From: Escherichia phage UFV-AREG1
Sequence record: KX009778
DNA: 64,000 nucleotides
Reading direction: 5' to 3' (one strand)
A model generated the notes under the pieces. It was given only the letters and a program-made list of their open reading frames with translations, did no database searches and was not told the DNA's origin. Numbering within the stretch: the first letter of the stretch is position 1; each line of letters starts with the position of its first letter. Shown in pieces: positions 1-64,000 of the stretch. A program made the position numbers and the translations under genes.

Positions 1-11
1 AATTTTCCTTA

Positions 12-2189
12 TTAGGCCGCAAGGGCCTTCATAGTTTTAGCGATTTGGGAAACTTCATCATCACTTAAAGAGTTGCGATAACCGATGAAGTCGGAAACAA
101 TACGGAATTTCTTGGTAAACTCAGCAACCATTTTATCACTGTTTTTTGAAGCATTATTTGATAATACATCAAAAAGATTAGTTACTGTCCAGATGTCATG
201 ACCAATGGTATCTTTTCCACCATTAAAATATACACCGCGCAATGAACTAACTATATTAGCGAGTCGTGTATATTCTTCAGAAACTTCATCTGTGCTGAAG
301 TACTTCATCATAAAATCTAGTTCAGGATACTTGATAATTTTATCAATATATCGTTGAGCTGAACTTGAATAACCTACGTACTTATCATAATCTACATCAT
401 CAAAAGCATCTACATATAAATCGCGCAAAGCTTCAAAAATACATTGGCACTGACCGAGTTCTTTTACCTTTTTCTGCAAAAGCGGACGAATAACATAAAA
501 CTCATTAATGCCAATAATATTAGCCATACGAATCAAAATATTCATAGATGGATGACAAAGAGATGTAGTACCATCCATAGAGAAAATATCAGAACGATGC
601 ATATACGCTACATAACCAGTAATTTCATCTGCTTCTGATGTGAGCGTAAATAATTCCTCTTTTTCCCAGCGCCCGTCTTTAATTTCAAACTTAAATGCTG
701 TAGCAGCTTTAGGACGAGGAGCTTTACTTTTAACTACCTTTGGAATATAGCTTTTAACTAAAGCTTCAATTTCTGACAAATAATGAATGTTAACTTCATC
801 ACTTTCAAACATTGCCATAATATCAGGTAGTAAATCAATCTGCGATTCTACTTCTGGATTAATAAACAGAAGACGATCATTATGATGAATATTCAGAGTG
901 TTATTAAATTCACTATCATCTAATGCACGTGCTAATCCACGGACAATATTAACACGATTTTTAATATTATCAATAACGATATTAATTTTTGTTGTATTAA
1001 TGCCAAACAGACGATAACTTGATGCAACGGCTGAAGTTTCATGACTTTGCTTAATGCGTTTCAGTCGAGGGTCAAGATTTACTTCATACACAACCCCTGC
1101 ATTGCATAACTTACTGTCAGGTTCAAACATGCTCTGCATCTTTTTATATGACAGATTTTTAGTCGTAAATTTGACTGAATTGCTAATCATATAATCTCGA
1201 GCAGAATATCCCATCTTCATCAATTCACGGTATGTATGACGAGGAGATGTAGATTCTTTAAATCGTTTTACATCTTCATTAAATGCTTTCTCACTGAGTT
1301 CTTTAACTCGTTCAATAATATTTTTACGAGTACGATCATCTAATGAAAGAGCTTCGCGTGATGGAGCAATATCAAGTGAACCCATTGGAAACTTAATGTA
1401 ATTCACTTCATTGCGAATGCTTAGCCAGTTACGGTCTCTAATAACACCATCAATAGGATAAACAATACCACCGTAGATAGCATACAATCCACCACGATCT
1501 GGCCAATATCTTTCTGGATTTACGCCGTAATAGTCATCAAAATCCGGAAAATAATCAATTTCGCGGTCAAGACCATTAATGATAGCCAAATCTTTGAATG
1601 GTCGCATGATATAAGAAACTTCATAAGCAAAGTTTCTAAAGTCTTTTTCTTCAACTGGAACTACGATTTCAATACCAGTTTTATCATCTGGACCCATTTC
1701 TTTTACGAATGTAGGTTTAATCTGTGGACCATCACCATCCATGTAAGCTACATAACCACGAATTTCACCTTTATGATATGAAGTAATACTAAATGTATCA
1801 GTATAACTAAACGGAGATTTAGAACCTAAACCAAATCCACCAATGAAATCATTAGATTCAGCCTTAGATGAACTAAAGTATGAATTATACAACCCAGGAG
1901 AATTATCATCACCCTGAATATCAAAATCACTCATACCCGGACCAAAATCTCGGCAAACAAATCGTGGATCTAAACGTCCAGGAACTTGAATGATAAATTT
2001 TTCAGGATTTCCATTGAGAGCATGAGCATCAATCATGTTAGTAATTAATTCACGGACTACTGCACGAATCTTGTTTGTATACAAATCAGACGACAGAATT
2101 TTAAATACTTTAGGAGATGCTGTGATGCTAAATGCTTTTGATTTAGAACCATTACCAAGAATTGTTTCTTTTTCAGTGGTGATAATCAT
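12..2189 (-). CDS. rIIA: rIIA protein (membrane-associated, lysis inhibition / Rex exclusion)
   Basis: 725-aa ORF; N-terminus [16 protein letters not shown] and length match T4 rIIA as recalled; first gene of the T-even early cluster. Confidence 0.9.
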
Positions 2190-2199
2190 AATTTCCTCA

Positions 2200-2403
2200 T
2201 TAATTCATATTACGCTTAATAACTTCAGCAACTTCTAGTAATTCATCTTTAGTTGCAGTGTCGGATTGAATTTTATCTCTAATATCTTTAAAGCGGTTTT
2301 TAAACTCTTCGGCTTCTCCCATATCGAAAAAGCGTTGAATAATTCTATATTCTCGATGAACTGCTTTATCAAAAAGTTCTAAATTTACTTTATATGATTT
2401 CAT
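2200..2403 (-). CDS. small protein at rIIA.1 position
   Basis: 67-aa ORF immediately downstream of rIIA, own early promoter at 2429-2458; synteny with T4 rIIA.1. Confidence 0.55.
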
Positions 2404-2428
2404 TCCAATATCCTCATTTGCCCAATTA

Positions 2429-2458
2429 ATTATACCACATCCTTGTGGTAAAGTAAAC
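2429..2458 (-). promoter_or_regulatory. early sigma70-type promoter for rIIA.1
   Basis: minus strand reads GTTTAC-18-TATAAT (plus: ATTATA...GTAAAC). Confidence 0.55.
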
Positions 2459-4278
2459 TACTGACTCATCCATTCTTTGCGAAGGTCAGCATTATCTCCC
2501 ATGAGCATTTCAAAAAGCTCTTTCCAGTTCTCAGGAAGTTTAACAACATCATATACTGGATTTTGAATCATCTCACGATATTCAGATTTTTCTAAAGAGC
2601 CAAGTCCCTTAATATAACGGATGCTATGTTTAGGCAGAGCATCTTTGGCGCTCTCATATTCAGCGACTGTATAAAACCATTCTTGTTTTTTACCGACCTG
2701 AGCGATGATTACAGGAGTTTTGACAAAGCGAATTCTTCCTTGTTCAAACAGTTCTGGCCAATTACTAAAAAATCCGAGCAGAGAAGGATAAATGCTTCCT
2801 AGACCATCATGGTCAGCATCAGTCATAATAGCAATATTATGATAATTCAAGTTTTCAGCTTTTTCACCAAGAACTAGACCAGTGATTGCGCAAATATCAA
2901 ATAGTTCTTTGTTTTTAAGCATATCAGCATATGACATACCCCAACTGTTGAGAACTTTACCACGCAATGGATAACCACCATGAAGTTCTTTATCACGAAC
3001 ATCAATAAGATATCCGATAGCCGAATCACCCTCAGTCAGGAAAAGAGTAGTGTCAGCATCTTTACCACAAAGATTCGCTTTAATATGTTTATGAACCTTA
3101 GCTTTAGAAGCCTTTTTAGCTGCTTTAGTTTCTGCTGCCTTTTCTGCCGCCAATTTACGAGCCAAGGCAGCTTCAATAATTGGCATTAAAATTGCTTCAT
3201 TATTTAAAATAGCACGTGAAATCTTTTTAGCATCAAGCTGAATATGACTACGGATTTCACCAAATGGAGAAGTCAGACGCTCTTTAGTTTGAGAGTCAAA
3301 TCGCATGTTTTTCATATCACGAACAAACATAACGATAGTCAAACATTCTTTAACACGTGCTTTAGTTACATCAATTTTGAATTTACGTTTGATTTGTGGA
3401 ATAAGGTCTTCACAAATATCATCCATAACGCAGTCAATGTGATGGCCACCATTCTTAGTGTGAATGTTATTCACATAAGTTAATTGACGAAATCCATCCG
3501 GTGAACGACCAACCGCAATAGAACAATTTTCTTGTTCTTGAACAATAGCATGTTCATCATACTGTCGTGCATATTTCTTAAAATTGCCCTGAACCTTTTT
3601 ACCATTAAAGGTAAATTGAATATCAGGATAAACAACAGCAAGTGTCTGGAGACGATCTAGTGTAATGTCAAGATAAACTTGAGATAGCTCATTAGTTTCA
3701 AATGACATAAAATCAGGAATGAAAGTAACACGAGTTCCTTTCCATTTTCCAGGAATAGTTTCCCAGGATTTATTTTCCATGCCATTTGAACAACGAACTA
3801 CAATATTATTTTGACCATCGCCAGTTTCACCGACAAACATCACAGAAAAAATGTTAGTTAAACTAGAACCAACACCATTCATACCACCGGTGACGCGTTC
3901 TTTATCATCACCAAAGTTACCACCTGCTTTTGGAATAGTCCAAGCAGCAACTGGGCCAGGAATTTCTTCACCGGTAGGTGTTTTAACCATCGCTTGTGGA
4001 ATACCGCGACCGTTATCTTCAACTGTTACCTGATTATTTTTAATGGTAACATTAATTTTATTTGCGAATTTAAACTTAGTACGAATACCTTCATCTACTG
4101 AGTTATCGATAATTTCATCAATAAGCTTAACAAGACCAGGTACATACTGAACACTTTCCCATTTACCAAACAGAAAGCGCTCATGCATTTCATTAGCTGA
4201 AGAGCCAATGTACATGCCGCTACGCTTTTTGATATGTTCAATATCGCTCAGAATTTTAATTTCATTCTTAATCATCAC
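2458..4278 (-). CDS. 39: DNA topoisomerase II large (ATPase) subunit, uninterrupted gp39 plus gp60-equivalent
   Basis: 606 aa; GyrB-like ATPase N-terminus MMIKNEIKILSDIEHIKKRSGMYIGS; C-terminal part continues in frame with sequence that T4 encodes in separate gene 60. Confidence 0.9.
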   Translation of the reverse strand: MMIKNEIKILSDIEHIKKRSGMYIGSSANEMHERFLFGKWESVQYVPGLVKLIDEIIDNSVDEGIRTKFKFANKINVTIKNNQVTVEDNGRGIPQAMVKTPTGEEIPGPVAAWTIPKAGGNFGDDKERVTGGMNGVGSSLTNIFSVMFVGETGDGQNNIVVRCSNGMENKSWETIPGKWKGTRVTFIPDFMSFETNELSQVYLDITLDRLQTLAVVYPDIQFTFNGKKVQGNFKKYARQYDEHAIVQEQENCSIAVGRSPDGFRQLTYVNNIHTKNGGHHIDCVMDDICEDLIPQIKRKFKIDVTKARVKECLTIVMFVRDMKNMRFDSQTKERLTSPFGEIRSHIQLDAKKISRAILNNEAILMPIIEAALARKLAAEKAAETKAAKKASKAKVHKHIKANLCGKDADTTLFLTEGDSAIGYLIDVRDKELHGGYPLRGKVLNSWGMSYADMLKNKELFDICAITGLVLGEKAENLNYHNIAIMTDADHDGLGSIYPSLLGFFSNWPELFEQGRIRFVKTPVIIAQVGKKQEWFYTVAEYESAKDALPKHSIRYIKGLGSLEKSEYREMIQNPVYDVVKLPENWKELFEMLMGDNADLRKEWMSQ

Positions 4279-4330
4279 TTATCCTCGTTTGGTTTCGGGA
4301 ATATTATACTCCAGTAATCATAAAGCTAAA

Positions 4331-4342
4331 GGCCCGAAGGCC
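4331..4342 (-). terminator. GC stem-loop with CGAA/UUCG tetraloop (terminator or RNA stability element)
   Basis: GGCC-CGAA-GGCC directly after lipoprotein gene stop. Confidence 0.45.
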
Positions 4343-4344
4343 TT

Positions 4345-4614
4345 TTATTTAAAACGGATAGTCGAATCCTTGAAGAATAAACCAGAACATACTGTTCCTT
4401 CTACTTTCTGCCCAGTAGGTCCAACAGCACGAAATCCAGTGTGTTGGAAATCATTTTCAGAGCAACCGAACCAGTTATATCCAGTGATTTCAATATTAGT
4501 AAAACCGCTTGAAGATAAAACTTTGGTTGCATTATCAGCATCAGTACATCCTACTAAAGATACTGCTAATACTAATGCTGCAATAGAACGATTAATATAT
4601 TTCATAATTTTCAC
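4345..4614 (-). CDS. putative lipoprotein
   Basis: 89 aa; signal peptide followed by lipobox LVGC (MKIMKYINRSIAALVLAVSLVGCTD). Confidence 0.55.
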   Translation of the reverse strand: MKIMKYINRSIAALVLAVSLVGCTDADNATKVLSSSGFTNIEITGYNWFGCSENDFQHTGFRAVGPTGQKVEGTVCSGLFFKDSTIRFK

Positions 4615-4982
4615 TTAAATTTAATGGCTTGAAGAAGACTAATAATTCTCAAGCGACTTCTTTCATCTTTAACTGTAAAAGAAAGAGGGTCACCAGATTT
4701 CATAGTAATAGTACATTCAAAATCAAAATCTTCGGGAACTTCTTCGAATAGGTCAAATTCTTCATCATAAATTAGAACATTACTCTGAAAACTGTGAAGA
4801 ATTTTTCCATCATTTCCAGATGCTGTACTAATCATTGTAACATTATTACCTTTCATATCTTCAACGATAAATTCGCTTGTAGATATTACATTACTAATAG
4901 AACCATTCCTATAAATAGCAGAAAATAGATATTTCTTTTCTTCACCTTCGCGAATACGATACTTCTTACCGATTTTAAACAT
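4611..4982 (-). CDS. hypothetical protein
   Basis: 123-aa ORF, start/stop overlap with neighbours (ATGA-type coupling). Confidence 0.5.
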   Translation of the reverse strand: MFKIGKKYRIREGEEKKYLFSAIYRNGSISNVISTSEFIVEDMKGNNVTMISTASGNDGKILHSFQSNVLIYDEEFDLFEEVPEDFDFECTITMKSGDPLSFTVKDERSRLRIISLLQAIKFK

Positions 4983-4984
4983 AA

Positions 4985-5161
4985 TTACCCTTTAAGTAAG
5001 TCGTAAAAACCGCCATTCACATGCTTAGGAGCAGAAGGCCGACGAGTAGACAGACGATGACATTTAGGACAAACATCATTTTCTCGTTCAGAAATCTTTT
5101 TAATTTTTTCATATTCATGCCCGCAATCTTCGGATTGGCATTTATAATCATACATTGGCAT
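4985..5161 (-). CDS. small zinc-ribbon protein (CxxC...CxxC)
   Basis: 58-aa ORF below the 60-aa cutoff of the track; my translation MPMYDYKCQSEDCGHEYEKIKKISERENDVCPKCHRLSTRRPSAPKHVNGGFYDLLKG; fills the gap between flanking genes exactly. Confidence 0.45.
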   Translation of the reverse strand: MPMYDYKCQSEDCGHEYEKIKKISERENDVCPKCHRLSTRRPSAPKHVNGGFYDLLKG

Positions 5162-5163
5162 AA

Positions 5164-5583
5164 TTATTCCTTAAAGTGTGCTTTCAACATCTGATACAAG
5201 GACCATGCCTGTTCATTATTTTCAATAGTAACTTTCATGACCGGGAATTCTGTGAAATCTTCTATTTGTTCTTGCTCTTCCTGCTTTTGCTCTTCGGACG
5301 CTTGATATGGATTTCCAACTTCGTCAAAGAACTCTGCTTCATTCGTGGAGAGCCAGATAAAGTTTTCATCAAGGATATCACCGCCTGTTGCGTATCCAAC
5401 CGTGCCAGTAGATGTCACAATTTTAGTAGGACGACTGAGATGGTCAACATCTAAAATTTTAAAAGGTTCCATACCTAAACGTCGTGCGTAGATTCCGTTA
5501 TCAGTATGGTCTTTAATAAAAGCTTCTTGAGCTTGTTTATTTTTAAATTGATACCATTTATTAACTTCAAATCTAATAGCCAT
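5164..5583 (-). CDS. hypothetical protein
   Basis: 139-aa ORF with acidic low-complexity stretch [10 protein letters not shown]. Confidence 0.55.
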
Positions 5584-5798
5584 TAATAAATTTCCTTCCA
5601 GTAAGTTGTACCGTCTTCAGTGATTTCACGGAATACACCATAAATCGGTTGTTTATCACCAACCTTTTCATACACATAAACCGAAGTCAAGTGAGTAAAC
5701 TTGATGGTGTGTTCCTTTTGAACTACTACCAAATCTGGATCGAATAATACATCTTCAAATTCGTCATTAGTACAATTCTGAACAATTTTACGTTTCAT
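5583..5798 (-). CDS. hypothetical protein
   Basis: 71-aa ORF, stop/start overlap with neighbour. Confidence 0.45.
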
Positions 5799-5811
5799 TA
5801 CAATTTCCTCA

Positions 5812-6081
5812 TTAATTAAACAGTGGAGCGATGCGTTTCAGAAGAGTAGCAGCACCTTTGGCGAATTTTACATCATGAAAAACAGTTTCTTCTTCCGTTA
5901 CAACACGAGCTTTAATGTTTTCACAATCCCAATTTTTGCGAACAATCTTCAAAAGCTGCAGTAAATCTTTACATTCAGCAATATCGATAACACATCCACG
6001 AGAATCTTCCATTATCGCACGATAACCGTAAGCCATACCATAATCGTTGAAAGATTGCTCGATGATAATTAAGTTTTCCAT
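5812..6081 (-). CDS. hypothetical protein
   Basis: ORF 5812-6093; start moved to second ATG (MENLIII) because the first ATG lies inside the shared GGAGAATAAAATG leader. Confidence 0.45.
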   Translation of the reverse strand: MENLIIIEQSFNDYGMAYGYRAIMEDSRGCVIDIAECKDLLQLLKIVRKNWDCENIKARVVTEEETVFHDVKFAKGAATLLKRIAPLFN

Positions 6082-6178
6082 TTTATTCTCCAAGTTGTTT
6101 TCTGTATCAGTAGTTGATATTGATATAGTACCATAATCAACTACTGATGTATATAGTTTTATGAAAAAATTTTAAACT

Positions 6179-6667
6179 TTATGCATAGAGAGCATTGCTA
6201 TAGTGTTTAATCCAACTTTCAGGAATGACTTTGTATGTTCCTAAAAATACCACATTGTATAACTTAACGCCATCTTCTACCCATTGATCGGTAATATATC
6301 CACACATAGCACGAGTATAAGCAGCCTTTCCATCATCTTTGATAAATTTAAATTCGCAAGGAGCAATGAACTTAATAGCTTGACCGAGTTTCCACTTAAA
6401 GTCTACGCCTACATGCGAAGTATCAATCGTTTCAATTCCTTTAGCAGGAACAGCTTTCAAAAACGCAGATTCAAGAAATTTCGCACGAACATAGCCAAAC
6501 TGAGGTTTAGACTTTCCATCTTTAGGAATGATACGCACTTTTACTTCAGAATCTTCATCTTTAACGCCATGTTTAAGCTGAATGCTTACAATTTCGACCA
6601 ATTTTCCTGCTGCTTTAGAGCGGGATTTATCAGATACACGAGCTAATTCACCAATATTAATAATCAT
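6179..6667 (-). CDS. MotB-position protein (possible DNA-binding early protein)
   Basis: 162 aa, same length as T4 MotB and same position upstream of dexA; early promoter at 6712-6741; paralogous to 6741-7151. Confidence 0.55.
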   Translation of the reverse strand: MIINIGELARVSDKSRSKAAGKLVEIVSIQLKHGVKDEDSEVKVRIIPKDGKSKPQFGYVRAKFLESAFLKAVPAKGIETIDTSHVGVDFKWKLGQAIKFIAPCEFKFIKDDGKAAYTRAMCGYITDQWVEDGVKLYNVVFLGTYKVIPESWIKHYSNALYA

Positions 6668-6711
6668 AGTTATTTCTCACTTGTTAAAAAGATTTTATAC
6701 TCCGCGGGACC

Positions 6712-6741
6712 ATTATATTCTGGTCCCAAGAGTTTGTAAAC
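6712..6741 (-). promoter_or_regulatory. early promoter for MotB-position gene
   Basis: minus strand GTTTAC-18-TATAAT. Confidence 0.55.
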
Positions 6742-7151
6742 TAGCTTACACGAACATTAATCACTGCGCTGCGGGGAACTACGGAGTACTCTCCAGCATG
6801 AACTACATTAAGAAGTTCAACGCCATCTTCAATCCACTGGTCAGTTACCCAACCGCCAATCGGATTCGCGAATGGACGACGAATATAAACTGCCTTACAC
6901 AACAAATCAGTCGGGTCTTCAGGTTTTTCAATTTCTGTCAATAGACTAAAATCTTTTTCATAAATAATAAGCGGTGATACCATTCCATAATAGTTTCTAA
7001 TTTCAATATACATCATACCGATAAGAATTCCGCTATTAACACTAATAACAGTAAAAGGATATCCGCCAGTTAAACCAAGAAGTTCACAAAACTTATTATG
7101 AGCTGTATTAGACAGTACCGAAAAATTCTTAATTTCATCAAATTTTTTCAA
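6741..7151 (-). CDS. paralog of the MotB-position protein
   Basis: 136 aa; shares motif DQWIEDGVELLNVVHAGEYSVVP with DQWVEDGVKLYNVVFLGTYKVIP in 6179-6667. Confidence 0.5.
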   Translation of the reverse strand: MKKFDEIKNFSVLSNTAHNKFCELLGLTGGYPFTVISVNSGILIGMMYIEIRNYYGMVSPLIIYEKDFSLLTEIEKPEDPTDLLCKAVYIRRPFANPIGGWVTDQWIEDGVELLNVVHAGEYSVVPRSAVINVRVS

Positions 7152-7188
7152 TTAATAAACAGCATTATTTTTAATCATAATTTTCTCT

Positions 7189-7692
7189 TTAATCTAAGGT
7201 AATAAAGCCTTTTAATTCGGCATGGGATTTGCGGAACATTACTTGGTGCCCACCAATGATAACTTCATCTTCAGGAACTTCGTATACAGCAAGATAAAAT
7301 CCTTTAGAAGCTAATTCTTCACGCTCTTCTCGTGTGAACCATCTCATCATATCATATTCACTAGCGAAAGCAAAATGATAAAGAGCTATAAACCATCCTG
7401 GAATATAGTGATCTACGCCTACATATTCCTCTTTCTCAAATTTAGTATTAATTGCTATATTAGCATTTTTAACTAATAATTTGTCTTCGCGCGGAAGAGG
7501 AATTCTTTTGTTATCATTACTATGATGTGTAAAATTAGGTCTATCATAACCTACGTGTAATAACCACTCTTCGCTCCATGAATCTATTATACTCCTGTAT
7601 GGCGTTATTTGAACACAAAGATTTCGACGTATTGTTATAGCATCTTCACAATTAAGAATACTAAACGATGATTCAACACGGTAAATTTTCAT
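7189..7692 (-). CDS. hypothetical protein
   Basis: ORF 7189-7731; start moved to MKIYRVESS, preceded by GAGGA RBS and early promoter 7720-7749. Confidence 0.55.
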   Translation of the reverse strand: MKIYRVESSFSILNCEDAITIRRNLCVQITPYRSIIDSWSEEWLLHVGYDRPNFTHHSNDNKRIPLPREDKLLVKNANIAINTKFEKEEYVGVDHYIPGWFIALYHFAFASEYDMMRWFTREEREELASKGFYLAVYEVPEDEVIIGGHQVMFRKSHAELKGFITLD

Positions 7693-7719
7693 TTTATTAT
7701 CCTCAGTAGCTATGGTGTT

Positions 7720-7749
7720 ATAATACCACAACTAACCGAGGAAGTAAAC
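7720..7749 (-). promoter_or_regulatory. early promoter
   Basis: minus strand GTTTAC-18-TATTAT, 20 nt upstream of RBS/ATG of 7189-7692. Confidence 0.55.
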
Positions 7750-7755
7750 AACTTT

Positions 7756-8439
7756 TTATCGTTTTGTTGGAAGAGATAGAGGATCGCACTCTTCCTCTGA
7801 CGGAGCATCTTCAAGACCCATAGCATATCGCAAAGCATACTTCATCATCAGGATGTCTTTCGCACAATCATGAATAGAATCATGCGCAACGAATCCATCT
7901 AAAGTTCCCTTTGGAAGAGGACATGTAGTCATATCACGAACAAGCAGAAGTGCTTCAATTCTGGTACGAATATCACGCTGATTCCAGAATTTACAAGGTT
8001 CTAACTTAAACGTATCAAGCTCATTCTCAGAAACGCCATTAAGACGTTGAATATCGCGAATGAGATCGACTAAAATTGGAAAATCAAACGACATTCCACG
8101 GCACCAACCTTGAGATTTCCAAGGATCGATATTATGCGCATTGATGTAATCATTAAATTTTGCAATACCATCGATAGTGCTTACATCTTCATCTGATGGT
8201 GCAATATTTTTTCGAGCTTCAGGAGATTGATTTTTCCACCATTCGATAGTGCTTTTAGTAAAAAGACGATGTCCCTTTTGGCTTTTTAAATCAAACTTGA
8301 TTTTAATGCCGCGTGAAACTAATTCATCAAAGGATTCAACTACTTCTGGATTAGGGTCAAAGGCAATAACAGCCAAATCAATAACAGCTGCCTTTTCACC
8401 GCTTCCCATTGTTTCAAAATCTATAATAAAATCAAACAT
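7756..8439 (-). CDS. dexA: exonuclease A (DnaQ-like 3'-5' exonuclease)
   Basis: 227 aa as T4 DexA; Exo I motif IIDFETMGS at N-terminus; synteny upstream of dda. Confidence 0.85.
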   Translation of the reverse strand: MFDFIIDFETMGSGEKAAVIDLAVIAFDPNPEVVESFDELVSRGIKIKFDLKSQKGHRLFTKSTIEWWKNQSPEARKNIAPSDEDVSTIDGIAKFNDYINAHNIDPWKSQGWCRGMSFDFPILVDLIRDIQRLNGVSENELDTFKLEPCKFWNQRDIRTRIEALLLVRDMTTCPLPKGTLDGFVAHDSIHDCAKDILMMKYALRYAMGLEDAPSEEECDPLSLPTKR

Positions 8440-8714
8440 TAAATTTTCCTCGCTAAATCGCGAATTTGACCTACAGTATAATCTTGGATATAAACTTTAT
8501 TAATGGGCTCATCAATAAATTTTGCCATAGATTCAATATCTTTTTGTATCTCTTCAAGACTGTATACTATCTTTAAAGCTTTTTCGCGAATAGTAACATT
8601 ATCAGGTCCTGAATTTTCTTGAATGACAGCTTTAACATTTGTCATAAGAGATTTAAACTGATGCAAACTTAATTCAATCATTAATAACCGCCTTATAAAG
8701 ATGGCTAATTTCAC
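8439..8714 (-). CDS. hypothetical protein (dexA.1 position)
   Basis: 91-aa ORF, synteny. Confidence 0.5.
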   Translation of the reverse strand: MKLAIFIRRLLMIELSLHQFKSLMTNVKAVIQENSGPDNVTIREKALKIVYSLEEIQKDIESMAKFIDEPINKVYIQDYTVGQIRDLARKI

Positions 8715-8934
8715 CTAAAACATAATCACTGATTGTAACAGTTTTCACTTCACCGCAAAAGAATTCTAATGCAATCAAATCTCGTTCAATTTCTTCCAAT
8801 TGAAGCATTAACTTTCCCGATTCAATTTTCACGTTTTTGCGATTTTTACTATAAGCTATTTCATAAATTTCGCTCACTTTATCTTGAAGTAGATAAAACT
8901 GGTCTTTAGTTATTTCCACGAATAGCTTCCTCAA
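8674..8934 (-). CDS. hypothetical protein (dexA.2 position)
   Basis: 86-aa ORF, synteny. Confidence 0.5.
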   Translation of the reverse strand: MRKLFVEITKDQFYLLQDKVSEIYEIAYSKNRKNVKIESGKLMLQLEEIERDLIALEFFCGEVKTVTISDYVLGEISHLYKAVIND

Positions 8935-8940
8935 ATTTAA

Positions 8941-10260
8941 TCATACGTAAAACACATCATAACGACCACGTGTTACACCAACATAAAGAAGCTGCTGAGC
9001 TAGTTCAGCATCTGCATAATGAATACAAGGCGTATAAATGAAAGCACGGTCTACAGACATACCCTGAGCTTTATGGAATGTTGATGCAGGAAGTGCTTTC
9101 ACTTTACTAAACTGTGATTTAGCATCCCAAAAATCACTCCACGGAGCTTTTCCACCTTTATTCCAATTTTTGTAAGTTTCTGCCGTTTTACCTAAAAACA
9201 GGTTAAACTTATATAGCTCTTCATCAGATGAAATTATTTTAATCTTTTCACGATAATATTCATCATCGCCGTAAGTTTCTACTGTTAAATCCCAATGACG
9301 AATTAGATATTCTCCAGGAACACCACGAGCTTTAACAAACGTTGATGTATACTCTGCTTCTATAATACGAACTAATTGTCCATTATTAAAAATAATTTCT
9401 GATACAGGCTTTCCATCAATTTTATATGTTTTAATTAATGGTTCCTGCATTACAATAATTTCACCGACAATAAAATCTTTATCAGTTTCAAAAATCTTTT
9501 TACGAATAATGCTATTTAACTTGTCAACGGATTTATTCGTAAATGCCATTACGCGATTTTCAAACAAATCATCTAGTGATTTGACGATTGAAAAATAATT
9601 TACCATAAAATCGCGTAAAGCGGTATCACCAGTAAATCCACGTACTCCATGCCCGTCAACAACTTTATCATAAATCCACTTACCGTTGCGAACATCAGTA
9701 GCTACATCAATAATAGGAGCATTACTGCGTTTAACTTCAGTAAGTTCACACTGATAAAAATCTTTGTGTGTAAAGAATGGACTGATATAAGCAGTATTTT
9801 CTCCTGGATCAACAGGTCTAATTTGCTTATTATCACCTATTCCAATTATAGTACACCAAGGTGGAATAGTTGAAAGCAGAATTTTAAATAGCTTTCTATC
9901 ATACATTGACACTTCGTCGCAGATTAATACCCTGCATTTAGCTAAATCTGGTACTTCCTTCTGTTCAAAAAGAACGTTTTCTTCATACGTAACTGGGTTA
10001 ATTTTAAGAATACTGTGAATAGTACTCGCTTCTTTCCCCGACAGTTTTGAAAGAATCTTTTTAGCTGCATGTGTAGGAGCTGCCAAAATGATACCAGTTT
10101 CGCCTGTTGATATTAAAGCTTCAATGATGAACTTAGTAAGAGTAGTCTTACCAGTACCAGCAGGTCCATTAATAGTTACATGATGTTTCTTTTCTTTAAT
10201 AGCCCTCATAACGATGTTAAAGGCATTTTTCTGGCCTTCTGTCAAATCATCAAATGTCAT
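8941..10260 (-). CDS. dda: Dda DNA helicase (SF1B)
   Basis: 439 aa; MTFDDLTEGQKNAFNIV N-terminus, Walker A GPAGTGKTT; matches T4 Dda as recalled. Confidence 0.9.
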   Translation of the reverse strand: MTFDDLTEGQKNAFNIVMRAIKEKKHHVTINGPAGTGKTTLTKFIIEALISTGETGIILAAPTHAAKKILSKLSGKEASTIHSILKINPVTYEENVLFEQKEVPDLAKCRVLICDEVSMYDRKLFKILLSTIPPWCTIIGIGDNKQIRPVDPGENTAYISPFFTHKDFYQCELTEVKRSNAPIIDVATDVRNGKWIYDKVVDGHGVRGFTGDTALRDFMVNYFSIVKSLDDLFENRVMAFTNKSVDKLNSIIRKKIFETDKDFIVGEIIVMQEPLIKTYKIDGKPVSEIIFNNGQLVRIIEAEYTSTFVKARGVPGEYLIRHWDLTVETYGDDEYYREKIKIISSDEELYKFNLFLGKTAETYKNWNKGGKAPWSDFWDAKSQFSKVKALPASTFHKAQGMSVDRAFIYTPCIHYADAELAQQLLYVGVTRGRYDVFYV

Positions 10261-10568
10261 CGGAAAGTCCCTGCAATTGGAATACTAACAATACGCCCAG
10301 TATCTAGAATTCGTTGATATAATCTTTGTGTATCTACATCAGGCTTAACATGTTTAACTTCTATTTTATTAAACCAAAACTTGCGTGGAGTCTCAACTAG
10401 TCTTGGAATTCCCATACCTAAAGCTAGTTTATATTGGTCTTTGAGAGTAGTAAAAACTCTATCAGCAATCTCTCTTTCAAAAAACACAGCAGGACGATGT
10501 TCATCAAGCGGAACTGGCGCCGTAAATCCGTCTTTGTCTCGGTAAACTATCGCATATACATAAACCAT
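10257..10568 (-). CDS. hypothetical protein (dda.1 position)
   Basis: 103-aa ORF overlapping dda start by 4 nt. Confidence 0.55.
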   Translation of the reverse strand: MVYVYAIVYRDKDGFTAPVPLDEHRPAVFFEREIADRVFTTLKDQYKLALGMGIPRLVETPRKFWFNKIEVKHVKPDVDTQRLYQRILDTGRIVSIPIAGTFR

Positions 10569-10569
10569 A

Positions 10570-11325
10570 TTATCCTCGGATAAGTTTAAAAAATGAACAA
10601 TTTAGCGGGTATCCTCTTTTCAGTTTAAGTTTATCAATAAAAGACAAGTTTTGATACCGCTCTACACCTTGAATAATTTTATCACACATATCATATTGCA
10701 TTTCTGCTTCTGACAACTTTTTCACAATTTTCCAATCCGAGCCTTTAAGAAGAACGTTCAGTTTAACAACTTCAGCGCCTTCTGCTATGCGAGAACCATC
10801 AATACGAGCTTTAAGTGCTATAATCCTTAGCTTAATGTCAGAGGTCTGTTTTGATTTAGAAAGCTGAGAAATGTGTTCAATTCGATTTTCACGCTTTTTC
10901 TGTATAGCTTTAATTTGATTATAAGTCTTTTTGATTTTAGCCCATTTCTTTTCATCTAAATTTAGTTTATGAACTTTTTTCGCAGATGAACGACCAATTC
11001 GCAAAGCAAATAAATCCCGTTTTTCAATCAACTCTTCTAAAGTATAATCAGAACGAAATGTATTATACTTTTTCTTTACTGCAATAACATTCCCTTTAAT
11101 GTATCCAATGTTATTATCAAAACGTTCTAATGATAATTTCTCTCCTTCAATACGATTATCAAAAGGTTCTCCTGAATAGGCACAAACTTTTTGATCTAAA
11201 ATATTCTTAATGTAATTGAAGTCTAAGTTAAAATCTTTAGAACGTCTTTTTGCAGATGCCTGAGTGTGCTCTAAACGACGTTTAATTTTACGAATTTGAT
11301 TATTAGACATATTATGCAGTTTCAT
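10570..11325 (-). CDS. Srd-position protein (possible sigma-related early protein)
   Basis: 251 aa, basic; position between dda.1 and modA as T4 srd; early promoter 11361-11390. Confidence 0.5.
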   Translation of the reverse strand: MKLHNMSNNQIRKIKRRLEHTQASAKRRSKDFNLDFNYIKNILDQKVCAYSGEPFDNRIEGEKLSLERFDNNIGYIKGNVIAVKKKYNTFRSDYTLEELIEKRDLFALRIGRSSAKKVHKLNLDEKKWAKIKKTYNQIKAIQKKRENRIEHISQLSKSKQTSDIKLRIIALKARIDGSRIAEGAEVVKLNVLLKGSDWKIVKKLSEAEMQYDMCDKIIQGVERYQNLSFIDKLKLKRGYPLNCSFFKLIRG

Positions 11326-11360
11326 ATTTTTCTCACATCTTACGGGCGATTGACTACTAT

Positions 11361-11390
11361 ACTATAACATTTTTACCTTAGCTTGTAAAC
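11361..11390 (-). promoter_or_regulatory. early promoter for srd-position gene
   Basis: minus strand GTTTACA-17-TATAGT. Confidence 0.55.
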
Positions 11391-11447
11391 AACTTTATGC
11401 AAAAATGCTTTAAAAATTTCATGGTATAATGAATCTAAGTCCTTCCA

Positions 11448-12050
11448 TTATAGATTAAATCCTTCAAAATCAAGAGTATAGATAGTGTATGTTGAATACT
11501 TTTTATACTCATATCTATCTGCAATTCTAAATACACTTCCAGCTGGTATCATTACTTCTTGTTCATCTGAAACTAATTCCATATTACGATAACGATGGCT
11601 ATCCGGAAACTTAAAGTTTGGATTGTATTCTTTACAGCGTAGAGCTTTTATAGCATACTCCTGGAAATTGAACACCATAGGAGCTTTGAATTCAAAAATA
11701 ACTTGTGTGTTATACTCTAAACCTGAAGCAAAATGCAGAGCTATATTTTTATCATATGAAGCTGATACGACTTTATCAAATGTAATAATATCAATTCCTT
11801 GATTTAACACCTGCTTAGTCTCAGCTGGAACACCTCTCCAAAGAGGTTTATCGTTTGGAACCAAACGAGATTTGATTATTTCATTTAACCAAGTATGGTC
11901 ATCTGGTTTGTTGGTAATACAATGAATTAAAAGTTCAATTTCAGATAAATTAAACCCTTCAGAAAGTAATTCTTCACGAATAGAAGCACGCACCGATGCA
12001 TCCATTGATTTGATTTTAAAATCTTTTAATTGCATTGCTGAATATTTCAT
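11448..12050 (-). CDS. modA: ADP-ribosyltransferase ModA
   Basis: 200 aa as T4 ModA; ART-like R / S-x-S / E elements (LWRGVP, SASYD, QEVMIPAG); synteny. Confidence 0.75.
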   Translation of the reverse strand: MKYSAMQLKDFKIKSMDASVRASIREELLSEGFNLSEIELLIHCITNKPDDHTWLNEIIKSRLVPNDKPLWRGVPAETKQVLNQGIDIITFDKVVSASYDKNIALHFASGLEYNTQVIFEFKAPMVFNFQEYAIKALRCKEYNPNFKFPDSHRYRNMELVSDEQEVMIPAGSVFRIADRYEYKKYSTYTIYTLDFEGFNL

Positions 12051-12682
12051 TCAACTACCTCAATATCATACACTTTAAATGTTCCAAATGAATCATGTAA
12101 TTTTTCTTTTGAAATAGAAGTTATTTTATACTTTCCAATTGGAATCATCCATTCTTGTTCACGCACAATCATCATTAAGTTATCAGTACGTTCTGAATCT
12201 AATCCATCAGTATCTTCATATGTATACTTAAACTCAGTATTAGGAGAAGAAAGTATAATATCGCTGATATGGTCAGAGTAATTAAAAGCTTTATCAGTTT
12301 TTAAGCGAAGTACTATTTCAGTGAAATATTCAGCATAAGAAAAAGAACACGCTGTATGCAAACTAGTAGTAAATGAATCTACTCTGTTCGTTGAAAACAC
12401 TTCTCCAACTTGTAAATCTTTAATGAGTTCTTTTGTCGATTTTGATATACCACGATATAGCTGATAAGGCGATTTAGTTAAATGTTTTTTAACGATTTTA
12501 TTCAACTGCTGATGAAGAGCTTCATTCTTTTTGGCTTCCATACATTGCCAAAGAACTGACTGTTCAAAGTCAGTAAATTTTTCACAGACCTTTTTATACA
12601 TATCATATTGAAAATCAACGCTTTCAGCTTTTATAGATAACTGTTCAACATCTACAAGATTAATAATCATGATAGCCTCCAT
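12047..12682 (-). CDS. modB: ADP-ribosyltransferase ModB
   Basis: 211 aa; ART-like elements (LYRGIS, STN..TTS, EQEWMIPIG); adjacent to modA; early promoter 12697-12726. Confidence 0.7.
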   Translation of the reverse strand: MEAIMIINLVDVEQLSIKAESVDFQYDMYKKVCEKFTDFEQSVLWQCMEAKKNEALHQQLNKIVKKHLTKSPYQLYRGISKSTKELIKDLQVGEVFSTNRVDSFTTSLHTACSFSYAEYFTEIVLRLKTDKAFNYSDHISDIILSSPNTEFKYTYEDTDGLDSERTDNLMMIVREQEWMIPIGKYKITSISKEKLHDSFGTFKVYDIEVVE

Positions 12683-12696
12683 ATACTTCAGAAGCT

Positions 12697-12726
12697 ATCA
12701 TATCATTGTTAGGAAGGAAAGTAAAC
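12697..12726 (-). promoter_or_regulatory. early promoter for modB
   Basis: minus strand GTTTAC-18-TATGAT followed by GGAGG RBS. Confidence 0.55.
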
Positions 12727-12737
12727 AACTTTTTGAA

Positions 12738-12920
12738 TTATTTTGCCCAGGGAGCCCAGGGCGGAGGGTCAAGATGGTATGAAGCTAGTTCTTCTAGAAG
12801 AGCATCTGGAGCTTCAATTCCATAATTCTGTAATACTATACGGTATTCTTTCTTATAATCACTAGAATCATTCTGGATATTCGTAGAATGATTATCTTCT
12901 AACATCTCAAATAAATCCAT
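12738..12920 (-). CDS. hypothetical small protein
   Basis: 60-aa ORF. Confidence 0.4.
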   Translation of the reverse strand: MDLFEMLEDNHSTNIQNDSSDYKKEYRIVLQNYGIEAPDALLEELASYHLDPPPWAPWAK

Positions 12921-12928
12921 ATTAATTC

Positions 12929-13399
12929 CTAGCGATAAAAACCAAAATAACGATTAGTTTCAATAATCTTTCTTTCTTCTTCGGACATTCTCCAGCGTAG
13001 TCCAACATCAAAATGAGCCCAGACCATCTTAACAAATGCATTTATATCTTTAATATCTTCAATAATGAATGTTTTACTTTTAAAAGGTTGACTCGCTAAT
13101 TTAACTTTATCGTCTTCAAACAGGTCAAAAAGACCATATTCATGAGCTCTTTTATAGCCTTTGATAGTTAAAGCCTCAGAAGAAGAAAATGGTGAATCAG
13201 TATTCTGCAAAATATCTTCAGTATGCTTTATAATTAGGATAACATTTTCTGGATATTTTCTTTCTTTTATATCTTTAATTAAAATATCCGGATTTTCTGC
13301 TAAAGGAATAATTAATGAGCACTCTTTATCAAGTGTATTTACCGATTTACCTTCTTTAGACATAAATTCTATTGAATAATGTTTTGCTACTTCAATCAT
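12929..13399 (-). CDS. hypothetical protein
   Basis: 156-aa ORF. Confidence 0.5.
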
Positions 13400-13552
13400 G
13401 TGATTTCCTCTTGCCTACTAATGGGCCGTCAGGAATTTTGTTTTCCTGGATATATTTCTCATTTTCTTCCATCATTTTACTGCCAATTTTAAGAAGCAAA
13501 TCCAACGCTTCATTTGCTTTAGCCTTGGCCTCTTCTAACGTCATATCTTTGT

Positions 13553-13756
13553 TCACGATTTATCCCCGTAGATGTCTCTCATCAATTTAAGCGCTGAGCG
13601 TTCTAATTTCTTTTCTTTCTCAGCACTAATCATTGATTTCATCCATTCTTCTGATTCGTTCTGCATTTCTTTATTTGCCTGTTCAACCCAACCATCATCA
13701 ATGTACATTGAGTTTGGTCTATTGAACCATTCAAACATTTTCTTCAGAACTTTCAT
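13553..13756 (-). CDS. hypothetical small protein
   Basis: 67-aa ORF. Confidence 0.4.
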
Positions 13757-14228
13757 TTACTTTACCCAAAACAACAGTAGGAGCATCATCAAATTCATGA
13801 ATTTTTAGCAAATTTGGATGTAAACTATTCCATACAGAAGAAATAAAGTATGATAACGCATCTTCACTCGCAATTATAAATTTATTTCCTTTATCTATTT
13901 TCCAACTATATAATGAATCATACGAATAGAAAGATAAAGGTTTATCATTATATTGTTCTGCGCTAACATTAATGTATTCGGATTTAGTAAATGCTTCAAT
14001 TGCTCTAAATGGAATATTTGGTACAGTTTCAATGATACCAATCTTTTTAAGTTTTATTTCAGCATCTTCTGGAACTGGCATTGAAACGAAATTTTCTACG
14101 AGATACATTGGGTCACAATAACCCTTATCAATCATTACTGCTACGGTAATTGGAACGTCTTTAGCAAACGACATACTATTACTGCTAATATACATTTCAA
14201 ACAAAATTGCTTCCATAATTTTCCTCAA
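13731..14228 (-). CDS. hypothetical protein
   Basis: 165-aa ORF. Confidence 0.5.
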
Positions 14229-14566
14229 TCACAAGACGTAGATGAACAACTAGAATCACAAGAACTTCCACATGAATCGCCCGTCCATACATGAACAGGA
14301 ACATTAGTATCATATGAATCAGAACTAGACTGTGTATTCTGTGCATTAGATGATGTAGTAGGTACTGACCAGCGCCAAGGATTTTTATAATATTCTTGGG
14401 CTTCTTCATAAGTCATAGTAACTGCTTCTACTGTTCCATCTCCCATATAAACATATTCAACTACAGTTAAAGGAAGATAGTCATTTGAAATAGGAACTAC
14501 ACCTTCTCCAGGAGTCGTAGAGAAAAAATCTGTAAAGAAATTTTTAAACCAATTAAAGATAAACAT
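14225..14566 (-). CDS. hypothetical protein with Cys/Ser-rich C-terminal tail
   Basis: 113 aa ending [18 protein letters not shown]. Confidence 0.5.
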
Positions 14567-14772
14567 TACAAAAAGCCTCTTTTGAATTCGACCTGCTTCT
14601 CACCATAATCATATCGAATCTCTGCGTTAAATTCAACAGAACCATCTGCGTACATCATAAATGAATGCACAACAACTTCTGTAGACCATGGTTGCAATTC
14701 ATATTTCTTCATTACATGCCGTGAAATGATAATATCTAAATCTTCATTTGGTTTAATCCAACGATTTAACAT
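14566..14772 (-). CDS. hypothetical small protein
   Basis: 68-aa ORF with early promoter 14799-14828. Confidence 0.45.
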   Translation of the reverse strand: MLNRWIKPNEDLDIIISRHVMKKYELQPWSTEVVVHSFMMYADGSVEFNAEIRYDYGEKQVEFKRGFL

Positions 14773-14798
14773 AGTGCTCTCCTCTATAAGATAATTCT

Positions 14799-14828
14799 AT
14801 TATACCATACTCATTTTGATATGTAAAC
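14799..14828 (-). promoter_or_regulatory. early promoter (part of stem-loop/promoter cassette)
   Basis: minus strand GTTTAC-18-TATAAT directly downstream of stem-loop 14844-14861. Confidence 0.55.
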
Positions 14829-14843
14829 CGGTAAAATGAAAAA

Positions 14844-14861
14844 GGACTCCCGAAGGAGTCC
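14844..14861 (-). terminator. stem-loop terminator downstream of soc
   Basis: GGACTCC-CGAA-GGAGTCC; on minus-strand RNA the loop is UUCG and a U-run follows. Confidence 0.6.
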
Positions 14862-14870
14862 TTAAATTAT

Positions 14871-15128
14871 TTAACCACCTACACCAGGTGTAGGTGTAAC
14901 AGTCCAAAGACCTTCATTAGCAGTGATCCATTCAGTACGCTGATTTTCTTCATATACTGTAGAATATGCTGCTTTTTCAGAAGGGAATGTCTGATAATGA
15001 GCACCAGAAATTTTGTGAACATCAGAATAAAGAGGGAAAGCTACAGAAATTTCTTTACCCTGAATTGTACCACCATCAACTGCTTGGTCAAATGTTTTGA
15101 TATTAACATAACCGCGAGTACTAGCCAT
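14871..15128 (-). CDS. soc: small outer capsid protein Soc
   Basis: 85 aa; MASTRGYVNIKTF...SVAFPLYSDVHKISGAHYQTFPSEKAAYSTVYEENQRTEW matches T4 Soc as recalled; late promoter TATAAATA upstream; stem-loop downstream. Confidence 0.9.
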   Translation of the reverse strand: MASTRGYVNIKTFDQAVDGGTIQGKEISVAFPLYSDVHKISGAHYQTFPSEKAAYSTVYEENQRTEWITANEGLWTVTPTPGVGG

Positions 15129-15144
15129 GTAATTCTCCTTTTAT

Positions 15145-15354
15145 TTAAATTACATGATTATTTATAATAAATTCTCGCGGAACGTTAAAATACCCGATTT
15201 TAGTTAATATAACAACATCACCGTTAATAATTACCGGAGAATAATCTTCTGGAGCATTAAATTTCCAATGGGCTCTAATATTATATCCATCAGAACCAAA
15301 TGCTCGACTAGCCGGTCTCCCGGCTTTTTGCCATGCATAAAAATCAAATTTCAT
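15145..15354 (-). CDS. hypothetical small protein
   Basis: 69-aa ORF. Confidence 0.45.
   Translation of the reverse strand: MKFDFYAWQKAGRPASRAFGSDGYNIRAHWKFNAPEDYSPVIINGDVVILTKIGYFNVPREFIINNHVI
15159..15166 (-). promoter_or_regulatory. late promoter TATAAATA for soc
   Basis: exact TATAAATA on minus strand about 30 nt upstream of soc ATG. Confidence 0.55.
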
Positions 15355-15545
15355 TTTGAATGCTCTATAATTAATTTTAAAGCTTCTTCACTGACAAAAA
15401 TTTCGTCAGGACCTTCTATAACTTCAACCATACGAAGTTGATTAGTTAAGAGCTCACACACGAGCTCTTTGTTATAATCTTTAAATAGCTGGTCAATACG
15501 TTTCTTATGGGCTTTCTTAAGCTGGCGCTTATTTAAACGAGCCAT
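15351..15545 (-). CDS. hypothetical small protein
   Basis: 64-aa ORF. Confidence 0.45.
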   Translation of the reverse strand: MARLNKRQLKKAHKKRIDQLFKDYNKELVCELLTNQLRMVEVIEGPDEIFVSEEALKLIIEHSK

Positions 15546-16063
15546 TAATAACCTCGGTCTTGACGGGCGAAATTTTCGGCATTTTTCAGGTAATAAAGTT
15601 TAAAGATTTCTTCTGCTGACATTCCAAGAGCAATAAATTTATTCATGAAAAAATGAAATTGGTCAATAAGTTCAAATTTAATTTCAAGCTGATCTTCGGG
15701 AGATAAATCTTGAATTTTCTTGGATTGCATTTCAGAGTAACGTTTCTTCCAAGGTTTCCATACAGCAGAAGCTTCTTTTTCGCCATTACTCATACCACCG
15801 AGAGAAGTATATAGCTCGCGAGTTTCGTCTGCGATATAATCGTCTTGGTTTCGCAGCCAAGCAAGAACTTCTCCTGCAGTTTCAAGTGAATCAGGATGAC
15901 GATTTGTTTCTGGTTTATCATTAGCCAAACGAATCTGTAAATGCCGCTGCATATCAAGCATAACCTGCAGTGGGTCAATATTGTGCATAATATTCTCAGC
16001 ATATGCACGATTTGCTTTATCAACACCTTCGATCAAATGAGCACATTCATTAAAGTAAGCCAT
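15545..16063 (-). CDS. 56: dCTPase / dCTP pyrophosphatase gp56 (MazG-like)
   Basis: ORF track gives a 203-aa version; true start taken at MAYFNECAHLIEGVDKA (172 aa), matching T4 gp56 as recalled and preceded by an RBS. Confidence 0.85.
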   Translation of the reverse strand: MAYFNECAHLIEGVDKANRAYAENIMHNIDPLQVMLDMQRHLQIRLANDKPETNRHPDSLETAGEVLAWLRNQDDYIADETRELYTSLGGMSNGEKEASAVWKPWKKRYSEMQSKKIQDLSPEDQLEIKFELIDQFHFFMNKFIALGMSAEEIFKLYYLKNAENFARQDRGY

Positions 16064-16134
16064 TATTTTTCCTTTCAATTCATGGGTTAGTAGATTAATT
16101 ATACAATAAATATATAAAGCAATAAGGAGGACAT

Positions 16135-16335
16135 ATGGTACAAAAATTAATGGCACTTGTTAATGCCATAAAAGGTAATAAAAAACGTATAGCTTTTACT
16201 ATTTCTGCTATGGTAGGAATTTTACTCTGGAACTTTATTTTATCACCAATTGCAATTGCGCATGGTGTTAATATTCCAGTAGTTACTCTTGATACATTTG
16301 TAGATTTAGCATTTGCTTTAGTTGGGTTGATTTAA
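16135..16335 (+). CDS. plus-strand hydrophobic small ORF (possible membrane peptide)
   Basis: 66 aa; AAGGAGG 4 nt upstream of ATG; lies in the 56-61 intergenic interval and overlaps the gene 61 stop by 4 nt. Confidence 0.3.
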   Translation: MVQKLMALVNAIKGNKKRIAFTISAMVGILLWNFILSPIAIAHGVNIPVVTLDTFVDLAFALVGLI

Positions 16336-17360
16336 ATCTTAGCATATTTAGATAGCCGCATTTTAGCCATCAACCCCTGGGCAATATTATTTTTCATATA
16401 TTCCATAATTTGTTCAGGGGTTGCACCTTCCTTTCTAATCATATCATTGACATCTTTTGATTTCCAGGGAGATTTATCCCAAAACATAACCCTTTCTCCT
16501 GCATCAACTAATTTAGTCATTCGCTTGATAGTGTCAGGGTGACGAGGTTCATTATCTAAAACCCACACTCGTCTATCTTTAAATGGAACAACTTCTAGGT
16601 CTAATTGACCACCCGTAATAGCTATACCATTTTCAATAAAAAGTGAATCTATAGGTCCTTCTAGAACATATACATCACCATCTTTAACTCGTTCGACACC
16701 ATAAATTTTTGTTGCCTCAGGATAAGCTTTAATGGTGATATATTTTTGAGGAGCATCTTTCTTTAATGCACGTCCTTGAAAAGACTCAGCTTTTCCGTTA
16801 GCATTATAAATTGGAATAACAAGACGAGGCTCAGAAATTTCCTTTTTGTATGTTCCCGGTGCGATGCTATTAACTAATTTAGGCCATTCGGTTGTAAACC
16901 AAAGATATTTCCATTTATCCTTTGGAATACAACGAGCTTTTACATATTTTATAATTGGATGGTCTTCCGCCAGTTTATCTAATCTAACACATGACGGAAG
17001 AGATTTAATTATTTTCTTCTCAGGTTGTTTAGGAAGTTCTTTAGGTTTTTCTACTGGACGACTTTTACCTTTTTCTTTTCTTATTTCAAAGATATACTCA
17101 CGATATAAATCAGGTTCAAACTCCTTTAAATATATTCCGATTGGTGCATGATAGTTACAGTTATAACAATGAATATTTCCTTCATTATTATCGCCATAAT
17201 ACCATCCACGAGCTTTATTCTGGTCGGTTTTTGAATCTCCACAAACAGGGCATCTAAACCGCAATTTAAAAGTTGAACTATTATTTACTTGTGTGAATTT
17301 AGGTAAATGAGCTAATGCACGGTATGCAAACTCATTATCAATCCAAGGTATTGATGACAT
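16332..17360 (-). CDS. 61: DNA primase gp61
   Basis: 342 aa as T4 gp61; zinc ribbon CPVCGDSKTDQNKARGWYY...CYNC; TOPRIM-like core. Confidence 0.9.
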   Translation of the reverse strand: MSSIPWIDNEFAYRALAHLPKFTQVNNSSTFKLRFRCPVCGDSKTDQNKARGWYYGDNNEGNIHCYNCNYHAPIGIYLKEFEPDLYREYIFEIRKEKGKSRPVEKPKELPKQPEKKIIKSLPSCVRLDKLAEDHPIIKYVKARCIPKDKWKYLWFTTEWPKLVNSIAPGTYKKEISEPRLVIPIYNANGKAESFQGRALKKDAPQKYITIKAYPEATKIYGVERVKDGDVYVLEGPIDSLFIENGIAITGGQLDLEVVPFKDRRVWVLDNEPRHPDTIKRMTKLVDAGERVMFWDKSPWKSKDVNDMIRKEGATPEQIMEYMKNNIAQGLMAKMRLSKYAKI

Positions 17361-17362
17361 TT

Positions 17363-17527
17363 TTACTCTTCTTTTTCTTTAGATTCCTCTTTTTTCTTTT
17401 TAGGAATCTGTTCAGGACCTTTATTTACTACAGCGCCCGACGTTGTTCCAGTAGAGATATTTTCAGGATTACCACCTGAATCTCCAGCTACCATATCTTC
17501 TTTAATAAATTCTTTATATGTTTTCAT
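17363..17527 (-). CDS. small acidic/lysine-rich protein with CTS-like N-terminus
   Basis: 54-aa ORF not in track; my translation MKTYKEFIKEDMVAGDSGGNPENISTGTTSGAVVNKGPEQIPKKKKEESKEKEE. Confidence 0.4.
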   Translation of the reverse strand: MKTYKEFIKEDMVAGDSGGNPENISTGTTSGAVVNKGPEQIPKKKKEESKEKEE

Positions 17528-17528
17528 A

Positions 17529-17885
17529 TTAACCTCTATTCATAAAAGCATTAAAAATTTGGTCATCAATAGAAGGTGCAGCGATATTTTCTGCATCATT
17601 TAGCAAATCATTAATTTCATCAGATAGCATAACACATGTACCTTTATTTCCTGTAATTGTTACTGCGCAATTACGAACGTTTTCTTTATTAAATTTTAGG
17701 TTAATATTTTCGTAATGAAAATCCTTTAATGCTGAATATATTTTTAAAATAAAATTGTCTTTTACTACAATAAACCCAACCTCACTATTAAAACGTGGTT
17801 CATGGAAACTGTAATAAACCTTTTCATCTATAAAATCGTATGAAATTTTTTCCATTTTTAAATATGAAAATTCAGAACTATACAT
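17529..17885 (-). CDS. hypothetical protein
   Basis: 118-aa ORF. Confidence 0.5.
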   Translation of the reverse strand: MYSSEFSYLKMEKISYDFIDEKVYYSFHEPRFNSEVGFIVVKDNFILKIYSALKDFHYENINLKFNKENVRNCAVTITGNKGTCVMLSDEINDLLNDAENIAAPSIDDQIFNAFMNRG

Positions 17886-17897
17886 ATTAACCTCTAA

Positions 17898-18191
17898 TTA
17901 CTCACCTACCACTTCAGCGATGATATTTTTATTATTGAAGTTTTTATCACAATACAGAACGTAATTATACTGCATTACACCACCAGACTTAAGCTGTTTT
18001 TGTACTTCAGCTTTCATTTCAGGGCGATCACGCTCAACGATATTCATAATATCCGCTTCAATTTGAGTTTCAACTTCAGTCTGATCCGCAGTCATAGACC
18101 ATTCACACAAATCTTTATCATATCCTGCCATAGCAGGCTGAGCAGCACAAGAAGCCAAAGCAAAAATTGTAGCAAAGATAAATTTTTTCAT
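17898..18191 (-). CDS. sp: Spackle periplasmic protein (superinfection exclusion / lysozyme inhibitor)
   Basis: 97 aa with signal peptide MKKFIFATIFALASCAAQPAMA; matches T4 Sp as recalled; early promoter 18220-18249. Confidence 0.8.
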   Translation of the reverse strand: MKKFIFATIFALASCAAQPAMAGYDKDLCEWSMTADQTEVETQIEADIMNIVERDRPEMKAEVQKQLKSGGVMQYNYVLYCDKNFNNKNIIAEVVGE

Positions 18192-18219
18192 GATAATCTC
18201 CTCAGTAGTTTATGTTTAT

Positions 18220-18249
18220 ATAGTATCTCAATTTCCAATAAAAGTAAAC
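18220..18249 (-). promoter_or_regulatory. early promoter for sp
   Basis: minus strand GTTTAC-18-TACTAT. Confidence 0.5.
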
Positions 18250-18251
18250 AG

Positions 18252-18509
18252 TTATTTTAAAACTTCTGCGTAATCACATGTTACAAACTGTTTCTCTAGC
18301 TTAACGATCTTACGAAAATACCTTTTACACTGACGAATCTGCCTCTTCGTAGGGCGAACAGCAAACTTAATAAATTCCACTCGACCAAATGGAGGGTTTT
18401 CTTCTGTTGGAATATCTAACACCAATTCCCACGTATCTGCAATAAGTGCTTTGAATTGCGTATTTTTCCTGACGTTATACGGAGTAGGTTTAAATAAAAC
18501 AATATGCAT
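18252..18509 (-). CDS. hypothetical protein
   Basis: ORF 18252-18551; start moved to MHIVLFKPT preceded by GAGGA, abutting dmd stop. Confidence 0.45.
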   Translation of the reverse strand: MHIVLFKPTPYNVRKNTQFKALIADTWELVLDIPTEENPPFGRVEFIKFAVRPTKRQIRQCKRYFRKIVKLEKQFVTCDYAEVLK

Positions 18510-18510
18510 A

Positions 18511-18693
18511 TTATCCTCGGCAATCCACTTCACACACTTTCTTGTCATCAATGAAAGCTTTAACTAATGCTTTATTAACTTCAGCATATTGAGTAGTAGC
18601 CCATTGAACGTCATCTTTCATCATTGTGATTTCTTTAGTAAACATGCTTTCATTCTTAAACCACCCCATAAAAACTACCTTTACCAATTCCAT
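18511..18693 (-). CDS. dmd: Dmd antitoxin (discriminator of mRNA degradation; inhibitor of RnlA/LsoA)
   Basis: 60 aa; MELVKVVFMGWFKNESMFTKEITMMKDDVQW matches T4 Dmd as recalled; directly downstream of gene 41. Confidence 0.7.
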   Translation of the reverse strand: MELVKVVFMGWFKNESMFTKEITMMKDDVQWATTQYAEVNKALVKAFIDDKKVCEVDCRG

Positions 18694-18722
18694 AACAATC
18701 TCCTCATTTAACCAACAAGACT

Positions 18723-18752
18723 ACTATACCATAGTCTTGTCAGCTTGTAAAC
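18723..18752 (-). promoter_or_regulatory. early promoter for dmd
   Basis: minus strand GTTTAC-18-TATAGT; -10 embedded in palindrome CAAGACTA..TAGTCTTG. Confidence 0.5.
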
Positions 18753-20179
18753 TAAAATTTTAATTCATTTGCCAAAGCATCTAACTGAGCTCGAGTGGAT
18801 TCATTTCTTTGATAACGATTCTGCTCAGCCTGAATCTGTTGTGAACCTGCTACTTCGTTCACTTCAGTTGGAGTAGAATCTTGTTCAATTTCTACCCATT
18901 TCTGATTTCCCTTTTGAACACCCATCAAAAACTTATTCCATTTGTTCTTATCACCATATCGTGATTTGATTTGCTTAATGAGTTGTTGTTCAGCAGCTGC
19001 TAGCTCCTCGGTTTCAATGACCGCAAGCATAAAATCGGCTGTTGCTGGAAGACCAGCAGATTCTGCAATATCGCTCATGTTAACATCAGAAGAATCCCAA
19101 GCTTGTTTACCAACCTGTGCTGCAGTCCAAAGAACAGTTTCGGTTTCAACAGCCAGAGCACGCAATTCCTCTGCAATAGCTTTAACAGTTGTGTAACTAT
19201 TTTCTGAATAAACTCTAATGCGGCAAGATTTACAAATACCTAGATAGTCGACAATAATGATTGTTGGAACAAAATTCTTTTTGAGCTTCAATTCATTCAA
19301 GAGAGACCTGAATGTATTAGCGTCTGCTCCACCAGTAGGATACTGTTTAACGATTAAACGGCCGAGAGTAGATTTCTCACGCCATTTTTCCATTTTTCCT
19401 TTATACTCAGCGTAAGAAATATGTCCATCATCAATGTCATCAAGAGAAACATCAAGCATATTAGCATCAATACGCTTAGCACAGACTTCTTCTGCCATTT
19501 CCATGGAAATATAAAGAACATTATGTCCGAGCTGTAAATAATCTGCCGCTAATGAACACAATCCTAATGATTTACCAACGTTAACGCCAGCCATTAAAAC
19601 GTTCAGTGTTCCAGTTTCAGCTCCGCCTTTCGTAATTTTGTTTAGAATTCTGAGTTTAAATGGAACCTTACGAGCTTTATTCATATAAGATAGCCAACGT
19701 GCTTCGTAGTCATCCATCCAATCATGACCAACGTAACTATCAAATGAAATTGATAATGCTTGGCGCATGATGTCAGGAATAGCACCAACATCCGGCATTT
19801 TCTTATTTCGTTTTTCCGGAGGAAGCTCAGCATTAGTTTGAATTTCGATTATTTTAGACGTAGCATTAAACATCGCCCTTTGCTGAACATATTTTTCTGT
19901 TTCTTTTATTAACCAACTGTGGTCTTCTGGAGAATCAGCTAGTTTTGAAATAAGTGTTTTTACACCAGAATATTCTGTTTCAGTAAATGAACTATTTTCT
20001 AATGCAACATTTAACGCATTAATAGATGGAACGCTATGGTACTCATTAACATGAGATTTAATTAATTTGAATGTATTTTTAGCTGGACCACTTTCAAAAT
20101 ATTCTGAATCCATATATGGCCAAACTTTTGAAAAATAAGCTTGATCAAATATGAGATGAGAAAGAATAATTTCTACCAC
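18752..20179 (-). CDS. 41: replicative DNA helicase gp41 (DnaB-like)
   Basis: 475 aa as T4 gp41; Walker A GVNVGKS; synteny with 61. Confidence 0.9.
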   Translation of the reverse strand: MVEIILSHLIFDQAYFSKVWPYMDSEYFESGPAKNTFKLIKSHVNEYHSVPSINALNVALENSSFTETEYSGVKTLISKLADSPEDHSWLIKETEKYVQQRAMFNATSKIIEIQTNAELPPEKRNKKMPDVGAIPDIMRQALSISFDSYVGHDWMDDYEARWLSYMNKARKVPFKLRILNKITKGGAETGTLNVLMAGVNVGKSLGLCSLAADYLQLGHNVLYISMEMAEEVCAKRIDANMLDVSLDDIDDGHISYAEYKGKMEKWREKSTLGRLIVKQYPTGGADANTFRSLLNELKLKKNFVPTIIIVDYLGICKSCRIRVYSENSYTTVKAIAEELRALAVETETVLWTAAQVGKQAWDSSDVNMSDIAESAGLPATADFMLAVIETEELAAAEQQLIKQIKSRYGDKNKWNKFLMGVQKGNQKWVEIEQDSTPTEVNEVAGSQQIQAEQNRYQRNESTRAQLDALANELKF

Positions 20180-20188
20180 ACTTACTCC

Positions 20189-20545
20189 TTAAAAGAATTT
20201 AAATTTTTTCTTTGACCTTTTATTAAATGCATCTTGTAGTTGCATTGTAATACATTTTTCTACATGAGGAGCTAACTCAGCTTTTCTTTCTTGGTCAAGA
20301 ACAGCAAAGTCCATTACAACCTTTCCATCAACCCAATCCAGTTTAGTTACATACACTATATGTGTAGAACCATCTTCTAGTTTAATGACAATCTCCTGGA
20401 TAACATTTTCCATAGCAGATTTAATTATCTTAAGAGACTCATTAAAAAGACGTTCTTTTCTTTCTTCTTCCCCCTCCGAAGAGGGGGATTCATCGATAAT
20501 TTCTAAATCTAAATCATCTTTATTCATTAAATTCTTCCATATCAC
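20189..20545 (-). CDS. gene 40-position protein
   Basis: 118 aa between 41 and uvsX; synteny only. Confidence 0.5.
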   Translation of the reverse strand: MIWKNLMNKDDLDLEIIDESPSSEGEEERKERLFNESLKIIKSAMENVIQEIVIKLEDGSTHIVYVTKLDWVDGKVVMDFAVLDQERKAELAPHVEKCITMQLQDAFNKRSKKKFKFF

Positions 20546-21701
20546 TTAACTGCTCGAGGTCAGTTTCTAAATCAGCAGCTGATTTACTTTTACTTTCTGG
20601 AGATTTAAATTTTTCAACCTTTGAGTTAATCAATTCATCAACTTCAGCTTCAACAATTTCATTACTATCAATAGCACCTAACTGATAAGCACGTTTAATA
20701 GCATCTCGGAATGGTTGATGCTTAAATAAAGGACCCCAGAATGTAGTGCAGTTGGTATCTTTTGCACGCCAAGATTTTTCTTCGCGAATCATCTCACCGG
20801 TTTCTTCATCAAGAAATTCACGAGCATACCAACCATTCTTAGGTTTTACCACGAATCCTAATTCTAGAGCCATATCTAACAATCCAGAATAAGGATCGAT
20901 ACCACCGTCAAATTTAACATCAATAAAGAATTTACTTTTTTCTTTAACGGTACGAGATTTTTCTACATTTAGAACAAATTGATACCCCTGAAGATCAGAA
21001 CCATCTTTAATCTGACGTTTACCGATAATGAATACAGTATCAGCCGAATACATTACGCCTGTACCACCTGTCATCACGGTTTTACTAAACATTTCAATTG
21101 TTTCAATTGTATGGTTAACCGCAACACATGGAATATTTTTAATGCTAAAGTAAGGAGTAACAATACGGAATAATGACTTCAGTGATTTAGCACGAGTCAT
21201 ATCTGCCACAGATTTTTCATTCAAGGCATCTTCCGTTTCTTTCTTAGAAGCCATATTACCAATTGAGTCGATGAATACAATAACCTTTTCACCACGCTCA
21301 ATAGCTTCAAGCTGGTTCACCATATCAATTTTCAGCTGTTCAACTGACTGAATCGGCGTATGAATTACTCGTTCCGGGTCAACTCCCATGGATCGCAAAT
21401 AAGCTGGAGTAATACCAAATTCACTATCATAGAATAGACAAACCGCGTCAGGATATTTGTTCAAATATGCCGCAACCATAGTCAAAGACATATTTGATTT
21501 AAAGTGTTTAGAAGGCCCTGCGAAAATAGTTAAACCAGACTGCATGCCGCCATCAATCGCACCAGAAATAGCAATATTAAGCATTGGGATTTTTGTACGG
21601 ATTACATCCTTTTCATTAAAGAATTTAGATGTAGTCAGTTCAGCAGTCATTTTAGAAGTGGAAGCTTTAATCAAACGGGATTTTAAATCTGCAATAGACA
21701 T
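20520..21701 (-). CDS. uvsX: UvsX recombinase (RecA/Rad51 family)
   Basis: 393 aa; N-terminus MSIADLKSRLIKASTSKMTAELTTSKFFNEKD and Walker A region match T4 UvsX as recalled. Confidence 0.9.
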   Translation of the reverse strand: MSIADLKSRLIKASTSKMTAELTTSKFFNEKDVIRTKIPMLNIAISGAIDGGMQSGLTIFAGPSKHFKSNMSLTMVAAYLNKYPDAVCLFYDSEFGITPAYLRSMGVDPERVIHTPIQSVEQLKIDMVNQLEAIERGEKVIVFIDSIGNMASKKETEDALNEKSVADMTRAKSLKSLFRIVTPYFSIKNIPCVAVNHTIETIEMFSKTVMTGGTGVMYSADTVFIIGKRQIKDGSDLQGYQFVLNVEKSRTVKEKSKFFIDVKFDGGIDPYSGLLDMALELGFVVKPKNGWYAREFLDEETGEMIREEKSWRAKDTNCTTFWGPLFKHQPFRDAIKRAYQLGAIDSNEIVEAEVDELINSKVEKFKSPESKSKSAADLETDLEQLSDMEEFNE

Positions 21702-21778
21702 TCATTTTTTCCATAGGCATCATTATATTTTCCTCACTGGTTAAAGATAGAGTAATTATAACACAATAAATTTAGGCA

Positions 21779-22627
21779 TTAATCAACTGCTATCGGATGA
21801 ATAGCATTAAACTTATGAAATGCTTCTGATTTTTCTTTACGTGAAACACACATGCGAAGAACCTTTAATGGCTCGTCTTCTTCACCCAACGATTTTCGTT
21901 TTTCAATATTCAACGTTTTCCAACGAGCTTGCTCTGGAAATTCTTTATTGATTTGCTCAAGCGCTCTATTATGTTTAGAATTACTACGAATTGAACTGCA
22001 CCCACCAGGAGCTTGTGCTTTTCCAGATACAACCAGATATTTGAACAAGGCCAAATGCGGATAACCTTGATTAATTAAATTGAGAAATGCATACATATCT
22101 TCACATAAATCAATTTTTCCATACCCAATTTGTTCTGTCGTAAGTTTTCCGAGGTCATACCATGTATTCGTGAATCCATATGAATTTTCACGATAATTAC
22201 CCCAAGATGAAGTAATTTTAAAAATTGGTAGGCGAGCATGACCATGATAATACCCGCAATCCATGGCATCTTCAACGTATTGAATCAATTCATAGAACTG
22301 TTCACGAGTCAATTGATTGACTTTATCCACACAACGACGGTCATCTCTTTTTCGCATTGAACTCATACGAATAGTAGTATCATCGTCAATCATCCAGATT
22401 CGTTGACCTGCATACATATCAGTAATTGCTTTACGAGTACCGGCAATTCCGTTTACATCATCAGGAATAGTTATAATTTTAGCTCTAGACCCATAGGCAT
22501 CATAATAAGCTTTTTCTTCATGTTCACGCACTACAATATGGGGTTCATAATCAGTCGGAAACATATCAAGGGCAGAAACTGCCCCGACACGCTGATAACT
22601 TGGAATTACGAATTGAATCATTTCCAC
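21779..22627 (-). CDS. GT-A-fold glycosyltransferase, candidate hmC-DNA glycosyltransferase
   Basis: 282 aa with DXD motif (WMIDDDTT); occupies the slot between uvsX and gene 42 where T4 has beta-gt, but no similarity to T4 beta-gt as recalled. Confidence 0.6.
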   Translation of the reverse strand: MEMIQFVIPSYQRVGAVSALDMFPTDYEPHIVVREHEEKAYYDAYGSRAKIITIPDDVNGIAGTRKAITDMYAGQRIWMIDDDTTIRMSSMRKRDDRRCVDKVNQLTREQFYELIQYVEDAMDCGYYHGHARLPIFKITSSWGNYRENSYGFTNTWYDLGKLTTEQIGYGKIDLCEDMYAFLNLINQGYPHLALFKYLVVSGKAQAPGGCSSIRSNSKHNRALEQINKEFPEQARWKTLNIEKRKSLGEEDEPLKVLRMCVSRKEKSEAFHKFNAIHPIAVD

Positions 22628-23358
22628 TCACCTTTATAGTCTTTTTTCACAATATGAGTTTCGCCAGTATTCCACCAATGATCAACCAAGTAAAAATGAC
22701 GAGAATATACATGAAGACTTCCGACATTCCATATAATAGAACCTGCTTCATACTGACGAGTTGAATCGCCGGCATTCAAATCAGATACTAATTTATCTAA
22801 TACGTATTTTTGCCATGCATAATCATTACGGAATCCGAAGACCACGTCATTTGAGCGCATGCTTACTACTGCATTGACTTTCTTATCACGAATCAGGTAC
22901 TGTACTGTATTAGTACACATGAAATCTGACATACCATCTTTATTGTAGTCAAATTGCATGGATGGACGAGTATAAATCATGATACCACGTCGAGAATCAG
23001 GATTTTGACCAAGTTCAGCTAAACACATATCATATTGAGCATAGTTATCTTCTGACCAAATAGCCCAACCATAATTCGAGTTAATTTCGCCTTTAGAAGA
23101 TGCTACCTGCTGCCAAATCTTTGGTGTTTCACCTGGAATATCTTTAACAAACAAGCTCTTAGATTTATACCATTCAAGTTCACGCTGAATGTATTCATCA
23201 TTAAGAGCACCAAAAATAAACGGTTCATCTGCTACAAATGATGCGCCAATAATTTCAATAGTTTTAACACCAGTTTTATCAACTACGAAATCTTTTTCTT
23301 TTAATGCAAGCCCCAAATGAAGACGGATTTCTTCAACTGTCATAGAGTCACTAATCAT
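22618..23358 (-). CDS. 42: dCMP hydroxymethylase gp42
   Basis: 246 aa as T4 gp42; thymidylate-synthase-like fold; synteny. Confidence 0.9.
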   Translation of the reverse strand: MISDSMTVEEIRLHLGLALKEKDFVVDKTGVKTIEIIGASFVADEPFIFGALNDEYIQRELEWYKSKSLFVKDIPGETPKIWQQVASSKGEINSNYGWAIWSEDNYAQYDMCLAELGQNPDSRRGIMIYTRPSMQFDYNKDGMSDFMCTNTVQYLIRDKKVNAVVSMRSNDVVFGFRNDYAWQKYVLDKLVSDLNAGDSTRQYEAGSIIWNVGSLHVYSRHFYLVDHWWNTGETHIVKKDYKGEWK

Positions 23359-23511
23359 TTAAACCTCAATTGATACATTCATATTTAACTTGTAACAGTA
23401 ATAAACCCCAACCTAAAATAATAGTTGGAATCATAAGAGGAACCGTTACACTATAGTATATACTTATTATAATCATCAAGATTAAAAGCAACACTGCTAT
23501 AATTTTGCTTT

Positions 23512-23763
23512 TCATTCCTTCTCTCTGATGATAATTACCTGATTTGGTTGTGCAGACTTTTTAGTTTCACCAGCAATTGACCAAATAAATGTAATAAACC
23601 AACCAATAATTGACCAGTTAAACAGTAAAGATGTGAAAAAGATTCCTACTGTCGATTTTGACCCACGCATCAAGGCGATAAACCACGGAAGCATGTATAT
23701 AATAATAGCCAACACGCCTGAAACTAAAACCATAAAAATTGAACCTGCTACTAAAGTTTCCAT
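23512..23763 (-). CDS. imm: Imm superinfection immunity membrane protein
   Basis: 83 aa, two predicted transmembrane helices; size and position as T4 Imm. Confidence 0.75.
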   Translation of the reverse strand: METLVAGSIFMVLVSGVLAIIIYMLPWFIALMRGSKSTVGIFFTSLLFNWSIIGWFITFIWSIAGETKKSAQPNQVIIIREKE

Positions 23764-23770
23764 CTTTTCC

Positions 23771-24151
23771 TCACTTAGTCAAATTTTTTACGCATGAATT
23801 ATAAGAATTCACTACATACTCCATCGGAGCATTTTTACCGGTACGCCATTGGTAATTATTAGCCCAATTTGCCCAAAGCTCGGCGCAGTAGTTTTCAATT
23901 TTTTCTTCGCGTGTAATTACATCCGAATTACGATATGCTTGAGCAGATTCATCTGGACGAATAGCTTCGTCAAAATTTGCCTGCATTTGTTCTACTGTTT
24001 GCTTTGGAGCTTCTTTATAACACTTGACATTAGGATTATAAAATTTGCTTGAACAGTTTACAATTTTTCCTTCATCAGACTGATTTACTACCGGTCCTTG
24101 AGCTACACAACCAGTAAGACATAATGCAATAACCAAAATAGCGATTTTCAT
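23771..24151 (-). CDS. putative lipoprotein
   Basis: 126 aa; signal peptide with lipobox LTGC (MKIAILVIALCLTGCVAQG). Confidence 0.5.
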   Translation of the reverse strand: MKIAILVIALCLTGCVAQGPVVNQSDEGKIVNCSSKFYNPNVKCYKEAPKQTVEQMQANFDEAIRPDESAQAYRNSDVITREEKIENYCAELWANWANNYQWRTGKNAPMEYVVNSYNSCVKNLTK

Positions 24152-24161
24152 AATAATTTCC

Positions 24162-24398
24162 TCAAATGCAAGTAGTAATTACTCCAGTAGTGCTTATGCA
24201 GATATTACCCATTTGCACACCTAAAGACCCATTTGTATTCACATGAAGATTATCATCAATTTTAACTGATATTTTACCATTAGTGTGAATAACGGTGCTA
24301 GATTCAATCACAGGTTGAGTATCATTTTCAACACTAACAAATGGAACTGCTGCTAATGCAACTAAACACACTGCTAAACATCCCATAACAATTTTCAT
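24162..24398 (-). CDS. small secreted protein
   Basis: ORF 24162-24410; start moved to MKIVMGCLAV (signal peptide); first ATG lies in the shared GGAGAATAAAATG leader. Confidence 0.5.
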   Translation of the reverse strand: MKIVMGCLAVCLVALAAVPFVSVENDTQPVIESSTVIHTNGKISVKIDDNLHVNTNGSLGVQMGNICISTTGVITTCI

Positions 24399-24419
24399 TT
24401 TATTCTCCAAATCTGTATC

Positions 24420-24462
24420 AGTTGATAGTTGTATAGTACCACAGAGGAACAGTCTTGTAAAC
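24420..24462. repeat. 43-bp dispersed repeat (promoter cassette), second copy at 50173-50215
   Basis: AGTTGATAGTTGTATAGTACCACAGAGGAACAGTCTTGTAAAC identical at both loci; partial third copy at 51614-51657. Confidence 0.8.
24433..24462 (-). promoter_or_regulatory. early promoter (cassette copy)
   Basis: minus strand GTTTACA-17-TACTAT; 43-bp identical to 50173-50215. Confidence 0.55.
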
Positions 24463-24549
24463 AGTTTTGTGAAAAATTTTTAGGGAATTCTAAAGGTCCA
24501 GAATCATCTGTTTTTCATAAGTATAGATTTATATTACTTGTATGAAAAA

Positions 24550-24565
24550 GGGACCCGGAGGTCCC
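24550..24565 (-). terminator. stem-loop downstream of gene 43
   Basis: GGGACC-CGGA-GGTCCC. Confidence 0.5.
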
Positions 24566-24578
24566 TAGATTTATTCTA

Positions 24579-27275
24579 TCAGCCAAACAGGAAGTCTAAC
24601 GAAGCTTTTTCTTCATAGTCCATACCAGCCGATTCACACATGCCCGCAAGCGGTTTAACAAACGATTTTTGGAACAAAGTTGAGTAGTCAATCCAAGACA
24701 GTACATCAGAACGAATTTCTTTTGGAAGTTCTGTACCCGACGGCCAAGCAATGCACTTGTCACCAAATGGATTTCCCTCACGTAATGGAAGAACCATTAC
24801 CTTATTTCCATCCAAAATTGGAGCTACACCTAAACCGTTAACAGCTCGACGATAAGTTAGCACACCACGAATATGGAACGGACATTTAAATCCTGGCCAA
24901 CCTTTATCATCATATTTCGCTATATCGTTCGCAGTTTTTACTTCAGCAATAACTTTATAATCAAGTTGACGATATTCTTTCTCAAAGTTCTTATAGTATT
25001 CTTGGACAGACTCTTCGCCTTCCTGAAGAATGCGACGAATACTTTCTTCGAGAGCTTCTTGCACTGCTTTTGGTGTTGAACTCTGCTGAGTTTCCATACC
25101 CATGATTTTTAGATGTGGTTCAGCAAATCGCTTATCTTCCATATCATAAACGTTCAGAGCATAACGTTTTTTCGCTTTCCAAAATCCACCGACACCCTTT
25201 GAACCAAGCGGAGGACAAGAAATAGCTTCACGGTCCATATGCATCAGATGCTCGCGGTTATTCATATAATCACATAACTCACGATATGCAACATCAATCA
25301 TAGGTTCCATCTTTTTCTTACCAAACTGATTCATGAATTCAACTAAATCATTTTGTTCTTTAAAGCGGTCAAGACCTACTTTTTCAATTACTTTATCTAC
25401 ACAAACATATACCGAATCAGTATCACCTGCTGCGATGAAATCTTCACCATCAGTTCCACACACTTTATTCAGATATTCATTAATTTTACGAGCAATCCAC
25501 TGAATACCAACTTGACCAAAAATTGTGATAGCAGTAGCATTTCGCAAATCATAGTAACGGAAATGAATATTACCAAGAGCACCATAAAGACTGTTGATAA
25601 GAATTTTACGGTTCAGCTGATTTGTGTTAGCAAGTGTAGCTGCTTTTTCACATTCTTCGATCAGACTATTAAGAACAGATTCAGTGTAATTCGATAATTC
25701 GTTTAAGAAATCATCACTGAACTTAACATATCGTTCAACTTCTGGTTTAGTTGAGCAAGACCCTGCACCTTTCATAATAATCTTTTTAATAGCTTCGGCA
25801 TTCATTTCTTCGGCGAACATTTTCTTTTTCCAATCTTTACGCTGGAAAAATACTTTAGCGATTTCCTTTGGAATGATACCTTCTTGATGCTTATCATACA
25901 TCCATCCATTCGGAGAACAAGAATATTCATCACTCGGTTTAGGAGCTGTTCCTGCGATATATTCATGAATTGGATGAACTTTAAACTGACCACGAATAGT
26001 CTCAGGACTAATGTTAACCTGACGAATAATGCTCGGATACAGAGACGTCAAGTCAAAACTCATAATATATCGACGAGCAATTGGTTTAGGTTCAAATACA
26101 AATGCACCCGGAAAACTTTGTTTAACGTGCGAACCTTGTTGAGGAATAACCTTGTGTTCACTTTTCAGTGAGTTAAAAATAATAGCATCCCAAGTTTTAA
26201 TAGGACTCATTACACCAGAAAAAGGCATTTTAGCGTAATAAGACATACTTAAAACTAGATCAATAAACCCGCGAATTTTATCAATTGCTTGAACTGATTC
26301 TACGTCAATGATGTTATAACTGATGTATCGTTGATGATTAGTCTCACGAAGTTTATTAATAGGACCGTCGTATGGTAATTTGCCCTTTTTGGTTTCATGT
26401 TGAGCAACTGATTCCAAAGAGAATGACGGCAAATTAGTAAATGCGAATTTCTTGTACAAATCTAAATAATCAAGAATAGATACGCCATCAATAGAATAAA
26501 TTTCTTTGCTACCGTACACATTTTGAATTAGTTTAGATTTTACTCGACCGATTGGAGAGAAGCGTTTCATACTACGTTCACCGAGAACCATTTTAACGCG
26601 ATTCATGATATACGGAACGTCAAATCCCTCAATATTCCAACCAGTAAAAATAGCAGGTCGTTTCTGTTCCCAGAGATTGATATATTCCATGAGCATATCA
26701 CGCTCATTATCGAATGGCATATAAATTACTCGGTCAAGAATTTCTTGAGGAACTTCATCACCACCTTCACAGTCAAGCTTAGCAGCTAGCTTTGCATCCC
26801 ATTTTGATACTGAACCATACATTGAATTCAAAAGGTCGAAAACATAAAAACGATCATCAATTGAATCGTAATGAGTGATAGCATCAATTTCATATTCAGC
26901 TTTCATTGGGTCAGGAAATTTATCACCAGTAACCTCAATGTCACAGTTAGCTACACGAACAAATTTTCGGTCATAAACAATTTCTGAACCGTATGTATCA
27001 CTGATATAAGCGAGTTTAAAATCGTTCATACCGAGAGCTTCGAGACCGATGTCTTCCATTCGTTTCATCCAATCTCGAGCATCTTTCATTGATGGAAATT
27101 TTTGAGGAGCGCAGTTTTTACCATAGATGTCTTTGTACTTTGACTCTTCCTTACAATGCCTAAACATAGTTGGAAGATATTCTACTTCACGAGTACGTTC
27201 ATTTCCATTTTCATCAATATAACGCTCAACAATGTTATTTCCGACTGTTTCAATAGAGATATAAAATTCTTTCAT
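24579..27275 (-). CDS. 43: DNA polymerase gp43 (family B)
   Basis: 898 aa as T4 gp43; exonuclease and polymerase motifs (e.g. YGDTDS) present. Confidence 0.95.
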   Translation of the reverse strand: MKEFYISIETVGNNIVERYIDENGNERTREVEYLPTMFRHCKEESKYKDIYGKNCAPQKFPSMKDARDWMKRMEDIGLEALGMNDFKLAYISDTYGSEIVYDRKFVRVANCDIEVTGDKFPDPMKAEYEIDAITHYDSIDDRFYVFDLLNSMYGSVSKWDAKLAAKLDCEGGDEVPQEILDRVIYMPFDNERDMLMEYINLWEQKRPAIFTGWNIEGFDVPYIMNRVKMVLGERSMKRFSPIGRVKSKLIQNVYGSKEIYSIDGVSILDYLDLYKKFAFTNLPSFSLESVAQHETKKGKLPYDGPINKLRETNHQRYISYNIIDVESVQAIDKIRGFIDLVLSMSYYAKMPFSGVMSPIKTWDAIIFNSLKSEHKVIPQQGSHVKQSFPGAFVFEPKPIARRYIMSFDLTSLYPSIIRQVNISPETIRGQFKVHPIHEYIAGTAPKPSDEYSCSPNGWMYDKHQEGIIPKEIAKVFFQRKDWKKKMFAEEMNAEAIKKIIMKGAGSCSTKPEVERYVKFSDDFLNELSNYTESVLNSLIEECEKAATLANTNQLNRKILINSLYGALGNIHFRYYDLRNATAITIFGQVGIQWIARKINEYLNKVCGTDGEDFIAAGDTDSVYVCVDKVIEKVGLDRFKEQNDLVEFMNQFGKKKMEPMIDVAYRELCDYMNNREHLMHMDREAISCPPLGSKGVGGFWKAKKRYALNVYDMEDKRFAEPHLKIMGMETQQSSTPKAVQEALEESIRRILQEGEESVQEYYKNFEKEYRQLDYKVIAEVKTANDIAKYDDKGWPGFKCPFHIRGVLTYRRAVNGLGVAPILDGNKVMVLPLREGNPFGDKCIAWPSGTELPKEIRSDVLSWIDYSTLFQKSFVKPLAGMCESAGMDYEEKASLDFLFG

Positions 27276-27335
27276 AGATATTCCTTAGTTTATAGCCCGA
27301 GTTATTAGGCTCTTGATATATTATACTCCAATTAA

Positions 27336-27349
27336 GGGGCCGAAGCCCC
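27336..27349 (-). terminator. stem-loop with UUCG-type tetraloop upstream of gene 43
   Basis: GGGGC-CGAA-GCCCC. Confidence 0.45.
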
Positions 27350-27353
27350 TTGC

Positions 27354-27575
27354 TTAAATTAGTACTATTTGTCGGGTGAAAATTGTCAATCCATCTACAT
27401 TAATTGACTTAACGACTGCAGTAAAGTGTTTTTGTTCTGGGTGAATTAATTTTTGAAATTCTACCTGAAATTTTAGTTGGAGGTTTTCTGGTAAATCAAA
27501 AAGTGTTTCTGTCGCAGAAAGATTATATTTTTCTTTAAGAGACGCCATGTATTCTTGCGGAGTTATAGCAGTCAT
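27354..27575 (-). CDS. hypothetical small protein
   Basis: ORF 27354-27617; start moved to MTAITPQEY so that it abuts the regA stop. Confidence 0.4.
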   Translation of the reverse strand: MTAITPQEYMASLKEKYNLSATETLFDLPENLQLKFQVEFQKLIHPEQKHFTAVVKSINVDGLTIFTRQIVLI

Positions 27576-27576
27576 A

Positions 27577-27945
27577 TTAATTACCAATCGTATATTTAGG
27601 AACGAGTTTCCATTCATGTTTTTGCTTAAAAGAAATAACTCGGAAGTTATTAGTTAAATCTTTCATAAAAGTTCTTTGACCTGGAGCGATTTCAATCAGT
27701 CCCCAATCTTCTAACAGCCATGCAATCGAATCACGACGAACTTCATCTTCTTCTGTCATTTCAACTTGACGACCATCCATACGAAGCATTTCTTTAAAAT
27801 GAACGATATAGTATAGTCCTTTTTTCTGGAGAATATGACAGGATTGATACAGAACTTTATCTTTATTATTAGCAATTCCCATACGAGTCAGAGTTTCTTT
27901 AACTTTCAGAAAATCTTCAGGTTTTTTAAGAGTAATTTCAATCAT
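27577..27945 (-). CDS. regA: translational repressor RegA
   Basis: 122 aa as T4 RegA; position between 62 and 43. Confidence 0.85.
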   Translation of the reverse strand: MIEITLKKPEDFLKVKETLTRMGIANNKDKVLYQSCHILQKKGLYYIVHFKEMLRMDGRQVEMTEEDEVRRDSIAWLLEDWGLIEIAPGQRTFMKDLTNNFRVISFKQKHEWKLVPKYTIGN

Positions 27946-27946
27946 T

Positions 27947-28510
27947 TTACCATTCCAATGCTAGTTTTTTGAGTTGTTTCTGTTCTTTTACATTCTTAGT
28001 CACTTCTTTCAAAAAATCATCCGTGACTAAACCTTTTAGTTCTTTTAATACTAAAGGAAGTTTTCCATTTTTAGTAAGAATTGATTTATAGTTAATTGCA
28101 TCGTTTGTATTAACTTGATACCGCTTAGCAAGTAACTTAATAATCAATACTTCAGTAGAATCTTCGACCAGTTTTGCCCATTTACCATATCTTTTACCCC
28201 GAGGAACAGCAGCCATCAGATAATTAAAATGGGCTTCATCGCTTAAACCTGATCCAATTAAATTCATAGCATATACAGCTGGCATGCACTCAGGAAATTG
28301 TGATAATGCATTCTCAACCATGTATTTTGAATAATCTTTTTGAGCAATAGAGCATTTAGTTTTATTATTAATAGCTCCAATTATTTCAAAAAATTCATTT
28401 TCAGCTTTTTCTTTAAAAGAATCAGCAGCAGATTGGACAGCTGTCCAATCTTTTGAATACCAAGCAACTTGATGCTCGTTTAATTGAATATCATCTTCAA
28501 ATAAGCTCAT
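27947..28510 (-). CDS. 62: clamp loader small subunit gp62
   Basis: ORF 27947-28531; start at [22 protein letters not shown] gives 187 aa as T4 gp62. Confidence 0.85.
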
Positions 28511-28511
28511 A

Positions 28512-29471
28512 TCACTTCCACTGCATTTCACATGCCAATTGAATGAAAAGATATGCTAAATGTAATTCCGTATTAGCCGCAATTCCATGATACTGGTTAT
28601 TTTCACCAACAATTTCATACATACGAATAATACTCTGTGGAGTTACACGTGAATAAATTTCTTCGGCAAGTTTACCTACGAACCACGAATAATCAGCTGC
28701 ATATTTTGGTGCTAAAGCTCTGAGCTGTTTAACATCTTTATTTTTGAGAGACTCAAGAACATCATCAATAGCACCACGATCGTTAGTAACCAGTGATAAA
28801 ATACCAGCATCCAAAACACCTTTAGATGAATAACTATCGAGCTCGCCAATAGTTTTACGAAAATCAGGAAAATTCTTTTTAACCAAAGCTGCTACAACTT
28901 TCATATCAGCTATAGCAATTCCTTCATGCTTACAGATTTCAGTCAACCGACGAATCATCTGCTTCATCATTTCAATTTTATCTTCATCGGTCGGTTGACC
29001 GAATGTGATAACTCGACAGCGTGACTGAAGCGGTTTAATAATACCATCAATATTGTTAGCAGTAATAATAATACTACAGTTTGAACTATAAGCTTCCATA
29101 AAGGAACGAAGATGTCGCTGAGACTCTGCTAACCCTGAACGGTCAAATTCATCAATAACGATTACTTTTTGACGACCATCAAATGAAGCTGCGCTAGCAA
29201 AATTAGTCAAAGGACCGCGAACGAAATCAATTTTACAATCTGACCCATTCACAAACATCATATCAGCATTTACGTCATGACACAATGCTTTTGCTACGGT
29301 TGTTTTACCTGTTCCTGGAGAAGGAGAATGAAGAATAATATGTGGAATCTTACCTTTACTTGTAATAGATTTAAAGGTTTCTTTATCAAAGGCGGGAAGA
29401 ATACATTCATCGATAGTAGATGGACGATATTTCTGTTCAAGAATGTGTTCTTTTTCATTTACGGTAATCAT
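28512..29471 (-). CDS. 44: clamp loader ATPase gp44 (AAA+)
   Basis: ORF 28512-29486; start at MITVNEKEH gives 319 aa as T4 gp44; Walker A SPGTGKTT. Confidence 0.9.
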
Positions 29472-29504
29472 AATTTCCTCATTCAAGTTTTAGTGTAAAT
29501 TAAA

Positions 29505-29516
29505 GGGCCGAAGCCC
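29505..29516 (-). terminator. stem-loop with UUCG-type tetraloop between genes 44 and 45
   Basis: GGGC-CGAA-GCCC. Confidence 0.45.
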
Positions 29517-29520
29517 TCTA

Positions 29521-30207
29521 TTAAAAATCGTGGGTAGAATCAGCTTCAAGAGCTACTACATAATTCGCATGTTCACCTTCAAATTTAGCAGCGCCTTGTT
29601 TACCTTTTGCCCAGAGCAGAAGTTTATAATTTCCTGGTTGCATTTTCATATTTGCCATATTGATAATGAAATTAAATGTATTTTCACCATCATAATCACC
29701 AAGAGTCAAAGAATATTTAACACGGGTCAAAGCAGAATCTTCTACTTTATTAAAACCGTTAATTACGATTTTACCTTCTTTTACTGTGATAGCAATTGTA
29801 TCAATCTGCAGACCACGAGATACACGCAACAGTTGTTGAAGGTCTTCAGCTTTAATTTCAGTAACAACAGATGCTACCGGGAATGGAATTGGTTTATTAG
29901 GAGCAACTACTGTACTCGGATCGGCTGCTGGCCAAAAAATTGTTGAACGAGCATCAGCAATTTTAATATTTCCATCTTCTGACTGGGAAATTTCTGCATC
30001 ATCATTAACTAGAGACAGAATACCGAGAAAACCGTTCAAATCGTAAATTGCTACATCAAAATCAATAACGTCAGAAATATTTGCTTCCGCATAAGTTGTA
30101 CCATTAACTGCACGAGTCATAATAAATTGACCAGATTTAAGCATAATACCAGAGTTAATAGTAGCGAAATTTTTAAGCAGAGCAGTAGTATCTTTAGACA
30201 GTTTCAT
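29521..30207 (-). CDS. 45: sliding clamp gp45
   Basis: 228 aa as T4 gp45; synteny with 44/62. Confidence 0.9.
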   Translation of the reverse strand: MKLSKDTTALLKNFATINSGIMLKSGQFIMTRAVNGTTYAEANISDVIDFDVAIYDLNGFLGILSLVNDDAEISQSEDGNIKIADARSTIFWPAADPSTVVAPNKPIPFPVASVVTEIKAEDLQQLLRVSRGLQIDTIAITVKEGKIVINGFNKVEDSALTRVKYSLTLGDYDGENTFNFIINMANMKMQPGNYKLLLWAKGKQGAAKFEGEHANYVVALEADSTHDF

Positions 30208-30262
30208 GTAATTTCCTTCAATTCAAATGAGATTTAATTTTATAACTAATTTAATAAAGCAA

Positions 30263-30652
30263 TTAACGATTAAAATCAGCCGCAATTGTTTCCGCAACAA
30301 TTTGAGCAGCAACAATTAGACGTTCATCTGCGTTACCGCAATAATCATCTTCAAGGCGTTCACCGCATGAAGTCATAATAAATTTAGCACCGGCGTTTAG
30401 GGATTCTGTAGTATGTTTGCGCATCAGTTCAATCCATTTATCACTTACTTCACGATCGATAGCTTCATAATATGCATGACGAGCAGGTGCAGATTTAATT
30501 TTGTTCTGAATAACTTCCATTGCGTTATCAGAAAGAGACAAAACCCATGCTCGACGAATTTTATTTTGGTTTTGTGGATTTGATTCAGAACGCACGTGTT
30601 TTGGCTGAATATCTTTTACGTCAACAGTATAATTCACAGTAATTTTAGTCAT
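30263..30652 (-). CDS. rpbA: RNA polymerase binding protein RpbA
   Basis: 129 aa as T4 RpbA, between 45 and 46; synteny. Confidence 0.65.
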
Positions 30653-30661
30653 AATACACCT

Positions 30662-30850
30662 TTAGTCATAATAATCAGTAACAGTCCAAGCTTCATTTCT
30701 GTTGGACATTATTTTCGTATATTCTGATTTAAATGCATTCTTAAGCATATATTCAGTAACTATATGCTCTTCATTAGAAAAATTATTTCTCAGAATATAT
30801 CGTTTTATTTCAGGAATAGTTAATAGATGCTGTCCAGTTGAATATTCCAT
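30662..30850 (-). CDS. hypothetical small protein
   Basis: 62-aa ORF. Confidence 0.45.
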   Translation of the reverse strand: MEYSTGQHLLTIPEIKRYILRNNFSNEEHIVTEYMLKNAFKSEYTKIMSNRNEAWTVTDYYD

Positions 30851-30905
30851 ATTTTTCCTCCATAGAGATTATACTCTAATAAATTAAAGCATAATCTCTT
30901 ATAAA

Positions 30906-32588
30906 TTAAACCATTACAGTAAATCGACCAACTTTCTTCATTTGAAGATGCTGACCATATTCTTGTGGGTCATGGTCTTTATGCGAAATTATAAAAACAT
31001 TAGTATTTTTCATTGAATTTATAATATTAGCTACACCTTTAATACCTTCGGCATCAAATGACCCATCAAACACTTCATCGAGTATTAATGTACTAATACT
31101 AACACCAGATACAATAGAAGCAATATCACGCCAAGTAAATAAAAGAGCAATATCAATTCTTGCCTTTTCACCTTCACTGAATGAAGCATAACTAAAATCT
31201 TCACGACCACGGGATTTAATTGTCTCATTAAATTCTTCATCTAATGTAAACACATAATCCGCTTCCATTATTTTAAGATAATGGTTAATCTGCTTATTAA
31301 ATAATGGAATGTACTTTTTAATAATAGCACCTTTAATACCAGAATCTTTGAGCATATCAGTCAAAATTCCTCGGTGGTATTTTTCCATTACTAAATTAGT
31401 TTTTGTCTTAACAATTTTATCAAGTTCTTCTTGAAGCAGTGCTATTTCATCAGCATGGTCAATAAACTCAGAAGATGCTTTTTCTATAGCCGCTTTAACC
31501 TTTTTAGCTTTATCTACTGCTGCGATCAGAGATTGCTTTTTATTGCGAATATCATTTGCCAACGACTGCTGGGTTTTAATATTATCTCGGTATTCATCAA
31601 CAAGAACTTTTAAATTATCACGATGTGTTGAAAGCTGTTCAAACGAATGCGTGCATTCAGAAACTTTATCTTTAATTTTAGAAACAACTTTATCACCGGA
31701 ACTTAATTGTGACAAACAGGTTGGACATAATCCACCTTCGTGATACATATTAATGACTTTATTATACGAGTCAATTTTTGATTTAATTAAAACTGCTTCT
31801 TGACCGATTTTATTAAATGCATCAGTCGGGTCTTCATCCAAAACAATATTAACTAATCTTTCGTTAGCTTCTTCTATTTCCGATTTTAGTGTTCTAGCTT
31901 CTTTTGCCAAATCATCATACATATTTTGCAGACGAGTAAGATTGTCACCTGTTAATTTTTTCTGACGTTCAACGTTATCATTATATATTTTAATTTGTTG
32001 GATAATACTATCTTTTTTAACATCAAGCACTTGGTTTTGTGAATTTAATTCACGTATTAGTGCTTTATTAAGCTTATCCATTTCAGCTAATGTTCCTACC
32101 TCAAGCAGGTCTTCCACAAGCTTTCTTCGCGCAGGGGTCGACAAACCCATGAAAGGGGTATACCCTGCTGTACCAAGGACAACAATCTGCTTGAAACTGG
32201 CATATGACATTCCGATAAGCTGTTCAAATTCTGCTTGGAAATCTTTACTGCTGGCAGATTCATTAAGACGTGTACCGTTAACGGTGATTTCAAAAACGTT
32301 CGGTTTTTGTCCTCTTTTGATATAGTACTTTTTCTCATCATATTCCATCCACAGTTCAACTAAAAGTTCTTTCTTATTTGTGCTGTTTATTAATTGACCT
32401 TTCTTTACATCACGAAATGGCTTGCCAAAAAGCCCAAATGTGATGGCTTCTAACATAGTAGACTTACCACCGCCATTTCGTCCAGTAATAAGAGTTTTTT
32501 GAACCTTATCTAGTTGAATGTCAATAGGATTTCCACCTACTGACATTATATTTTGATACCTAACTCGGTTTAGTTTAAAATTCTTCAC
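30906..32588 (-). CDS. 46: recombination nuclease subunit gp46 (Rad50/SbcC-like ATPase)
   Basis: 560 aa as T4 gp46; Walker A GRNGGGKST, long coiled-coil middle, C-terminal signature region. Confidence 0.9.
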   Translation of the reverse strand: MKNFKLNRVRYQNIMSVGGNPIDIQLDKVQKTLITGRNGGGKSTMLEAITFGLFGKPFRDVKKGQLINSTNKKELLVELWMEYDEKKYYIKRGQKPNVFEITVNGTRLNESASSKDFQAEFEQLIGMSYASFKQIVVLGTAGYTPFMGLSTPARRKLVEDLLEVGTLAEMDKLNKALIRELNSQNQVLDVKKDSIIQQIKIYNDNVERQKKLTGDNLTRLQNMYDDLAKEARTLKSEIEEANERLVNIVLDEDPTDAFNKIGQEAVLIKSKIDSYNKVINMYHEGGLCPTCLSQLSSGDKVVSKIKDKVSECTHSFEQLSTHRDNLKVLVDEYRDNIKTQQSLANDIRNKKQSLIAAVDKAKKVKAAIEKASSEFIDHADEIALLQEELDKIVKTKTNLVMEKYHRGILTDMLKDSGIKGAIIKKYIPLFNKQINHYLKIMEADYVFTLDEEFNETIKSRGREDFSYASFSEGEKARIDIALLFTWRDIASIVSGVSISTLILDEVFDGSFDAEGIKGVANIINSMKNTNVFIISHKDHDPQEYGQHLQMKKVGRFTVMV

Positions 32589-32848
32589 AAAAGATTCCTT
32601 TTAATGTATCTTTTAGACCATTCTATCATATCATCATAATCTAAAAAGTATTCATCAAATTCAGCCATGCAAACAACACCTTGTGCTGCTTTTGATGTGA
32701 TATAAATTATTCCAACATATCTAGAATCTTCTTCGGTGTAATCAATATTTGCTATGAATTCATCATTAATGTCAAATGTCGAAAACTTCACAGTATGCAT
32801 CCTTAATACAAGATACAGCCATATCTTGTAATGATTTAGGTGTGTCAT
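32585..32848 (-). CDS. hypothetical small protein
   Basis: 87-aa ORF between 46 and 47; start uncertain. Confidence 0.35.
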   Translation of the reverse strand: MTHLNHYKIWLYLVLRMHTVKFSTFDINDEFIANIDYTEEDSRYVGIIYITSKAAQGVVCMAEFDEYFLDYDDMIEWSKRYIKRNLL

Positions 32849-33035
32849 TATCTAAAATGTTGAAGTTAAAAGATACAGCCCAGTCAGTGCAGACCGTGAC
32901 CTTTTTAATACAATTATCTTCAACCTCTAATGGTTCAAACCAATATTCAATAATTTCTTTATGCCCAATATCATCTTTTACTTCGCATTCAAAATGCTGA
33001 CTCATCATAACATTTTTAAATTCATCAAAAGTCAT
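32772..33035 (-). CDS. hypothetical small protein
   Basis: 87-aa ORF between 46 and 47, overlapping 47 stop. Confidence 0.4.
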   Translation of the reverse strand: MTFDEFKNVMMSQHFECEVKDDIGHKEIIEYWFEPLEVEDNCIKKVTVCTDWAVSFNFNILDNDTPKSLQDMAVSCIKDAYCEVFDI

Positions 33036-34051
33036 TGTGTTGCCTCTACATATAGCTGGTTTGCATATTGAATAAGTGCTTCACGGTCAGAATCAGTGAT
33101 GTCTGGAATTGCATTAATGTATTCTTCCATCAACGTCTGAAGAGATTGAACTTCAACTTCTTCACTGTCATCTGACTCGACAGAGTTATCAATTTTTGAC
33201 ACAACTCGTAATGAATGCACAACTTTTTCTAGTTCAGATTCGAACTTCGTTAGATTTTTGTCTACTTCAGTTACTATAACACGTACTGATAGATTTGTAA
33301 AATCTTTATAGTCAATTTTTCCTTTAAATGGATAATGAATTCTACGATGCCAGGTAGTATTGTTTGGAATAAATTCCATTCGTTCTGTTTCTGTATCAAA
33401 CATCCAGAACCCACGAGGGTCATTCTCGTCACCTGCAGTTAGTGTCCATGGTGTCCCAATATATCTGACGTTAGCAGCCTCAGAGATAGTATGGAAGTGA
33501 CCAGACCACACTTCTTTATAAGTCTTAAGGAAATCAGGTTCAAGACCGTGAGATTTCATTCCTTTATAAAAATAAAATCCGTTCAGTTCCCAGTGACCAA
33601 CACAAAAAGAAGCAGATGAAGTTTTGATATGCTCAAGAATTTCACCAGTATTTTCTTCACACATCCAAGGAATTAAATCAATCAAACATCCGTCAAAATC
33701 TACTGTAGTAGGCTTATCATACACTTTAACATTAGGATATTTAGCCAAAAGCTCAGTAGAGGCATTTGGAGTTAAAGTATTTTTAAAGTGCATATCATGG
33801 TTTCCTACAACAGTATGTAGGGTAATACCAGCATCATCAAGCATTTGAACTATTTCACGAGCAAACTCCATAGTTTTATGCGTGATTGCTTTTCGCACAT
33901 CAAAAATATCGCCGTATTGAATCCAGGTAGTAATTCCATTTTTCTTAGAATATTCTATTGCTTGTTTAATTCCATCCAACTGAATAGATTGAACCCACTC
34001 ATCATCGGCTTTAACGCCTAAATGCCAATCACCTAAATTTAAAATTTTCAT
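33032..34051 (-). CDS. 47: recombination nuclease subunit gp47 (Mre11/SbcD-like phosphoesterase)
   Basis: 339 aa as T4 gp47; calcineurin-like phosphoesterase motifs (GDWH, GNHD, GHWE). Confidence 0.9.
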   Translation of the reverse strand: MKILNLGDWHLGVKADDEWVQSIQLDGIKQAIEYSKKNGITTWIQYGDIFDVRKAITHKTMEFAREIVQMLDDAGITLHTVVGNHDMHFKNTLTPNASTELLAKYPNVKVYDKPTTVDFDGCLIDLIPWMCEENTGEILEHIKTSSASFCVGHWELNGFYFYKGMKSHGLEPDFLKTYKEVWSGHFHTISEAANVRYIGTPWTLTAGDENDPRGFWMFDTETERMEFIPNNTTWHRRIHYPFKGKIDYKDFTNLSVRVIVTEVDKNLTKFESELEKVVHSLRVVSKIDNSVESDDSEEVEVQSLQTLMEEYINAIPDITDSDREALIQYANQLYVEATQ

Positions 34052-34211
34052 ATATCAAGAACCGTCATTGAAATGCAAAATAAAATTATTGAAATAAACC
34101 CATCTGGTGTGCTAAAGAACCCAATCCAACATGCTCTAGTGAATAGATAAAATGCAAGAAAAAGTATCACATATCCAAGAAATATCATTATATCAAACTC
34201 CGTATAAAGCT

Positions 34212-34229
34212 AAAGGGCCGAAGCCCTTT
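34212..34229 (-). terminator. stem-loop terminator downstream of a-gt
   Basis: AAAGGGC-CGAA-GCCCTTT overlapping the a-gt stop codon. Confidence 0.55.
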
Positions 34230-35430
34230 ATTTTGTAATAATGTCAAACTGTTCTTTAAAGCAGAAGCTTGAATCTTGATGCTGATACAAAAATTCATAT
34301 GCTTTTTCTCGCTCATGATCATAAAGAGCTCGGTCAGATGACAGTTCTTTAATACGTTCAAATGTTGATTCCATATCATTTTCATCAAACCAAATGATAC
34401 CGCTATCATGCGAGGTCAAAGGAGTATTATCAACACGGAATTTTAAATTTTCGCCAGTAGATTTCCAAAATACTGGAATTGTTCCACACGCGCCAAGCTC
34501 GAGATGAGTATATTCTAAAGAACGTTGTAGATATTTTTTGTCCAACTTACTCAGCTGATAACCAAATCCGGATTTACTCATGCGTTCAAGCATTTCGCTA
34601 TTTACATAACGGTCAAGAATTTGCGTTGGCAAATTAGGAGCAATTTTAATTTGGTCTACTTGATGAAGACGATAATACTCGTATGGAATTCCTTTTTCTT
34701 TAATAGGAATGAACGCTGGAGAACGTTCCAGACCTTCCATAATAGTACTTAGTCCTGCAGGTTTAAGATGTTTTTCGTGAAAATCAAACATCTGATAAAA
34801 ACCTTTCCATGTAGTCGTACGACCAATCCAACGGTTGATATTCATGTTAATTTCAGAAACATCTTTCCAGTAGGTTGACCGAACCTTCGCAATATCCATA
34901 GGAGGCTGAAAGTTATATACTGTCGGTGCTTCTTCAATATCATCAAACAGAGAAACAGTTTCTGGATACCACTCTTTCATCAGAACTTTATTAAAATCAC
35001 CATTATCAGAATGGCTAAAAATAACATCAGCTCGACGAACAGTTTCTTCTAATCCCAAATTTCGACGCAAAGAAAGAGAAGAATGGTCATGTTGATAAAC
35101 TACAACACGAACAGAAGGTTTAATGTTATCAATAATTTTTTTATAGTTATTAATAGTGTCTTCTTCAACCGAAGTAGCAGGAACTGAATTGATAATTAGA
35201 ATATCACAATCATTTACCAGCTTAAGTGTTTTATCATATTCTTTTGCCAATAAAACCGGAATTGAAAATGATTTATAATCATGCGCGCAGTTACGAGTAA
35301 ATGATTTATCTTTAGCATAAACCAAAGTTACTTCATGACCATTTTTAATAAACCAATCACGCTGCTCAAGAGAAAATTTAGTTACACCGCAACCTTCAAG
35401 ACCTCGAGCCATAAAAATACATACTTTCAT
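34228..35430 (-). CDS. a-gt: DNA alpha-glucosyltransferase
   Basis: 400 aa; MKVCIFMARGLEGCGVTKFSLEQRDWFIKNGHEVTLVYAKDKSF nearly identical to T4 alpha-gt as recalled. Confidence 0.9.
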   Translation of the reverse strand: MKVCIFMARGLEGCGVTKFSLEQRDWFIKNGHEVTLVYAKDKSFTRNCAHDYKSFSIPVLLAKEYDKTLKLVNDCDILIINSVPATSVEEDTINNYKKIIDNIKPSVRVVVYQHDHSSLSLRRNLGLEETVRRADVIFSHSDNGDFNKVLMKEWYPETVSLFDDIEEAPTVYNFQPPMDIAKVRSTYWKDVSEINMNINRWIGRTTTWKGFYQMFDFHEKHLKPAGLSTIMEGLERSPAFIPIKEKGIPYEYYRLHQVDQIKIAPNLPTQILDRYVNSEMLERMSKSGFGYQLSKLDKKYLQRSLEYTHLELGACGTIPVFWKSTGENLKFRVDNTPLTSHDSGIIWFDENDMESTFERIKELSSDRALYDHEREKAYEFLYQHQDSSFCFKEQFDIITK

Positions 35431-35481
35431 TTAATATCCTCATTGTTTTTGGTTTATTTTACCAAAAATTTATAAAGCAAT

Positions 35482-35500
35482 ATAGGAGCCGAAGCTCCTA
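35482..35500 (-). terminator. stem-loop with UUCG-type tetraloop
   Basis: TAGGAGC-CGAA-GCTCCTA upstream of a-gt. Confidence 0.45.
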
Positions 35501-35671
35501 TCCACATAATACGCCATACAGAGGCTCGTTAGAACTTTTAAATTTTATGCGCTTATATGTTATAGTTCCTTCTGCTTTAGCTTTATCATGAGACTCTTTA
35601 AAGCGTCTCATCATTTCCTCTTTAGAGGAACGAATTTTATTATAATCTATTTCAGAAGTCTGGATGTTCAT
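35498..35671 (-). CDS. hypothetical small protein
   Basis: 57-aa ORF not in track (MNIQTSEIDYNKIRSSKEEMMRRF...); stem-loop overlaps its stop. Confidence 0.4.
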   Translation of the reverse strand: MNIQTSEIDYNKIRSSKEEMMRRFKESHDKAKAEGTITYKRIKFKSSNEPLYGVLCG

Positions 35672-35674
35672 CTT

Positions 35675-35881
35675 TCACAGTTGCCACCATTTTTTGACTT
35701 GATAAGAATCAACCCACACTTTCATATTAGGGTCTGCTCTTACAATAGGAGGATTAACTTCTTTAATTGAACTATCATGGTATTCTTTTTCAGAAATTTT
35801 CACACAAAGATGACCATTCAAAGATTCAGTAAATCCTGCATTAATTTTAAGACGCTTGAATTTTACGTGTGTAAGCATCAA
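35675..35881 (-). CDS. hypothetical small protein
   Basis: 68-aa ORF. Confidence 0.45.
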   Translation of the reverse strand: MMLTHVKFKRLKINAGFTESLNGHLCVKISEKEYHDSSIKEVNPPIVRADPNMKVWVDSYQVKKWWQL

Positions 35882-36164
35882 TCATATCCTCAATCTGTGA
35901 TCTAGTAGTCTTCCAAAGAATACTAATGAGTTCATCGTTATATGGCTGTTTTAGAATATCCCGACTTTTCTTGATAGCATATTCGTATTGAGCAAAATTA
36001 TTGTTTTCAGCTGCAATCTGAGCGTGCTTATAAAGACGATTCAGTTCGCGTTTGTTTTTAGACAATAACTTATTTGCTTTTCTTTCTGCTTCAAGACGGT
36101 TCTTTTCTTCAATAGAAGAAATAAGCTTTTCCACTTCATCATTAATTTCGGGTTTATCAGTCAT
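35847..36164 (-). CDS. hypothetical protein
   Basis: 105-aa ORF. Confidence 0.5.
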   Translation of the reverse strand: MTDKPEINDEVEKLISSIEEKNRLEAERKANKLLSKNKRELNRLYKHAQIAAENNNFAQYEYAIKKSRDILKQPYNDELISILWKTTRSQIEDMIDAYTRKIQAS

Positions 36165-36165
36165 A

Positions 36166-36411
36166 TTATTTCTCTAATATAAAATAAAAATCATCATCTG
36201 TTAAATGATACCGATAGTTTAATTCTACACCATTAGATTTAAAAGCGGTATCATACGGATTTTCTGGATCAATATCAATGTCAAGAGCTAAAACTTCCCT
36301 GAGATACATTTTAAGTAAATAGGGAATAGCTTCAACTTCAGGTATTTCTTCCAAGAATCCGGAGAGGTTAATCGTTAGCCTCATATAAAAAATCCAAACT
36401 AGGAGAATCAT
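36166..36411 (-). CDS. hypothetical small protein
   Basis: 81-aa ORF overlapping gene 55 stop. Confidence 0.45.
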
Positions 36412-36925
36412 CTACAACACTTTTCTTTTCAGCCCCCGGTGTTCTATAGGTTGATTCTTCGTAATGCGTCATTTTATCATAGATGTCTTGAATAAAAGTT
36501 TCATCTACTAACGCAACCATATCGTCGTCACGACTGTCATAGACATTGTGAACGAAGTAACTATATTTCTTTGCAACTTCCTTACGTTCTTTTTTAATAC
36601 GTTGGACGAATGCATTAAAACAAGCTTGAGTTATATATGCATGTGGGTTTTTATATTTCGTTTCATCAAAATTATGAAGCCCCTTAATAGAAGCTTCTAT
36701 ACCATCTGCAATCATTTCTTGTTTCCAAGACTGGGTGTATCCTGAAAAGTTGAAACGTTTAGATAAGCCTTCTGCAATAAGCATAATGGCTAATCCGATA
36801 GTATCATTCTGACGAACTACTTTATTTGGGTCTTTATTATTTGCTAATTCTGTTTTCCAATCAATAATAGCTTGTAAAAGCTCTTTATTGTTTACGTAAT
36901 TATATTTAGGCTTAGTTTCTGACAT
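36368..36925 (-). CDS. 55: late-transcription sigma factor gp55
   Basis: start at [24 protein letters not shown] gives 185 aa as T4 gp55. Confidence 0.85.
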
Positions 36926-37003
36926 TTTCACCTCTTAGCTCAATTCATAGATCTATTATATCATAATATTTGAAGATCTATCTTAAAGCACAGAGGATAT
37001 CAG

Positions 37004-37273
37004 TTATCTAAGTAAGCAGTATGCTTGGAACACTTTCTCCATCATCTTTTTAAATTCATGAATATCTATATAATGACTAGTTAAATCAGCATGATATAAA
37101 AAGTCTAAAAACTTTTCATGTGTGCTAACATATTCACTTTCATTTAATTCAGAAACATGACTTTCCCAATATCCAACACCAGTCTTATTTGGGAAAAATG
37201 AAATTTTCATGCATTGATCAACATAGAAAATGCCATAATTTTCAATAGTAATAGAAATATTAATAAATTTCAT
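37004..37273 (-). CDS. hypothetical protein
   Basis: 89-aa ORF. Confidence 0.45.
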   Translation of the reverse strand: MKFINISITIENYGIFYVDQCMKISFFPNKTGVGYWESHVSELNESEYVSTHEKFLDFLYHADLTSHYIDIHEFKKMMEKVFQAYCLLR

Positions 37274-37485
37274 GCATTCATCAACTTAGCCGCTCCAAGA
37301 GCTGCATCTAGTGAATCAAATTGGTCAACGTATTCAATCAATTCGCCGTAATTGGCATATAACCACCATTGGCTAAATTCATACTCAAGGATGAATCCAT
37401 TTCCTTCAATTTGAGTTAAACCATTGCCGTTTGTATTTACTTCATACCCAGCGAGACGCAAATCGTTAATAAGAGCTTCGTTCAT
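37270..37485 (-). CDS. hypothetical small protein
   Basis: 71-aa ORF. Confidence 0.45.
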   Translation of the reverse strand: MNEALINDLRLAGYEVNTNGNGLTQIEGNGFILEYEFSQWWLYANYGELIEYVDQFDSLDAALGAAKLMNA

Positions 37486-37487
37486 AA

Positions 37488-37814
37488 TTATACCTTAGTA
37501 ATTTTCAGGTCTGCAAATTTTTTCTTGCGTTGATTTTTCATGCGACGAATAGTTTTATCGGAAATTTCATGCTTTTGATAAGCTTTAGATTCTACACCAA
37601 AAGCTTTAACATCAAATTCTGACAAGATATATTGAACCAACAATTCACGGATAGTATTACGTCCAATCTTCTGATCATTCTGTTTCATCGTCTGATGAAG
37701 CTCTTTTTCCCATTTATCCAAAATTTGAGGAGTTACAATATCGCCTTTTTCTAGCAAAGAAACTACTTTATCATATGCGTAAGAATTGATGGCGTTTTTA
37801 ATTTGAATAGTCAT
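37488..37814 (-). CDS. hypothetical protein
   Basis: 108-aa ORF, basic C-terminus. Confidence 0.5.
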   Translation of the reverse strand: MTIQIKNAINSYAYDKVVSLLEKGDIVTPQILDKWEKELHQTMKQNDQKIGRNTIRELLVQYILSEFDVKAFGVESKAYQKHEISDKTIRRMKNQRKKKFADLKITKV

Positions 37815-37852
37815 ACATTATTCTCAATTACGTTAAAATTTTATTATCCAAA

Positions 37853-37868
37853 AAGGGCCGAAGCCCTT
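37853..37868 (-). terminator. stem-loop with UUCG-type tetraloop
   Basis: AAGGGC-CGAA-GCCCTT. Confidence 0.45.
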
Positions 37869-38067
37869 AGCTAAACTTTTTGGCACCCTTCCAGCCTTCA
37901 TACATCATTGCGGCTGATATTAATATTGCTCCTGAGCAACTTGAATATTTGTGATTCCAAAACCAGTTTAGAAAAACTTCGTCATCAATACCTTGGGCTA
38001 TCATATTTTCAAAGAACTGACGACGAGCTTCGGCAATTCGCTGCGATAATTTAGATTCAGGATTCAT
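37867..38067 (-). CDS. hypothetical small protein
   Basis: 66-aa ORF. Confidence 0.45.
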   Translation of the reverse strand: MNPESKLSQRIAEARRQFFENMIAQGIDDEVFLNWFWNHKYSSCSGAILISAAMMYEGWKGAKKFS

Positions 38068-38283
38068 TTAAATTTTCCAGTTACCATTTTCATCAATAAA
38101 TTTAATCCAGTCATTTACTGACCACTTAGTTGTATCACCTTTTGGAGTAACATTTAAAGTGTATAACCCCTGCTTAAAAAGCATTCGTTTGATATTCATA
38201 TTTTCCTCAGCTGTAACGATAACACTCGTTTGATTTACGTTTAGCAACTCGTTGAGAAGTATTATAATCAAAATCATCGTCAA
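38068..38283 (-). CDS. hypothetical small protein
   Basis: 71-aa ORF. Confidence 0.45.
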   Translation of the reverse strand: MTMILIIILLNELLNVNQTSVIVTAEENMNIKRMLFKQGLYTLNVTPKGDTTKWSVNDWIKFIDENGNWKI

Positions 38284-38500
38284 TGTAAACTGATTTTTTC
38301 AACTTTCTTACTTCACCGCGTAATTGACGATTTAGCTCATCTTTAACTTCTGAATCAATACCTTTCATTCTACGCCATTTATCTGAGCGAAAAATGTTTT
38401 CAACCATATCTTTATGACTTACACCATCAGGAGCTTTACGCTTTCCGAAATAGTCATAATCACGTACTTTTAAATCTTTACGACGATACGTTTTACCCAT
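38207..38500 (-). CDS. hypothetical basic protein
   Basis: ORF 38207-38545; start moved to MGKTYRRKDLK, overlapping upstream stop (ATGGGTAA). Confidence 0.45.
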   Translation of the reverse strand: MGKTYRRKDLKVRDYDYFGKRKAPDGVSHKDMVENIFRSDKWRRMKGIDSEVKDELNRQLRGEVRKLKKSVYIDDDFDYNTSQRVAKRKSNECYRYS

Positions 38501-38669
38501 GGAGTTTAATTTCCTTAGCAACTGAACTAAATACAGCACGATCACAAACCATGCGTTTGTTCCATTTAATCACAGTATAATTAACATCTAGATCATCGAC
38601 TGCTGTAACAATAACGATATGTCCGTTAACACGATAGTACTGGTCAATTTTAATCTCTTTATCAACCAT
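38493..38669 (-). CDS. hypothetical small protein
   Basis: 58-aa ORF not in track (MVDKEIKIDQYYRVNGHIVIVTAVDD...), GAGGAA RBS, early promoter 38700-38729. Confidence 0.4.
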   Translation of the reverse strand: MVDKEIKIDQYYRVNGHIVIVTAVDDLDVNYTVIKWNKRMVCDRAVFSSVAKEIKLHG

Positions 38670-38699
38670 ATCAATTCCTCAAAGGTAATTCATGTGTTA

Positions 38700-38729
38700 A
38701 TAATACCACGGTTTGAACTTGTTGTAAAC
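38700..38729 (-). promoter_or_regulatory. early promoter
   Basis: minus strand GTTTACA-17-TATTAT. Confidence 0.5.
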
Positions 38730-38810
38730 AACTTTGTGAAAAATATTTTAGGGAATGATAAGAAAGGAACGATAGCTTAGAATGGTAATATACAGAATGT
38801 AAGAAAGAAA

Positions 38811-38824
38811 GGCCCAGAGGGCCC
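38811..38824 (-). terminator. stem-loop downstream of glutaredoxin-like gene
   Basis: GGCCC-AGAG-GGGCC. Confidence 0.45.
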
Positions 38825-38827
38825 GTC

Positions 38828-39151
38828 TTAATCTTCTATGATATCTCTATCATATCCAAGTGAAATGAGAGTTTCTTTGAAGTGTTTAATGTTCTTTTGT
38901 CTAGAATCATTAATGAAAATGACTGGATAACGAATGTTAAGAGATGTGAATCCAGCGCGTTTAGCAAGAGATACAATCAGTGGACGATCATACTCAATCT
39001 TACCATTATTTGTAAGAACTTTATAGAAAGTAAAAGGAGCATTGAGCTCCTTTAGAAGTTTTGTAACTGATTGACATCCAGGACAACGACCTACTTCATC
39101 TGGAATTCCATAGACTTCAATCTTATTCTTTAAGTTCGAGTTTTGTTCCAC
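38828..39151 (-). CDS. glutaredoxin-like protein (NrdH position)
   Basis: CPGC redox motif (RCPGCQSVTKLL); likely GTG start at 39151 with AAGGA RBS rather than the 150-aa track ORF. Confidence 0.55.
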   Translation of the reverse strand: MEQNSNLKNKIEVYGIPDEVGRCPGCQSVTKLLKELNAPFTFYKVLTNNGKIEYDRPLIVSLAKRAGFTSLNIRYPVIFINDSRQKNIKHFKETLISLGYDRDIIED

Positions 39152-39434
39152 GAGAAATAATTCCTTGGTAAGCCCAATAAGGAGGATTAACAGAATCCTC
39201 ACCAGAGTTTTCTTCAGGAAAATAAACCTGGATAACAAATCCAGACGCATCAAAGGTAAAATAAACCGTAGGTAGTTCACCTAACAATTCGGCACGAGTA
39301 TTAATTTCTTCGAGATCTCGTTCACGTCCAGCCCAAAAACTAGGATTTAGACTACATTCGTAAAAATAATAGTCATTACCGAACATATCAAAACCCTTCC
39401 AACTCTCTACCACATACCGCTCAAAACTAATCAT
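39123..39434 (-). CDS. hypothetical protein
   Basis: 103-aa ORF. Confidence 0.45.
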   Translation of the reverse strand: MISFERYVVESWKGFDMFGNDYYFYECSLNPSFWAGRERDLEEINTRAELLGELPTVYFTFDASGFVIQVYFPEENSGEDSVNPPYWAYQGIISRGTKLELKE

Positions 39435-39436
39435 AA

Positions 39437-39652
39437 TTAAGCCTTTTTATCAAGAACAGAATTCAGCTTGTTAGTAATTTTATCCAGACGCTCATTAAAC
39501 TCACTAGAAGATAAGCCCTTTTCTGGAGAAATTAAACTAATAACGAAAAATATAGCAATAAAAGGAATAAGGAAAATAGCTCCAACTGCCATAAACAGAA
39601 AGAATGTTACAGTTGTAAGAAAATCAGCTAAACCTTTACGAAATTTATACAT
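39437..39652 (-). CDS. small membrane protein
   Basis: 71 aa with one long hydrophobic helix. Confidence 0.45.
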   Translation of the reverse strand: MYKFRKGLADFLTTVTFFLFMAVGAIFLIPFIAIFFVISLISPEKGLSSSEFNERLDKITNKLNSVLDKKA

Positions 39653-39767
39653 ATTTTACCCTTAATTAATTAACAAAGCATTGATAAGTACTAAACTATA
39701 TTGGGAATAAAATTCTGGACCAAAATGAAAAATCATATCATTTATAGTATCCATAATGCAATTCAAT

Positions 39768-40238
39768 TTAATCATGTTTCCACACCCCATCGGTATTTGA
39801 CCAAAGTCGCTGATTATCTGATCCTCGCCACAGCTTTTTAGTCGGAAGATTTTTCTCATACTTCCCATCAATAATAACATCAACATATTTAAGCATTTCT
39901 AGTTGTTTAATATCTTCAAACTTATATCCTGTCCACAACCAAATGCTTTTATTGGGATAAAGATTTTTTACTGTTTGAACCACAGAGTGAATCACGTCTC
40001 TGTTATCAGGATAAAGAGGGTCACCTCCGGTTATAGTTAATCCTTCTATATAATCATTATTCAAACATTCAATCAATTGTTCTAGTGTTTCACCAGTAAA
40101 TGGAATACCATTTCTAGCATTCCATGTTGATTTATTATAACACCCTTCGCATTTATGCAAACATCCAGTAACGAAAAGAACTGTCCTGCATCCAGGACCA
40201 TTAACAAAGCAGCACGGGTATATTCTGTCATAATTCAT
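39768..40238 (-). CDS. nrdG: anaerobic ribonucleotide reductase activase NrdG (radical SAM)
   Basis: 156 aa as T4 NrdG; Cys cluster CRTVLFVTGCLHKCEGC. Confidence 0.85.
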   Translation of the reverse strand: MNYDRIYPCCFVNGPGCRTVLFVTGCLHKCEGCYNKSTWNARNGIPFTGETLEQLIECLNNDYIEGLTITGGDPLYPDNRDVIHSVVQTVKNLYPNKSIWLWTGYKFEDIKQLEMLKYVDVIIDGKYEKNLPTKKLWRGSDNQRLWSNTDGVWKHD

Positions 40239-41067
40239 TTATATATTTCCAATTATAGCCTTCAACACTTTTACGTTCGCCATTTAAACATTTTAAAATA
40301 TTTCCTTTGCTAGAAATATTAAAATATTTTGCTGCGTCTGGTATATAATTAAATGTTTTTAAAAGAACACCATCTTTATATGCGCCAAATAAATTAAGAG
40401 TATATTTTTCTCGAAGACGCTGATGTTTCCTTTTCATAACCTCAGGATTTGCATACGCCAACTTCAATGAATTTCTGTGTTTTTCTTTTACTTCAGGTTT
40501 TTGCATTGCTAACTTAGTTAGCCTGGAAATTTTATTTCTAACTTCGTCAGTTTTCATTGCATTTGACAAATTTAATAAAGTTTTATTTCTAACTTCAGGT
40601 TTTTGCATTGCTAACTTAGTTAGTTCTCTATGTCTTTTTCTAAAATCGTCATCCTTCCATATATTTTTCGATAATTTTGACATAGAGCGGTGAAATAATT
40701 CCTTTTCACTGGAATACAATTTAAAAATTTCATCCAATTCATCCGCATTAAATCTATCGGTATTCGAGTTTATCATTCTATGAAAGGCATAACACATTTT
40801 ACTATTGCTTGTTTTAGCTAAATAGTAATGAGCTAACGCATGGTCATAATATGACAAATTAACAATATTCCATTTATCTGTTTTATATTCAGGAAATATA
40901 GATTTGGGAAGCACGTGATGTGCTTCCGTTTTTCCTTTTATTTTAGGATTATTATAATTTTTTGTTATCAAATCAACATATGACAATAGTAAATCATTAT
41001 TTTCTTCAAATATTAAAGCTAATTTATCATTCACAAAATCGCAAGGATAAAATCTATCATAATTCAT
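40228..41067 (-). CDS. HNH homing endonuclease
   Basis: 279 aa; HNH-type motif AHHVLPKS...N...HALAHY; repeated LTKLAMQKPEV helices; inserted between nrdG and nrdD (the slot T4 mobC occupies). Confidence 0.7.
   Translation of the reverse strand: MNYDRFYPCDFVNDKLALIFEENNDLLLSYVDLITKNYNNPKIKGKTEAHHVLPKSIFPEYKTDKWNIVNLSYYDHALAHYYLAKTSNSKMCYAFHRMINSNTDRFNADELDEIFKLYSSEKELFHRSMSKLSKNIWKDDDFRKRHRELTKLAMQKPEVRNKTLLNLSNAMKTDEVRNKISRLTKLAMQKPEVKEKHRNSLKLAYANPEVMKRKHQRLREKYTLNLFGAYKDGVLLKTFNYIPDAAKYFNISSKGNILKCLNGERKSVEGYNWKYINEL
40491..40623. repeat. 31-bp perfect direct repeat inside HNH endonuclease gene
   Basis: CTTCAGGTTTTTGCATTGCTAACTTAGTTAG at 40491-40521 and 40593-40623; encodes repeated LTKLAMQKPEV helix. 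Confidence 0.8.
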
Positions 41068-42881
41068 TGGTGTTTAACCCTATGCATGATTTCTTTATTT
41101 TTACCGAGATTAAATCCGCGTTCATTCGGATTTCCCAAATAACCACATGTTCTTCTTATTGTGTTCATCTTTTTAGGATCAGTTTCTCCACAGATAGAAC
41201 AAACAAATCCGTTTTCAGTAGGAGTCATTTCATGGGTACTTCCGCATGTAAAACACTTATCTACTGGCATATTAACACCAAAATAATCTAAATACTGTGC
41301 AGCATAATCCCACACGGCCTCAAGACCTTTTAAGTTATTTTTCATATCTGGAAGTTCAACATAAGAAATGTGACCGCCGGTCGCAATGAAATGATATGGC
41401 GCTTCACGAGAAATCTTTTCAAACGGAGTAATATTTTCTTCTACTGAAACATGGAAACTGTTAGTGTACCAGCCTTTATCGGTAACATCTTTTACACTTC
41501 CATATTTTTCTGTATCAAGTTTACAGAAGCGATAACAAAGGTTTTCAGCAGGAGTCGAATATAAACTAAAAGCAAATCCAGTTCTTTCAGTCCACTGTTT
41601 AAGATGAGCATTCATTTTAGTTAAAATTTCTTGTCCAATATCACGACCGACAAGAATATTCAATTCGTGAATACCAATGTATCCTAGGGACACTGAACTT
41701 CTACCGTTTTTAAATAACTCAATTATATCGTCATCAGGTTTAAGACGAACCCCGAATGCACCTTCTTGGTAAAGAATAGGAGCAACAGTTGCTTTAACTC
41801 CTTTTAAGGAACTAATTCTACACATCAAAGCTTCAAAACATAAATCCATTCGTTCATTGAACAATTCGATAAATTTCTGTTCATTGAACTGTGTTCCAAT
41901 ATAAGAATCTAATGCGATACGAGGAAGATTCAGTGTTACAACACCAAGATTATTACGTCCATCAAGAATTTCATTACCAGTCGAATCTTTCCATACGCTC
42001 AAGAAACTACGGCAACCCATTGGAGAAACCGGAACTGAAGAACCAGTAATAGCTTTATTATTCTTAACCGAAATAATGTCAGGATACATTCTTTTGCTTG
42101 CGCACTCTAGAGCAAGCTGTTTAATATCATAGTTCGGATCGTTTTTATAAAGATTAACACCTTCTTCAACAAACATAACAAGCTTAGGAAAAATAGGAGT
42201 TATCCCATCACGACCAAGACCTTTAATACGATTTTTCAGAATTGCTTTCTGAATCATTCGTTCAGTCCAGTCAGTTCCCGTACCAAATGTAATTGTTACA
42301 AAAGGCGTTTGCCCGTTTGAACTAAAAAGAGTATTTACTTCATATTCATAAGCTTGGAATGCATCGTATACATCTTTTTCTGTTTTAGATTGAGCATAAT
42401 TCAACGCATCAGCGATTTGCCATTTTTCTGCATCCTCAATATGTTTTGCATAGGTGCGTTTAACATAAGGAGAAAGTACTTTATCTACATTAGCAAAAGT
42501 CGTTCCGCCGTATTGATGGGAAGCAACCTGTGCAGTAATTTGTGCCATAATTGCGGTAGCAACTCCAATTGATTTAGGAGTTTCAATCTGTGCATTACCT
42601 AGCTTAAATCCGTTTTCAAGCATTCCTTTTAAATCTACTAAACAGCAATTAGTAAATGGAAGAGCAGGGGAATAATCAATATCGTGGAAATGGATAATTC
42701 CGCTTTCATGCGCTTTCATAATAAAAGACGGGACCATATTTTTGGCAATGTGTTTAGACACAATACCAGCCATAAGGTCCCGTTGAGTTGGAAAAACACG
42801 AGAATCTTTATTAGCATTCTCGTTTAAAAGGTCTTTATTAGTTTTATGAATCAATCCTTCAATTTCTTTTTCAATTGTCAT
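41064..42881 (-). CDS. nrdD: anaerobic ribonucleoside-triphosphate reductase NrdD
   Basis: 605 aa as T4 NrdD; C-terminal glycyl radical motif RTCGYLG; Zn-binding Cys pairs. Confidence 0.9.
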   Translation of the reverse strand: MTIEKEIEGLIHKTNKDLLNENANKDSRVFPTQRDLMAGIVSKHIAKNMVPSFIMKAHESGIIHFHDIDYSPALPFTNCCLVDLKGMLENGFKLGNAQIETPKSIGVATAIMAQITAQVASHQYGGTTFANVDKVLSPYVKRTYAKHIEDAEKWQIADALNYAQSKTEKDVYDAFQAYEYEVNTLFSSNGQTPFVTITFGTGTDWTERMIQKAILKNRIKGLGRDGITPIFPKLVMFVEEGVNLYKNDPNYDIKQLALECASKRMYPDIISVKNNKAITGSSVPVSPMGCRSFLSVWKDSTGNEILDGRNNLGVVTLNLPRIALDSYIGTQFNEQKFIELFNERMDLCFEALMCRISSLKGVKATVAPILYQEGAFGVRLKPDDDIIELFKNGRSSVSLGYIGIHELNILVGRDIGQEILTKMNAHLKQWTERTGFAFSLYSTPAENLCYRFCKLDTEKYGSVKDVTDKGWYTNSFHVSVEENITPFEKISREAPYHFIATGGHISYVELPDMKNNLKGLEAVWDYAAQYLDYFGVNMPVDKCFTCGSTHEMTPTENGFVCSICGETDPKKMNTIRRTCGYLGNPNERGFNLGKNKEIMHRVKHQ

Positions 42882-43351
42882 TTTAAACTCTTTCTAAGCT
42901 GCTTCTTGAATGAAGCTATTAACTGTGTTTTTGTGTCAGATTCATTATATTCAAATCCTCTTTGAAGCATCTCGGCCATCATTTCCTCTTTTCCTAAACG
43001 AGAAAATTCCTTTGATTTATCTCCAACAAAGTTAGGGTGAATATTATTTTGGGTGTAATCGGATTTTAAATAAGTAAGTAAATTTTCTAACCATTCAAGA
43101 TAATCAACACCTTGTCCCTTTAAGCCAGAACGATTAAATTTGTGCTTCATTTGACCTTCTGCGGCATTACAGAGATTACAAAGCAATCCACGTACCTTTC
43201 CTGCTTTTGGTCCATTTAATTCATGGTCATGGTCGAGGTGATTAGCTTGAACATCAGGATTTAGTTCTCGTTGGCAAATTAAGCATTTACCGTTTTGTGC
43301 ATCATAAAATTTCTGTTTTTCTTCTTTATATAATTTGCCAGTCAATAACAT
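42878..43351 (-). CDS. 49: endonuclease VII (Holliday junction resolvase) gp49
   Basis: 157 aa as T4 gp49; Zn-binding CLICQ...CNLCN and HLDHDHELNG catalytic region. Confidence 0.85.
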   Translation of the reverse strand: MLLTGKLYKEEKQKFYDAQNGKCLICQRELNPDVQANHLDHDHELNGPKAGKVRGLLCNLCNAAEGQMKHKFNRSGLKGQGVDYLEWLENLLTYLKSDYTQNNIHPNFVGDKSKEFSRLGKEEMMAEMLQRGFEYNESDTKTQLIASFKKQLRKSLK

Positions 43352-43392
43352 AATAAACCCTTACCTTAAATAGATAAGGGTATTTATTATTT

Positions 43393-43896
43393 TCAAGTAT
43401 TGTAAAACATTTGATTCAATCGCTTATATTGCCGAATCTTTTGGTCAGAAAAAGAAATTTGGGTTTCAAGCCATTCAATATATTCTGCCGCAGCTTGCAT
43501 CAAATTTCCTTCATAGCCATCGTTATTTTCTTGTGCAGCTAATTTAGCTAATGCGTATGGAATACGTTCACCTTGAAAATCGGCTTTAGGCTTCTGAACA
43601 ACTTGATTAGTTCTCTCTACAACTTCTTCAATTTCACCATTTTCTACTGATTCAGTATTCCACAAGCACCAATACGTAGTTGGCTTATCGTAGATGTTAA
43701 TAATCTTTCTATCAGAAAGTTCAATTTCAATAATTCCAGTATCAGGTTCTATATCATCTTCACATTCTTTTGCAAGTTCACGAACTTTAAAGACAGTACC
43801 TGCACTAAGTTCCGGCCAGTAATTACATAGCTCTTTATCAGCACGATTAATTCTAAACCACTTATCTACTGTAATCATGTCCCATCTCCATATCAA
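43393..43896 (-). CDS. hypothetical protein (pin position)
   Basis: 167-aa ORF between gene 49 and nrdC; synteny only. Confidence 0.45.
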   Translation of the reverse strand: MIWRWDMITVDKWFRINRADKELCNYWPELSAGTVFKVRELAKECEDDIEPDTGIIEIELSDRKIINIYDKPTTYWCLWNTESVENGEIEEVVERTNQVVQKPKADFQGERIPYALAKLAAQENNDGYEGNLMQAAAEYIEWLETQISFSDQKIRQYKRLNQMFYNT

Positions 43897-44000
43897 TTAA
43901 GTCATTTATTGTAGGTTCATTATATACTGTTTCTTCATCAGTGTAAACCGGTTCTTCCGGCTCTGGCTCTACAGTTTCCCATCTAGCCGCCCACCAAGGT

Positions 44001-44210
44001 TTAACCCCGAAGCTTATTAAGTTCTTCATAATCAATCCAGGATTCTAATCCTGATGGCAAATCAGATTCAATTTCCCAAAGAAGTTCTTCAATTTTCTGA
44101 AGACGATCTAGTTCTTCGGCTGGAATAGTAACCATTGACGGAGCTCGTGATACATTAATATCGTAAATCATATTTACCCCAGTTTGACCATGCAATCGCC
44201 GTATTTCCAC
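44001..44210 (-). CDS. hypothetical small protein
   Basis: 69-aa ORF. Confidence 0.4.
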   Translation of the reverse strand: MEIRRLHGQTGVNMIYDINVSRAPSMVTIPAEELDRLQKIEELLWEIESDLPSGLESWIDYEELNKLRG

Positions 44211-44389
44211 TTAGAAATAGACTTTTCACCGTTAGAATAATAAACTTCGAGTTTAGCACGATTATTTTTAATTTGAATAACCTTTGCTGTCATCAAAGTT
44301 CCATACCCATAGTAAACTGCAACTTCATCACCTACATATACCGCGCTTCCGCGGTAATCGTGAATATAGTCAGTTCCTTCAAGCATCAT
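44174..44389 (-). CDS. hypothetical small protein
   Basis: 71-aa ORF. Confidence 0.4.
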   Translation of the reverse strand: MMLEGTDYIHDYRGSAVYVGDEVAVYYGYGTLMTAKVIQIKNNRAKLEVYYSNGEKSISKWKYGDCMVKLG

Positions 44390-44649
44390 TTAAAATATTC
44401 TCGCAGTTGGTCAAATCCACCAATATGACTTCCATCAGGAGCAAATACCTGAGGCATTGTCAAGCCGATTTGAGTATCACGACCTAGTTTCGTTAGAAGC
44501 TCAGCGATTTTCTCATCATCAAAAACACCTTTTTCCGGCATAATGTTGATAAATTCAAATGGCTGTTTCTTCACGGTCAAAAGACGTTTTGCATTATCGC
44601 AATACACACATTTGTGGATGTTGCTATCATAGCCATATACTTTAAACAT
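44386..44649 (-). CDS. nrdC: thioredoxin/glutaredoxin NrdC
   Basis: 87 aa as T4 NrdC; CVYC redox motif (MFKVYGYDSNIHKCVYCDNAKRLL). Confidence 0.8.
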   Translation of the reverse strand: MFKVYGYDSNIHKCVYCDNAKRLLTVKKQPFEFINIMPEKGVFDDEKIAELLTKLGRDTQIGLTMPQVFAPDGSHIGGFDQLREYFK

Positions 44650-44650
44650 A

Positions 44651-44893
44651 TTATTCCTTAATTCCTAGTACTTGTTTAAAAGTCTCGTCGTAATCAAGAC
44701 TTTGGCCCGTTTGTTCTTTATGTTTGTATATAATATCACTTACTTCTGATAGCATATTTTTATATGAACGAGTTAAAGCAGATTTAAGCACGCTGTATCT
44801 ATCAGGAAATTTACCATGTTCATTATAATAAGCTATTGCTAATTCACGGACTGCCTTTTCAGCAGCCTCCATATATTCTTTACGCTTGGTCAT
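44651..44893 (-). CDS. hypothetical small protein
   Basis: ORF 44651-45052; start moved to [13 protein letters not shown] so overlap with upstream gene is short. Confidence 0.4.
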
Positions 44894-45197
44894 TTTCTTC
44901 TCGGTCAAATCGGTGTTTACAATGGCGGCATTTATAACGAAGATTACTAGTCTGCCAATGGACCAATTGCACCTGTTCAGTTCCACATTCAGGGCAATTA
45001 GGAACGTTTTTAGAAGCCCTTTCGCGACGTTTAACCATAGCCATAATGGCATCCCATGCTGGAGGTTTAAAATCTAAATCGTCACAACCATGAATCTTTC
45101 CACGCATTTCCATATCATCTTCCTCACCAGCCATAATAATTTTAATTAAACTGGAATTACTTGAAGCTGCAATGTCTTCTAATAGACGCTTTTTCAT
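44880..45197 (-). CDS. zinc-ribbon protein
   Basis: 105 aa with CPECGTEQ...CRHCKHRF. Confidence 0.5.
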
Positions 45198-46123
45198 TTC
45201 AATACCTCAATAGCATTACGTAAACCATTTGCTTTTGCATTAAGAGCTTTTAACAATTTGGTGTGTTCTGCAATTTGGGCTTCAACTTCAATTAAGCGAG
45301 CATTGAGATATTCACGTTCTTCGCTCAGGTTATCAACCTTTTCTACTTTAGGTTCTTTTACAATTGGCTTGTATGTATTAGGGTTCTTCAGTTTAATTAG
45401 AATGCGTGAGCTGTATAACATTGAACCATTATCTTCGGTTTCGTCATACATTTCCACTACGTCCATCATCTCCACCATCGTGCAGAGTTTATAAGACAAC
45501 GAACGAATAGTTTTGTTGTGCTTATTAATTTCTCTAGCTGTCATGGTGCCGAGATTACGTGAGTAATAATAAGGAACCTGGATATTAATTAATACTGATG
45601 AACCACCTGGCTTGTGTGTTACTTCATCAGCAATAACCCAGTCCTTAACATGAACTGTATTTGTACGGTCATCACCCGCGGTAAACAGTTTGCGAGCATG
45701 CTTAAAAAGCATATTCACTTGGTCATTGAATTGACAGGCGAATTTATCAGCAAATTTAGTTTCAGGAATGGTAGATAACCAATCAGCCAAGTGGGTCTTT
45801 TTAACATCGTTAACAATAGTAAATTCAACCAAATCGGTTATAGATGTCGCAGATTTAATGAAGCTCGGCTTCATAAAGTTTTTAATGTTATCACTAGCTA
45901 CAGTAGAAGATAACAGACGAGAACGTTTAAACCATTGAAGCAAATTGCCTAACGAATGAGAATAAGCGTTTTGAGTATCTTTACAGATATGATTTTCCTG
46001 GCCAACATATTGAAGGAAATCACGAAGAATATTATTGATTACTGCTCTGTGCCCGATCTGATAATTACGATGTTTAGTAATAAGACTGTCAAAATAATCA
46101 ATATAATGTTTACGAGTTTTCAT
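45194..46123 (-). CDS. coiled-coil-tailed family protein, member 1
   Basis: 309 aa; starts MKTRKHYIDY; C-terminal heptad-like helix [44 protein letters not shown]. Confidence 0.55.
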   Translation of the reverse strand: MKTRKHYIDYFDSLITKHRNYQIGHRAVINNILRDFLQYVGQENHICKDTQNAYSHSLGNLLQWFKRSRLLSSTVASDNIKNFMKPSFIKSATSITDLVEFTIVNDVKKTHLADWLSTIPETKFADKFACQFNDQVNMLFKHARKLFTAGDDRTNTVHVKDWVIADEVTHKPGGSSVLINIQVPYYYSRNLGTMTAREINKHNKTIRSLSYKLCTMVEMMDVVEMYDETEDNGSMLYSSRILIKLKNPNTYKPIVKEPKVEKVDNLSEEREYLNARLIEVEAQIAEHTKLLKALNAKANGLRNAIEVLK

Positions 46124-46175
46124 ATTCTTCTCACTTGGTTAATGGTTTATACTCCGAGCCATCCTTGGCTTTAAA

Positions 46176-47177
46176 TTACTTAATTAACTGTAAAGCTTGT
46201 TCCAAACGATCAAGACGATTAACAGATTCTTCCCAAATCCTTTTAGCCTGCTCATATTCTTTCTGCGCTTTATTAGAAATTTCTAGAACTTCTTTATAAG
46301 CTTTTTCTAGTGCAATAACTTCTGGACGAATTTCTACCGGTTCAGGAGAATCATCAAGATTATCCATTAGTTCCTCAAGGGTAGTTTCTTCTTTAGGAGT
46401 ATTCACAATTTCATCACATTTTTGTTGGTAAATTTCTTTATCAGTCGGTGAGTACGCACACTTTACTTCACGAAGACTAACTACAATTTTATATCCTTCC
46501 CAACCGCATATATTCTTAAAAGGATATGTATGAATATTTTCTACTGTTTCCATACAAAGTAATGCGGTTTCTAATTGACGAGTTATAGTGCTAGCAATTG
46601 AGAAAAATTTATTAATGTTCTTTTGGTTAGTTTCTGGTGTAAAAAATCCATAATTCACAAAAATAGATACTTTATTTTTATCAAGTTCATATTCTTTTAT
46701 GATAATCATATCAGAAGCCAAAGGATGAATTTGACGATAATCGCCATAACATAATTTAGAAGCTGATTTTAGAATCTGTCCTTTGAAAAGCCTGAAATTA
46801 CTAATCCAACGACGAGTAAAAATATTCTCAGGGTCTTCTTTATTATTAAGATGATAAGAATTAACATCACCGAACCAATTATATCCTACTACATCTTTGG
46901 TTCGTTTAATTTCTTTCCCAAAATTACCAAGAATATCCCGATTAACCAAATATGAAAGAAGACGAGACTCTTTAAAGGTTTTCTTGATAACATCTTTATC
47001 TACACGACTAGAAATTTTACGAATTTCATGAATAAATTTAGTAGAAGAAACAATACCTGCATCAACACTATTGAGCCATTGATTGATAATAGAAATAACG
47101 CTATTTTGACCAAACATCGGTATAGCTTTATCATCAATAACACTATTGAATGATTTGATATATTCGTTACGAGTCAT
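46176..47177 (-). CDS. coiled-coil-tailed family protein, member 2
   Basis: ORF 46176-47228; start at MTRNEYIKSF after GAGGAG RBS and promoter 47206-47235; C-terminal helix ...ALEKAYKEVLEISNKAQKEYEQAKRIWEESVNRLDRLEQALQLIK. Confidence 0.55.
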   Translation of the reverse strand: MTRNEYIKSFNSVIDDKAIPMFGQNSVISIINQWLNSVDAGIVSSTKFIHEIRKISSRVDKDVIKKTFKESRLLSYLVNRDILGNFGKEIKRTKDVVGYNWFGDVNSYHLNNKEDPENIFTRRWISNFRLFKGQILKSASKLCYGDYRQIHPLASDMIIIKEYELDKNKVSIFVNYGFFTPETNQKNINKFFSIASTITRQLETALLCMETVENIHTYPFKNICGWEGYKIVVSLREVKCAYSPTDKEIYQQKCDEIVNTPKEETTLEELMDNLDDSPEPVEIRPEVIALEKAYKEVLEISNKAQKEYEQAKRIWEESVNRLDRLEQALQLIK

Positions 47178-47205
47178 ATTAATCTCCTCAGTAGAAAGTA
47201 AGAAC

Positions 47206-47235
47206 ATTATACCACATCCTTGTGGCAAAGTAAAC
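47206..47235 (-). promoter_or_regulatory. early promoter for coiled-coil family member 2
   Basis: minus strand GTTTAC-18-TATAAT; spacer CCACAAGGATGTGG also found in promoter 2429-2458. Confidence 0.55.
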
Positions 47236-48260
47236 TAGTTCAGTGCATTTAGTGCATTGTTCAGTTTAGAACGTTGCTTTGTCAGATTTTGAACCCTTGA
47301 CTGAGCTTGTTCTAACACCTTTTCAGCTTCTAGCACTTCATTTGTCGCTTTAACGAGTTCATCATCTACTGCCTTAAGAGACTTCTCAATCGCGTCAGCG
47401 TGCCATTTTTCTACAGGTTTAAAATTTGAATTTTCAGTAGGAAGAAAACTCACTTTATTAAGTTTACATGCATCTATATTGCTTGAGCTATACATCCAAA
47501 ATTTAGGATCGTTTGATGAGTAATTGGATAAATTTAAATTTAAGTTATCTTGCACTTCCTGCTTTTTCTCTTGCGTGACTTCGTCCTTTCTCAAAAAATC
47601 GTATTTAAATGAAACGATCATATCAAGTTCATACGTTGTTGTGTCTAATTTAAATCGTTCAAAACGAGGTAAAATCTTAGATTGAACAGCAGCAACAACA
47701 TCCATATACTTAAATGCTTCTGTCAACTGCGATTTAAGGCATTCGCAAATTGAAAGAGAATTTTTTGTATTAGGTTTAAAGCTAATTCGTGCAGTTCTAT
47801 TATTTTCTTTAAATGGTCTTACTTCCATCTGAAGAGTATAACCATCAAATTTCAGATTCTTTAAGTTAATATCAGAACCTTTTAATCGACTAGCCGTAGA
47901 CAAAATTTGCTTTAATTGTTTACGGAATAGAGCAATAAATCTCCATTCAAGACGATAATGATTTGGATTAAAAAATCCTGTTGATAAATCAACCTTACTC
48001 TGACCAACGCCTTGAACAAATAGAGGATTTTTATAATCAATAGTTTTACAGAAATCGGTGAGCTGCTCACGAGCAGTCATTTGTGTAATATACCCCGCTT
48101 TACTAAAATGACGTAACCATTCACTGCTATTCATATACTTAAAGTGAATGGAACTATTAACTCTATCAGGGTCTAAATTATTTTGGCACAAAAATGTCAT
48201 AACATTACGGGTATAGCTGGCATTACGAACCATATCTTCAATTTGAGAACGAGTTTTCAT
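47235..48260 (-). CDS. coiled-coil-tailed family protein, member 3
   Basis: 341 aa; starts MKTRSQIEDM; C-terminal helix ...ELVKATNEVLEAEKVLEQAQSRVQNLTKQRSKLNNALNALN. Confidence 0.55.
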   Translation of the reverse strand: MKTRSQIEDMVRNASYTRNVMTFLCQNNLDPDRVNSSIHFKYMNSSEWLRHFSKAGYITQMTAREQLTDFCKTIDYKNPLFVQGVGQSKVDLSTGFFNPNHYRLEWRFIALFRKQLKQILSTASRLKGSDINLKNLKFDGYTLQMEVRPFKENNRTARISFKPNTKNSLSICECLKSQLTEAFKYMDVVAAVQSKILPRFERFKLDTTTYELDMIVSFKYDFLRKDEVTQEKKQEVQDNLNLNLSNYSSNDPKFWMYSSSNIDACKLNKVSFLPTENSNFKPVEKWHADAIEKSLKAVDDELVKATNEVLEAEKVLEQAQSRVQNLTKQRSKLNNALNALN

Positions 48261-48268
48261 GGTATTCC

Positions 48269-49159
48269 TTAAGATTTAAGTAAATCAACAATTTTAATTA
48301 ACTTTTCACGCTCAGATTTAGCTTTACTACTCAATCCAGATAGTCTGAAAATTTCATCATCATATTGTTGAATAGAAATATTCAGCTCTTCAATTTGCTT
48401 ATTAAAATAATCAATTTGTTCAGAATGTTTTTCGTTACTACGAACTGGTACAGGTTTTGTAGGCAATTTAGTTGAACTAGATTCATCCGGGCGATAAATT
48501 AAAATACAACTTGAACCAATAGGGCATTTTGCACCAGATGAATATTCTAATGTTCCAGCTTCTTTTAAAACTTCAAAAGCTAAACAGAGATGATGTCCCA
48601 TATTAACATAATCTGTAGAGTGAGCTCTGATGTAATAATCATCTCCACGAATACTAAATTTAAAGCATTTAAGGTCTTCTGTATTATTGGTCTTAAAAAT
48701 CATTTGTTTATCTAGACCTTTAGCTAATCGAGCGCCCAATGCTAATAATCGTCGTTGATTTTCCCACAAATCCGCAATCATTTGGTCGAATGATAATTTC
48801 GGCATTAGTCGACCATAAAGGTCATATCCTTTATTATAATTACGAAGGATTTCACTCGCGTTAATACGAGACAATGCTCCAATTTTATTAAGGGCTTTCA
48901 TAATACGATTAGATAAACTCATTCCAGACCCGTTTGTTCGCTGTAAATGTTTTTCTAATCCAAATCCAATATCAACTTTAAACTTATCTAAAATTTCAGC
49001 ATGAACATCTTTGTCGATAACATTCAAATCCAAAGTTGGGTTAAATCTATGAAAAAATTTATCTGGCTCTCCACGACGAAATACAGTCCATTCATTCATC
49101 ATTTTTTTATTAACTAAAGATTTAATTACTGTATTGACATTATTAATTACTACTGACAT
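48269..49159 (-). CDS. coiled-coil-tailed family protein, member 4
   Basis: ORF 48269-49195; start at MSVVINNVNT after GAGGA RBS; C-terminal helix ...QIEELNISIQQYDDEIFRLSGLSSKAKSEREKLIKIVDLLKS. Confidence 0.5.
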   Translation of the reverse strand: MSVVINNVNTVIKSLVNKKMMNEWTVFRRGEPDKFFHRFNPTLDLNVIDKDVHAEILDKFKVDIGFGLEKHLQRTNGSGMSLSNRIMKALNKIGALSRINASEILRNYNKGYDLYGRLMPKLSFDQMIADLWENQRRLLALGARLAKGLDKQMIFKTNNTEDLKCFKFSIRGDDYYIRAHSTDYVNMGHHLCLAFEVLKEAGTLEYSSGAKCPIGSSCILIYRPDESSSTKLPTKPVPVRSNEKHSEQIDYFNKQIEELNISIQQYDDEIFRLSGLSSKAKSEREKLIKIVDLLKS

Positions 49160-49166
49160 ATTTTCC

Positions 49167-49574
49167 TCACTCAATTTCAATTTTACTAAATACACAGAAT
49201 ATGATTGAACAGACTACATAAGCACCACACACAGATTGAACTAATACCATCCCAAAGAACCAAACAATATTATCAAACAGTGTCTGTTTTACGTCGAAAG
49301 GACGTAAACTTACAGTAATATTATCACCTTTTTCTATTGAAGAATACATCTCTGGGGAAATATATTCACTAAATCTATAACCGTCTTTGAGTTCATATAC
49401 AGCAATAAACGATAAACTAGACCCCTTTCCTTGTGTTCCTGTAATGGTATTAACTACAGTAACATCATAATCTTTATAATGCATATAATCATTAATTGCG
49501 TAATAACCGTATGCAACTACTACACATAAACAACATATCAATAAATTCAATCTTTTAATTATCAACTGTTTCAT
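49167..49574 (-). CDS. membrane protein
   Basis: 135 aa with N- and C-terminal hydrophobic helices. Confidence 0.5.
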   Translation of the reverse strand: MKQLIIKRLNLLICCLCVVVAYGYYAINDYMHYKDYDVTVVNTITGTQGKGSSLSFIAVYELKDGYRFSEYISPEMYSSIEKGDNITVSLRPFDVKQTLFDNIVWFFGMVLVQSVCGAYVVCSIIFCVFSKIEIE

Positions 49575-49629
49575 AATAATCTCAATTAAAAGGGCTTAGA
49601 ACCATTATACCATCCTTGGTATAAAGCGG

Positions 49630-50157
49630 TTATGCGAGTACCGTCTTTAACCGTTCTTCAAACTTCCGAAGAGTATTTTGGCGTTCAGCTCTTTGCTTTT
49701 TGTAAGTTTCAATACGCTCTGAAATGAGAGTGTATCGTTCATTTACTGATTCTTTCATAAAATCAGGAATTTCACGAGAAGCTTTAATCTCATCAAATTT
49801 ATCAATAACAGCTTGCTCTTCAGCAATTAAGTTATCATACATCAAAATATCTTTCTTGATGAACTCAATATCTTCTTGAGTTACACGAGATAATTTAGAT
49901 GCTTTATCCTTTTTGTACTGTTCGTTAGTATCACGAGACCAGTGTAATGTACGATTTTTATTCGTATTTTTGTAAATTTCTACAATACCAATCTCATCAA
50001 TAATAACGATCCAATTCCAACGGGATTTGTAAATTTGTCCTCCATCAACTGTGATTTCACCTCCGATTGAGATGTCATTAAAGAACTTGCTTTGTGCTTC
50101 TGATTTAAATTTACCATCATTGTAATTTACCAGGTTGAAAATATCTTTAGCGTTCAT
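49630..50157 (-). CDS. hypothetical protein
   Basis: 175-aa ORF; promoter copy 50186-50215 upstream. Confidence 0.5.
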   Translation of the reverse strand: MNAKDIFNLVNYNDGKFKSEAQSKFFNDISIGGEITVDGGQIYKSRWNWIVIIDEIGIVEIYKNTNKNRTLHWSRDTNEQYKKDKASKLSRVTQEDIEFIKKDILMYDNLIAEEQAVIDKFDEIKASREIPDFMKESVNERYTLISERIETYKKQRAERQNTLRKFEERLKTVLA

Positions 50158-50185
50158 TTTCTGTTCCTCCGTAGTTGATAGTTGT

Positions 50186-50215
50186 ATAGTACCACAGAGG
50201 AACAGTCTTGTAAAC
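50186..50215 (-). promoter_or_regulatory. early promoter (cassette copy)
   Basis: minus strand GTTTACA-17-TACTAT. Confidence 0.55.
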
Positions 50216-50217
50216 CA

Positions 50218-50532
50218 CTAAAAGAAACTTCTTTCACAATTTTTTCCACTAAACCATGCGCTGACCGCTTTCTTAGTCTCAGGAGCAGTGTTATCCATAA
50301 ACCATTCAAAGGCAGCCTTTTTATGATTCTGGAGGGCTTCTCGGGCTTTAATCTGCTCACGGTCTATTAACACTAACATATGAGCCTTTCTTGTCACCAA
50401 GGGCTTCTTATGATTCTTGGAGTATTCCCAGTCATTTGTCCAACGCATTGTCGTTGCGAACTGAAATACTGCTTCTTTAATTTTAGTTTCGTAAATTTCA
50501 CGAGCCTTTGAGTATAACATCATTACCTCCAT
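50218..50532 (-). CDS. hypothetical protein
   Basis: 104-aa ORF. Confidence 0.45.
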   Translation of the reverse strand: MEVMMLYSKAREIYETKIKEAVFQFATTMRWTNDWEYSKNHKKPLVTRKAHMLVLIDREQIKAREALQNHKKAAFEWFMDNTAPETKKAVSAWFSGKNCERSFF

Positions 50533-50621
50533 TTATCAGTTTAATTCTAGTCATCTTTTTGATGGCAGTCCATATAATCTATTTCTGAACTGCCTTTTTA
50601 TCTTAGAAGGCCTCTTATGAA

Positions 50622-51590
50622 TTATTTCAGAAGAGTAACCTCAGCGATTTCTTCCCAACCGTTTTTGTCGGTCATAATAAAGTCAGCAAGATAAAGAGCA
50701 GTACGCAGTGAAACATTGCGTAAACGATTAACATTGACTTTCATCCATGATAATGCTTTATAAGTTTCTTCATCAGAAAGACCGCGCTTTTGCATCATGT
50801 CGGTTGAAAGAATAACATCTTCAACCCTGACCATAATTTCTTCATTAGTGTGAACACCCAAATCCAAATAAACTGAGCGGGACACCAATGCTTGTAAATG
50901 TGGAGCAAGTTTAGTACCACGGTCTAATTCGCGGTCAATGTCAACGTTTGTGATAAAAACAATCGTTCCTTTAAATTCAAACTCACGCTCAATGCCTTTT
51001 TCTTCTAAGTAAGAAGACGCAGTACTCCAGCAGACTTTACGGGTCTCTCCAGTGTCCAGAGCGGCTTTTAGAAGATTAAGAATGTCCATATCAGAGAAAA
51101 CATCCACATCATCAATCAAAAGGACAGAATTCTCTTCACGATTATTCCAAAGCTGCTCATAAAGACCAATACCAGAGATTTTACCATTAATGCTTTTATA
51201 TTCAATGTATCCAATATCATTTGCTTTATTTAAAGCTTTATCTAAAGAATACGTTTTACCAATACCTGCTGCGCCAGAGATAATTAATGAACGAATATTT
51301 CCATTAATAATACCATTCGTCATCATTCCCATAACATTAAATCTTTTATTAATGCGGGTTTTCATATCTTCATATGATTCTTTAACTTCTTCAACTTTTA
51401 CACCATCATATGAAATATCTGATTTGTAAACCCAAACACCGCGACGTTTACCGTCAATTTCAACAAAAACTTTACCATCTCCTTGTGCATCTACCGGAGC
51501 ATTATCTGGGAACCATTCGCCTAAGAGCTCAAAAGTTCCAGAGATTTCTTTACCGAAGTAGATACCCTTATTGATAGTTACAGTTTTCAT
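50622..51590 (-). CDS. P-loop NTPase (AAA-like ATPase)
   Basis: Walker A GAAGIGKTYS and Walker B LLIDDVD; start moved to MKTVTINK behind shared leader; promoter 51628-51657. Confidence 0.6.
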   Translation of the reverse strand: MKTVTINKGIYFGKEISGTFELLGEWFPDNAPVDAQGDGKVFVEIDGKRRGVWVYKSDISYDGVKVEEVKESYEDMKTRINKRFNVMGMMTNGIINGNIRSLIISGAAGIGKTYSLDKALNKANDIGYIEYKSINGKISGIGLYEQLWNNREENSVLLIDDVDVFSDMDILNLLKAALDTGETRKVCWSTASSYLEEKGIEREFEFKGTIVFITNVDIDRELDRGTKLAPHLQALVSRSVYLDLGVHTNEEIMVRVEDVILSTDMMQKRGLSDEETYKALSWMKVNVNRLRNVSLRTALYLADFIMTDKNGWEEIAEVTLLK

Positions 51591-51627
51591 TTTATTCTCC
51601 AAATCCGTATCAGTAGTTGATAGTTGT

Positions 51628-51657
51628 ATAGTACCATAAAGCTTTATGCTTGTAAAC
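51628..51657 (-). promoter_or_regulatory. early promoter for P-loop ATPase gene (cassette copy)
   Basis: minus strand GTTTACA-17-TACTAT, stem-loop 51685-51709 just upstream. Confidence 0.55.
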
Positions 51658-51684
51658 CGTTTTGTGAAAAAATTTTTGAAAATA

Positions 51685-51709
51685 AAAGGGGGACCTCTAG
51701 GGCCCCTTT
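51685..51709 (-). terminator. extended stem-loop (cassette)
   Basis: AAAGGGG...CCCCTTT with inner pairing, followed by promoter 51628-51657. Confidence 0.5.
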
Positions 51710-51717
51710 GTGTTGAT

Positions 51718-52203
51718 TTATTCCATTTCTACTATGTGCATGTTCTTTTTGCTATCAAAATATATGTTTTTAACTATTAACTCAGAATTAATTGGCAGTA
51801 AAAACTCTCTTTCATAATCTACCATGCAAAGATTATCATAAAGCTTGTTAAGCTTATCATCGTCAGTTTGACCAGATTCTTCAATTGCGATTAAATTTTC
51901 TAAAATGTCAATCATAGCAGTCGAATAGTCGAAAACGTTTGCATTTTTTAACACTACTAAAACATTAGTCATATAGCGTTCTGCCGCAAACGTTTCAGCT
52001 ATATGAGACTCACTGCTAAAGGAAGTTATTCTTTTAAATTTGATTCTCCTATTAACTTCAAACTTATAAGATAGCACTTCCTCTATTGTAAGTCCTCTAA
52101 AAAGTGTGTCTTTAATCTCAAGTTTGTCTTTAATGTAATCATTAACACGCTTATGATTAAAATCATTAATTTTGTTGCCAAGGCATTGCATTAAAATATG
52201 CAT
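51718..52203 (-). CDS. hypothetical protein
   Basis: 161-aa ORF flanked by stem-loop/promoter cassettes. Confidence 0.5.
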   Translation of the reverse strand: MHILMQCLGNKINDFNHKRVNDYIKDKLEIKDTLFRGLTIEEVLSYKFEVNRRIKFKRITSFSSESHIAETFAAERYMTNVLVVLKNANVFDYSTAMIDILENLIAIEESGQTDDDKLNKLYDNLCMVDYEREFLLPINSELIVKNIYFDSKKNMHIVEME

Positions 52204-52249
52204 TGTATTCTCCTCAATTTTTAAAGAGCAATTAATTAACTACACATAT

Positions 52250-52279
52250 ATTATAATATGCTTTGCGGCAGAAGTAAAC
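52250..52279 (-). promoter_or_regulatory. early promoter (cassette)
   Basis: minus strand GTTTAC-18-TATAAT, stem-loop 52308-52325 just upstream. Confidence 0.5.
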
Positions 52280-52307
52280 AACTTTGTGGCGTCATTTTAA
52301 ACAAAAA

Positions 52308-52325
52308 GGGAGCCCGAAGGCTCCC
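52308..52325 (-). terminator. stem-loop with UUCG-type tetraloop (cassette)
   Basis: GGGAGCC-CGAA-GGCTCCC directly after NTase-fold gene stop. Confidence 0.55.
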
Positions 52326-52327
52326 TA

Positions 52328-53341
52328 TCATTTATAATAACTTCGGTGGTTTTCAAGATAAACCTTCTCAAGGAAATCATCCCAAAAACCCATGTCTACT
52401 TTTTGCTGCATACCGTTCTTAGAAGCTTCAATGGATGCTGCTTCTACTTGATCGACCACATCTTCCAAAAACTCTTGAACAGTTTTAAATGGATGTTTAC
52501 CCAGCTTCACGTCGAGAATAAACGGAGCATCTTGAAGTGGATAGACTAAGTCACCAGTTTTGTAAATTTCCAATAGTTGGAGTCCACCACGACAAGCATG
52601 ACTCAATGCTTTCCAGTCAATACCTTCATTCGCTTCAGCCTTACGAGCACGTTCACCGTATTCGGCATCAAGTTTATTCAAAGACTGCTTAAGCTCAATA
52701 AGAGAAAGTGTTGTCTGATATTTACGACCCAACACAGTGTAGAACGTTTGTGGACCGGTTTTCTCATGATTATGGAATACCCATTCACAGAATTCGTTCT
52801 CTGGAAGACGATGCTTAATATCTTCAACTTTAGTGCGACGTTGCTTAATGGAACCGTCTTCTTGGTAATCAACCCATTGCTCAGGGATTTGATTAACTAC
52901 TTTCAATACATCACGCAATGCGGCCAAACGAGAACCCTTAACACCATATTTAGAAGCTTGCTTGCGGACATATCCTAAATAGGATTTCATGTTAGTCGTA
53001 TAAAAACGAGAACGATTGTCTTGAATAAACTTCCATACATCAGGCAAATCAGATTTAACTACCAGTTCAGGTGGAGTGTGAAGCATATCCAATGCTACAG
53101 TTTCACCATCTGCTGCTAATTTAAAGAAATATTTAAGACTGTATAGTTCATGGTCAATATCATCTTTAGTGTTTTTAGATGATGTGTTGTTCGTGTTTTT
53201 ACTCATATGCTCTTTAACATTTCCGATAAGAATATCACGAGCAGGAGGAACAAAGATTTCTTTAAAATCTACATCAGATTCTGGAGTAGAAGTTCCATAA
53301 AGATGACTACCAAAATAGCTTTTCATTACTGTTTTCATCAT
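52328..53341 (-). CDS. nucleotidyltransferase-fold protein (Pol-beta-like NTase superfamily)
   Basis: 337 aa; N-terminal GS-x(9)-DxD signature (YFGSHLYGTSTPESDVDF) typical of minimal NTase fold; function unknown. Confidence 0.55.
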   Translation of the reverse strand: MMKTVMKSYFGSHLYGTSTPESDVDFKEIFVPPARDILIGNVKEHMSKNTNNTSSKNTKDDIDHELYSLKYFFKLAADGETVALDMLHTPPELVVKSDLPDVWKFIQDNRSRFYTTNMKSYLGYVRKQASKYGVKGSRLAALRDVLKVVNQIPEQWVDYQEDGSIKQRRTKVEDIKHRLPENEFCEWVFHNHEKTGPQTFYTVLGRKYQTTLSLIELKQSLNKLDAEYGERARKAEANEGIDWKALSHACRGGLQLLEIYKTGDLVYPLQDAPFILDVKLGKHPFKTVQEFLEDVVDQVEAASIEASKNGMQQKVDMGFWDDFLEKVYLENHRSYYK

Positions 53342-53790
53342 TCAGCCTTATATTCAATAACAGGACACACTTTAGCTTTACGGGCTTTTAAAAATTCGAC
53401 GATAATAGATTTCTTAGGTTGAATAGGAGGTAAACCTTTATACGCCCTATCAATATTTTCTACATGTAAAGCATAATCCTTTTTCCATTTATAATCTTTA
53501 TATTTTTCACGCAGTTGTGCAGGAATAACAAATGAACCAATAATAAGTAAAACAAGCAAAATGGCAAGTATAAATGCTGATGGAATAAGAGTCCATAAAC
53601 TACCAAAAATAAGCCAACGTTGTAAACTTTCTGCGCAGATAATAGTTAGACCTGCGAGTATAGTACATCCGAAAAAAAGAAACGAAAAATGTAGGAATAA
53701 CAATAGACCAAAAATACGCGCATAGTGTCTTAGGTCGTTTCCATTCATCATTAAACATTTTGAATAATTTATAGTGCCAAGAGCTTTCAT
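53338..53790 (-). CDS. membrane protein
   Basis: 150 aa, multiple hydrophobic helices. Confidence 0.45.
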   Translation of the reverse strand: MKALGTINYSKCLMMNGNDLRHYARIFGLLLFLHFSFLFFGCTILAGLTIICAESLQRWLIFGSLWTLIPSAFILAILLVLLIIGSFVIPAQLREKYKDYKWKKDYALHVENIDRAYKGLPPIQPKKSIIVEFLKARKAKVCPVIEYKAE

Positions 53791-53802
53791 TAATAATCAT
53801 AA

Positions 53803-54324
53803 TTATCCTTTCATTGAAGGTGTAACGGTTGTTAAATACTTAATCATAGCTTCAGCTTCTGATTTTGATAATGAAATTTCTCCATTGTTTTGACGAATAG
53901 AAATAAAATCCGGATGACGGTCACCGCCCGCTTTCAAAACACACATATAGGTATCAGTTTCATCTTCAATATTTGAAATAATTGAAGCAGTTCCGCATGA
54001 ATGCGGTTTTTGATAAATCAATACGGCTTTTCTTCCACCGTTTGACTGTTCATAAACTTTTAACACATCAAACAAATCACTTCTTTTATCAATAGCTAAG
54101 ATGTTATTTTCATCTTCAATGTTAAATCCTTCGGATACTTCATAAAGCGTCACCCATAAATCACCTATATCGATAGTAGCATTTACTTTTCCATGACTTT
54201 CAAGAGCACGGCAAATTTTCTTGATTTCGTCATAACTCATTTTAATAATATCATCTCCTTGAATAAGGAAGATGTCATTTTTAAATTCAACACGAATTAA
54301 ACCACTTTCACTTGAAATAAACAT
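53803..54324 (-). CDS. hypothetical protein, tandem paralog A
   Basis: 173 aa; C-terminus KYLTTVTPSMKG and GFNIEDENN motif shared with neighbour. Confidence 0.5.
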   Translation of the reverse strand: MFISSESGLIRVEFKNDIFLIQGDDIIKMSYDEIKKICRALESHGKVNATIDIGDLWVTLYEVSEGFNIEDENNILAIDKRSDLFDVLKVYEQSNGGRKAVLIYQKPHSCGTASIISNIEDETDTYMCVLKAGGDRHPDFISIRQNNGEISLSKSEAEAMIKYLTTVTPSMKG

Positions 54325-54330
54325 ATTTCC

Positions 54331-54888
54331 TCACTTTGAAATCATAGTTGGAATGACAGAATCAAGATAAGTCTTTAGCGCAATAGCTTCGTCTTTGGTA
54401 AATGTGACAATATGTGATCGAAAATCGTCAATTTGGCGAATAGTTAAGACATCTCCCTCTTCATAACATTTTGATACATTTAAAAGAGTTTCATCATTCT
54501 GATTGCAAGCGTTAGTAATAATAGCATTGCAATTTTTGAGCCATTTTAAACTATGTTTTCTTTCATTAGAATAATAAAAATATTTAATCTTAGCTATAAA
54601 ATTATCCCAATTATTAATTGATAAGCATATCGACTCGCTTTCAATATTAAATCCTGGGCATAAAGAATAAAAATGAATTTTATGCTCATCATTAATGTTT
54701 ACAATTTTATCAGTATAAGGTTTTTCAATTTGGGTTAAATGAATAATTTCGCTAGGCGTAAAATATAGCATATCGTCTTCTTGCGTCAAACGATACATAT
54801 TATTTACTTTTTCTATAGCCAATTCACCAAAAAGTGAACTAACTTCTAATACTAATCGTTTCATATTGATTCTCTTTGACTCACTCAC
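54331..54888 (-). CDS. hypothetical protein, tandem paralog B
   Basis: 185 aa; C-terminus TYLDSVIPTMISK and GFNIESES motif shared with neighbour. Confidence 0.5.
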   Translation of the reverse strand: MSESKRINMKRLVLEVSSLFGELAIEKVNNMYRLTQEDDMLYFTPSEIIHLTQIEKPYTDKIVNINDEHKIHFYSLCPGFNIESESICLSINNWDNFIAKIKYFYYSNERKHSLKWLKNCNAIITNACNQNDETLLNVSKCYEEGDVLTIRQIDDFRSHIVTFTKDEAIALKTYLDSVIPTMISK

Positions 54889-55023
54889 AATTACATACTC
54901 CTTTGAATAATATCAATAATATTGTTCACCAAATTATAAGTAAACATTGGGTAATTATATTGAATCATCACATACACAACAAACAAAACTTTCATTCTCT
55001 TCTCCTTGGCAGTTGGCAAAATT

Positions 55024-55053
55024 ACTATACCATAACCTTGCCAACTTGTAAAC
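55024..55053 (-). promoter_or_regulatory. early promoter
   Basis: minus strand GTTTACA-17-TATAGT. Confidence 0.5.
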
Positions 55054-55218
55054 CATTAAATGACGTTTTCAATAAAATTCTGGAGTTTTGTGTGAGCATC
55101 AACCATGATTTTCATTTCTTCCTTTGCGAAAGCTATACCTCTTTCCCGAGAAGAACGCTCATAGTCAGAAACTGCATTAGCATATTCTTCAATTAGCTTC
55201 ATTAAAAACATCTGCTTT

Positions 55219-55413
55219 TCAGTTTTCATTATTCCACCTAATCATTTCAAGATATTGAACTAACTTAGCTTTGGATTTATCCAAATCCTTTTTAGCCGCT
55301 TCTATACCATCGTATGAATATCCTTCACAATGCTCAACTGCCAATTGGTATGAATCTATTTCAATATCACGTGCTAATTTAATGATTTTTTCAAACTGTT
55401 CACGTGTTAGCAT
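55219..55413 (-). CDS. hypothetical small protein
   Basis: 64-aa ORF. Confidence 0.4.
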   Translation of the reverse strand: MLTREQFEKIIKLARDIEIDSYQLAVEHCEGYSYDGIEAAKKDLDKSKAKLVQYLEMIRWNNEN

Positions 55414-55415
55414 AC

Positions 55416-55619
55416 TTAAACTCTCGTATTATGATCGATAATTTCATCAAGAAACATATCTAAAGCTTCTACAGCATTATCAACTTTAGCTTCAAGTTCT
55501 TCAGCGCCTTTATTTGCAATGCCTGCCGAAAACCAAGCAAAGTCACTAAGTTCCTCGTCTGCTTTGCGAATTAAAGCTACCAATTCTTTAATTTTATCTG
55601 CTTGTTCGATACTAATCAT
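55416..55619 (-). CDS. hypothetical small acidic protein
   Basis: ORF 55416-55655; start moved to [17 protein letters not shown] overlap with upstream stop. Confidence 0.4.
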   Translation of the reverse strand: MISIEQADKIKELVALIRKADEELSDFAWFSAGIANKGAEELEAKVDNAVEALDMFLDEIIDHNTRV

Positions 55620-55807
55620 TATTCCACCACATATGAAAGAGAGAATATTGCACACGCCATATGAGTTGCAGCTTCATCACACATATCATAACGTTTCTTA
55701 AGAAGTTCTACAAGCTCTTCACTGGTAACTTCATCCATGTCGACGAAAAAATCACCATTAATGATGACGTAGATATTTCCTTCTTGATTAAGTGCTTCAA
55801 TTTTCAT
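55619..55807 (-). CDS. hypothetical small protein
   Basis: ORF 55619-55852; start moved to MKIEALNQ after GAGGAG RBS and promoter 55836-55865. Confidence 0.4.
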
Positions 55808-55835
55808 GATGTTCTCCTCTTTATCTGATGGTTGT

Positions 55836-55865
55836 ATAGTATCACAGCTCAAATGGAAAGTAAAC
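55836..55865 (-). promoter_or_regulatory. early promoter (cassette)
   Basis: minus strand GTTTAC-18-TACTAT, stem-loop 55881-55898 just upstream. Confidence 0.55.
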
Positions 55866-55880
55866 CGGTAAAATGAAAAA

Positions 55881-55898
55881 AGTCTCCCGAAGGAGACT
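55881..55898 (-). terminator. stem-loop with UUCG-type tetraloop (cassette)
   Basis: AGTCTCC-CGAA-GGAGACT, preceded by same GTAAACCGGTAAAATGAAAAA context as at 14823-14843. Confidence 0.55.
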
Positions 55899-55902
55899 AA
55901 TG

Positions 55903-56289
55903 TTATTCGAGGGAAAGAAGATATTTACTTTGATAAAACATTCCAGTAATATCATCTATCGTGCTTTGAATGGCTGGAGGCATTTCTTTGTAAATGCTGT
56001 TAGATTGGTCTAATATGCGATCAATCATTTTAATTGTGTCGGTAGGAAGTTTACTGGCATCCGGAATTGACGGCGTGTATTTTCTACCAGAATACCCCAA
56101 ATATTGCTCACCAAATTTATCAATCAAATCTGGTAACTCAGAGAAAATAAAATCGTATGCTTTGTGTCTAGCATAACTTTTAGTTTCAAAATGCGCAGAA
56201 TGAAAATAAGCTTGTGCGGCCATTAATAAACCTAAGTATTCATCTGCCTTTGAAGGTTTTCCACTTTGTGAAAAGTCGCTGAATTTCAT
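55903..56289 (-). CDS. hypothetical protein (rI.-1 position)
   Basis: 128-aa ORF immediately upstream (genome order) of rI; synteny. Confidence 0.5.
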
Positions 56290-56579
56290 TCAGTCTCCAA
56301 TTTAATGTTCATAATTCTAGCGTATGATTGTGCCATCTCCGCGCCTCGCTCTATACATTCAAAATCGGAAGAGCACGGGTCATTTTTATAGGTCGTTCTC
56401 ATAAAACTATAGAATTGTTCAGACGATTCTACGCTTTTATTTTCAAAAAGTGTATAAACGTGCCTAATACCAGATTCCATAAATTTATCAAAATGAGGAT
56501 CGACATTCGCTTCAATCGATGGAGATAAAACAAATGACAATCCTAGCATGGCAAAAAGTGCCGTTGCTTTTAAGGCCAT
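56286..56579 (-). CDS. rI: lysis inhibition regulator RI (periplasmic antiholin)
   Basis: 97 aa; MALKATALFAMLGLSFVLSPSIEANVDPHFDKFMESGIRHVY matches T4 RI as recalled. Confidence 0.85.
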   Translation of the reverse strand: MALKATALFAMLGLSFVLSPSIEANVDPHFDKFMESGIRHVYTLFENKSVESSEQFYSFMRTTYKNDPCSSDFECIERGAEMAQSYARIMNIKLETE

Positions 56580-56591
56580 AAAGGCCTCCTA

Positions 56592-56804
56592 TCATTTTTG
56601 TCCTGTATTTACTTTATGCCGGTGCACGGCCTTAACTTTATCAAGGTATTTTTCAAAATTTCGCAATCTAGTATAGTCTGCCGGAGATTGGTTGAGTGAT
56701 ACTTCTCGACGCAAAGCTGAAATGATATTTCCAACTTCCCTACGAATTTCATCTAATTGAAGAACAGTAAGATTGCGAAGTTGCTTTTCAGTTAATTGCA
56801 GCAT
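56592..56804 (-). CDS. hypothetical small protein (rI.1 position)
   Basis: 70-aa ORF between tk and rI. Confidence 0.45.
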
Positions 56805-56846
56805 ATATACCCCTTTAGTTAGATAAACCTATTTATAACTTTTACA

Positions 56847-57428
56847 CTAACCGAGCTTTTTAGTTAATTCATTCCAATGTTTTCTGCACAAAGAAACATA
56901 AATTTCATCACCAATACAGATTTGATTACCTTCTTTAACTGGTGTTCCATCTTCCATTAATCGAGCCGTCATAATAGCTTTTTTACCGCAATGACAAACT
57001 GCCGTTAGTTCAATAAGTTTATCTGCAATCGCCAAAAGTTCTTTAGAACCTTCAAATAATTTTCCAGCGAAATCAGTCCTTAGTCCATAAGCCATAACAG
57101 GAACATTATATGTATCAACAATTCGGCTTAATTGATGCACCTGTTCAGTTTTTAAAAACTGAGCTTCATCTACAAATACGCAATGAATATCTTTTTGTGC
57201 TTCAGCCCATTTATAGAACTCGAAAATATCCATATCATCTGTAATAATATTCGCTTCCTGTTTAATTCCAATGCGAGAAACGACTTCACAGACAGAATCG
57301 CGAGTATCAATAGCAGGTTTAAGAACTAATACACTCATTCCGCGTTCTTTATAATTATGCGCAGCAGTCAAAAGAGAAGCAGATTTTCCAGCATTCATTG
57401 CTGCATAAGTAAAAATTAAACTCGCCAT
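56847..57428 (-). CDS. tk: thymidine kinase
   Basis: 193 aa; MASLIFTYAAMNAGKSASLL P-loop and CHCGKKA zinc site match T4 Tk as recalled. Confidence 0.9.
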   Translation of the reverse strand: MASLIFTYAAMNAGKSASLLTAAHNYKERGMSVLVLKPAIDTRDSVCEVVSRIGIKQEANIITDDMDIFEFYKWAEAQKDIHCVFVDEAQFLKTEQVHQLSRIVDTYNVPVMAYGLRTDFAGKLFEGSKELLAIADKLIELTAVCHCGKKAIMTARLMEDGTPVKEGNQICIGDEIYVSLCRKHWNELTKKLG

Positions 57429-57429
57429 C

Positions 57430-57618
57430 TTAGTCCTTAGTTAAATTTTCTAAATATGTTTCTAAATCATTTTCAGCTTTATCGATAGATTTTACTAATT
57501 CGTAGTATGTTTCAGCATCTCCATAATCCGAAGCCAATTCAAAAGATAAATCTCGTTCTAAACTAATAATTTCGCTGATTAAAAATCGTATTTCATTCTT
57601 TTGTTCGCGAGTAATCAT
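57430..57618 (-). CDS. hypothetical small acidic protein
   Basis: 62-aa ORF. Confidence 0.4.
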   Translation of the reverse strand: MITREQKNEIRFLISEIISLERDLSFELASDYGDAETYYELVKSIDKAENDLETYLENLTKD

Positions 57619-57821
57619 AAGGAATCTATATAATCAATAAGTTCTTGTTCTTTATCGTCTAAATCTTTACACAGTTCTTCATATTCATCGGTATTAAAAG
57701 GACCGCATTCATCACAAACTTTTTCCAATTCATTGTTTTTATCCATAACTTCATGAATAAGAGAAAACAGTCGGTCTTTTTGTTCTTTACTTAAACTCAT
57801 AACCATGTCACCTTTAAGCAA
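57615..57821 (-). CDS. hypothetical small acidic protein
   Basis: 68-aa ORF. Confidence 0.4.
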   Translation of the reverse strand: MLKGDMVMSLSKEQKDRLFSLIHEVMDKNNELEKVCDECGPFNTDEYEELCKDLDDKEQELIDYIDSL

Positions 57822-58009
57822 TATTCTTCTACGTGTTGTTTACGTTTATTTTTATCTATAAAAGTATATTCAACATATTCGCCGATATACCATTTATCGG
57901 TGTTGTGTTGACTTTTTATAGGGCATTTAGTTACTCGTGTTTCGGTCCAGTGTCGAATAATTTCCGCTTTATTTTTAGGATCAAACGGATGCGGGTAATG
58001 TACTTTCAT
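57797..58009 (-). CDS. hypothetical small protein
   Basis: 70-aa ORF. Confidence 0.4.
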   Translation of the reverse strand: MKVHYPHPFDPKNKAEIIRHWTETRVTKCPIKSQHNTDKWYIGEYVEYTFIDKNKRKQHVEEYCLKVTWL

Positions 58010-58460
58010 AATCCACCACTATTAAATCAATATCAGGAGTAAACATGTCGATTAATTTAGAAACCTTATCCCAATCACCGCCAGCAATACCACAACCTAT
58101 GCGTGGAATGTAAATTACTGGTTTAAACAAAAGGGTTTCTGCCTGTAGATTTAATTCTATCATGCAGTTTACTAAAGCACCATAATCAAGATTAGGACCC
58201 GGTTCGTATTGTGTATACAGGTTATAGCATATACCAAATCCTGTAGGATTATGTTTAAAAACAATAGACATATCGCCTAATTTATCACGAGAACCGTACT
58301 CAGTAGTGGTTTTATCTATTTCTAAAATTTTAGGATAGGCTCTTGCTAATTGACCCGCTACACCTGAACCCATAGTATGAAAACAGTTGCACCCGTGCGC
58401 AATAATATTACCTTGAAGAAATAGGGCGACAATATCGCCCTTGATATATTTTACAATCAT
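57981..58460 (-). CDS. macro-domain protein (ADP-ribose binding/processing), tk.4 position
   Basis: 159 aa; macro-like N-terminal pattern GNIIAHGCNCFHTMGSGVAGQLARAYP. Confidence 0.6.
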   Translation of the reverse strand: MIVKYIKGDIVALFLQGNIIAHGCNCFHTMGSGVAGQLARAYPKILEIDKTTTEYGSRDKLGDMSIVFKHNPTGFGICYNLYTQYEPGPNLDYGALVNCMIELNLQAETLLFKPVIYIPRIGCGIAGGDWDKVSKLIDMFTPDIDLIVVDYESTLPASV

Positions 58461-58798
58461 CTAGTACTCAATCCTCGATTATAAGAATCTACCAAACGGT
58501 CAACCATTGAATGACAAGCGGCTTTATCTTTCTCCTCCGCAACTGAACATTCTAAGGTATTCCACTTTTTAGCATATCGTTTTAATAAAGTATCGTTCTT
58601 GTATCTACTTGTTTTATCTCTTTCTCCGTCTTTATATGCATATATTAATTTCTGCGCAAATTCAGCTTGGCATGCTTTATTTTTCCCACAATAATCCGCG
58701 GCAGTACGGTTTACATACTCTCTAACTTCAGAATATGATATATCTGCTAACGCAGAAAATGAAATTAATCCTACACATAAAACCAAAATTTTAGTCAT
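58457..58798 (-). CDS. secreted protein (vs position)
   Basis: 113 aa with signal peptide MTKILVLCVGLISFSALA; synteny. Confidence 0.45.
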   Translation of the reverse strand: MTKILVLCVGLISFSALADISYSEVREYVNRTAADYCGKNKACQAEFAQKLIYAYKDGERDKTSRYKNDTLLKRYAKKWNTLECSVAEEKDKAACHSMVDRLVDSYNRGLSTR

Positions 58799-59336
58799 TT
58801 ACTATTTCCAAAAGTTTATTATTTTTAAGGTAGTTAGCCTTTTCTAGGACTTCAGAAGCATATTTAGAACCAGCTTTAACATTCCATCCCGAGTTATAAG
58901 AGGATATAGCTTTTCTTATATCACCCTTATGTATATTTAACCAATAAGAAAGTTCAATGTACGCCCAGGAAGCTGAATTGGACCGTTTATTCAACATTCT
59001 TTTTATTTCGGCATCGGTCATATTATAACCAAGTTCCTTAACTCTTGCTCGCATGGTCGGCAAATAATTTTGGAACATTCCGTAGGCATGATGCTTTGGT
59101 TTAGATTTTAAATTAACTCCGGCAGAGCTTTCTTGCCATAAAATAGCAGCCATTATATGACCTAATCCGCTTTTATGGATATTTTTGTGTGTTTTATATT
59201 TTCCATCCTTAGAAAATTGTTCCCCGAATTGATACGCGTAACGCATGTTATCGAGTTGGACATTACTGAAAGTATGCTCGGAGCTATGCGCCATCATTGA
59301 AATGGCCAATAGACCAGCGAGTAGTGCTTTTCTCAT
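58791..59336 (-). CDS. secreted lytic-transglycosylase-like protein (SLT domain)
   Basis: 181 aa; signal peptide MRKALLAGLLAISMMAHS; SLT-like catalytic segment AAILWQESSAG. Confidence 0.6.
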   Translation of the reverse strand: MRKALLAGLLAISMMAHSSEHTFSNVQLDNMRYAYQFGEQFSKDGKYKTHKNIHKSGLGHIMAAILWQESSAGVNLKSKPKHHAYGMFQNYLPTMRARVKELGYNMTDAEIKRMLNKRSNSASWAYIELSYWLNIHKGDIRKAISSYNSGWNVKAGSKYASEVLEKANYLKNNKLLEIVND

Positions 59337-59343
59337 GCTTACC

Positions 59344-59805
59344 TCATTGAGTTTTAATTACTGCTTTAGAAGCCTTTCCTGGTAAACGACGACTGTTGAT
59401 AATGGCCATCCTACATTGAAGTGACGGGTCTTTGAACTTCGCATTGGGTTTACAAACTGTAAATCCAAGCCAAAGATTTCCATCTGTGATTTCTAAACGC
59501 CCAGGACGATATTCAACCCCATCAATAAAATCCTCGTCAATGTCAGGACGCGGAGGCATACTCAGGAATTCATTAACTTCTAAAACATGGTCTTTTATTT
59601 TATGGAATAATTCAAAAACATATGTCTCATCAATCTCCCGTTGAATTGCACGATCAAGAAGATGCTGAGAATATTTTAGATGAAACGATGAGACCCCTGC
59701 TGCTTTTGATGCCTCACGAATCTCATTGTTAATTTGACGAAACTCCGACTCAAAGTGACGACGGAGCTTATTTCGACGGATAAAAACTTCTGTGTTGATA
59801 GTCAT
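59344..59805 (-). CDS. regB: RegB endoribonuclease
   Basis: 153 aa; MTINTEVFIRRNKLRRHFESEFRQINNEIREA matches T4 RegB as recalled; early promoter 59833-59862. Confidence 0.85.
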   Translation of the reverse strand: MTINTEVFIRRNKLRRHFESEFRQINNEIREASKAAGVSSFHLKYSQHLLDRAIQREIDETYVFELFHKIKDHVLEVNEFLSMPPRPDIDEDFIDGVEYRPGRLEITDGNLWLGFTVCKPNAKFKDPSLQCRMAIINSRRLPGKASKAVIKTQ

Positions 59806-59832
59806 GTTATTCTCCTCTTAACTGATAGAAAA

Positions 59833-59862
59833 ATTATACCACAGTCAAGAGGAAAAGTAAAC
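59833..59862 (-). promoter_or_regulatory. early promoter for regB
   Basis: minus strand GTTTAC-18-TATAAT then GAGGAG RBS. Confidence 0.55.
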
Positions 59863-59864
59863 AG

Positions 59865-60185
59865 TTATTCTTTAAATCTAATCAATTTATTCATAGACTT
59901 TGTAACTTCTGCACGAACCTCATGCAGGTTTTTAAGCTGTTCAAGACGCTGCTCATAGTAAGCAATTTCATCTTCTTCGAGACAGTCCTGTGAATCTTCT
60001 TTAAGATAACGTGCATAGTCCTGGAAAGCTTTACGGACTACTTCTTGGAAGTCATCAAGACTTTGAATTTTCTTAGGAGCAACAGATACACGACGAGGGG
60101 CAGTATAATACTCATAACCAAACCCTGCGCTTAATTGAGCCATTAATATTTTTCCTCTGGTTGGAACACAGCACGACAAGCCCAC
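59865..60185 (-). CDS. hypothetical protein (vs.3 position)
   Basis: 106-aa ORF. Confidence 0.45.
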
Positions 60186-60409
60186 ATACTGGCTTCTTTG
60201 AGTTTCGTTTTAGCAATAGTTAACTGATCGAGGCTTTCAGCATAATTCTTTGCGAATTCACAGTCTTCACAATTATCCAGTGCTTCCCAGAATTCATCAT
60301 ATAAAGCATCAAAGATAAGTCCTAAACGAACTTCAGCGTCTTTGATAGCATTCACCTTACCGATTTTCTCTTCAGTGTGCGGCTTATAACCTTTAATGTC
60401 TTCAATCAT
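60143..60409 (-). CDS. hypothetical small protein (vs.4 position; candidate Acb2-like cyclic-nucleotide sponge by synteny only)
   Basis: 88-aa ORF; position corresponds to T4 vs.4. Confidence 0.45.
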
Positions 60410-60623
60410 ATTCTACTTCCTCACCAGTACCCAAATCATATTCAACTAAACGAATAGGTTCATGAATGCCATATCCTTGAACAGAAATTTCTGTCGTAGG
60501 ATAAATTCCATCAATATCACCCATATTCCACGCTTCGTTAAATTGCTGTTCGCCTGAATTACTAAACCACTCGGCGAAAGCATTTAGCACATCTTTAGAA
60601 CCTTCAATAATTATCTTTGCCAT
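60402..60623 (-). CDS. hypothetical small acidic protein
   Basis: 73-aa ORF. Confidence 0.45.
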   Translation of the reverse strand: MAKIIIEGSKDVLNAFAEWFSNSGEQQFNEAWNMGDIDGIYPTTEISVQGYGIHEPIRLVEYDLGTGEEVEYD

Positions 60624-60985
60624 TACAAACTCTTGGTGAATGTACGAGCGATAACGTCGCGCTGCTGTTCCGGAGTCAGAGAGTTAAAGCGAACTGCATA
60701 ACCGGATACACGGATGGTCAGCTGCGGATATTTTTCCGGATGCTTAACTGCATCTTCCAGAGTTTCACGACGCAGAACGTTAACGTTCAGATGTTGACCA
60801 CCTTCAACTTTAACTGTAGGCTGTTGCTCAATTTCAATTTCACGGGCATGCAAACCGTAGAAAATTTCTGGGTCTACAAAAGAGTCCTCTTTAAAGGTTT
60901 TAGAGACAATAATTCGTGCTTGAATACCATCTTCAAAATAAATAGTACCTTTATGTGTGCCTTCAAGAATTTGATATGCTTTCAT
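60623..60985 (-). CDS. autonomous glycyl radical cofactor (GrcA/YfiD-like spare part for pyruvate formate-lyase)
   Basis: 120 aa; C-terminal glycyl radical motif [13 protein letters not shown]. Confidence 0.75.
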
Positions 60986-60992
60986 ATAAACC

Positions 60993-61373
60993 TCAATTAG
61001 AAAATAAATTTATCCAAGATTGTTCTTTAATTAAAAATGGCTCAGAATCATATGCCATTAAACTCTGCGTGATTAGTCCTTTAAAAGGTCCATCAATAAA
61101 TTCCATGGTAAAATATGGAATTTTATTCATTAGCCGTGCATTAGGAGCAGTACATAAAACTCTGCATCCTTTGAATACACCCTTTTGTAATTTGTATTGC
61201 TTGGGATAAAATTCGCTCAAAATGTTATTATTTGCTAAAATTTCAAAATGATTCACCAATTTATTTTTAATAGTTTTTGGCGAAAAATAAAGATATTCGA
61301 AAAGCTGTGTGTCTGTCATCATTGCATTCCGATTACGAAAAACTGTGGACGAGTAATACCACCAATACAACAT
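60993..61373 (-). CDS. hypothetical protein
   Basis: 126-aa ORF. Confidence 0.45.
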
Positions 61374-61858
61374 TTAATATTACAGCAGCAGTGTACAGTG
61401 TCAATATGGACACTATAAATCTTATCCATATCAGGAGATTTGACAGGCTCGTCAATTATATACAAAATTCGCGAAAGCGATAAACCTCTGAACTTGCTTC
61501 CTTTATTACCTATAAAACTACGCACAGAATCAGTAAATAAACGAAAACGTATATCATCATTAGAATAACGCGAAAATTCCTTTTTAATGTTATTTGCAGA
61601 AATTTTAGCGTAAGCTGAAGTATTAGAAAGAACAATAACTGTTCCACCGTCATACAACCAATTAGCGGCAAAATTAGTTACTGCAGTTGATTTACCAGAT
61701 TGACGTCCACCATCTAGTCGAAGTGTGCAATACTGCTTAAGTAAGTCTTCAAATGGCGGGATATATTCGTTTTTACAAATTTCTTCTACTCTAGCGTCAG
61801 AATGGTGTGTAAAAGCATTCATCAGGGATAGATAAGGACCAGTTAAAAATGTTCTCAT
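61319..61858 (-). CDS. P-loop-containing protein
   Basis: 179 aa with Walker A-like GGRQSGKST. Confidence 0.5.
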   Translation of the reverse strand: MRTFLTGPYLSLMNAFTHHSDARVEEICKNEYIPPFEDLLKQYCTLRLDGGRQSGKSTAVTNFAANWLYDGGTVIVLSNTSAYAKISANNIKKEFSRYSNDDIRFRLFTDSVRSFIGNKGSKFRGLSLSRILYIIDEPVKSPDMDKIYSVHIDTVHCCCNIKCCIGGITRPQFFVIGMQ

Positions 61859-62010
61859 TTCTTCTCTCTAAATTTGGGCCATTCCATGGCGCATGAATTG
61901 TCCATTTCTGTATTTACCCATTACCGCACTTGGGCTCGACCTTATTACAGGTTGGCGGGAATCCCTCACAGAATCATGAGGTCCAGCTTGTTCCCATATT
62001 TCTTATTTGC

Positions 62011-62484
62011 TTATTTGAATGATTTAACGTACTGAATAGAACCTTTACTATTCACAAAGGCAATTTTACCATTTTTGTTATACATGGTAGCAGTACGCTG
62101 ATAGCCATAAGTTTGTTTACCAGATTGATAACCAACTAATGCGAAATTATCTTCACCCATTTTATTCTGTTTAGCGCGAATACGTTCATGGCCATGTGCC
62201 ATAAGAACCTTAGCATCACCAGTTGCAATGGATCGACGAGTTTTTTCATCTTCAACTGTATTAACAAAATCGTCAAATGAATCAAATTTAGCATGAGATT
62301 TATTATACAGTTTTCCATCTACTGCATAATTATATCCTTGTACATCCATCTCAACTTCTGTACCATCATCCAATACAGCAGTGATTTTCTGACCTTTTTT
62401 AAATTTCAAAAGATCAGTAAAAGATTCAGCAATAATTTGAGAATTAATAGCTGCTTCAGTGATAAATTCTTGATATGTTTTCAT
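62011..62484 (-). CDS. internal protein (head-packaged) with capsid targeting sequence
   Basis: 157 aa; N-terminus MKTYQEFITEAAINSQIIAE resembles the CTS of T4 IPI/IPII/IPIII; lies in the IP locus upstream of e. Confidence 0.7.
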   Translation of the reverse strand: MKTYQEFITEAAINSQIIAESFTDLLKFKKGQKITAVLDDGTEVEMDVQGYNYAVDGKLYNKSHAKFDSFDDFVNTVEDEKTRRSIATGDAKVLMAHGHERIRAKQNKMGEDNFALVGYQSGKQTYGYQRTATMYNKNGKIAFVNSKGSIQYVKSFK

Positions 62485-62538
62485 ATGTTTCCTTTAAATA
62501 TTTTAATTAGTAATTTGTCTCTTCAAGCAACTGTGAAT

Positions 62539-62568
62539 ATACTATCACAATTCTAGGAGAAAGTAAAC
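62539..62568 (-). promoter_or_regulatory. early promoter for internal protein gene
   Basis: minus strand GTTTAC-18-TAGTAT. Confidence 0.5.
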
Positions 62569-62572
62569 AACT

Positions 62573-63541
<969 letters not shown>

Positions 63542-63560
<19 letters not shown>

Positions 63561-63904
63561 TCACTCACAAACTCTTTCATTGATTCATTTTCAATATAAG
63601 ACATGTAGCTATTATATTCTTTTAATTGTATTTTGTAATCCTTTTTTCTTTGCCAATTTATTTTAAAATTATCATAATGAAAATATAACATGGTACCAAA
63701 GAATGAAAATAATGAAATAATTTTAGTATAGTGAAGTTCACTCCAAACTTCTGTTATATTTACTGTGCCGTCGATGTTTAAAATAAGACAGTCAATTAAC
63801 AATCCAAAAAGACTACCCGCAAGAGCTGCAGCCAACGCCACAGCAAAAATTAAAAATGACTCAGGAAGCGAATATTTGACTTTATTTAGTTTTGGCTTTT
63901 GCAT
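63542..63904 (-). CDS. membrane protein
   Basis: 120 aa with two hydrophobic helices. Confidence 0.45.
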
Positions 63905-64000
63905 CGTGATTCCTTAACAAATTTCATAATTTCATCAAATTCATATGCAGCAAGTTTAAGCTGGTGTTCCTTTTTAATCTTTTTACACTGCGCTTTCCAA
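63886..64000 (-). CDS. partial ORF (C-terminal fragment, continues beyond window)
   Basis: open frame from window edge ending ...KFVKESRCKSQN, stop overlapping next start. Confidence 0.3.
   Translation of the reverse strand, partial: WKAQCKKIKKEHQLKLAAYEFDEIMKFVKESRCKSQN

Follow-up and report, generated by a model that had tools for sequence, protein, structure and literature searches.

A probable second-glucose transferase gene of the T2/T6 type between uvsX and gene 42 of Escherichia phage UFV-AREG1

Introduction

Which glycosyltransferase does Escherichia phage UFV-AREG1 (KX009778) encode between the recombinase gene uvsX and gene 42, where phage T4 carries its β-glucosyltransferase gene, and which sugars would this enzyme leave on the hydroxymethylcytosine (hmC) of the phage DNA? 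An initial annotation, made from the DNA sequence, described the product as a GT-A-like enzyme with no resemblance to T4 β-gt. Together with a T4-like α-glucosyltransferase gene found elsewhere in the genome, it was taken to predict a different sugar pattern, such as the gentiobiosyl-type second glucose of T2 and T6; phage arabinosyltransferases were named as an alternative. Here, we address this question in a stretch of 64,000 nucleotides of the genome (the window).

An enzyme that adds the second glucose, the βα-glucosyltransferase (βα-GT), has been described together with its product (PMC6024577 and PMC13216743, citing Lehman & Pratt 1960 and Kuno & Lehman 1962). In T2 and T6, the α-glucosyltransferase (α-GT) glucosylates about 75% of hmC, and about 25% remains naked; gentiobiosyl-hmC makes up 72% of hmC in T6 and 5% in T2 (PMC6024577, PMC13216743, bioRxiv 10.64898/2026.02.25.707755). 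When the gene (ba-gt, also called g-gt or TAGT) is deleted from T6, gentiobiosyl-hmC is lost and only α-glucosyl-hmC is left (PMC11078745; bioRxiv 10.64898/2026.02.25.707755).

Results

The reading frame in question lies on the minus strand at 21779..22627, encodes 282 amino acids if read from its GTG codon, and includes the motif WMIDDDTT. The frame, its motif, and its place in the uvsX–gene 42 slot are as initially annotated, which the list of open reading frames (ORFs) and the identities of the neighboring genes confirm. The length of 282 residues holds for the ORF read from GTG, yet translation almost certainly starts at the ATG at 22621, giving a protein of 280 residues. We place the start there because, as read directly from the DNA, this ATG and the gene 42 stop overlap in an ATGA, with a Shine-Dalgarno-like GGTGAG 5' of the ATG, and because an 843-nt coding sequence (CDS) is likewise annotated in the T2 and AR1 records. 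The resulting gene (21779..22621, minus strand), which we annotate as ba-gt for beta-glucosyl-HMC-alpha-glucosyltransferase, is intact and encodes an N-terminal IPSYQR motif and three aspartates at residues 79 to 81. Since the ATGA overlap points to probable co-transcription and translational coupling, ba-gt is probably co-expressed with gene 42. Its GC content (0.370) and GC3 (0.242) equal those of the neighboring genes, so that composition gives no sign of a recent foreign origin. A scan of positions 21500-23600 for promoters and terminators returned counts matching the shuffle expectation, and the lone terminator-like hairpin (22585-22569) falls within the ba-gt coding region.

Next to T4, the locus shows a sharp boundary on either side. 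In a blastn comparison of positions 20001-24600, DNA matches to T4 stop at 21689 and restart at 22636, whereas the match to T2 runs unbroken from 20001 to 24163 at 97.5% identity. The intervening segment (21690..22635) is therefore collinear with T2 and without DNA homology to T4; relative to the latter, it is a clean cassette swap, 946 bp with ba-gt for 1941 bp with segA and b-gt. The downstream border of the slot is uvsX (20520..21701, minus strand), whose product matches the Pfam families T4_UVSX_C and RecA and is 90.5% identical to T4 UvsX. A spacer of 77 bp (21702..21778, minus strand) separates it from ba-gt and holds no segA, nor did tblastn with T4 SegA find a match in the window. The gene order 42, ba-gt, uvsX is common to the window, T2, T6, and AR1, and the window as a whole is Tequatrovirus DNA, about 97.5% identical to phages such as NiC89 and AV122.

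The larger interval from gene 43 to uvsX holds only ba-gt, gene 42, a 49-residue ORF, imm, imm.1, and an 82-residue ORF. The first of these small frames (23366-23515, minus strand) lies between gene 42 and imm, encodes a hydrophobic product in PHROG 3610 (unknown function), and is kept in relatives, being annotated in AR1 but unannotated in the T4 RefSeq record. The second (24162-24410, minus strand), between imm.1 and gene 43, has a signal-peptide-like N terminus and belongs to PHROG 4189 (unknown function). There is no gene at this position in T4 and an unrelated 83-residue ORF in T2; the imm.1–gene 43 site looks like a small hypervariable slot.

Homology to T4 β-gt was looked for and not found. 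The best BLASTP comparison of T4 β-gt with the window protein has an E value of 2.2, a Pfam search of the protein gave no match to PF09198, and tblastn with T4 β-gt across the whole window returned nothing better than E 1.5. The initial statement that the protein does not resemble T4 β-gt therefore stands, and we also reject a β-gt located elsewhere in the window.

By contrast, the protein is nearly identical to those encoded in the same slot of T2 (276/280 residues, 99%) and T6 (274/280, 98%), a comparison that supports the expected gentiobiosyl-type second glucose. It matches PHROG 842, "beta-glucosyl-HMC-alpha-glucosyltransferase," with an E value of 3e-89 over profile positions 3-269 of 270. 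It also matches the Pfam family PF20691 (TAGT) with 38.9 bits against a curated gathering cutoff of 27.5 bits, residues 5-209 covering profile positions 2-205 of 205. At the DNA level, ba-gt is shared at ≥90% identity by 473 phage records, many of them annotated with the same enzyme name. Given the identity to T2 and T6, the profile matches, the shared slot, and the partner genes, we are highly confident from these sequence comparisons that the product is a βα-GT orthologous to the T2/T6 enzyme and that the phage is a T2/T6-type Tequatrovirus. No observation speaks against this identity. The initial label of a "different" glycosyltransferase is thus apt with respect to T4, but the gene is a known one that represents the majority state among T4-like coliphages. 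Identifying it as ba-gt is a correct but routine annotation of an already known, ordinary gene.

Structure prediction agrees with this assignment. In a fold search, the AlphaFold2 model of the window protein matched only sugar transferases of GT-A fold, bearing out the initial GT-A-like description; the nearest structural neighbors are of the GT2 type and have polysaccharides, teichoic acids, and lipid-linked glycans as their substrates. The alignment behind the model is shallow (the homolog search gave 11 proteins), the model is uncertain over its C-terminal third, and the loops at 127-138, 192-212, and 242-249 have low confidence. We found no solved structure for any family member, so the catalytic residues are assigned here by inference. 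In an alignment of nine homologs with 32-77% identity, the invariant positions are R11, within the IPSYQR motif; D79-D80-D81; D175, preceded by E174 in 8 of the 9; and G206-G207-x-S209-x-x-R212. The IPSYQR motif resembles the N-terminal signature of GT2, and E174-D175 resembles the GT2 "ED" motif. D79-D80-D81 come directly after the strand 74-77 of the model, as a DXD after the fourth β-strand, and are the predicted metal- and UDP-binding residues, with E174/D175 as the candidate catalytic base. GT2 enzymes are inverting, and an inverting GT2-type enzyme fits a β-linked product made from UDP-α-glucose. These motif and fold results agree with an independent analysis based on an AF3 model, in which the T6 enzyme has a GT-A fold and is sister to GT2 (PMC13216743).

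The whole hmC pathway is present within the window. Gene 42 (22618..23358, minus strand) encodes the dCMP hydroxymethylase that makes hm-dCMP (Pfam Thymidylat_synt, PHROG 160, 97% identical to T4 gp42). The DNA α-glucosyltransferase gene a-gt, whose product makes the α-glucosyl-hmC acceptor of βα-GT, lies at 34228..35430 (minus strand). It was initially called intact and T4-like, and it proves to be so: the product has 400 residues, of which 365 (91%) are identical in T4, and matches the full PF11440 AGT profile with 787.6 bits. Gene 56 (15548..16063, minus strand) encodes the dCTPase/dUTPase and was recovered by tblastn with T4 gp56 at 69% identity over all 171 residues (E 3e-76). With these components, gp56 would remove dCTP, leaving hm-dCTP alone for incorporation, and gp42 would make hm-dCMP, so that DNA would be built with 5-hydroxymethylcytosine. 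α-GT would then attach glucose through an α linkage to roughly three quarters of hmC, and βα-GT, as a metal-dependent, inverting GT-A enzyme of the DXD type, would add a β-1,6 glucose from UDP-α-glucose to give gentiobiosyl-hmC. About a quarter of hmC would be left unglucosylated, as in T2 and T6, an expectation that follows from the lack of β-GT. Orthology, synteny, intactness, fold, motifs, and partner genes were computed here, and donor, acceptor, and linkage come from the T2/T6 literature; that glucose from UDP-glucose is joined β-1,6 to α-glucosyl-hmC would carry over by virtue of the 98-99% identity.

Several features around these genes depart from T4. While neighboring genes encode products 90-98% identical to those of T4, gp56 reaches 69%. 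dam is absent from 16064-16331, its position in T4 between genes 56 and 61, and no Dam-like sequence occurs in the 64-kb window; in its place is a plus-strand ORF encoding 66 hydrophobic residues (16135-16335). The dam-less junction is contiguous in 292 phage records (counted at ≥80% of a 501-bp junction query), and dam is present in 184; the presence or absence of dam is therefore a common polymorphism. Also absent from the window is segF, the homing-endonuclease gene adjacent to gene 56 in T4. For mobB, only ORF lengths were inspected, and there is no ORF of ≥100 residues between a-gt and 35847.

How much gentiobiosyl-hmC should such a phage contain? The window protein could contribute little, leaving DNA that is a few percent gentiobiosylated and in practice α-monoglucosylated, as in T2, which makes only ~5% gentiobiosyl-hmC with an intact ortholog (PMC6024577). 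The window protein is also slightly closer to T2, from which it has 4 differences (R11H, K226R, L237S, and P251S, window residue first), than to T6, from which it has 6 in all, including Y40N, D55G, R106H, K226R, and L237S. K226 and L237 of the window are absent from T2, T6, and AR1. Yet the window gene shows no damage, and it keeps two consensus residues that T2 has lost. Namely, T2 (AP018813, L002:3283-4125) has His in place of R11, which does not vary among nine homologs with identities as low as 32%, and Ser instead of the near-invariant P251, whereas the window, T6, and AR1 retain both. We give the reading of little contribution a substantial chance, somewhat short of even; it differs from the βα-GT explanation in extent and not in function.

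Since the T2 enzyme has His11 instead of a family-invariant Arg kept in the window, T6, and AR1, the comparison suggests that T2 encodes a hypomorph and that the window phage may be T6-like. A bolder version of this proposal is that the R11 and P251 substitutions explain the contrast of 5% and 72% and that the window phage and most of its ~470 relatives are, like T6, heavily diglucosylated. We hold this only tentatively and consider it rather unlikely; if true, the T2 pattern would be hypomorphic and peculiar to a single laboratory strain. The fraction of diglucosylated sites is beyond prediction from sequence.

Both public T6 records carry lesions in ba-gt, unlike the window and T2, where the gene is intact. 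In AP018814/NC_054907 (L003:3135-3974), three nucleotides are deleted in frame, so that the family-invariant DDD motif is short of one Asp; in MH550421 (L006:301-1143), codon 10 is changed from CAG to the stop TAG, and the CDS is annotated from Met20. Such lesions reflect either sequencing errors or mutations in laboratory stocks.

Could the enzyme instead replace T4 β-GT functionally, glucosylating naked hmC directly to give fully monoglucosylated DNA? It shares its slot with T4 b-gt, several public records name ba-gt "b-gt," and some distant TAGT homologs come from phages that encode neither α-GT nor β-GT (PMC13216743), so that primary transferases may exist within the family. However, the protein is 98-99% identical to enzymes of T2 and T6, phages that keep ~25% naked hmC and in which deletion leaves α-glucosyl-hmC only (PMC11078745; bioRxiv 10.64898/2026.02.25.707755), and neither its sequence nor its fold is related to that of β-GT. 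We regard such a replacement as very improbable.

The transfer of another sugar, such as arabinose as in RB69 and Bas46/47-type phages, would create a new hmC decoration. Donor specificity is not certain from sequence, and the sugars on T-even hmC are more diverse than formerly thought (PMC6024577). Against this stand the near-identity to glucose-transferring enzymes, the intact α-glucosyltransferase gene, and the absence from the window of the eight-gene module between 43 and uvsX of RB69-type phages, proposed to make UDP-arabinose (PMC6024577). The arabinosyltransferase alternative raised initially is thus unsupported, and another donor sugar is exceedingly improbable. From the gene content of the 43–uvsX interval and the presence of α-GT, we rejected an RB69-type arabinosyl-hmC system. 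Finally, a non-DNA substrate, for instance a protein or glycans of the host envelope, would suit the polysaccharide-, teichoic acid-, and lipid-linked glycan-modifying structural neighbors but is hardly credible for a protein whose ortholog has been shown in the literature to act on phage DNA, whose gene appears translationally coupled to the hmC-synthesis gene 42, and whose Pfam family comprises glycosyltransferases associated with DNA base modification.

Discussion

The βα-GT reading places UFV-AREG1 among the majority of its relatives. In a tblastn search of the phage collection, 471 records encode the window protein at ≥90% identity, compared with 29 for the T4-type β-gt at the same threshold. 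Published surveys give a similar picture: α-GT and β-GT occur together in 6/753 genomes, the common state being α-GT or β-GT with a TAGT (PMC13216743), and 12/14 sequenced T4-like RB phages have a-gt and ba-gt (PMC6024577). The combination of α-GT and βα-GT is therefore the norm among T4-like coliphages, and the α-GT and β-GT of T4 are the exception. The initial impression of a different enzyme arose because T4 was taken as the yardstick, and the main use of our result is to correct this perspective: T4 is an atypical reference.

Other genera show a further arrangement. In Salmonella phage STP4-a (KJ000058.2, 19286-21192), homologs of β-gt and ba-gt lie side by side beside gene 42, and the same pair occurs in the T4-like phages CC31, S16, and Merlin. 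The paired homologs are about 50% identical to T4 β-gt and about 65% identical to the window ba-gt product. These pairs indicate that the slot can hold both genes, and T4 and the T2/T6-type phages each look to have kept one of them. They also raise the question, discussed in PMC13216743, of whether TAGTs paired with β-gt may extend β-glucosyl-hmC.

Public annotations of this locus are confused. The gene name "b-gt" is attached to ba-gt in several records, for example, AR1 (AP011113.1), PP01 (NC_054930.1), and RB3 (NC_025419.1), and the true β-gt of RB55 (KM607002.1) is labeled "beta-glucosyl-HMC-alpha-glucosyl-transferase." In the AP0188xx records of T2 and T6, ba-gt is a "hypothetical protein." The T2 record also wrongly labels gene 41 "major capsid protein" and a small ORF "tail tape measure."

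The glucosyltransferase pair of a T-even phage predicts its sugar pattern, which in the present case would consist of α-glucosyl-hmC, gentiobiosyl-hmC, and ~25% naked hmC. That this pattern affects restriction and other DNA-targeting defenses, as proposed in the initial annotation, is documented. T6 gains sensitivity to the glycosylase Brig1 when ba-gt is deleted (PMC11078745), and the deglucosylase BapA is resisted by gentiobiosyl-hmC but acts on DNA of the T6 deletion mutant (bioRxiv 10.64898/2026.02.25.707755). Gentiobiosyl DNA is still cut by GmrSD (PMC13216743). A phage of this type would therefore be relatively protected from Brig1 and BapA and still cut by GmrSD-type enzymes, and its naked hmC would confer sensitivity to the hmC glycosylase Brig3 (PMC11078745, PMC13216743, bioRxiv 10.64898/2026.02.25.707755).

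Compared with known systems, the window enzyme is closest to the βα-GT of T2 and T6, with which it shares its length of 280 residues, the order 42, ba-gt, uvsX, and the partners a-gt, 42, and 56, its DDD motif being intact. With T4 β-GT, it has in common the slot beside gene 42, the UDP-glucose donor, the β linkage of the outcome, and the protection of hmC DNA. Yet T4 β-GT (PF09198) has a GT-B fold and the window enzyme a GT-A fold (fold search; PMC13216743), the acceptor is naked hmC for the former and α-glucosyl-hmC for βα-GT of the window type, and the T4 slot also holds segA. The system of RB69 and Bas46-47 is likewise an alternative hmC-sugar system of T4-like phages, with genes that also lie in the plastic interval from 43 to uvsX (PMC6024577), but the window lacks its module and has an α-glucosyltransferase. 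More broadly, the enzyme shares with the Pfam TAGT family (TET-associated glycosyltransferase; PF20691), sister to CAZy GT2, the GT-A fold, the DXD after β4, and the GT2-like N-terminal IPSYQR. Most TAGT members are uncharacterized and are associated with base oxygenases of the TET/JBP type, whereas the subgroup to which the window enzyme belongs follows a thymidylate-synthase-type hydroxymethylase in the pathway and acts on a base that is already glucosylated.

Follow-up and report, generated by a model that had tools for sequence, protein, structure and literature searches.

The window analysed here is a stretch of 64,000 nucleotides from Escherichia phage UFV-AREG1 (sequence record KX009778). 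It belongs to Tequatrovirus, is 96-98% identical to hundreds of T2/T4/RB-type genomes and is collinear with T4; an earlier note, made from the letters of this DNA, had called the source a lytic phage, and the genome is indeed that of a T4-like lytic phage. A 43-nt sequence, AGTTGATAGTTGTATAGTACCACAGAGGAACAGTCTTGTAAAC, occurs in the window at two distant places. Copy 1 lies between the DNA polymerase gene 43 and an accessory ORF of 78 amino acids (ORF78), copy 2 lies in front of nrdC.8, a diverged copy 3 in front of nrdC.10, and a degenerate copy 4 in front of an 89-aa ORF (Table 1). All repeat, promoter and leader elements are on the minus strand, as are the genes around the copies. The repeat string had been recorded earlier with the right letters, in the reverse complement of the functional sequence, which on the minus strand reads GTTTAC AAGACTGTTCCTCT GTGGTACTAT ACAACTATCAACT, that is, GTTTAC-N14-GTGGTACTAT-ACAACTATCAACT.

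Table 1. Features at the four copies of the repeat and around them; positions are those of the window.
Feature	Position	Strand	Remarks
89-aa ORF	5812-6081	-	PHROG 3720; behind copy 4; followed by cef
Copy 4 leader	6079-6111	-	ends in GGAGAATAAAATG; RegB/S1 consensus 6091-6081
Copy 4, degenerate	6112-6154	-	-35 ATATAC; -10 TACTAT; then ATCAATATCAACT
imm.1 homologue (DUF5481)	23771-24151	-	followed by imm
ORF78, accessory 78-aa ORF	24162-24398	-	PHROG 4189; signal-peptide-like N-terminus; between promoter/leader and imm.1
Copy 1 leader, GATACAGATTTGGAGAATAAAATG	24396-24419	-	Shine-Dalgarno GGAG; RegB/S1 consensus GGAGAATAAAA 24408-24398; ATG 24398-24396
Copy 1, 43-nt promoter core	24420-24462	-	placed by motif positions and exact-repeat search; GTTTAC 24462-24457; TTTACA (-35) 24461-24456; TGG 24441-24439; -10 TACTAT 24438-24433; then ACAACTATCAACT
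A/T-rich UP-element-like block, CTAAAAATTTTTCACAAAACT	24463-24492	-	upstream of copy 1; near-identical to the block upstream of copy 3
Intrinsic-terminator-like hairpin AGGGACCTCCGGGTCCCT and T run	24544-24566	-	hairpin 24566-24549; begins 12 nt past the gene 43 stop
DNA polymerase gene 43	24579-27275	-	upstream neighbour of copy 1
nrdC.8 homologue, 175 aa	49630-50157	-	PHROG 2274; predicted to be driven by copy 2
Copy 2 leader, ACGGAGGAACAGAAAATG	50155-50172	-	different leader type (GGAGG)
Copy 2, 43-nt promoter core	50173-50215	-	GTTTAC (-35) 50215-50210; -10 at 50191-50186
nrdC.10	50622-51590	-	predicted to be driven by copy 3
Copy 3 leader, ACTGATACGGATTTGGAGAATAAAATG	51588-51614	-	RegB/S1 consensus 51600-51590; then nrdC.10
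Copy 3	51615-51657	-	GTTTAC 51657-51652; -10 and initially transcribed block of copies 1 and 2 kept
Terminator-like hairpin, GGGGCCCTAGAGGTCCC	51690-51706	-	upstream of copy 3
603-nt insertion relative to T4	51691-52293	-	abuts copy 3; 19-nt junction overlap in the terminator/T-run

The genes behind the copies have little in common. Proteins encoded behind copies 1 and 2 fall in different PHROG families, and ORF78, found in about 320 database phages, is missing in T4 and RB3; in T4, imm.1 is the first gene behind the promoter at the copy 1 locus. The nrdC.10 protein has weak, sub-threshold matches to AAA/STAND NTPases over residues ~96-203 (Pfam E-values 6e-5 to 7e-3) and sub-threshold matches at 1e-4 to PHROG clamp-loader families, which suggests a P-loop NTPase. 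A literature search on nrdC.8, nrdC.10 and imm.1 returned only irrelevant immunology papers. At the fourth locus, comparison of T4 (around position 6550) with the window (5874-6073) reveals a 200-bp internal deletion of the 89-aa ORF in T4, with the leader, the ATG and the 3' end retained.

The identity of the two copies was confirmed by whole-window search, which matched the 43-mer at 24420-24462 and 50173-50215 with 0 mismatches, as had been claimed; there are no further copies at up to 3 mismatches within the 64-kb window, and 100 shuffles of the window gave 0 matches. Exhaustive search for exact repeats puts the maximal identity between the two copies at exactly 43 nt, making this the longest exact direct repeat in 64 kb (the runner-up, 32 nt long, is intragenic). 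The identity ends sharply at the -35 box on one side and at ...CAACT on the other, so that the loci at 24.4 kb and 50.2 kb share the 43-nt promoter core only; upstream sequence, leader and genes differ. The partial copy reported earlier at 51614-51657 is real, with 35 of 43 positions identical in register to copies 1 and 2, though it starts at 51615; its exact stretches are 22 nt long against 24420-24441 and 24 nt long against 50171-50194. That the repeat might be an assembly artefact, or a chance similarity, is barely conceivable: besides the absence of matches in shuffled sequence, both loci have the same sequence in many independently sequenced phages, which also answers the doubt raised with the original claim. 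A replication origin or packaging site at the repeat was considered and rejected, as the anatomy gives no hint of either and the only annotated T4 origin in the collinear region (oriA, gene 56) is elsewhere.

The earlier designation of the sequence as a promoter repeat is borne out by its anatomy, which at copies 1-3 is that predicted for a T4-type early promoter: TTTACA, a 17-nt spacer, TGn and TACTAT, with an A/T-rich UP block upstream and an ORF in the right orientation and at the right distance downstream; the -35 box of copy 4 is degenerate. The T4 early consensus is GTTTAC-N14-gtggTAttaT (Miller et al. 2003, as quoted in GenBank record MZ726795); GTGGTACTAT has one mismatch to gtggTAttaT, and the core fits the consensus otherwise. 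On the same consensus, phage ASO78A has T4 early promoters annotated at its orthologous sites before nrdC.8 and nrdC.10. These promoters have been described as UP/-35/TGn/-10 promoters with further consensus regions beyond the hexamers (Hinton 2010, PMC2988021; Nolan et al. 2006, PMC1524935). By this consensus and the T4 literature, we infer that the 43-mer is the active core of an immediate-early sigma-70 promoter of the T4 type and spans about -36 to about +7; at copy 1, transcription is predicted to start at about 24426. The predicted leaders of copies 1-3 are 22-31 nt long, and at copies 1, 3 and 4 a GGAG stands 6 nt before the ATG. A simple scan of the window finds about 21 promoters of the GTTTAC type upstream of ORFs on the minus strand. 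Members of the sub-family to which the repeat belongs share an A/T-rich UP block, GTTTAC, a free spacer, TGGTACTAT, ACAACTATCAACT(ACT)GATAC and, mostly, the leader GGAGAATAAAATG.

Outside the core, the four copies are built somewhat differently. The block AAAAATTTTT(T)CACAAAAC occupies the UP position at copies 1, 3 and 4, and the corresponding zone at copy 2 is A/T-rich coding sequence, GAAAAAATTGTGAAAGAAGTTTCTTTTAG, a weaker UP match; here the nrdC.9 stop codon (50220-50218) is only 2 nt upstream of the repeat, and there is no hairpin. Copy 3 has a different spacer, AAGCATAAAGCTTTAT, containing the palindrome CATAAAG/CTTTATG, and at copy 4 the spacer and the initially transcribed block pair into a strong hairpin. 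No hairpin of the kind present in some promoter-early stem-loop cassettes (PeSLs) of the RB49 type was found by folding inside the 43-mer itself (z-scores +0.5 to +0.8). The terminator-like hairpin behind gene 43 is kept in 10 relatives, and a putative terminator is marked at the same spot after gene 43 in T4 record M37159. The hairpin at 51690-51706 and copy 3 together are a predicted terminator-plus-promoter composite. Within the first few minutes after infection, these promoters would be read by the sigma-70 RNA polymerase of the host: copy 1 would restart transcription past the gene 43 terminator, into ORF78 and imm.1 and probably, by read-through, into imm, and copy 2 would drive nrdC.8.

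Several other early promoters of the window have secondary structure of their own. In five of them (-35 at 6154, 6741, 7749, 18752 and 55053, minus strand), strong inverted repeats such as CAAGACTA-TGGTATAG-TAGTCTTG extend across the -10 box, with z-scores of -3.8 to -6.7 against shuffles. In the promoters at 18752 and 55053 the hairpin is kept and the stem sequences are different. These five resemble the RB49/phi1 subclass of PeSLs with a stem-loop over the -10 box.

A related leader had been reported before the genes at 6081, 24398 and 51590, and GGAGAATAAAATG is exact at all three, on the minus strand (6079-6091, 24396-24408 and 51588-51600). Because an in-frame TTG stands 12 nt upstream of the real ATG (TTG GAG AAT AAA ATG; at copy 1 the TTG is at 24410-24408), the ORF-finder took it as the start and produced false MENKM N-termini. 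Annotated relatives start the three genes at the ATG, in agreement with the suspicion, voiced earlier, that these N-termini are artefactual. For annotation, ATG rather than the upstream TTG should be taken as the true start of the three genes, the four early transcription units and their terminators can be marked, and the shared leaders can be flagged as probable RegB targets.

The last assignment comes from GGAGAATAAAA, as it matches in every letter the sequence that Durand et al. (2006, PMC1702504) found T4 early mRNAs to need if RegB/S1 is to cut them efficiently. The general form of the site is GG*AGRAYARAA, cut between GG and AG, with the optimum GGAGAAUAAAA (PMC1702504; PMC3014915). GGAGRAYARAA has three matches in the window, 0.24 being expected, and all of them are the three shared leaders. 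The shared leader GGAGAATAAAA(TG) would thus be a Shine-Dalgarno region doubling as an optimal RegB/S1 site, at which a cut would switch the early mRNAs off; regB, whose gene is outside the window, is assumed to be present in this phage as in the genus. The nrdC.8 leader of T4, assayed as an early transcript, is cut only moderately by RegB (PMC1702504). Folding of the four leaders found no significant structure (z-scores -0.2 to +0.7), which agrees with the single-stranded RNA that RegB sites need and rules out a structured riboregulator there, and an Rfam scan of the whole window matched no family, so that the leader cannot be assigned to any known RNA element.

That two of these cores are identical is not explained by promoter function, because over all 210 pairings of early promoters in the window the median is 21 identical positions out of 43 (sd 4), and the spacer positions have no consensus across the roughly 21 promoters. 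Copies 1 and 2 match at 43/43; the next best pair is at 35/43. More can be learned from the alleles in relatives, which were counted with short junction-specific BLAST queries against the database. In T4, RB3 and SholemSchwarzbard, the spacer at the imm.1 locus is AAGACTGTTCTTCCAT, and the T4 copy there differs from the 43-mer of the window by three spacer bases; other phages have ATCCCTGTTCTTCTAT-type spacers at this locus, which resemble that of another family member. The nrdC.8 promoter, for its part, has ...CCTCTGT in every genome examined. At the imm.1 locus, the window is Sholem-like on both sides (UP block, leader and ORF78) and has the nrdC.8 type at the three spacer bases. In its full length, this imm.1-locus allele is found in about 136 records, T2 included, and the T4 allele in 184; it is an old polymorphism, widespread and not private to this phage. 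No record in the database is identical to the window over the 62-nt junction; the closest is RB18, with one mismatch. T2 has the 43-mer at the imm.1 locus together with an nrdC.8-type leader and a different ORF of 83 aa, and its own two copies differ by one base (T vs C); this does not point to a recent conversion within the T2 genome.

These alleles are best read as the outcome of short-patch exchange between paralogous cassettes of the PeSL kind, which is the simplest account, and we infer its direction and mode. Homologous exchange between the cassettes would have made the copies identical: a patch of no more than about 45 nt, with GTTTAC at the -35 box as one boundary and ...CAACT as the other, would carry the nrdC.8-type spacer into the promoter of the imm.1 locus, the donor being either the resident nrdC.8 promoter or, in a mixed infection, a co-infecting T2-type phage. 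The explanation as a whole, a T4-type early promoter cassette with a RegB-site leader and short-patch exchange between such cassettes, is in our judgement very probably correct.

Other readings of the identity fare worse. The earlier note suggested recent cassette transfer, and an exact 43-nt repeat, the longest in the window, could indeed be left behind if a whole cassette of promoter and gene had recently been transferred or duplicated between two loci of this phage; cassettes do move, as the nrdC.8-type core and leader before three different genes elsewhere attest. This reading is nevertheless quite unlikely: identity stops at the -35 box and at ...CAACT with upstream sequence, leaders and genes differing, the proteins are in different PHROG families, and the same allele occupies the same locus in about 136 records including T2, hence it is not recent here. 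That both loci converged independently on one optimal promoter sequence is highly improbable, even though T4 early promoters have consensus beyond the hexamers (PMC2988021) and the -10 box with the initially transcribed block is exact at no fewer than seven loci. Such an optimum would have to sit at the spacer AAGACTGTTCCTCTG, and the spacer is essentially unconstrained over the window promoters, with the median identity given above; family members at other loci have unrelated spacers, T4 functions with spacers that deviate by three bases at one of the loci and by one base at the other, and the three bases by which the window departs from the T4 allele are precisely those of the paralogue.

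One may also ask whether the shared segment is kept by a further function, as a protein-binding or recombination-joint site or as a 5'-UTR signal of a subclass of early transcripts. The 21-mer GGTACTATACAACTATCAACT, which runs from the -10 box to about +8, is exact at six loci of one T4-like genome from IMG/VR, where spacers vary freely, and indel junctions are found directly after ...CTATCAA. Overall, GGTACTATACAACTATCAACT is seen at no fewer than seven types of loci, including those of motA, nrdC.8, nrdC.10 and imm.1, with UP block, -35 box and leader kept and spacers unrelated (the IMG/VR scan for the 21-mer covered about 6 genomes and serves to define locus types, not as a census); behind one such locus is an ORF beginning MSKVTYIIKAS, which we take to be motA. 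Against a further function speak the lack of an Rfam match in the whole window and of significant structure in the leaders, and the same pattern would be produced by promoter, start-region and RegB/Shine-Dalgarno constraints combined with concerted evolution; we consider it very unlikely. The more specific proposal that GGTACTATACAACTATCAACT might be a joint devoted to the exchange of cassettes, or might mark the 5' ends of a subclass of immediate-early transcripts, for instance for capping, S1 loading or timed decay, is also unlikely; if the joint reading were true, the 43-nt identity would be the footprint of frequent ectopic conversion between joints.

Under the preferred reading, short-patch exchange between cassettes, what else can recombination between the copies do? 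Exact repeats of this kind had been proposed as substrates for deletion or duplication, which is formally true. The interval between copies 1 and 2, however, is 25.75 kb long and collinear with T4 genes 43, regA, 62, 44, 45, 46, 47, 55 and nrdD/G, and its deletion would be lethal, because replication genes would be lost; a duplication of 25.75 kb would probably not fit a headful. Singer and co-workers are said to have reported in 1982 that T4 recombination drops sharply below about 50 bp of homology, and 43 bp is marginal by that measure. Realistic outcomes are short-patch conversion and local swapping of modules. A viable excision, that of nrdC.9-nrdC.10, is more plausible between the neighbouring copies 2 and 3, at a distance of 1,442 bp.

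Modular shuffling in T4-like phages by PeSLs, which are mobile regulatory cassettes, is known, and the T4/PST consensus of these elements is TTTACW-N17-TAYWAT (Arbiol et al. 2010, PMC2839356; Comeau et al. 2014, PMC4122927); a further PeSL trait is the excision of mini-circles when neighbouring cassettes recombine. Over 112 nt, copies 1 and 3 agree at 79% of positions and differ mostly in the spacer, in keeping with the conservation over about 100 bp of a PeSL. Insertions abut the cassettes, as in PeSLs: ORF78 and the 161-aa ORF of the window, the 83-aa ORF of T2 and three ORFs of the IMG/VR phage L015. Relative to T4, the ORF78 insertion spans 24152-24384, with a 14-nt junction overlap at ATGAAAAT... 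The 603-nt insertion next to copy 3 is missing in T4 and most relatives and is present in T2; it has its own GTTTAC early promoter (52279-52250), is flanked by hairpins (52326-52307 and 51706-51690), and contains the 161-aa ORF (51718-52203, minus strand), a ModA-like protein that matches the PHROG family 'RNA polymerase ADP-ribosylase' with an E-value of 7e-24 and has no Pfam family. In L015, the three extra ORFs separate the nrdC.10 promoter core (...CTATCAA) from GGAGAATAAAATG, yet other ORFs are found between nrdC.11 and nrdC.10 in ASO78A, and the genes that follow the nrdC.8-type core and leader in different phages are unrelated to one another. As homologues of the T2 ORF83 and of the L020 ORF were not found in the window, no gene was duplicated along with the promoter. 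Such cassettes, then, may also serve as crossover points for insertion and swapping of accessory ORFs, in the manner of PeSLs. Only 3-4 of the roughly 15 indels between the window and T4 adjoin these cassettes; several others are at sites of T4 homing endonucleases or introns (segF, segA, mobB and I-TevII).

The window contains other repeats and indels. A second near-identical pair of promoter cores (31/32 nt; GTTTACTTT[A/G]CCACAAGGATGTGGTATAAT), located at 2429-2460 and 47206-47237, is 44.8 kb apart and has a small spacer hairpin, CCACA...TGTGG. A block of terminator hairpin, T-run and -35 box, CTCCTTCGGGAG..TTTTTCATTTTACCGGTTTAC, is found at 14823-14843 and 55860-55880, 41 kb apart, and extends upstream on the minus strand to about 14858 and 55895; it looks like another paralogous terminator-promoter composite. 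The 32-nt exact repeat at 40490-40521 and 40592-40623, with 102-nt spacing, is inside a 279-aa ORF (40228-41067) that occupies the position of the T4 homing endonuclease mobC and is diverged from it; the repeat encodes LTKLAMQKPEV. Another insertion relative to T4, 215 nt long (27362-27576), lies between gene 43 and regA next to a GC-rich hairpin (27330-27363), one of a family of three, the others being at 29498 and 37848.

All components of this picture, early promoters, RegB sites and PeSL cassettes, are known T4 biology, and no new principle is involved. What the locus offers is a clean small example of T4-like phages reusing promoter/leader cassettes as probable crossover points, the same core being found before accessory genes that differ between T2, T4, the window phage and metagenomic relatives. 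The likeness to T4 immediate-early promoters includes GTTTAC at -36 to -31, the 17-nt spacer, TGn, the -10 box and the A/T-rich upstream block, as well as the minus-strand orientation before ORFs of the early region, and the orthologous T4 sites before imm.1, nrdC.8 and nrdC.10 bear the same cassettes with 0-3 base differences. The -10 box of the window is TACTAT, not TATAAT, and nothing essential differs. The imm.1-locus copy, unlike that of T4, has the nrdC.8-type spacer and would drive the extra 78-aa ORF that T4 lacks. With RegB/S1 sites, the shared leaders have in common an exact 11-nt optimum that overlaps the Shine-Dalgarno sequence of early-region genes in unstructured RNA; the nrdC.8 leader, GGAGGAACAGA, departs from this consensus.

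The resemblance to PeSLs is one of layout: a terminator hairpin is followed by an A/T-rich region, an early promoter, a Shine-Dalgarno sequence and a start codon, the cassette recurs in the genome next to ORFs that differ between close relatives, and indel junctions fall inside it. The copies follow this layout to different degrees. At copy 3 the hairpin ends 33 nt from the -35 box; at copy 1 it ends 87 nt away, looser than the 'just upstream' of PeSLs; and copy 2 has no stem-loop and shares sequence with the end of nrdC.9, which makes it an ordinary early promoter and not a complete PeSL. Copy 1 also adjoins a core gene, gene 43, although PeSLs flanking gene 43 have been reported for RB49 and phi1.

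Follow-up and report, generated by a model that had tools for sequence, protein, structure and literature searches.

A free-standing HNH homing endonuclease gene of the Mob type has probably (at about 0.7, judging from sequence comparison) inserted itself into the 5' end of nrdG, where it captured the start of the resident gene and supplied a re-coded start in exchange. The window, namely the whole stretch of 64,000 nucleotides that was analysed, holds nrdD, the endonuclease ORF and nrdG on the same strand (Table 1). nrdD is uninterrupted and without the I-TevII intron; it shares an ATGA at 41064-41067 with the endonuclease ORF, whose ATG overlaps the nrdD TGA stop. At the other end of this ORF, the nrdG ATG (40236-40238) comes 8 nt before the endonuclease stop codon (40228-40230), which means that nrdG is now translated downstream of the endonuclease ORF and overlapping it. 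The inserted segment is made up of the endonuclease-specific body (40239-41027) and an element-borne copy of nrdG nt 1-40 (40199-40238). The endonuclease begins with MNYDRFYPCDFVND, and the present nrdG with MNYDRIYPCCFVNG.

Table 1. Features of the nrdD-nrdG locus and of the gene 46 start in the window.
Feature	Position	Strand	Basis
nrdD, anaerobic ribonucleotide reductase large subunit, 605 aa	41064..42881	-	Pfam NRDD 1e-170
HNH homing endonuclease ORF, free-standing, 279 aa	40228..41067	-	homologue and profile matches, dN/dS
nrdG, radical-SAM activase, 156 aa	39768..40238	-	Pfam Fer4_12 1e-48
Leader: resident nrdG nt 1-40 (ATG, 13 codons and one base), now endonuclease start	41028..41067	-	empty-site match
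Inserted segment, 829 nt	40199..41027	-	overlapping DalCa alignments, repeat spacing, record spans
Re-coded block (CC block), nrdG nt 12-30	40209..40227	-	allele comparison
Perfect palindrome GTCCTGGATGCAGGAC, 6-bp arms, directly 3' of insertion point	40183..40198	-	palindrome scan
Internal 42-nt direct repeats of endonuclease gene (40480-40521 and 40582-40623)	40480..40623	-	repeat search, 90% identical, spacing 102
Gene 46 first 18 nt (GTGAAGAATTTTAAACTA)	32571..32588	-	comparison with carrier phages

The first-pass annotation had noticed that the endonuclease start mirrors that of nrdG, and this likeness is real. The two copies form a 41-nt direct repeat (40199-40239 vs 41028-41068, spacing 829) with 78% identity (32/41), for which the binomial probability at local base composition is ~1.4e-10, and when all ATG/GTG start pairs of the 64-kb window were scanned, it was the single pair found to share an N-terminus. 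The similarity runs through 13 codons and one base, so that a chance resemblance of the first five codons, which that annotation had considered, is not what is seen. Its description of the differences as synonymous was correct in part: four of them are (GAT/GAC, TAT/TAC, CCT/CCG and GTG/GTT), but two codons, TTT/ATA (F6I) and GAT/TGC (D10C), are non-synonymous and account for the other five changed bases.

The polarity of the duplication is given by the empty sites. In DalCa the nrdD TGA overlaps the nrdG ATG and the start is present in one copy, whose 41 nt align in blastn with both window copies, the two alignments overlapping by 41 nt. The endonuclease leader agrees with the DalCa nrdG at 40/41 positions, counting the base before the ATG, the sole difference being a synonymous GTT/GTG, and shows zero differences from other empty-site alleles, while the changes in the present copy of nrdG are limited to nt 12-30. 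The idea that one of the two starts was re-coded is thus borne out, but it is nrdG's own copy, and not that of the endonuclease as had been thought, that diverged. The re-coded block has C12, A16, A18, C21, G24 and TGC28-30, which yield F/I6 and D10C (codon at 40209-40211); Asp10 of NrdG is invariant in 27/27 endonuclease-free loci from at least five lineages. Since DalCa and the 27 loci, taken from IMG/VR, are all single-copy, the footprint of an insertion with a duplicated nrdG 5' flank is confirmed, and the duplicated segment is absent from relatives free of the endonuclease. The insertion does concern nrdG, though it does not adjoin the gene: the site is inside it, where codon 14 is interrupted between nt 40 and nt 41. 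In the database records the nrdD-nrdG span is accordingly 1601 with the element vs 772 at empty sites.

Moreover, the leaders are specific to the host lineage. The Tequatrovirus leader MNYDRFYPCDFVN is the start found at empty sites L007-L013, and in the Klebsiella-phage lineage (L004, Roth78 and SmallBear) the leader MNFDRIYPSDFVN agrees at every base with empty sites L021 and L032. In both lineages alike nrdG restarts with MNYDRIYPCCFVNG; the two versions differ at 7 synonymous and 0 non-synonymous positions, which indicates that the block diverged together with the endonuclease gene under constraint at the protein level. The window-type endonuclease is sporadic (30 of ~835 records, in each of them at this one junction), and most of the other records have the 772-nt empty-site span, the remainder carrying SegH or T4 mobC. 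All 30 records keep the same junction of the endonuclease 3' end to the re-coded block, and 7 of them were checked base by base. A degenerate search for the block gave 0 matches in IMG/VR, 0 in GTDB genomes, and 1 in JGI metagenomes, which is linked to SegH. Within the window, blastn and tblastn matched the endonuclease gene only to its own internal 32-nt repeats and, through the leader, to the nrdG 5' end, with no second copy. In the record search, each HNH-type record showed a second matching place.

The HNH label given from the letters alone is well founded. The protein matches phrog_655 'homing endonuclease' (E 7e-37) and phrog_12434 'HNH endonuclease' (E 7e-15) as well as the HNH motif of T4 MobC (BLASTP, E 1e-7), and H50, H51, N67, H76 and H80 of the catalytic motif are invariant across 7 homologues. 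The Pfam matches stay below cut-off (I-HmuI_NUMOD-like, 21.1 bits against 27; NUMOD1, 17.3 bits against 22.8), NCBIfam gave nothing useful, and a sequence search of solved structures, with the single protein and with a profile, gave chance matches only. The endonuclease body has a dN/dS of 0.08-0.12 and is under purifying selection. Its internal 42-nt repeats code for LTKLAMQKPEV repeats in the predicted DNA-binding region, and the homologue P0002 is without exactly one interval of this repeat. The distant homologues P0004, P0007 and P0008 begin where the leader ends. The gene is neither intron- nor intein-encoded, as nrdG is made whole by a duplication in the DNA and not by splicing; between 39500 and 43500 there is no Rfam family at E <= 1 and no group I intron. 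A sigma-70 scan for an nrdG promoter embedded in the gene found fewer sites than in shuffled controls.

The annotation of Yersinia phage PST names the window-type gene 'mobC', and this label, which stands in several records, is misleading. The two genes do share the nrdD-nrdG locus, phrog_655, an in-frame start on the nrdG ATG and a C-terminal GYxWKYxxEL overlapping the new nrdG ATG. However, BLASTP finds 38% identity over only 60 residues around the HNH motif, the proteins have 279 and 210 aa respectively, the window protein has the internal LTKLAMQKPEV repeats, and the insertion point is at nt 40/41 in the window vs nt 20-21 for T4 mobC (a leader of 20-21 nt). A megablast with T4 mobC returned 32 records; identity was 99% or more in every one, and the window-type gene was not among them. 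Orthology was therefore rejected, and the two genes are paralogous or independently inserted. In T4 mobC the start is again borrowed locally: T4 MobC begins MNYDRIY, while the 100%-identical mobC of Klebsiella phage Wolf_ER13 begins with the local MNFDRIY, and the first ~100 nt of the Wolf_ER13 nrdG are those of T4. From nt ~100 to 300, the T4 nrdG is 90-100% identical to the Klebsiella-phage lineage and only 40-63% to DalCa. According to Edgell et al. 2010, the activity of T4 MobC is not determined and its target, like those of MobB and MobD, is listed as unknown (PMC2988022). Within T4 nt 1-47000, a scan for shared N-termini found only the mobC/nrdG pair and one 4-residue match judged to be chance, a scan that overlooks re-coded cases such as gene 46.

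In fact, the same design is found at gene 46. The gene-46 endonuclease P0005, a homologue of the window protein with 36% identity and a leader of 18 nt, has the native first 18 nt of gene 46 as its own start, with the T4-like synonymous T at nt 18; the gene 46 start that follows it is changed at nt 1, 6 and 7-9, giving N3S. At gene 46 the element has 72 carriers. There were 516 matching records, and in the empty-site ones among those listed the gene 46 alignment breaks off where the leader ends. T4 mobC and this homologue share the start-capture design with the window element, and by this comparison the start of gene 46 in the window reads as the empty target site of a homologous HNH endonuclease gene.

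The insertion between nt 40 and 41 of nrdG has left the resident initiation region, the ATG and 13 codons upstream, where they now act, in frame, as the start of the endonuclease, while the re-coded copy of nrdG nt 1-40 at the 3' end of the element makes nrdG intact again. How such an element could move may be pictured as follows. In a mixed infection, the enzyme would cut or nick the native nrdG across the insertion point, at a site that may comprise the conserved F-V-N-G-P-G-C-R codons together with bases near the P8 and D10 codons further upstream; the palindrome GTCCTGGATGCAGGAC, coding for part of the conserved VNGPGCR motif, is a candidate for the right half of this site. Repair of the break would then copy the 829-nt segment out of the carrier genome, and the recipient's own 40-nt nrdG start would be kept as the leader. 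The carrier itself would be immune, as its left junction would have no right half-site and its right junction a re-coded left one. The activity of the enzyme, the cut position and the part of the re-coding in immunity are inferred. Nt 31-54 of the native nrdG are identical between the Tequatrovirus and Klebsiella-phage alleles and unchanged in the re-coded one, so any immunity would have to reside 11-29 nt upstream of the point of insertion. The re-coding probably protects the carrier genome from cleavage, an idea of the first-pass annotation with which the data agree, while hitch-hiking or protection against repeat-mediated deletion is possible.

The block also occurs outside the window-type element. 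It stands beside SegH in ~45 inferred records, including T6, ACG-C40 and Moonvirus KM16, beside T4 mobC in at least 7 records, and without any endonuclease in three Tequatrovirus genomes, U5, ESh24 and ERS-1, where the re-coded patch at nt 12-30 (19-24 nt) lies in an otherwise native background. Such small patches agree with abortive homing or with selection for resistance. The three genomes led us to reject a strict linkage of the block to an endonuclease; as it occurs with SegH, with T4 mobC and alone, it could belong to a different endonuclease or to a hitch-hiking haplotype. That it is the required immunity allele of SegH was likewise rejected, since HY03 has an intact 276-aa SegH beside a native MNYDRFYPCDFVNG nrdG start. 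For SegH in Klebsiella phages no match was found. The genomes with SegH have a foreign-looking nrdD 3' end (GKMKEMVKRVKHA and stop), resembling other genera. The first codons of SegH (ATGCATAGG) might be captured nrdD codons; a divergent donor flank is the simpler reading, because the nrdD 3' end of these genomes aligns codon for codon with the native one.

Several other explanations have to be weighed. The re-coding might serve only to break up a 40-nt perfect repeat, thereby blocking recombination of the T4 type from deleting the endonuclease gene and restoring nrdG, with no immunity to cleavage involved. In agreement with this, the longest identical run between the copies is 11-12 nt, counting the base before the ATG; U5, ESh24 and ERS-1, with a native nrdD 3' end and a re-coded nrdG, have the structure expected of a crossover in the shared ATGAATTATGA; and the internally deleted segH of PD112 and the lost repeat interval of P0002 show that such deletions happen at the nrdD-nrdG locus. 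Synonymous changes would suffice for breaking the repeat, however, which leaves the three-base swap of an invariant Asp codon, with Cys in two lineages, unexplained, and the gene-46 repeat has only 18 nt and was nevertheless re-coded with a whole-codon swap. Nor would a simple deletion account for the three genomes, whose nrdG is unlike the endonuclease-linked allele at nt 36 and 42. As a full account it seems unlikely to us; the anti-deletion and immunity roles can coexist. Alternatively, some donor lineage not yet sampled could have the block as its native nrdG 5' allele, or another endonuclease, for instance SegH, could have it as an immunity allele; either way it would spread by co-conversion beside whichever endonuclease gene occupies the locus and have no function for the HNH enzyme. 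Flanks do move with elements, as seen in the nrdD 3' end of the SegH genomes and in nt ~100-300 of the T4 nrdG, the block is 100% identical between the window and the SegH phage ACG-C40, and it accompanies SegH in Moonvirus KM16 too. Yet an endonuclease-free lineage with the block was not found in IMG/VR, JGI metagenomes or GTDB genomes, the sole endonuclease-free carriers being the three Tequatrovirus genomes with a patch of 19-24 nt; SegH can do without the block in HY03, whereas 30/30 HNH records have it, and in Klebsiella phages block and HNH gene are linked and have diverged together. We give this origin of the block about the same small share of belief as the preceding explanation.

Two further readings concern the anatomy itself. 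If the endonuclease had been inserted beside nrdG with a diverged copy of its N-terminus, nrdG itself being original, two similar starts 829 nt apart would be seen as well; but the empty-site alleles match the endonuclease's copy and not nrdG's, and the leaders track the host lineage, which makes this reading highly improbable and refutes the nrdG start as the original copy. Hardly more credible is a shared N-terminus due to chance or to a mis-called start, with the real start internal and the upstream nrdG fragment an untranslated remnant. Though the predicted model has a low pLDDT at the N-terminus (mean 64 over the first 10 residues, residues 1-3 below 50), the chance probability is ~1e-10, the in-frame fusion is kept in three independent contexts, the HNH motif at residues 50-51 is preceded in frame by no ATG other than that of nrdG, and the homologues need ~30 residues N-terminal to this motif.

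Free-standing homing endonuclease genes of T4-like phages are usually pictured as intergenic and cutting a neighbouring gene. Free-standing HNH homing genes of the Mob type are known already; capture of the target gene's start and a re-coded start borne by the element were not found in the available literature on intronless homing by the T4 Seg and Mob enzymes. Here a selfish gene has entered a coding sequence without an intron or intein, by duplicating and re-coding the host start and reusing the old one, and in doing so has forced changes of amino acid on host enzymes at positions that are otherwise invariant. More tentatively, and at somewhat less than even odds, Mob-type HNH genes of T-even phages may share an undescribed strategy of inserting near the 5' end of a conserved gene, a few codons in, capturing its start and supplying one re-coded with invariant-residue swaps (NrdG D10C, gp46 N3S); the re-coded patches would then be immunity determinants that also circulate alone as resistance alleles, and would pinpoint the targets of MobC-type enzymes at nrdG codons ~4-20 and gene 46 codons 1-6. 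With base-level insertion points and candidate recognition positions for three Mob-type genes, these targets become directly testable.

Among the known systems, T4 SegF, SegG and MobE perform intronless homing with co-conversion of flanking markers (PMC2988022). Like them, the window element is a free-standing gene amid conserved genes, sporadic and carrying its flanks along, but they are described as intergenic and cutting at a distance, while the window element lies inside its target gene. As cited in a preprint, MobE of Aeromonas phage Aeh1 splits nrdA and a MobA element splits the T4 topoisomerase genes 39/60 (bioRxiv 10.1101/2022.08.31.505936); these are also Mob-type HNH genes within coding sequence for which the element supplies compensating sequence, but nrdA and 39/60 remain two polypeptides, whereas the window nrdG is whole through its duplicated re-coded 5' end. 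A likeness in form is seen in the mORFs of fungal mitochondria, which make hybrid genes in Allomyces macrogynus (atp6) and Glomus (atp6, atp9, cox2 and nad3): they sit in the coding end of the host gene and bring a divergent replacement terminus, while the native terminus stays as a duplicate, sometimes in frame (PMC3630166). The window ORF, too, lies in a coding end with a divergent replacement terminus and a native duplicate, although mORFs replace 3' ends and leave a usually silent remnant, whereas the window element replaces the 5' end and reuses the remnant as its start and 13 codons. The host and nuclease also differ, phage and HNH here against LAGLIDADG or GIY-YIG in the mORFs, so the relation is one of analogous mechanism and not of membership. 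Finally, SegH is a GIY-YIG homing endonuclease that replaces mobC in T6, RB3 and LZ2, according to Sandegren et al. 2005; the GenBank records of that work contain no cleavage-site features. Like the window element, SegH occupies the nrdD-nrdG junction, often with the same re-coded nrdG 5' block, but it belongs to another nuclease family, captures no nrdG start, always comes with the divergent nrdD 3' end, and coexists with a native nrdG 5' end in HY03.

The window comes from a T4-like phage (Tequatrovirus), with Escherichia phage T4_ev240 as its best match at 99.4% identity. The stop codon of nrdD and the ATG of the endonuclease ORF overlap in ATGA, and the stop of this ORF lies 8 nt downstream from the nrdG ATG. 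No Rfam family matches the nrdD-nrdG region, so that a group I intron is absent from it. The nrdD genes of T4 and Yersinia phage PST have the I-TevII group I intron, while the nrdD of the window is uninterrupted; and since PST has this intron and the same HNH gene together while the window has the HNH gene only, the two assort independently.

Coordinates of the nrdD-nrdG region and of the repeats discussed in the text
Feature	Coordinates	Strand
gene 49 (endonuclease VII)	42878-43351	minus
nrdD, 605 aa, intron-free	41064-42881	minus
279-aa endonuclease ORF	40228-41067	minus
nrdG	39768-40238	minus
41-nt direct repeat, copy at the endonuclease start	41028-41068	
41-nt direct repeat, copy at the nrdG start	40199-40239	
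inserted 829-nt element	40199-41027	
perfect palindrome	40183-40198	
42-nt direct repeats within the endonuclease gene	40480-40521, 40582-40623	

Among the ORF starts of the 64-kb window, only those of the endonuclease and nrdG share an N-terminus, as a direct repeat with 32/41 bases identical and a spacing of 829 nt (P ~1e-10). Its polarity can be read from phage DalCa, an empty site where no endonuclease gene is present, the TGA of nrdD overlaps the ATG of nrdG, and nrdG starts ATGAATTATGATAGATTTTATCCTTGCGATTTTGTTAATGG (MNYDRFYPCDFVNG). The endonuclease ORF equals this nrdG start through nt 40, save one synonymous GTT/GTG difference which is absent against other empty-site alleles (for example those of loci L008 and L010-L013), and past nt 40 it departs from DalCa nrdG after AATG, with ATAAATTAGC; the nrdG copy of the window starts ATGAATTATGACAGAATATACCCGTGCTGCTTTGTTAATGG (MNYDRIYPCCFVNG). 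In blastn, the window gives two alignments overlapping at the same 41 bases of DalCa, and therefore the target has been duplicated. The observation of the first-pass annotation is confirmed and its interpretation supported in part: it was right that the nrdG start is duplicated and that one copy is re-coded. However, it took the endonuclease copy for the diverged one, while in fact this copy matches empty-site nrdG and the nrdG copy is re-coded; and the insertion, which it placed beside nrdG, lies inside the gene, at codon 14. The empty-site comparison and the 41-base target duplication thus define an element of 829 nt inserted within codon 14, made up of an endonuclease-specific body and a re-coded duplicate of nt 1-40 of nrdG; the endonuclease has taken over the resident nrdG start.

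Independent confirmation comes from Klebsiella phages (contig L004 from ENA, Roth78, SmallBear), a lineage whose 86%-identical endonuclease starts MNFDRIYPSDFVN. In L021 and L032, relatives with an empty site, the nrdG start ATGAATTTCGACAGAATCTACCCTTCTGACTTTGTGAATGG equals base for base the lineage's leader, namely the resident nrdG nt 1-40 now serving as the endonuclease start; because the leader equals the lineage's own empty-site allele, it is whatever the recipient genome had. In these carriers nrdG restarts again with MNYDRIYPCCFVNG, with 7 synonymous and 0 non-synonymous differences from the window copy, and the re-coded start moves and diverges together with the endonuclease gene. In this lineage a small DUF7415 ORF of 72-77 aa is also found between nrdD and nrdG (L004 3811-4029; L038; L045), and the captured initiation region comes after this ORF, not after nrdD.

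In an alignment with ten empty sites of Tequatrovirus, all changes linked to the element fall within nrdG nt 12-30 (C12, A16, A18, C21, G24 and TGC28-30), and nrdG polymorphisms after nt 30 in the same alignment assort freely. The block includes D10C, a three-base codon swap, and Asp10 is invariant in 27/27 loci free of endonuclease genes, which span at least five lineages and include some only 55-60% identical. The junction between the endonuclease 3' end and the re-coded start occurs in 30/30 carriers (20 Tequatrovirus and 10 Klebsiella-phage records, seven of these records having been checked by sequence). Degenerate searches for the block found none in IMG/VR or GTDB genomes and one contig, SegH-linked, in JGI metagenomes; in the phage collection it is present in 79 records, HNH genomes among them. 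T6, ACG-C40 and many further SegH (GIY-YIG) genomes have it as well, as do Moonvirus KM16 and at least seven records with T4 mobC, for example 215Ecol030PP. Moreover, three endonuclease-free genomes, ESh24 (L039), U5 (L047) and ERS-1 (L048), bear it as a 19-24-nt patch, preceded by a native nrdD 3' end and followed by native-like sequence from nt 31 onward; these patches could stem from abortive homing or represent resistance alleles. In HY03 an intact 276-aa SegH adjoins a native nrdG start, hence SegH does not require the block.

The native alleles of both invaded lineages are identical at nrdG nt 31-54 (TTTGTGAATGG followed by CCCTGGATGCAGG), and the insertion point falls within this stretch, which codes for the conserved FVNGPGCR motif and contains a perfect palindrome, GTCCTGGATGCAGGAC, directly 3' of that point, in the conserved VNGPGCR codons. 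Only at nt 18, nt 24 and nt 28-29 does the block differ from both native alleles. The inferred target is long and asymmetric, reaching from nt ~18 to nt ~55 of nrdG. The left junction of a carrier would then join a native left half to a foreign right half, and the right junction a re-coded left half to a native right half, and since each has one altered half-site, neither should be a substrate. An empty genome would be cut, and its repair off the carrier would copy in the 829 nt and leave the recipient's first 40 nt in place as leader; if the broken end paired with the re-coded copy and not with the leader, endonuclease-free patch genomes like U5 could arise.

An immunity role of the re-coding, as already suggested in the first-pass annotation, is a plausible proposal, and the one-way association, in which HNH always goes with the block and the block not always with HNH, is the pattern expected of an HNH immunity allele. 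The block may also have hitch-hiked from former HNH carriers. A live alternative for its function is that re-coding prevents deletion between perfect repeats, which could work jointly with immunity.

Every SegH genome examined (L035, L041, L049-L051) has a divergent nrdD 3' end, with GTPSVVPWNLGKMKEMVKRVKHA before the stop. The genome 215Ecol030PP (L037) is a mosaic of SegH-type nrdD end, native last 12 nt of nrdD, T4 mobC and re-coded nrdG start in this order, with a joint at a 9-nt ATGCATAGG identity. Decaying segH is seen in PD112 (L040), with an internal deletion, and in sutha (L036), where a frameshift splits the ORF; both retain the re-coded nrdG start.

The inserted-in-5'-end design is common to the window gene and related endonuclease genes, T4 mobC and P0005. 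T4 MobC, with 210 aa, matches the window protein over 60 residues only, and its start, MNYDRIY, lies on the nrdG ATG. Klebsiella phage Wolf_ER13 has a mobC of 100% identity but with the local start MNFDRIY, and the first ~100 nt of its nrdG equal those of T4. The T4 nrdG is chimeric, being 90-100% identical to the Klebsiella-phage lineage at nt ~100-300 and 100% identical to DalCa (Tequatrovirus) in the last 170 nt, which is a rightward co-conversion tract. Three Klebsiella phages have a mobC 99-100% identical to that of T4, and this points to a recent transfer across genera. P0005 (284 aa; L005 3001-3930), a 36%-identical homologue, sits between 46.1 and gene 46 in 72 phage records, at a site which is empty in T4 and the window. 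Its start, GTGAAGAATTTTAAACTT, equals nt 1-18 of native gene 46 in T4, GTG start included; the gene 46 start of the window (32571-32588) has a synonymous A at nt 18 as its sole difference from T4. In P0005 carriers the element supplies gene 46 with a re-coded ATG start, ATGAAATCATTTAAACTT, which is altered at nt 1, 6 and 7-9, the last being an AAT-to-TCA codon swap (N3S). In the listed records with an empty site, from a total of 516 that match, the alignment ends at the P0005 leader end.

It is already known that T4 mobC and segH occupy the nrdD-nrdG junction, as is intronless homing with co-conversion. MobC has been listed as uncharacterised with its target unknown (Edgell et al. 2010, PMC2988022). 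The closest described mechanism is the fungal mitochondrial 'mORF', an endonuclease ORF inserted in the 3' end of a gene with a foreign replacement C-terminus (PMC3630166). The window case mirrors this at a 5' end, with the HNH enzyme of a phage, and here the endonuclease has reused the native remnant for its own start. No description of such 5'-end start capture was found in the literature covered, the key 2005 SegH/mobC paper lying outside it.

Among PHROGs, the 279-aa ORF matches the 'homing endonuclease' phrog_655 at E 7e-37 and the 'HNH endonuclease' phrog_12434 at E 7e-15, and it has an HNH motif in common with T4 MobC (E 1e-7). Residues H50, H51, N67, H76 and H80 are invariant across its homologues and are located on a strand-strand-helix unit in the AlphaFold model; fold searches gave no informative match. 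The endonuclease body, with dN/dS of 0.08-0.12, is under purifying selection. The nrdG-derived ATG is the only in-frame ATG preceding the HNH motif, and the N-termini of P0004, P0007 and P0008, distant homologues from other loci, coincide with the leader end. By blastn and tblastn, no second endonuclease copy was found in the window beyond the repeats inside the gene and the match of its leader to the nrdG 5' end; in each of the HNH-type genomes (records H1-H20) the 1.6-kb query also matches at one further place. The 42-nt repeats within the gene are 90% identical and 102 nt apart, and P0002, a metagenomic variant of 242 aa, is without exactly one repeat interval, which suggests repeat-mediated change in the DNA-binding region of the endonuclease.

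Follow-up and report, generated by a model that had tools for sequence, protein, structure and literature searches.

The protein of 337 residues encoded at 52328..53341 on the minus strand of the window, the whole stretch of 64,000 nucleotides analysed here from Escherichia phage UFV-AREG1 (sequence record KX009778), is, judged by its sequence, the orthologue of T4 NrdC.11. It very probably belongs to the RlaP family of nucleotidyltransferases, and is predicted with the same high confidence to be an active enzyme of that family. By analogy with the RlaP members that have been studied, it seems rather likely to be an RNA 3'-end nucleotidyltransferase of the RlaP type that acts in RNA repair. 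A narrower task, the rebuilding of RloC-trimmed anticodon loops before ligation by Pnk and Rnl1, is put forward more tentatively. The gene, its nucleotidyltransferase nature and its RlaP membership can already be found in RefSeq, Pfam and the literature, and the additions made here are modest: a domain map, the RNA-repair linkage of the clade, the tandem occurrence of long and short RlaPs, and the D61N substitution in the T4 reference.

The open reading frame is a real gene and not a chance ORF. Its translation begins MMKTVMKSYFGSHLYGTSTPESDVDF and includes KDDIDHE; within it, FGSHLYGTSTPESDVDF carries G11-S12 and D23-x-D25, while KDDIDHE carries D61 and D63. Both the reading frame and the nucleotidyltransferase signature described in the earlier note are therefore borne out, as a product of 337 aa on the minus strand with the pattern GS...DxD...D. 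Identity to T4 NrdC.11 (NP_049709.1, product name 'nucleotidyltransferase' in RefSeq) extends over 329 of 336 residues (98%). The first ATG shares bases with the upstream gene's stop codon (GAATGATG), and the start annotated in T4 corresponds to the second ATG. The features of the gene and of its immediate downstream region are as follows.

52328..53341, minus strand: coding sequence, nrdC.11 orthologue, 337 aa (ORF listing, PF10127 and PHROG 388 matches, comparison with T4)
53338, minus strand: alternative start at the second ATG, the T4-annotated start, giving 336 aa
53309-53311, 53306-53308 and 53273-53275, minus strand: codons of G11, S12 and D23, respectively (codon check)
53267-53269, 53153-53155 and 52328-52330, minus strand: codons of D25 and D63 and the stop codon, respectively (codon check)
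52298..52326, minus strand: intrinsic terminator, AGGGAGCC-UUCG-GGCUCCCU and then UUUUUGUUU (hairpin search, folding, comparison with T4 and phage HY01)

The window is from a phage of the T4-like type (Tequatrovirus). A segment of 2.8 kb surrounding nrdC.11 shares 97% identity with Escherichia phage W143 and has matches in 722 phage records, and the order of genes (tk, rI, ..., nrdC.11, nrdC.10) is that of T4. A tblastn search detected nrdC.11 homologues in 1516 phage records, from phages of Escherichia, Klebsiella, Aeromonas, Acinetobacter and Vibrio. The gene is full length in 1442 of these, and one T4 record among the 1516 is without most of it. In phage records the homologues are frequently mislabelled 'thioredoxin'. 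In an exhaustive search of 1.84 billion representatives (50% clustering), 3420 matched at E<=1e-3, of which 830 reached E<=1e-30. The great majority of the matching representatives are 300-350 aa long and are aligned end to end, which implies that the 337-aa architecture is a conserved unit. Matches to COG3541 were recorded as early as 2006 (PMC1524935).

Read from the sequence, the nrdC.11 transcript ends at the gene's own terminator. The hairpin (52326..52307, minus strand) begins one base past the stop codon and has a stem of 8 bp, 6 of them GC pairs, closed by a UUCG loop and followed by TTTTTGTTT. Its folding energy is -24.7 kcal/mol (z = -5.9 relative to shuffled sequence), it occurs once in the window against an expectation by chance of 0, and an identical terminator is found downstream of nrdC.11 in T4 and HY01. 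The description of a dedicated terminator directly after the stop thus holds. Beyond it, at 52278..52250, lies a promoter-like site, TTTACT-17-TATAAT. Because the start of nrdC.11 overlaps the upstream stop, co-transcription with the upstream early genes is suggested.

The assignment to RlaP is drawn from several profile comparisons. The match to PF10127 (RlaP), at 43.7 bits (E 3.5e-11), exceeds the Pfam gathering score of 23; it spans only positions 23-142 of the 249 in the profile and reaches residue 135 of the protein. The same profile is matched by 145 of 146 diverse homologues, and PHROG 388, 'nucleotidyltransferase', matches over the full length (7e-137). When aligned with canonical RlaPs by hhalign, residues 1-91 are matched with a probability of 95% (E 3.7e-8), and a jackhmmer search seeded with canonical RlaP recruits the NrdC.11 clade. 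The profile of the clade itself reaches the neighbouring canonical paralogues at 3.3e-10 and 4.6e-4 only. By these sequence measures, the clade is distant from the characterised RlaP enzymes; in the PF10127 similarity network, 'T4NrdC.11' was placed in cluster 5 and the studied enzymes in cluster 1a (PMC12776372).

The active site is that of a Pol-beta-type nucleotidyltransferase. In an alignment of 146 sequences, 34-55% identical to the window protein, G11 and S12 are conserved at 100%, D23 and D25 at 99% and D63 at 97%, and D63 pairs in hhalign with D73, the invariant third Asp of canonical RlaP. The earlier note had held that its reading would fail if the active-site Asp residues were not conserved in homologues; since D23, D25 and D63 are retained in 97-99% of the 146 and D63 aligns with the canonical third Asp, the reading stands. 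Residues G11, S12, Y132, H248, R251 and P268 are invariant across the alignment. Conservation of at least 90% is also observed in the N-terminal part at Y15, G16, S22, D23, D25, K27, P32, N57, D61, D63, S68, G79, D85 and W103, and further along at Y124, Q128, K131, G136, R138, Y228, G229, R231, A235, D242, W243, K244, A245, A249, K279 and G281. At the clade-invariant position D61 the T4 reference allele carries N, whereas the window allele and most relatives have the consensus D61.

The AF2 model of the window protein, built from 131 sequences, has a pLDDT of 88.5 and a pTM of 0.74, and is a nucleotidyltransferase by fold. The domain-level structure prediction proposed earlier as a check finds the expected fold. 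The protein can be divided into four parts.

52997..53341, minus strand: Pol-beta-type nucleotidyltransferase domain, about residues 1-115 (conservation, hhalign, AF2 secondary structure)
52949..52987, minus strand: first helix of the C-terminal domain, residues 119-131, with conserved Y124, Q128 and K131 (hhalign, secondary structure)
52634..52948, minus strand: insertion peculiar to the clade, about 100 aa long, residues 132-236 (AF2 against the canonical RlaP model P0492, conservation profile, BFVD)
52331..52633, minus strand: C-terminal helical bundle, residues 237-337, with helices at 243-262, 272-279, 285-308 and 317-331

The first of these carries G11-S12, D23-x-D25 and, as third carboxylate, D63, together with the clade-conserved N57, D61 and D85; a loop at residues 50-60 is modelled with lower confidence by AF2 (mean pLDDT about 63). 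The nucleotidyltransferase part is not limited to some 60 residues, as had been thought, because the Pfam match runs to residue 135 and the AF2 core to about 115. Nor are the other 270 residues unassigned, as they comprise the rest of the nucleotidyltransferase domain, what is probably the RlaP helical domain and the insertion of about 100 aa. A helical structure is predicted for the bundle, but not for residues 155-209, which are beta-rich, with five strands and one short helix in the AF2 model, and poorly conserved in sequence. The insertion runs from the motif KYGxKGSR (131-138) through a helix (138-150) and this beta-rich stretch to a second helix (214-236) ending in YGxRA (228-232). Both motifs are conserved and clade-specific, and they bracket the insertion. 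In the bundle, the conserved residues are D242-W-K244-A-x-x-H248-A-x-R251, P268 and K279-x-G281, which match by position the canonical motif K-x3-Y-x2-R...PPM...K.

Canonical short RlaPs for comparison came from bacterial loci where their genes directly follow an NrdC.11-type gene, with more added by profile search. In these proteins of 254-264 aa, the insertion at 132-236 is missing. The canonical model P0492 (264 aa, pLDDT 91.7) and NrdC.11 correspond element for element across the nucleotidyltransferase domain and the 'HHY' helix, which is represented in NrdC.11 by helix 119-131 with Y124 (hhalign, 3-133 against canonical 26-148). The correspondence resumes at the canonical helix K-x3-Y-x2-R, equivalent to K244-x3-H248-x2-R251, and continues with the PPM loop paired with P268, K207 with K279, and two final long helices; relative to NrdC.11, P0492 has an extra short helix between the Pro loop and the conserved Lys. 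In these models, NrdC.11 looks like a canonical RlaP minus the N-terminal helix and plus about 100 residues (132-236). Viral nucleotidyltransferases of 232-285 aa in BFVD can be aligned with the model, gaps included, across some 330 columns, at target-normalised TM scores of 0.55-0.92. Profile-profile comparison of the C-terminal half with canonical RlaP falls in the same register with non-significant E-values, 0.01-0.02 with 12 sequences and 0.13-0.22 with 108, so homology of the C-terminal domains rests on the order of secondary structure elements, the positions of the motifs and the BFVD alignments, and is likely rather than proven. No RlaP structure was matched by sequence or fold in the copies of the PDB searched: neither the protein nor the clade or canonical profile recovered a relative or a PfRlaP chain in sequence searches, and Foldseek against the PDB gave nothing below E 1e-3.

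The RlaP family was defined by Burroughs and Aravind in 2016, as cited in PMC12776372 and PMC7824862. Its members are predicted to replace, ahead of ligation, the nucleotides that a cleaved RNA has lost (PMC7824862; PMC6514570), and in jumbo phages the distribution of RlaP mirrors that of RNA ligases (PMC7824862). Two Pseudomonas enzymes, PfRlaP and PaRlaP, add 1-2 NMPs onto the 3'-OH of RNA, and not onto DNA or protein (PMC12776372, a preprint of December 2025). The same source describes the characterised RlaPs as preferring Mn2+ and as raising the aminoacylation of repaired tRNA missing one nucleotide. In the crystal structure reported there, the nucleotidyltransferase domain at the N-terminus and the helical domain at the C-terminus form an RNA/NTP cleft, and the last helix packs back onto the nucleotidyltransferase domain.

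The genomic setting of cellular members of the NrdC.11 clade was studied in a sample of 80 bacterial and archaeal loci encoding full-length homologues, 32-54% identical. RtcB, RtcA, Hen1 or Pnkp is encoded within 5 kb at 14 of the 80 loci, and no recognised RNA-repair neighbour lies within 5 kb at the other 66. One locus has the order RtcB-RtcA-long RlaP-short RlaP-Hen1, and another Pnkp-long RlaP-short RlaP. The RNA-repair context that defines RlaP is hence found in the NrdC.11 clade too. A second, short canonical RlaP is encoded nearby at 12 of the 80 loci, in 11 cases immediately downstream on the same strand and in the remaining one on the other strand at a distance of about 4 kb. The insertion of about 100 aa, together with this tandem co-occurrence in one operon, suggests that the long and short proteins are not redundant or functionally equivalent.

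RloC is an anticodon nuclease that excises the wobble base. T4 encodes Pnk and Rnl1, which together repair tRNA-Lys cleaved by PrrC, and this pathway is the original example of counter-defence by RNA repair. In the mechanism proposed for NrdC.11, the N-terminal domain would bind two divalent metals and an NTP through G11-S12, D23, D25 and D63, while the C-terminal helical domain would close the cleft around the 3'-OH end of an RNA. The basic and aromatic residues of this cleft would be K244, H248, R251 and K279, along with those of the insertion motifs KYGxKGSR and YGxRA. The enzyme would then add one or two NMPs to the RNA 3'-OH end without a template. Nucleotides trimmed from cleaved tRNA by host anticodon nucleases, RloC being an example, could be put back in this way, after which the polynucleotide kinase and RNA ligase 1 of the phage would reseal the full-length tRNA.

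The chemistry in this scheme (an RNA 3'-OH acceptor, 1-2 NMPs, a preference for Mn2+) comes from the literature on members of cluster 1a of the sequence similarity network. What was seen here is the identity with T4 NrdC.11, the family membership, the conserved active site, the fold and layout as predicted, and the linkage of cellular homologues to RNA repair; from the two together, we infer the same chemistry for the NrdC.11 clade, a tRNA substrate and a role against RloC. Several observations weigh against the RNA-repair reading: the distance of the clade from the characterised RlaPs, the PF10127 match limited to part of the profile, the non-significant profile-profile comparison of the C-terminal halves, the likely non-equivalence of long and short RlaPs, the phage neighbourhood with neither ligase nor kinase beside nrdC.11, the 66 cellular loci that show no recognised repair gene within 5 kb, the dispensability of the gene in the laboratory, and a best solved-structure match, HalB, that is not an enzyme of RNA repair.

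That the protein is a nucleotidyltransferase of RNA 3' ends but has another target, acting in the repair or completion of the 3'-CCA of phage or host tRNAs or in RNA tailing, is the alternative that survives best, though it is itself unlikely. It shares its chemistry with the preferred explanation, so all of the family evidence applies equally. It is also favoured by the homologue in Vibrio phage 11895-B1, which is the second gene after a CCA-adding tRNA nucleotidyltransferase and has tRNA genes close by, and by the finding that no RNA ligase, kinase or other RNA-repair gene adjoins nrdC.11 in the phage; the neighbourhoods of distant homologues in Vibrio phage D481 and Klebsiella phage KPN8 held nothing informative. 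Canonical RlaPs label full-length tRNAs and rRNAs as well, with little NTP specificity (PMC12776372), but NTP-indiscriminate addition could not faithfully rebuild CCA. Moreover, on a nicked tRNA mimic the characterised enzymes favour the broken 3' end of the anticodon loop over that of the acceptor stem (PMC12776372), and the cellular homologues of the clade are linked to RtcB, Pnkp and Hen1, not to CCA enzymes.

Considerably less probable is the view that the nucleotidyltransferase is joined to a HEPN-like partner domain, in the style of MntA/HepT type VII toxin-antitoxin systems or of KNTase, and nucleotidylylates a protein or a small molecule. Foldseek does list KNTase/ANT(4') at an E-value of about 0.02, and a faint match to MntA (NCBIfam NF047752, E 0.06) is the sole NCBIfam hit; this covers residues 9-26 only and scores a sub-threshold 13.2 bits against a cut-off of 60. 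However, the Rx4-6H motif of HEPN nucleases is absent from the window protein and found in at most 8 of the 146 homologues at any aligned position, the motif conserved in the family being K244-x3-H248-x2-R251, and no Pfam KNTase_C or HEPN match was obtained. An identity as a HEPN RNase was rejected, as Rx4-6H is missing. The context of the family is RNA repair, and the characterised RlaPs left E. coli proteins unlabelled (PMC12776372). Of the HEPN-like partner domain suggested in the earlier note there remains a weak resemblance at the level of fold, a helical bundle attached to a nucleotidyltransferase domain. The observation made in that note is confirmed, and its interpretation partly supported.

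The synthesis of an oligonucleotide or nucleotide signal in the manner of HalB, which a phage might deploy against host immunity as a decoy or counter-signal, is more improbable still. HalB, an oligo-dA synthase, is the best match among solved structures, but identity is 15% and the global TM score only about 0.25-0.39, a likeness to be expected between any two minimal nucleotidyltransferases with a helical C-terminal domain. HalB was not matched in PDB sequence searches, whether the query was the single sequence or the profile, so the likeness is one of fold only. Models in PADLOC-DB 2.0 gave no match at E<=0.1, although this 2023 library may predate Hailong, and no HalA-type channel protein was recognised among the flanking ORFs, the flanks consisting of phage early genes. 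The PF10127 membership and the RNA-repair context in cells argue against this reading as well.

That the protein is catalytically dead, or a structural relic in a variable and dispensable region of the genome, can be set aside as least credible of all, for although nrdC.11 is dispensable in laboratory T4 (PMC9825161), is mostly deleted in one T4 record and has N at D61 in the T4 reference, all the catalytic residues, and some 30 positions besides, show conservation of at least 90% among sequences of 34-55% identity, the gene is full length in 1442 of the 1516 phage records and the window allele keeps the consensus D61. The dispensability in laboratory T4 fits an accessory counter-defence role.

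A more speculative extension of the RNA-repair reading, which we regard as doubtful, is that the long RlaPs of the NrdC.11 type form a subtype with a function of its own, in which the insertion could confer a substrate or nucleotide specificity that canonical RlaP lacks, for example for the trimmed anticodon loop. If this were true, T4 NrdC.11 would be the missing phage antidote to anticodon nucleases that, like RloC, excise the wobble base. NrdC.11 is widespread in T4-like phages and is an obvious candidate for the phage reversal of anticodon nucleases that remove nucleotides. No new kind of system is added by this analysis; rather, the experiment is sharpened, through the catalytic residues D23, D25 and D63, the insertion at 132-236 and the D61 allele, which is safer to assay than the N allele of the T4 reference.

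Among known systems, HalB of Hailong (217 aa; PDB 9dbh and 9dbj) makes oligodeoxyadenylate and works with a partner, HalA, and nothing alike is seen at nrdC.11. Kanamycin nucleotidyltransferase/ANT(4'), LinB, AAD(9) and the MNT-HEPN pairs have no sequence-family match to NrdC.11, and their substrates are small molecules or proteins, whereas that of RlaP is RNA. The CCA-adding enzymes and class II tRNA nucleotidyltransferases resemble the chemistry proposed for NrdC.11, in that they add NMPs to an RNA 3'-OH independently of a template from a Pol-beta-superfamily site. By contrast, their Pfam families are not matched by the window protein, their C-terminal domains differ, and RlaPs add 1-2 nucleotides with little NTP specificity. 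T4 NrdC.11 shares with the window gene its position in the nrdC-tk early region, the nrdC.10 gene that follows and the terminator. Upstream, T4 has the mobD homing endonuclease where the window has an ORF for a 150-aa membrane protein, and downstream the window has an extra gene, for a 161-aa Mod-like ADP-ribosyltransferase, before nrdC.10. With the RlaP family (PF10127), NrdC.11 has in common the active site hG[GS]...DxD...D and, in the predicted structures, a nucleotidyltransferase domain and C-terminal helical domain with matching order of secondary structure. It differs in its place in the similarity network (cluster 5, as against cluster 1a for PfRlaP and PaRlaP, with weak direct sequence similarity), in the insertion of about 100 aa at 132-236 with its beta-rich subdomain and own conserved motifs, in the absence of the canonical N-terminal helix, and in a central motif of K-x3-H-x2-R where canonical enzymes have K-x3-Y-x2-R. 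Finally, the phage gene stands without an adjoining ligase, whereas cellular members of its clade are found in operons with RtcB/RtcA and Pnkp/Hen1.

Among the 80 bacterial and archaeal loci encoding NrdC.11-type homologues, which carry an insertion of about 100 aa and are here termed long RlaP, a short canonical RlaP accompanies the long form in twelve (L037, 3712-9158; L052, 3338-7799; L007, L017, L034, L054, L056, L061, L064, L072, L073 and L080). In 11 of these 12 the short gene lies directly downstream of the long one on the same strand, the exception being L064, where the two genes are on opposite strands, approximately 4 kb apart. At some loci the pair is enclosed within RtcB-RtcA-...-Hen1 or Pnkp operons. 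The sharing of an operon by two RlaP proteins suggests that they have distinct roles. A further neighbourhood is that in Vibrio phage 11895-B1 (locus L083, 2275-5921), where a homologue with 29% identity is found two genes 3' of an interrupted gene for a CCA-adding tRNA nucleotidyltransferase, with tRNA genes less than 5 kb away; this arrangement hints at a tRNA-centred role.

Asp is present at position 61 of the nucleotidyltransferase domain in 119 of 120 cluster representatives of the close relatives, and in the window (codon 53159..53161). The T4 reference protein (NC_000866; locus L002, 11436-12446, minus strand) reads KNTKDNIDHE, with Asn at this clade-invariant residue, and the same record contains an ambiguous base (N) within nrdC.11. 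Laboratory T4 may carry an atypical allele, a point of relevance to anyone assaying its NrdC.11. In another record named Escherichia phage T4 (OL964745.1, 159,752 bp), only residues 299-337 were matched, implying that most of nrdC.11 has been deleted; this loss is in line with PMC9825161, in which the stretch from nrdC.11 to mobD.3 is reported to be removable.

Orthologues in many phage records are wrongly labelled 'thioredoxin', and in one case 'putative HNH homing endonuclease'. Such labels probably derive either from the name nrdC.11 itself or from those of adjacent genes.

Two features flank nrdC.11 in the window:

51718..52203, minus strand: 161-aa ORF, between the nrdC.11 terminator and nrdC.10

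53338..53790, minus strand: 150-aa predicted membrane protein (PHROG 22816/944), upstream of nrdC.11

The 161-aa ORF is preceded by a promoter-like site (52278..52250). Searching Pfam with it gave no match; in PHROG it matches family 832, 'RNA polymerase ADP-ribosylase'. By phmmer it is related to the tandem Mod-type ADP-ribosyltransferases encoded at 12047..12682 (2.9e-14) and 11448..12050 (1.9e-7), to which it adds a third paralogue. It lacks around 40 residues at the N-terminus and retains the R-S-ExE triad (R36, S61, E131-x-E133). In T4 the corresponding position holds no gene. The upstream neighbours differ likewise: in the window, the stop codon of the predicted membrane protein ORF overlaps the nrdC.11 start, whereas in T4 the position immediately upstream is occupied by the HNH homing endonuclease gene mobD (L002, 12430-13209).
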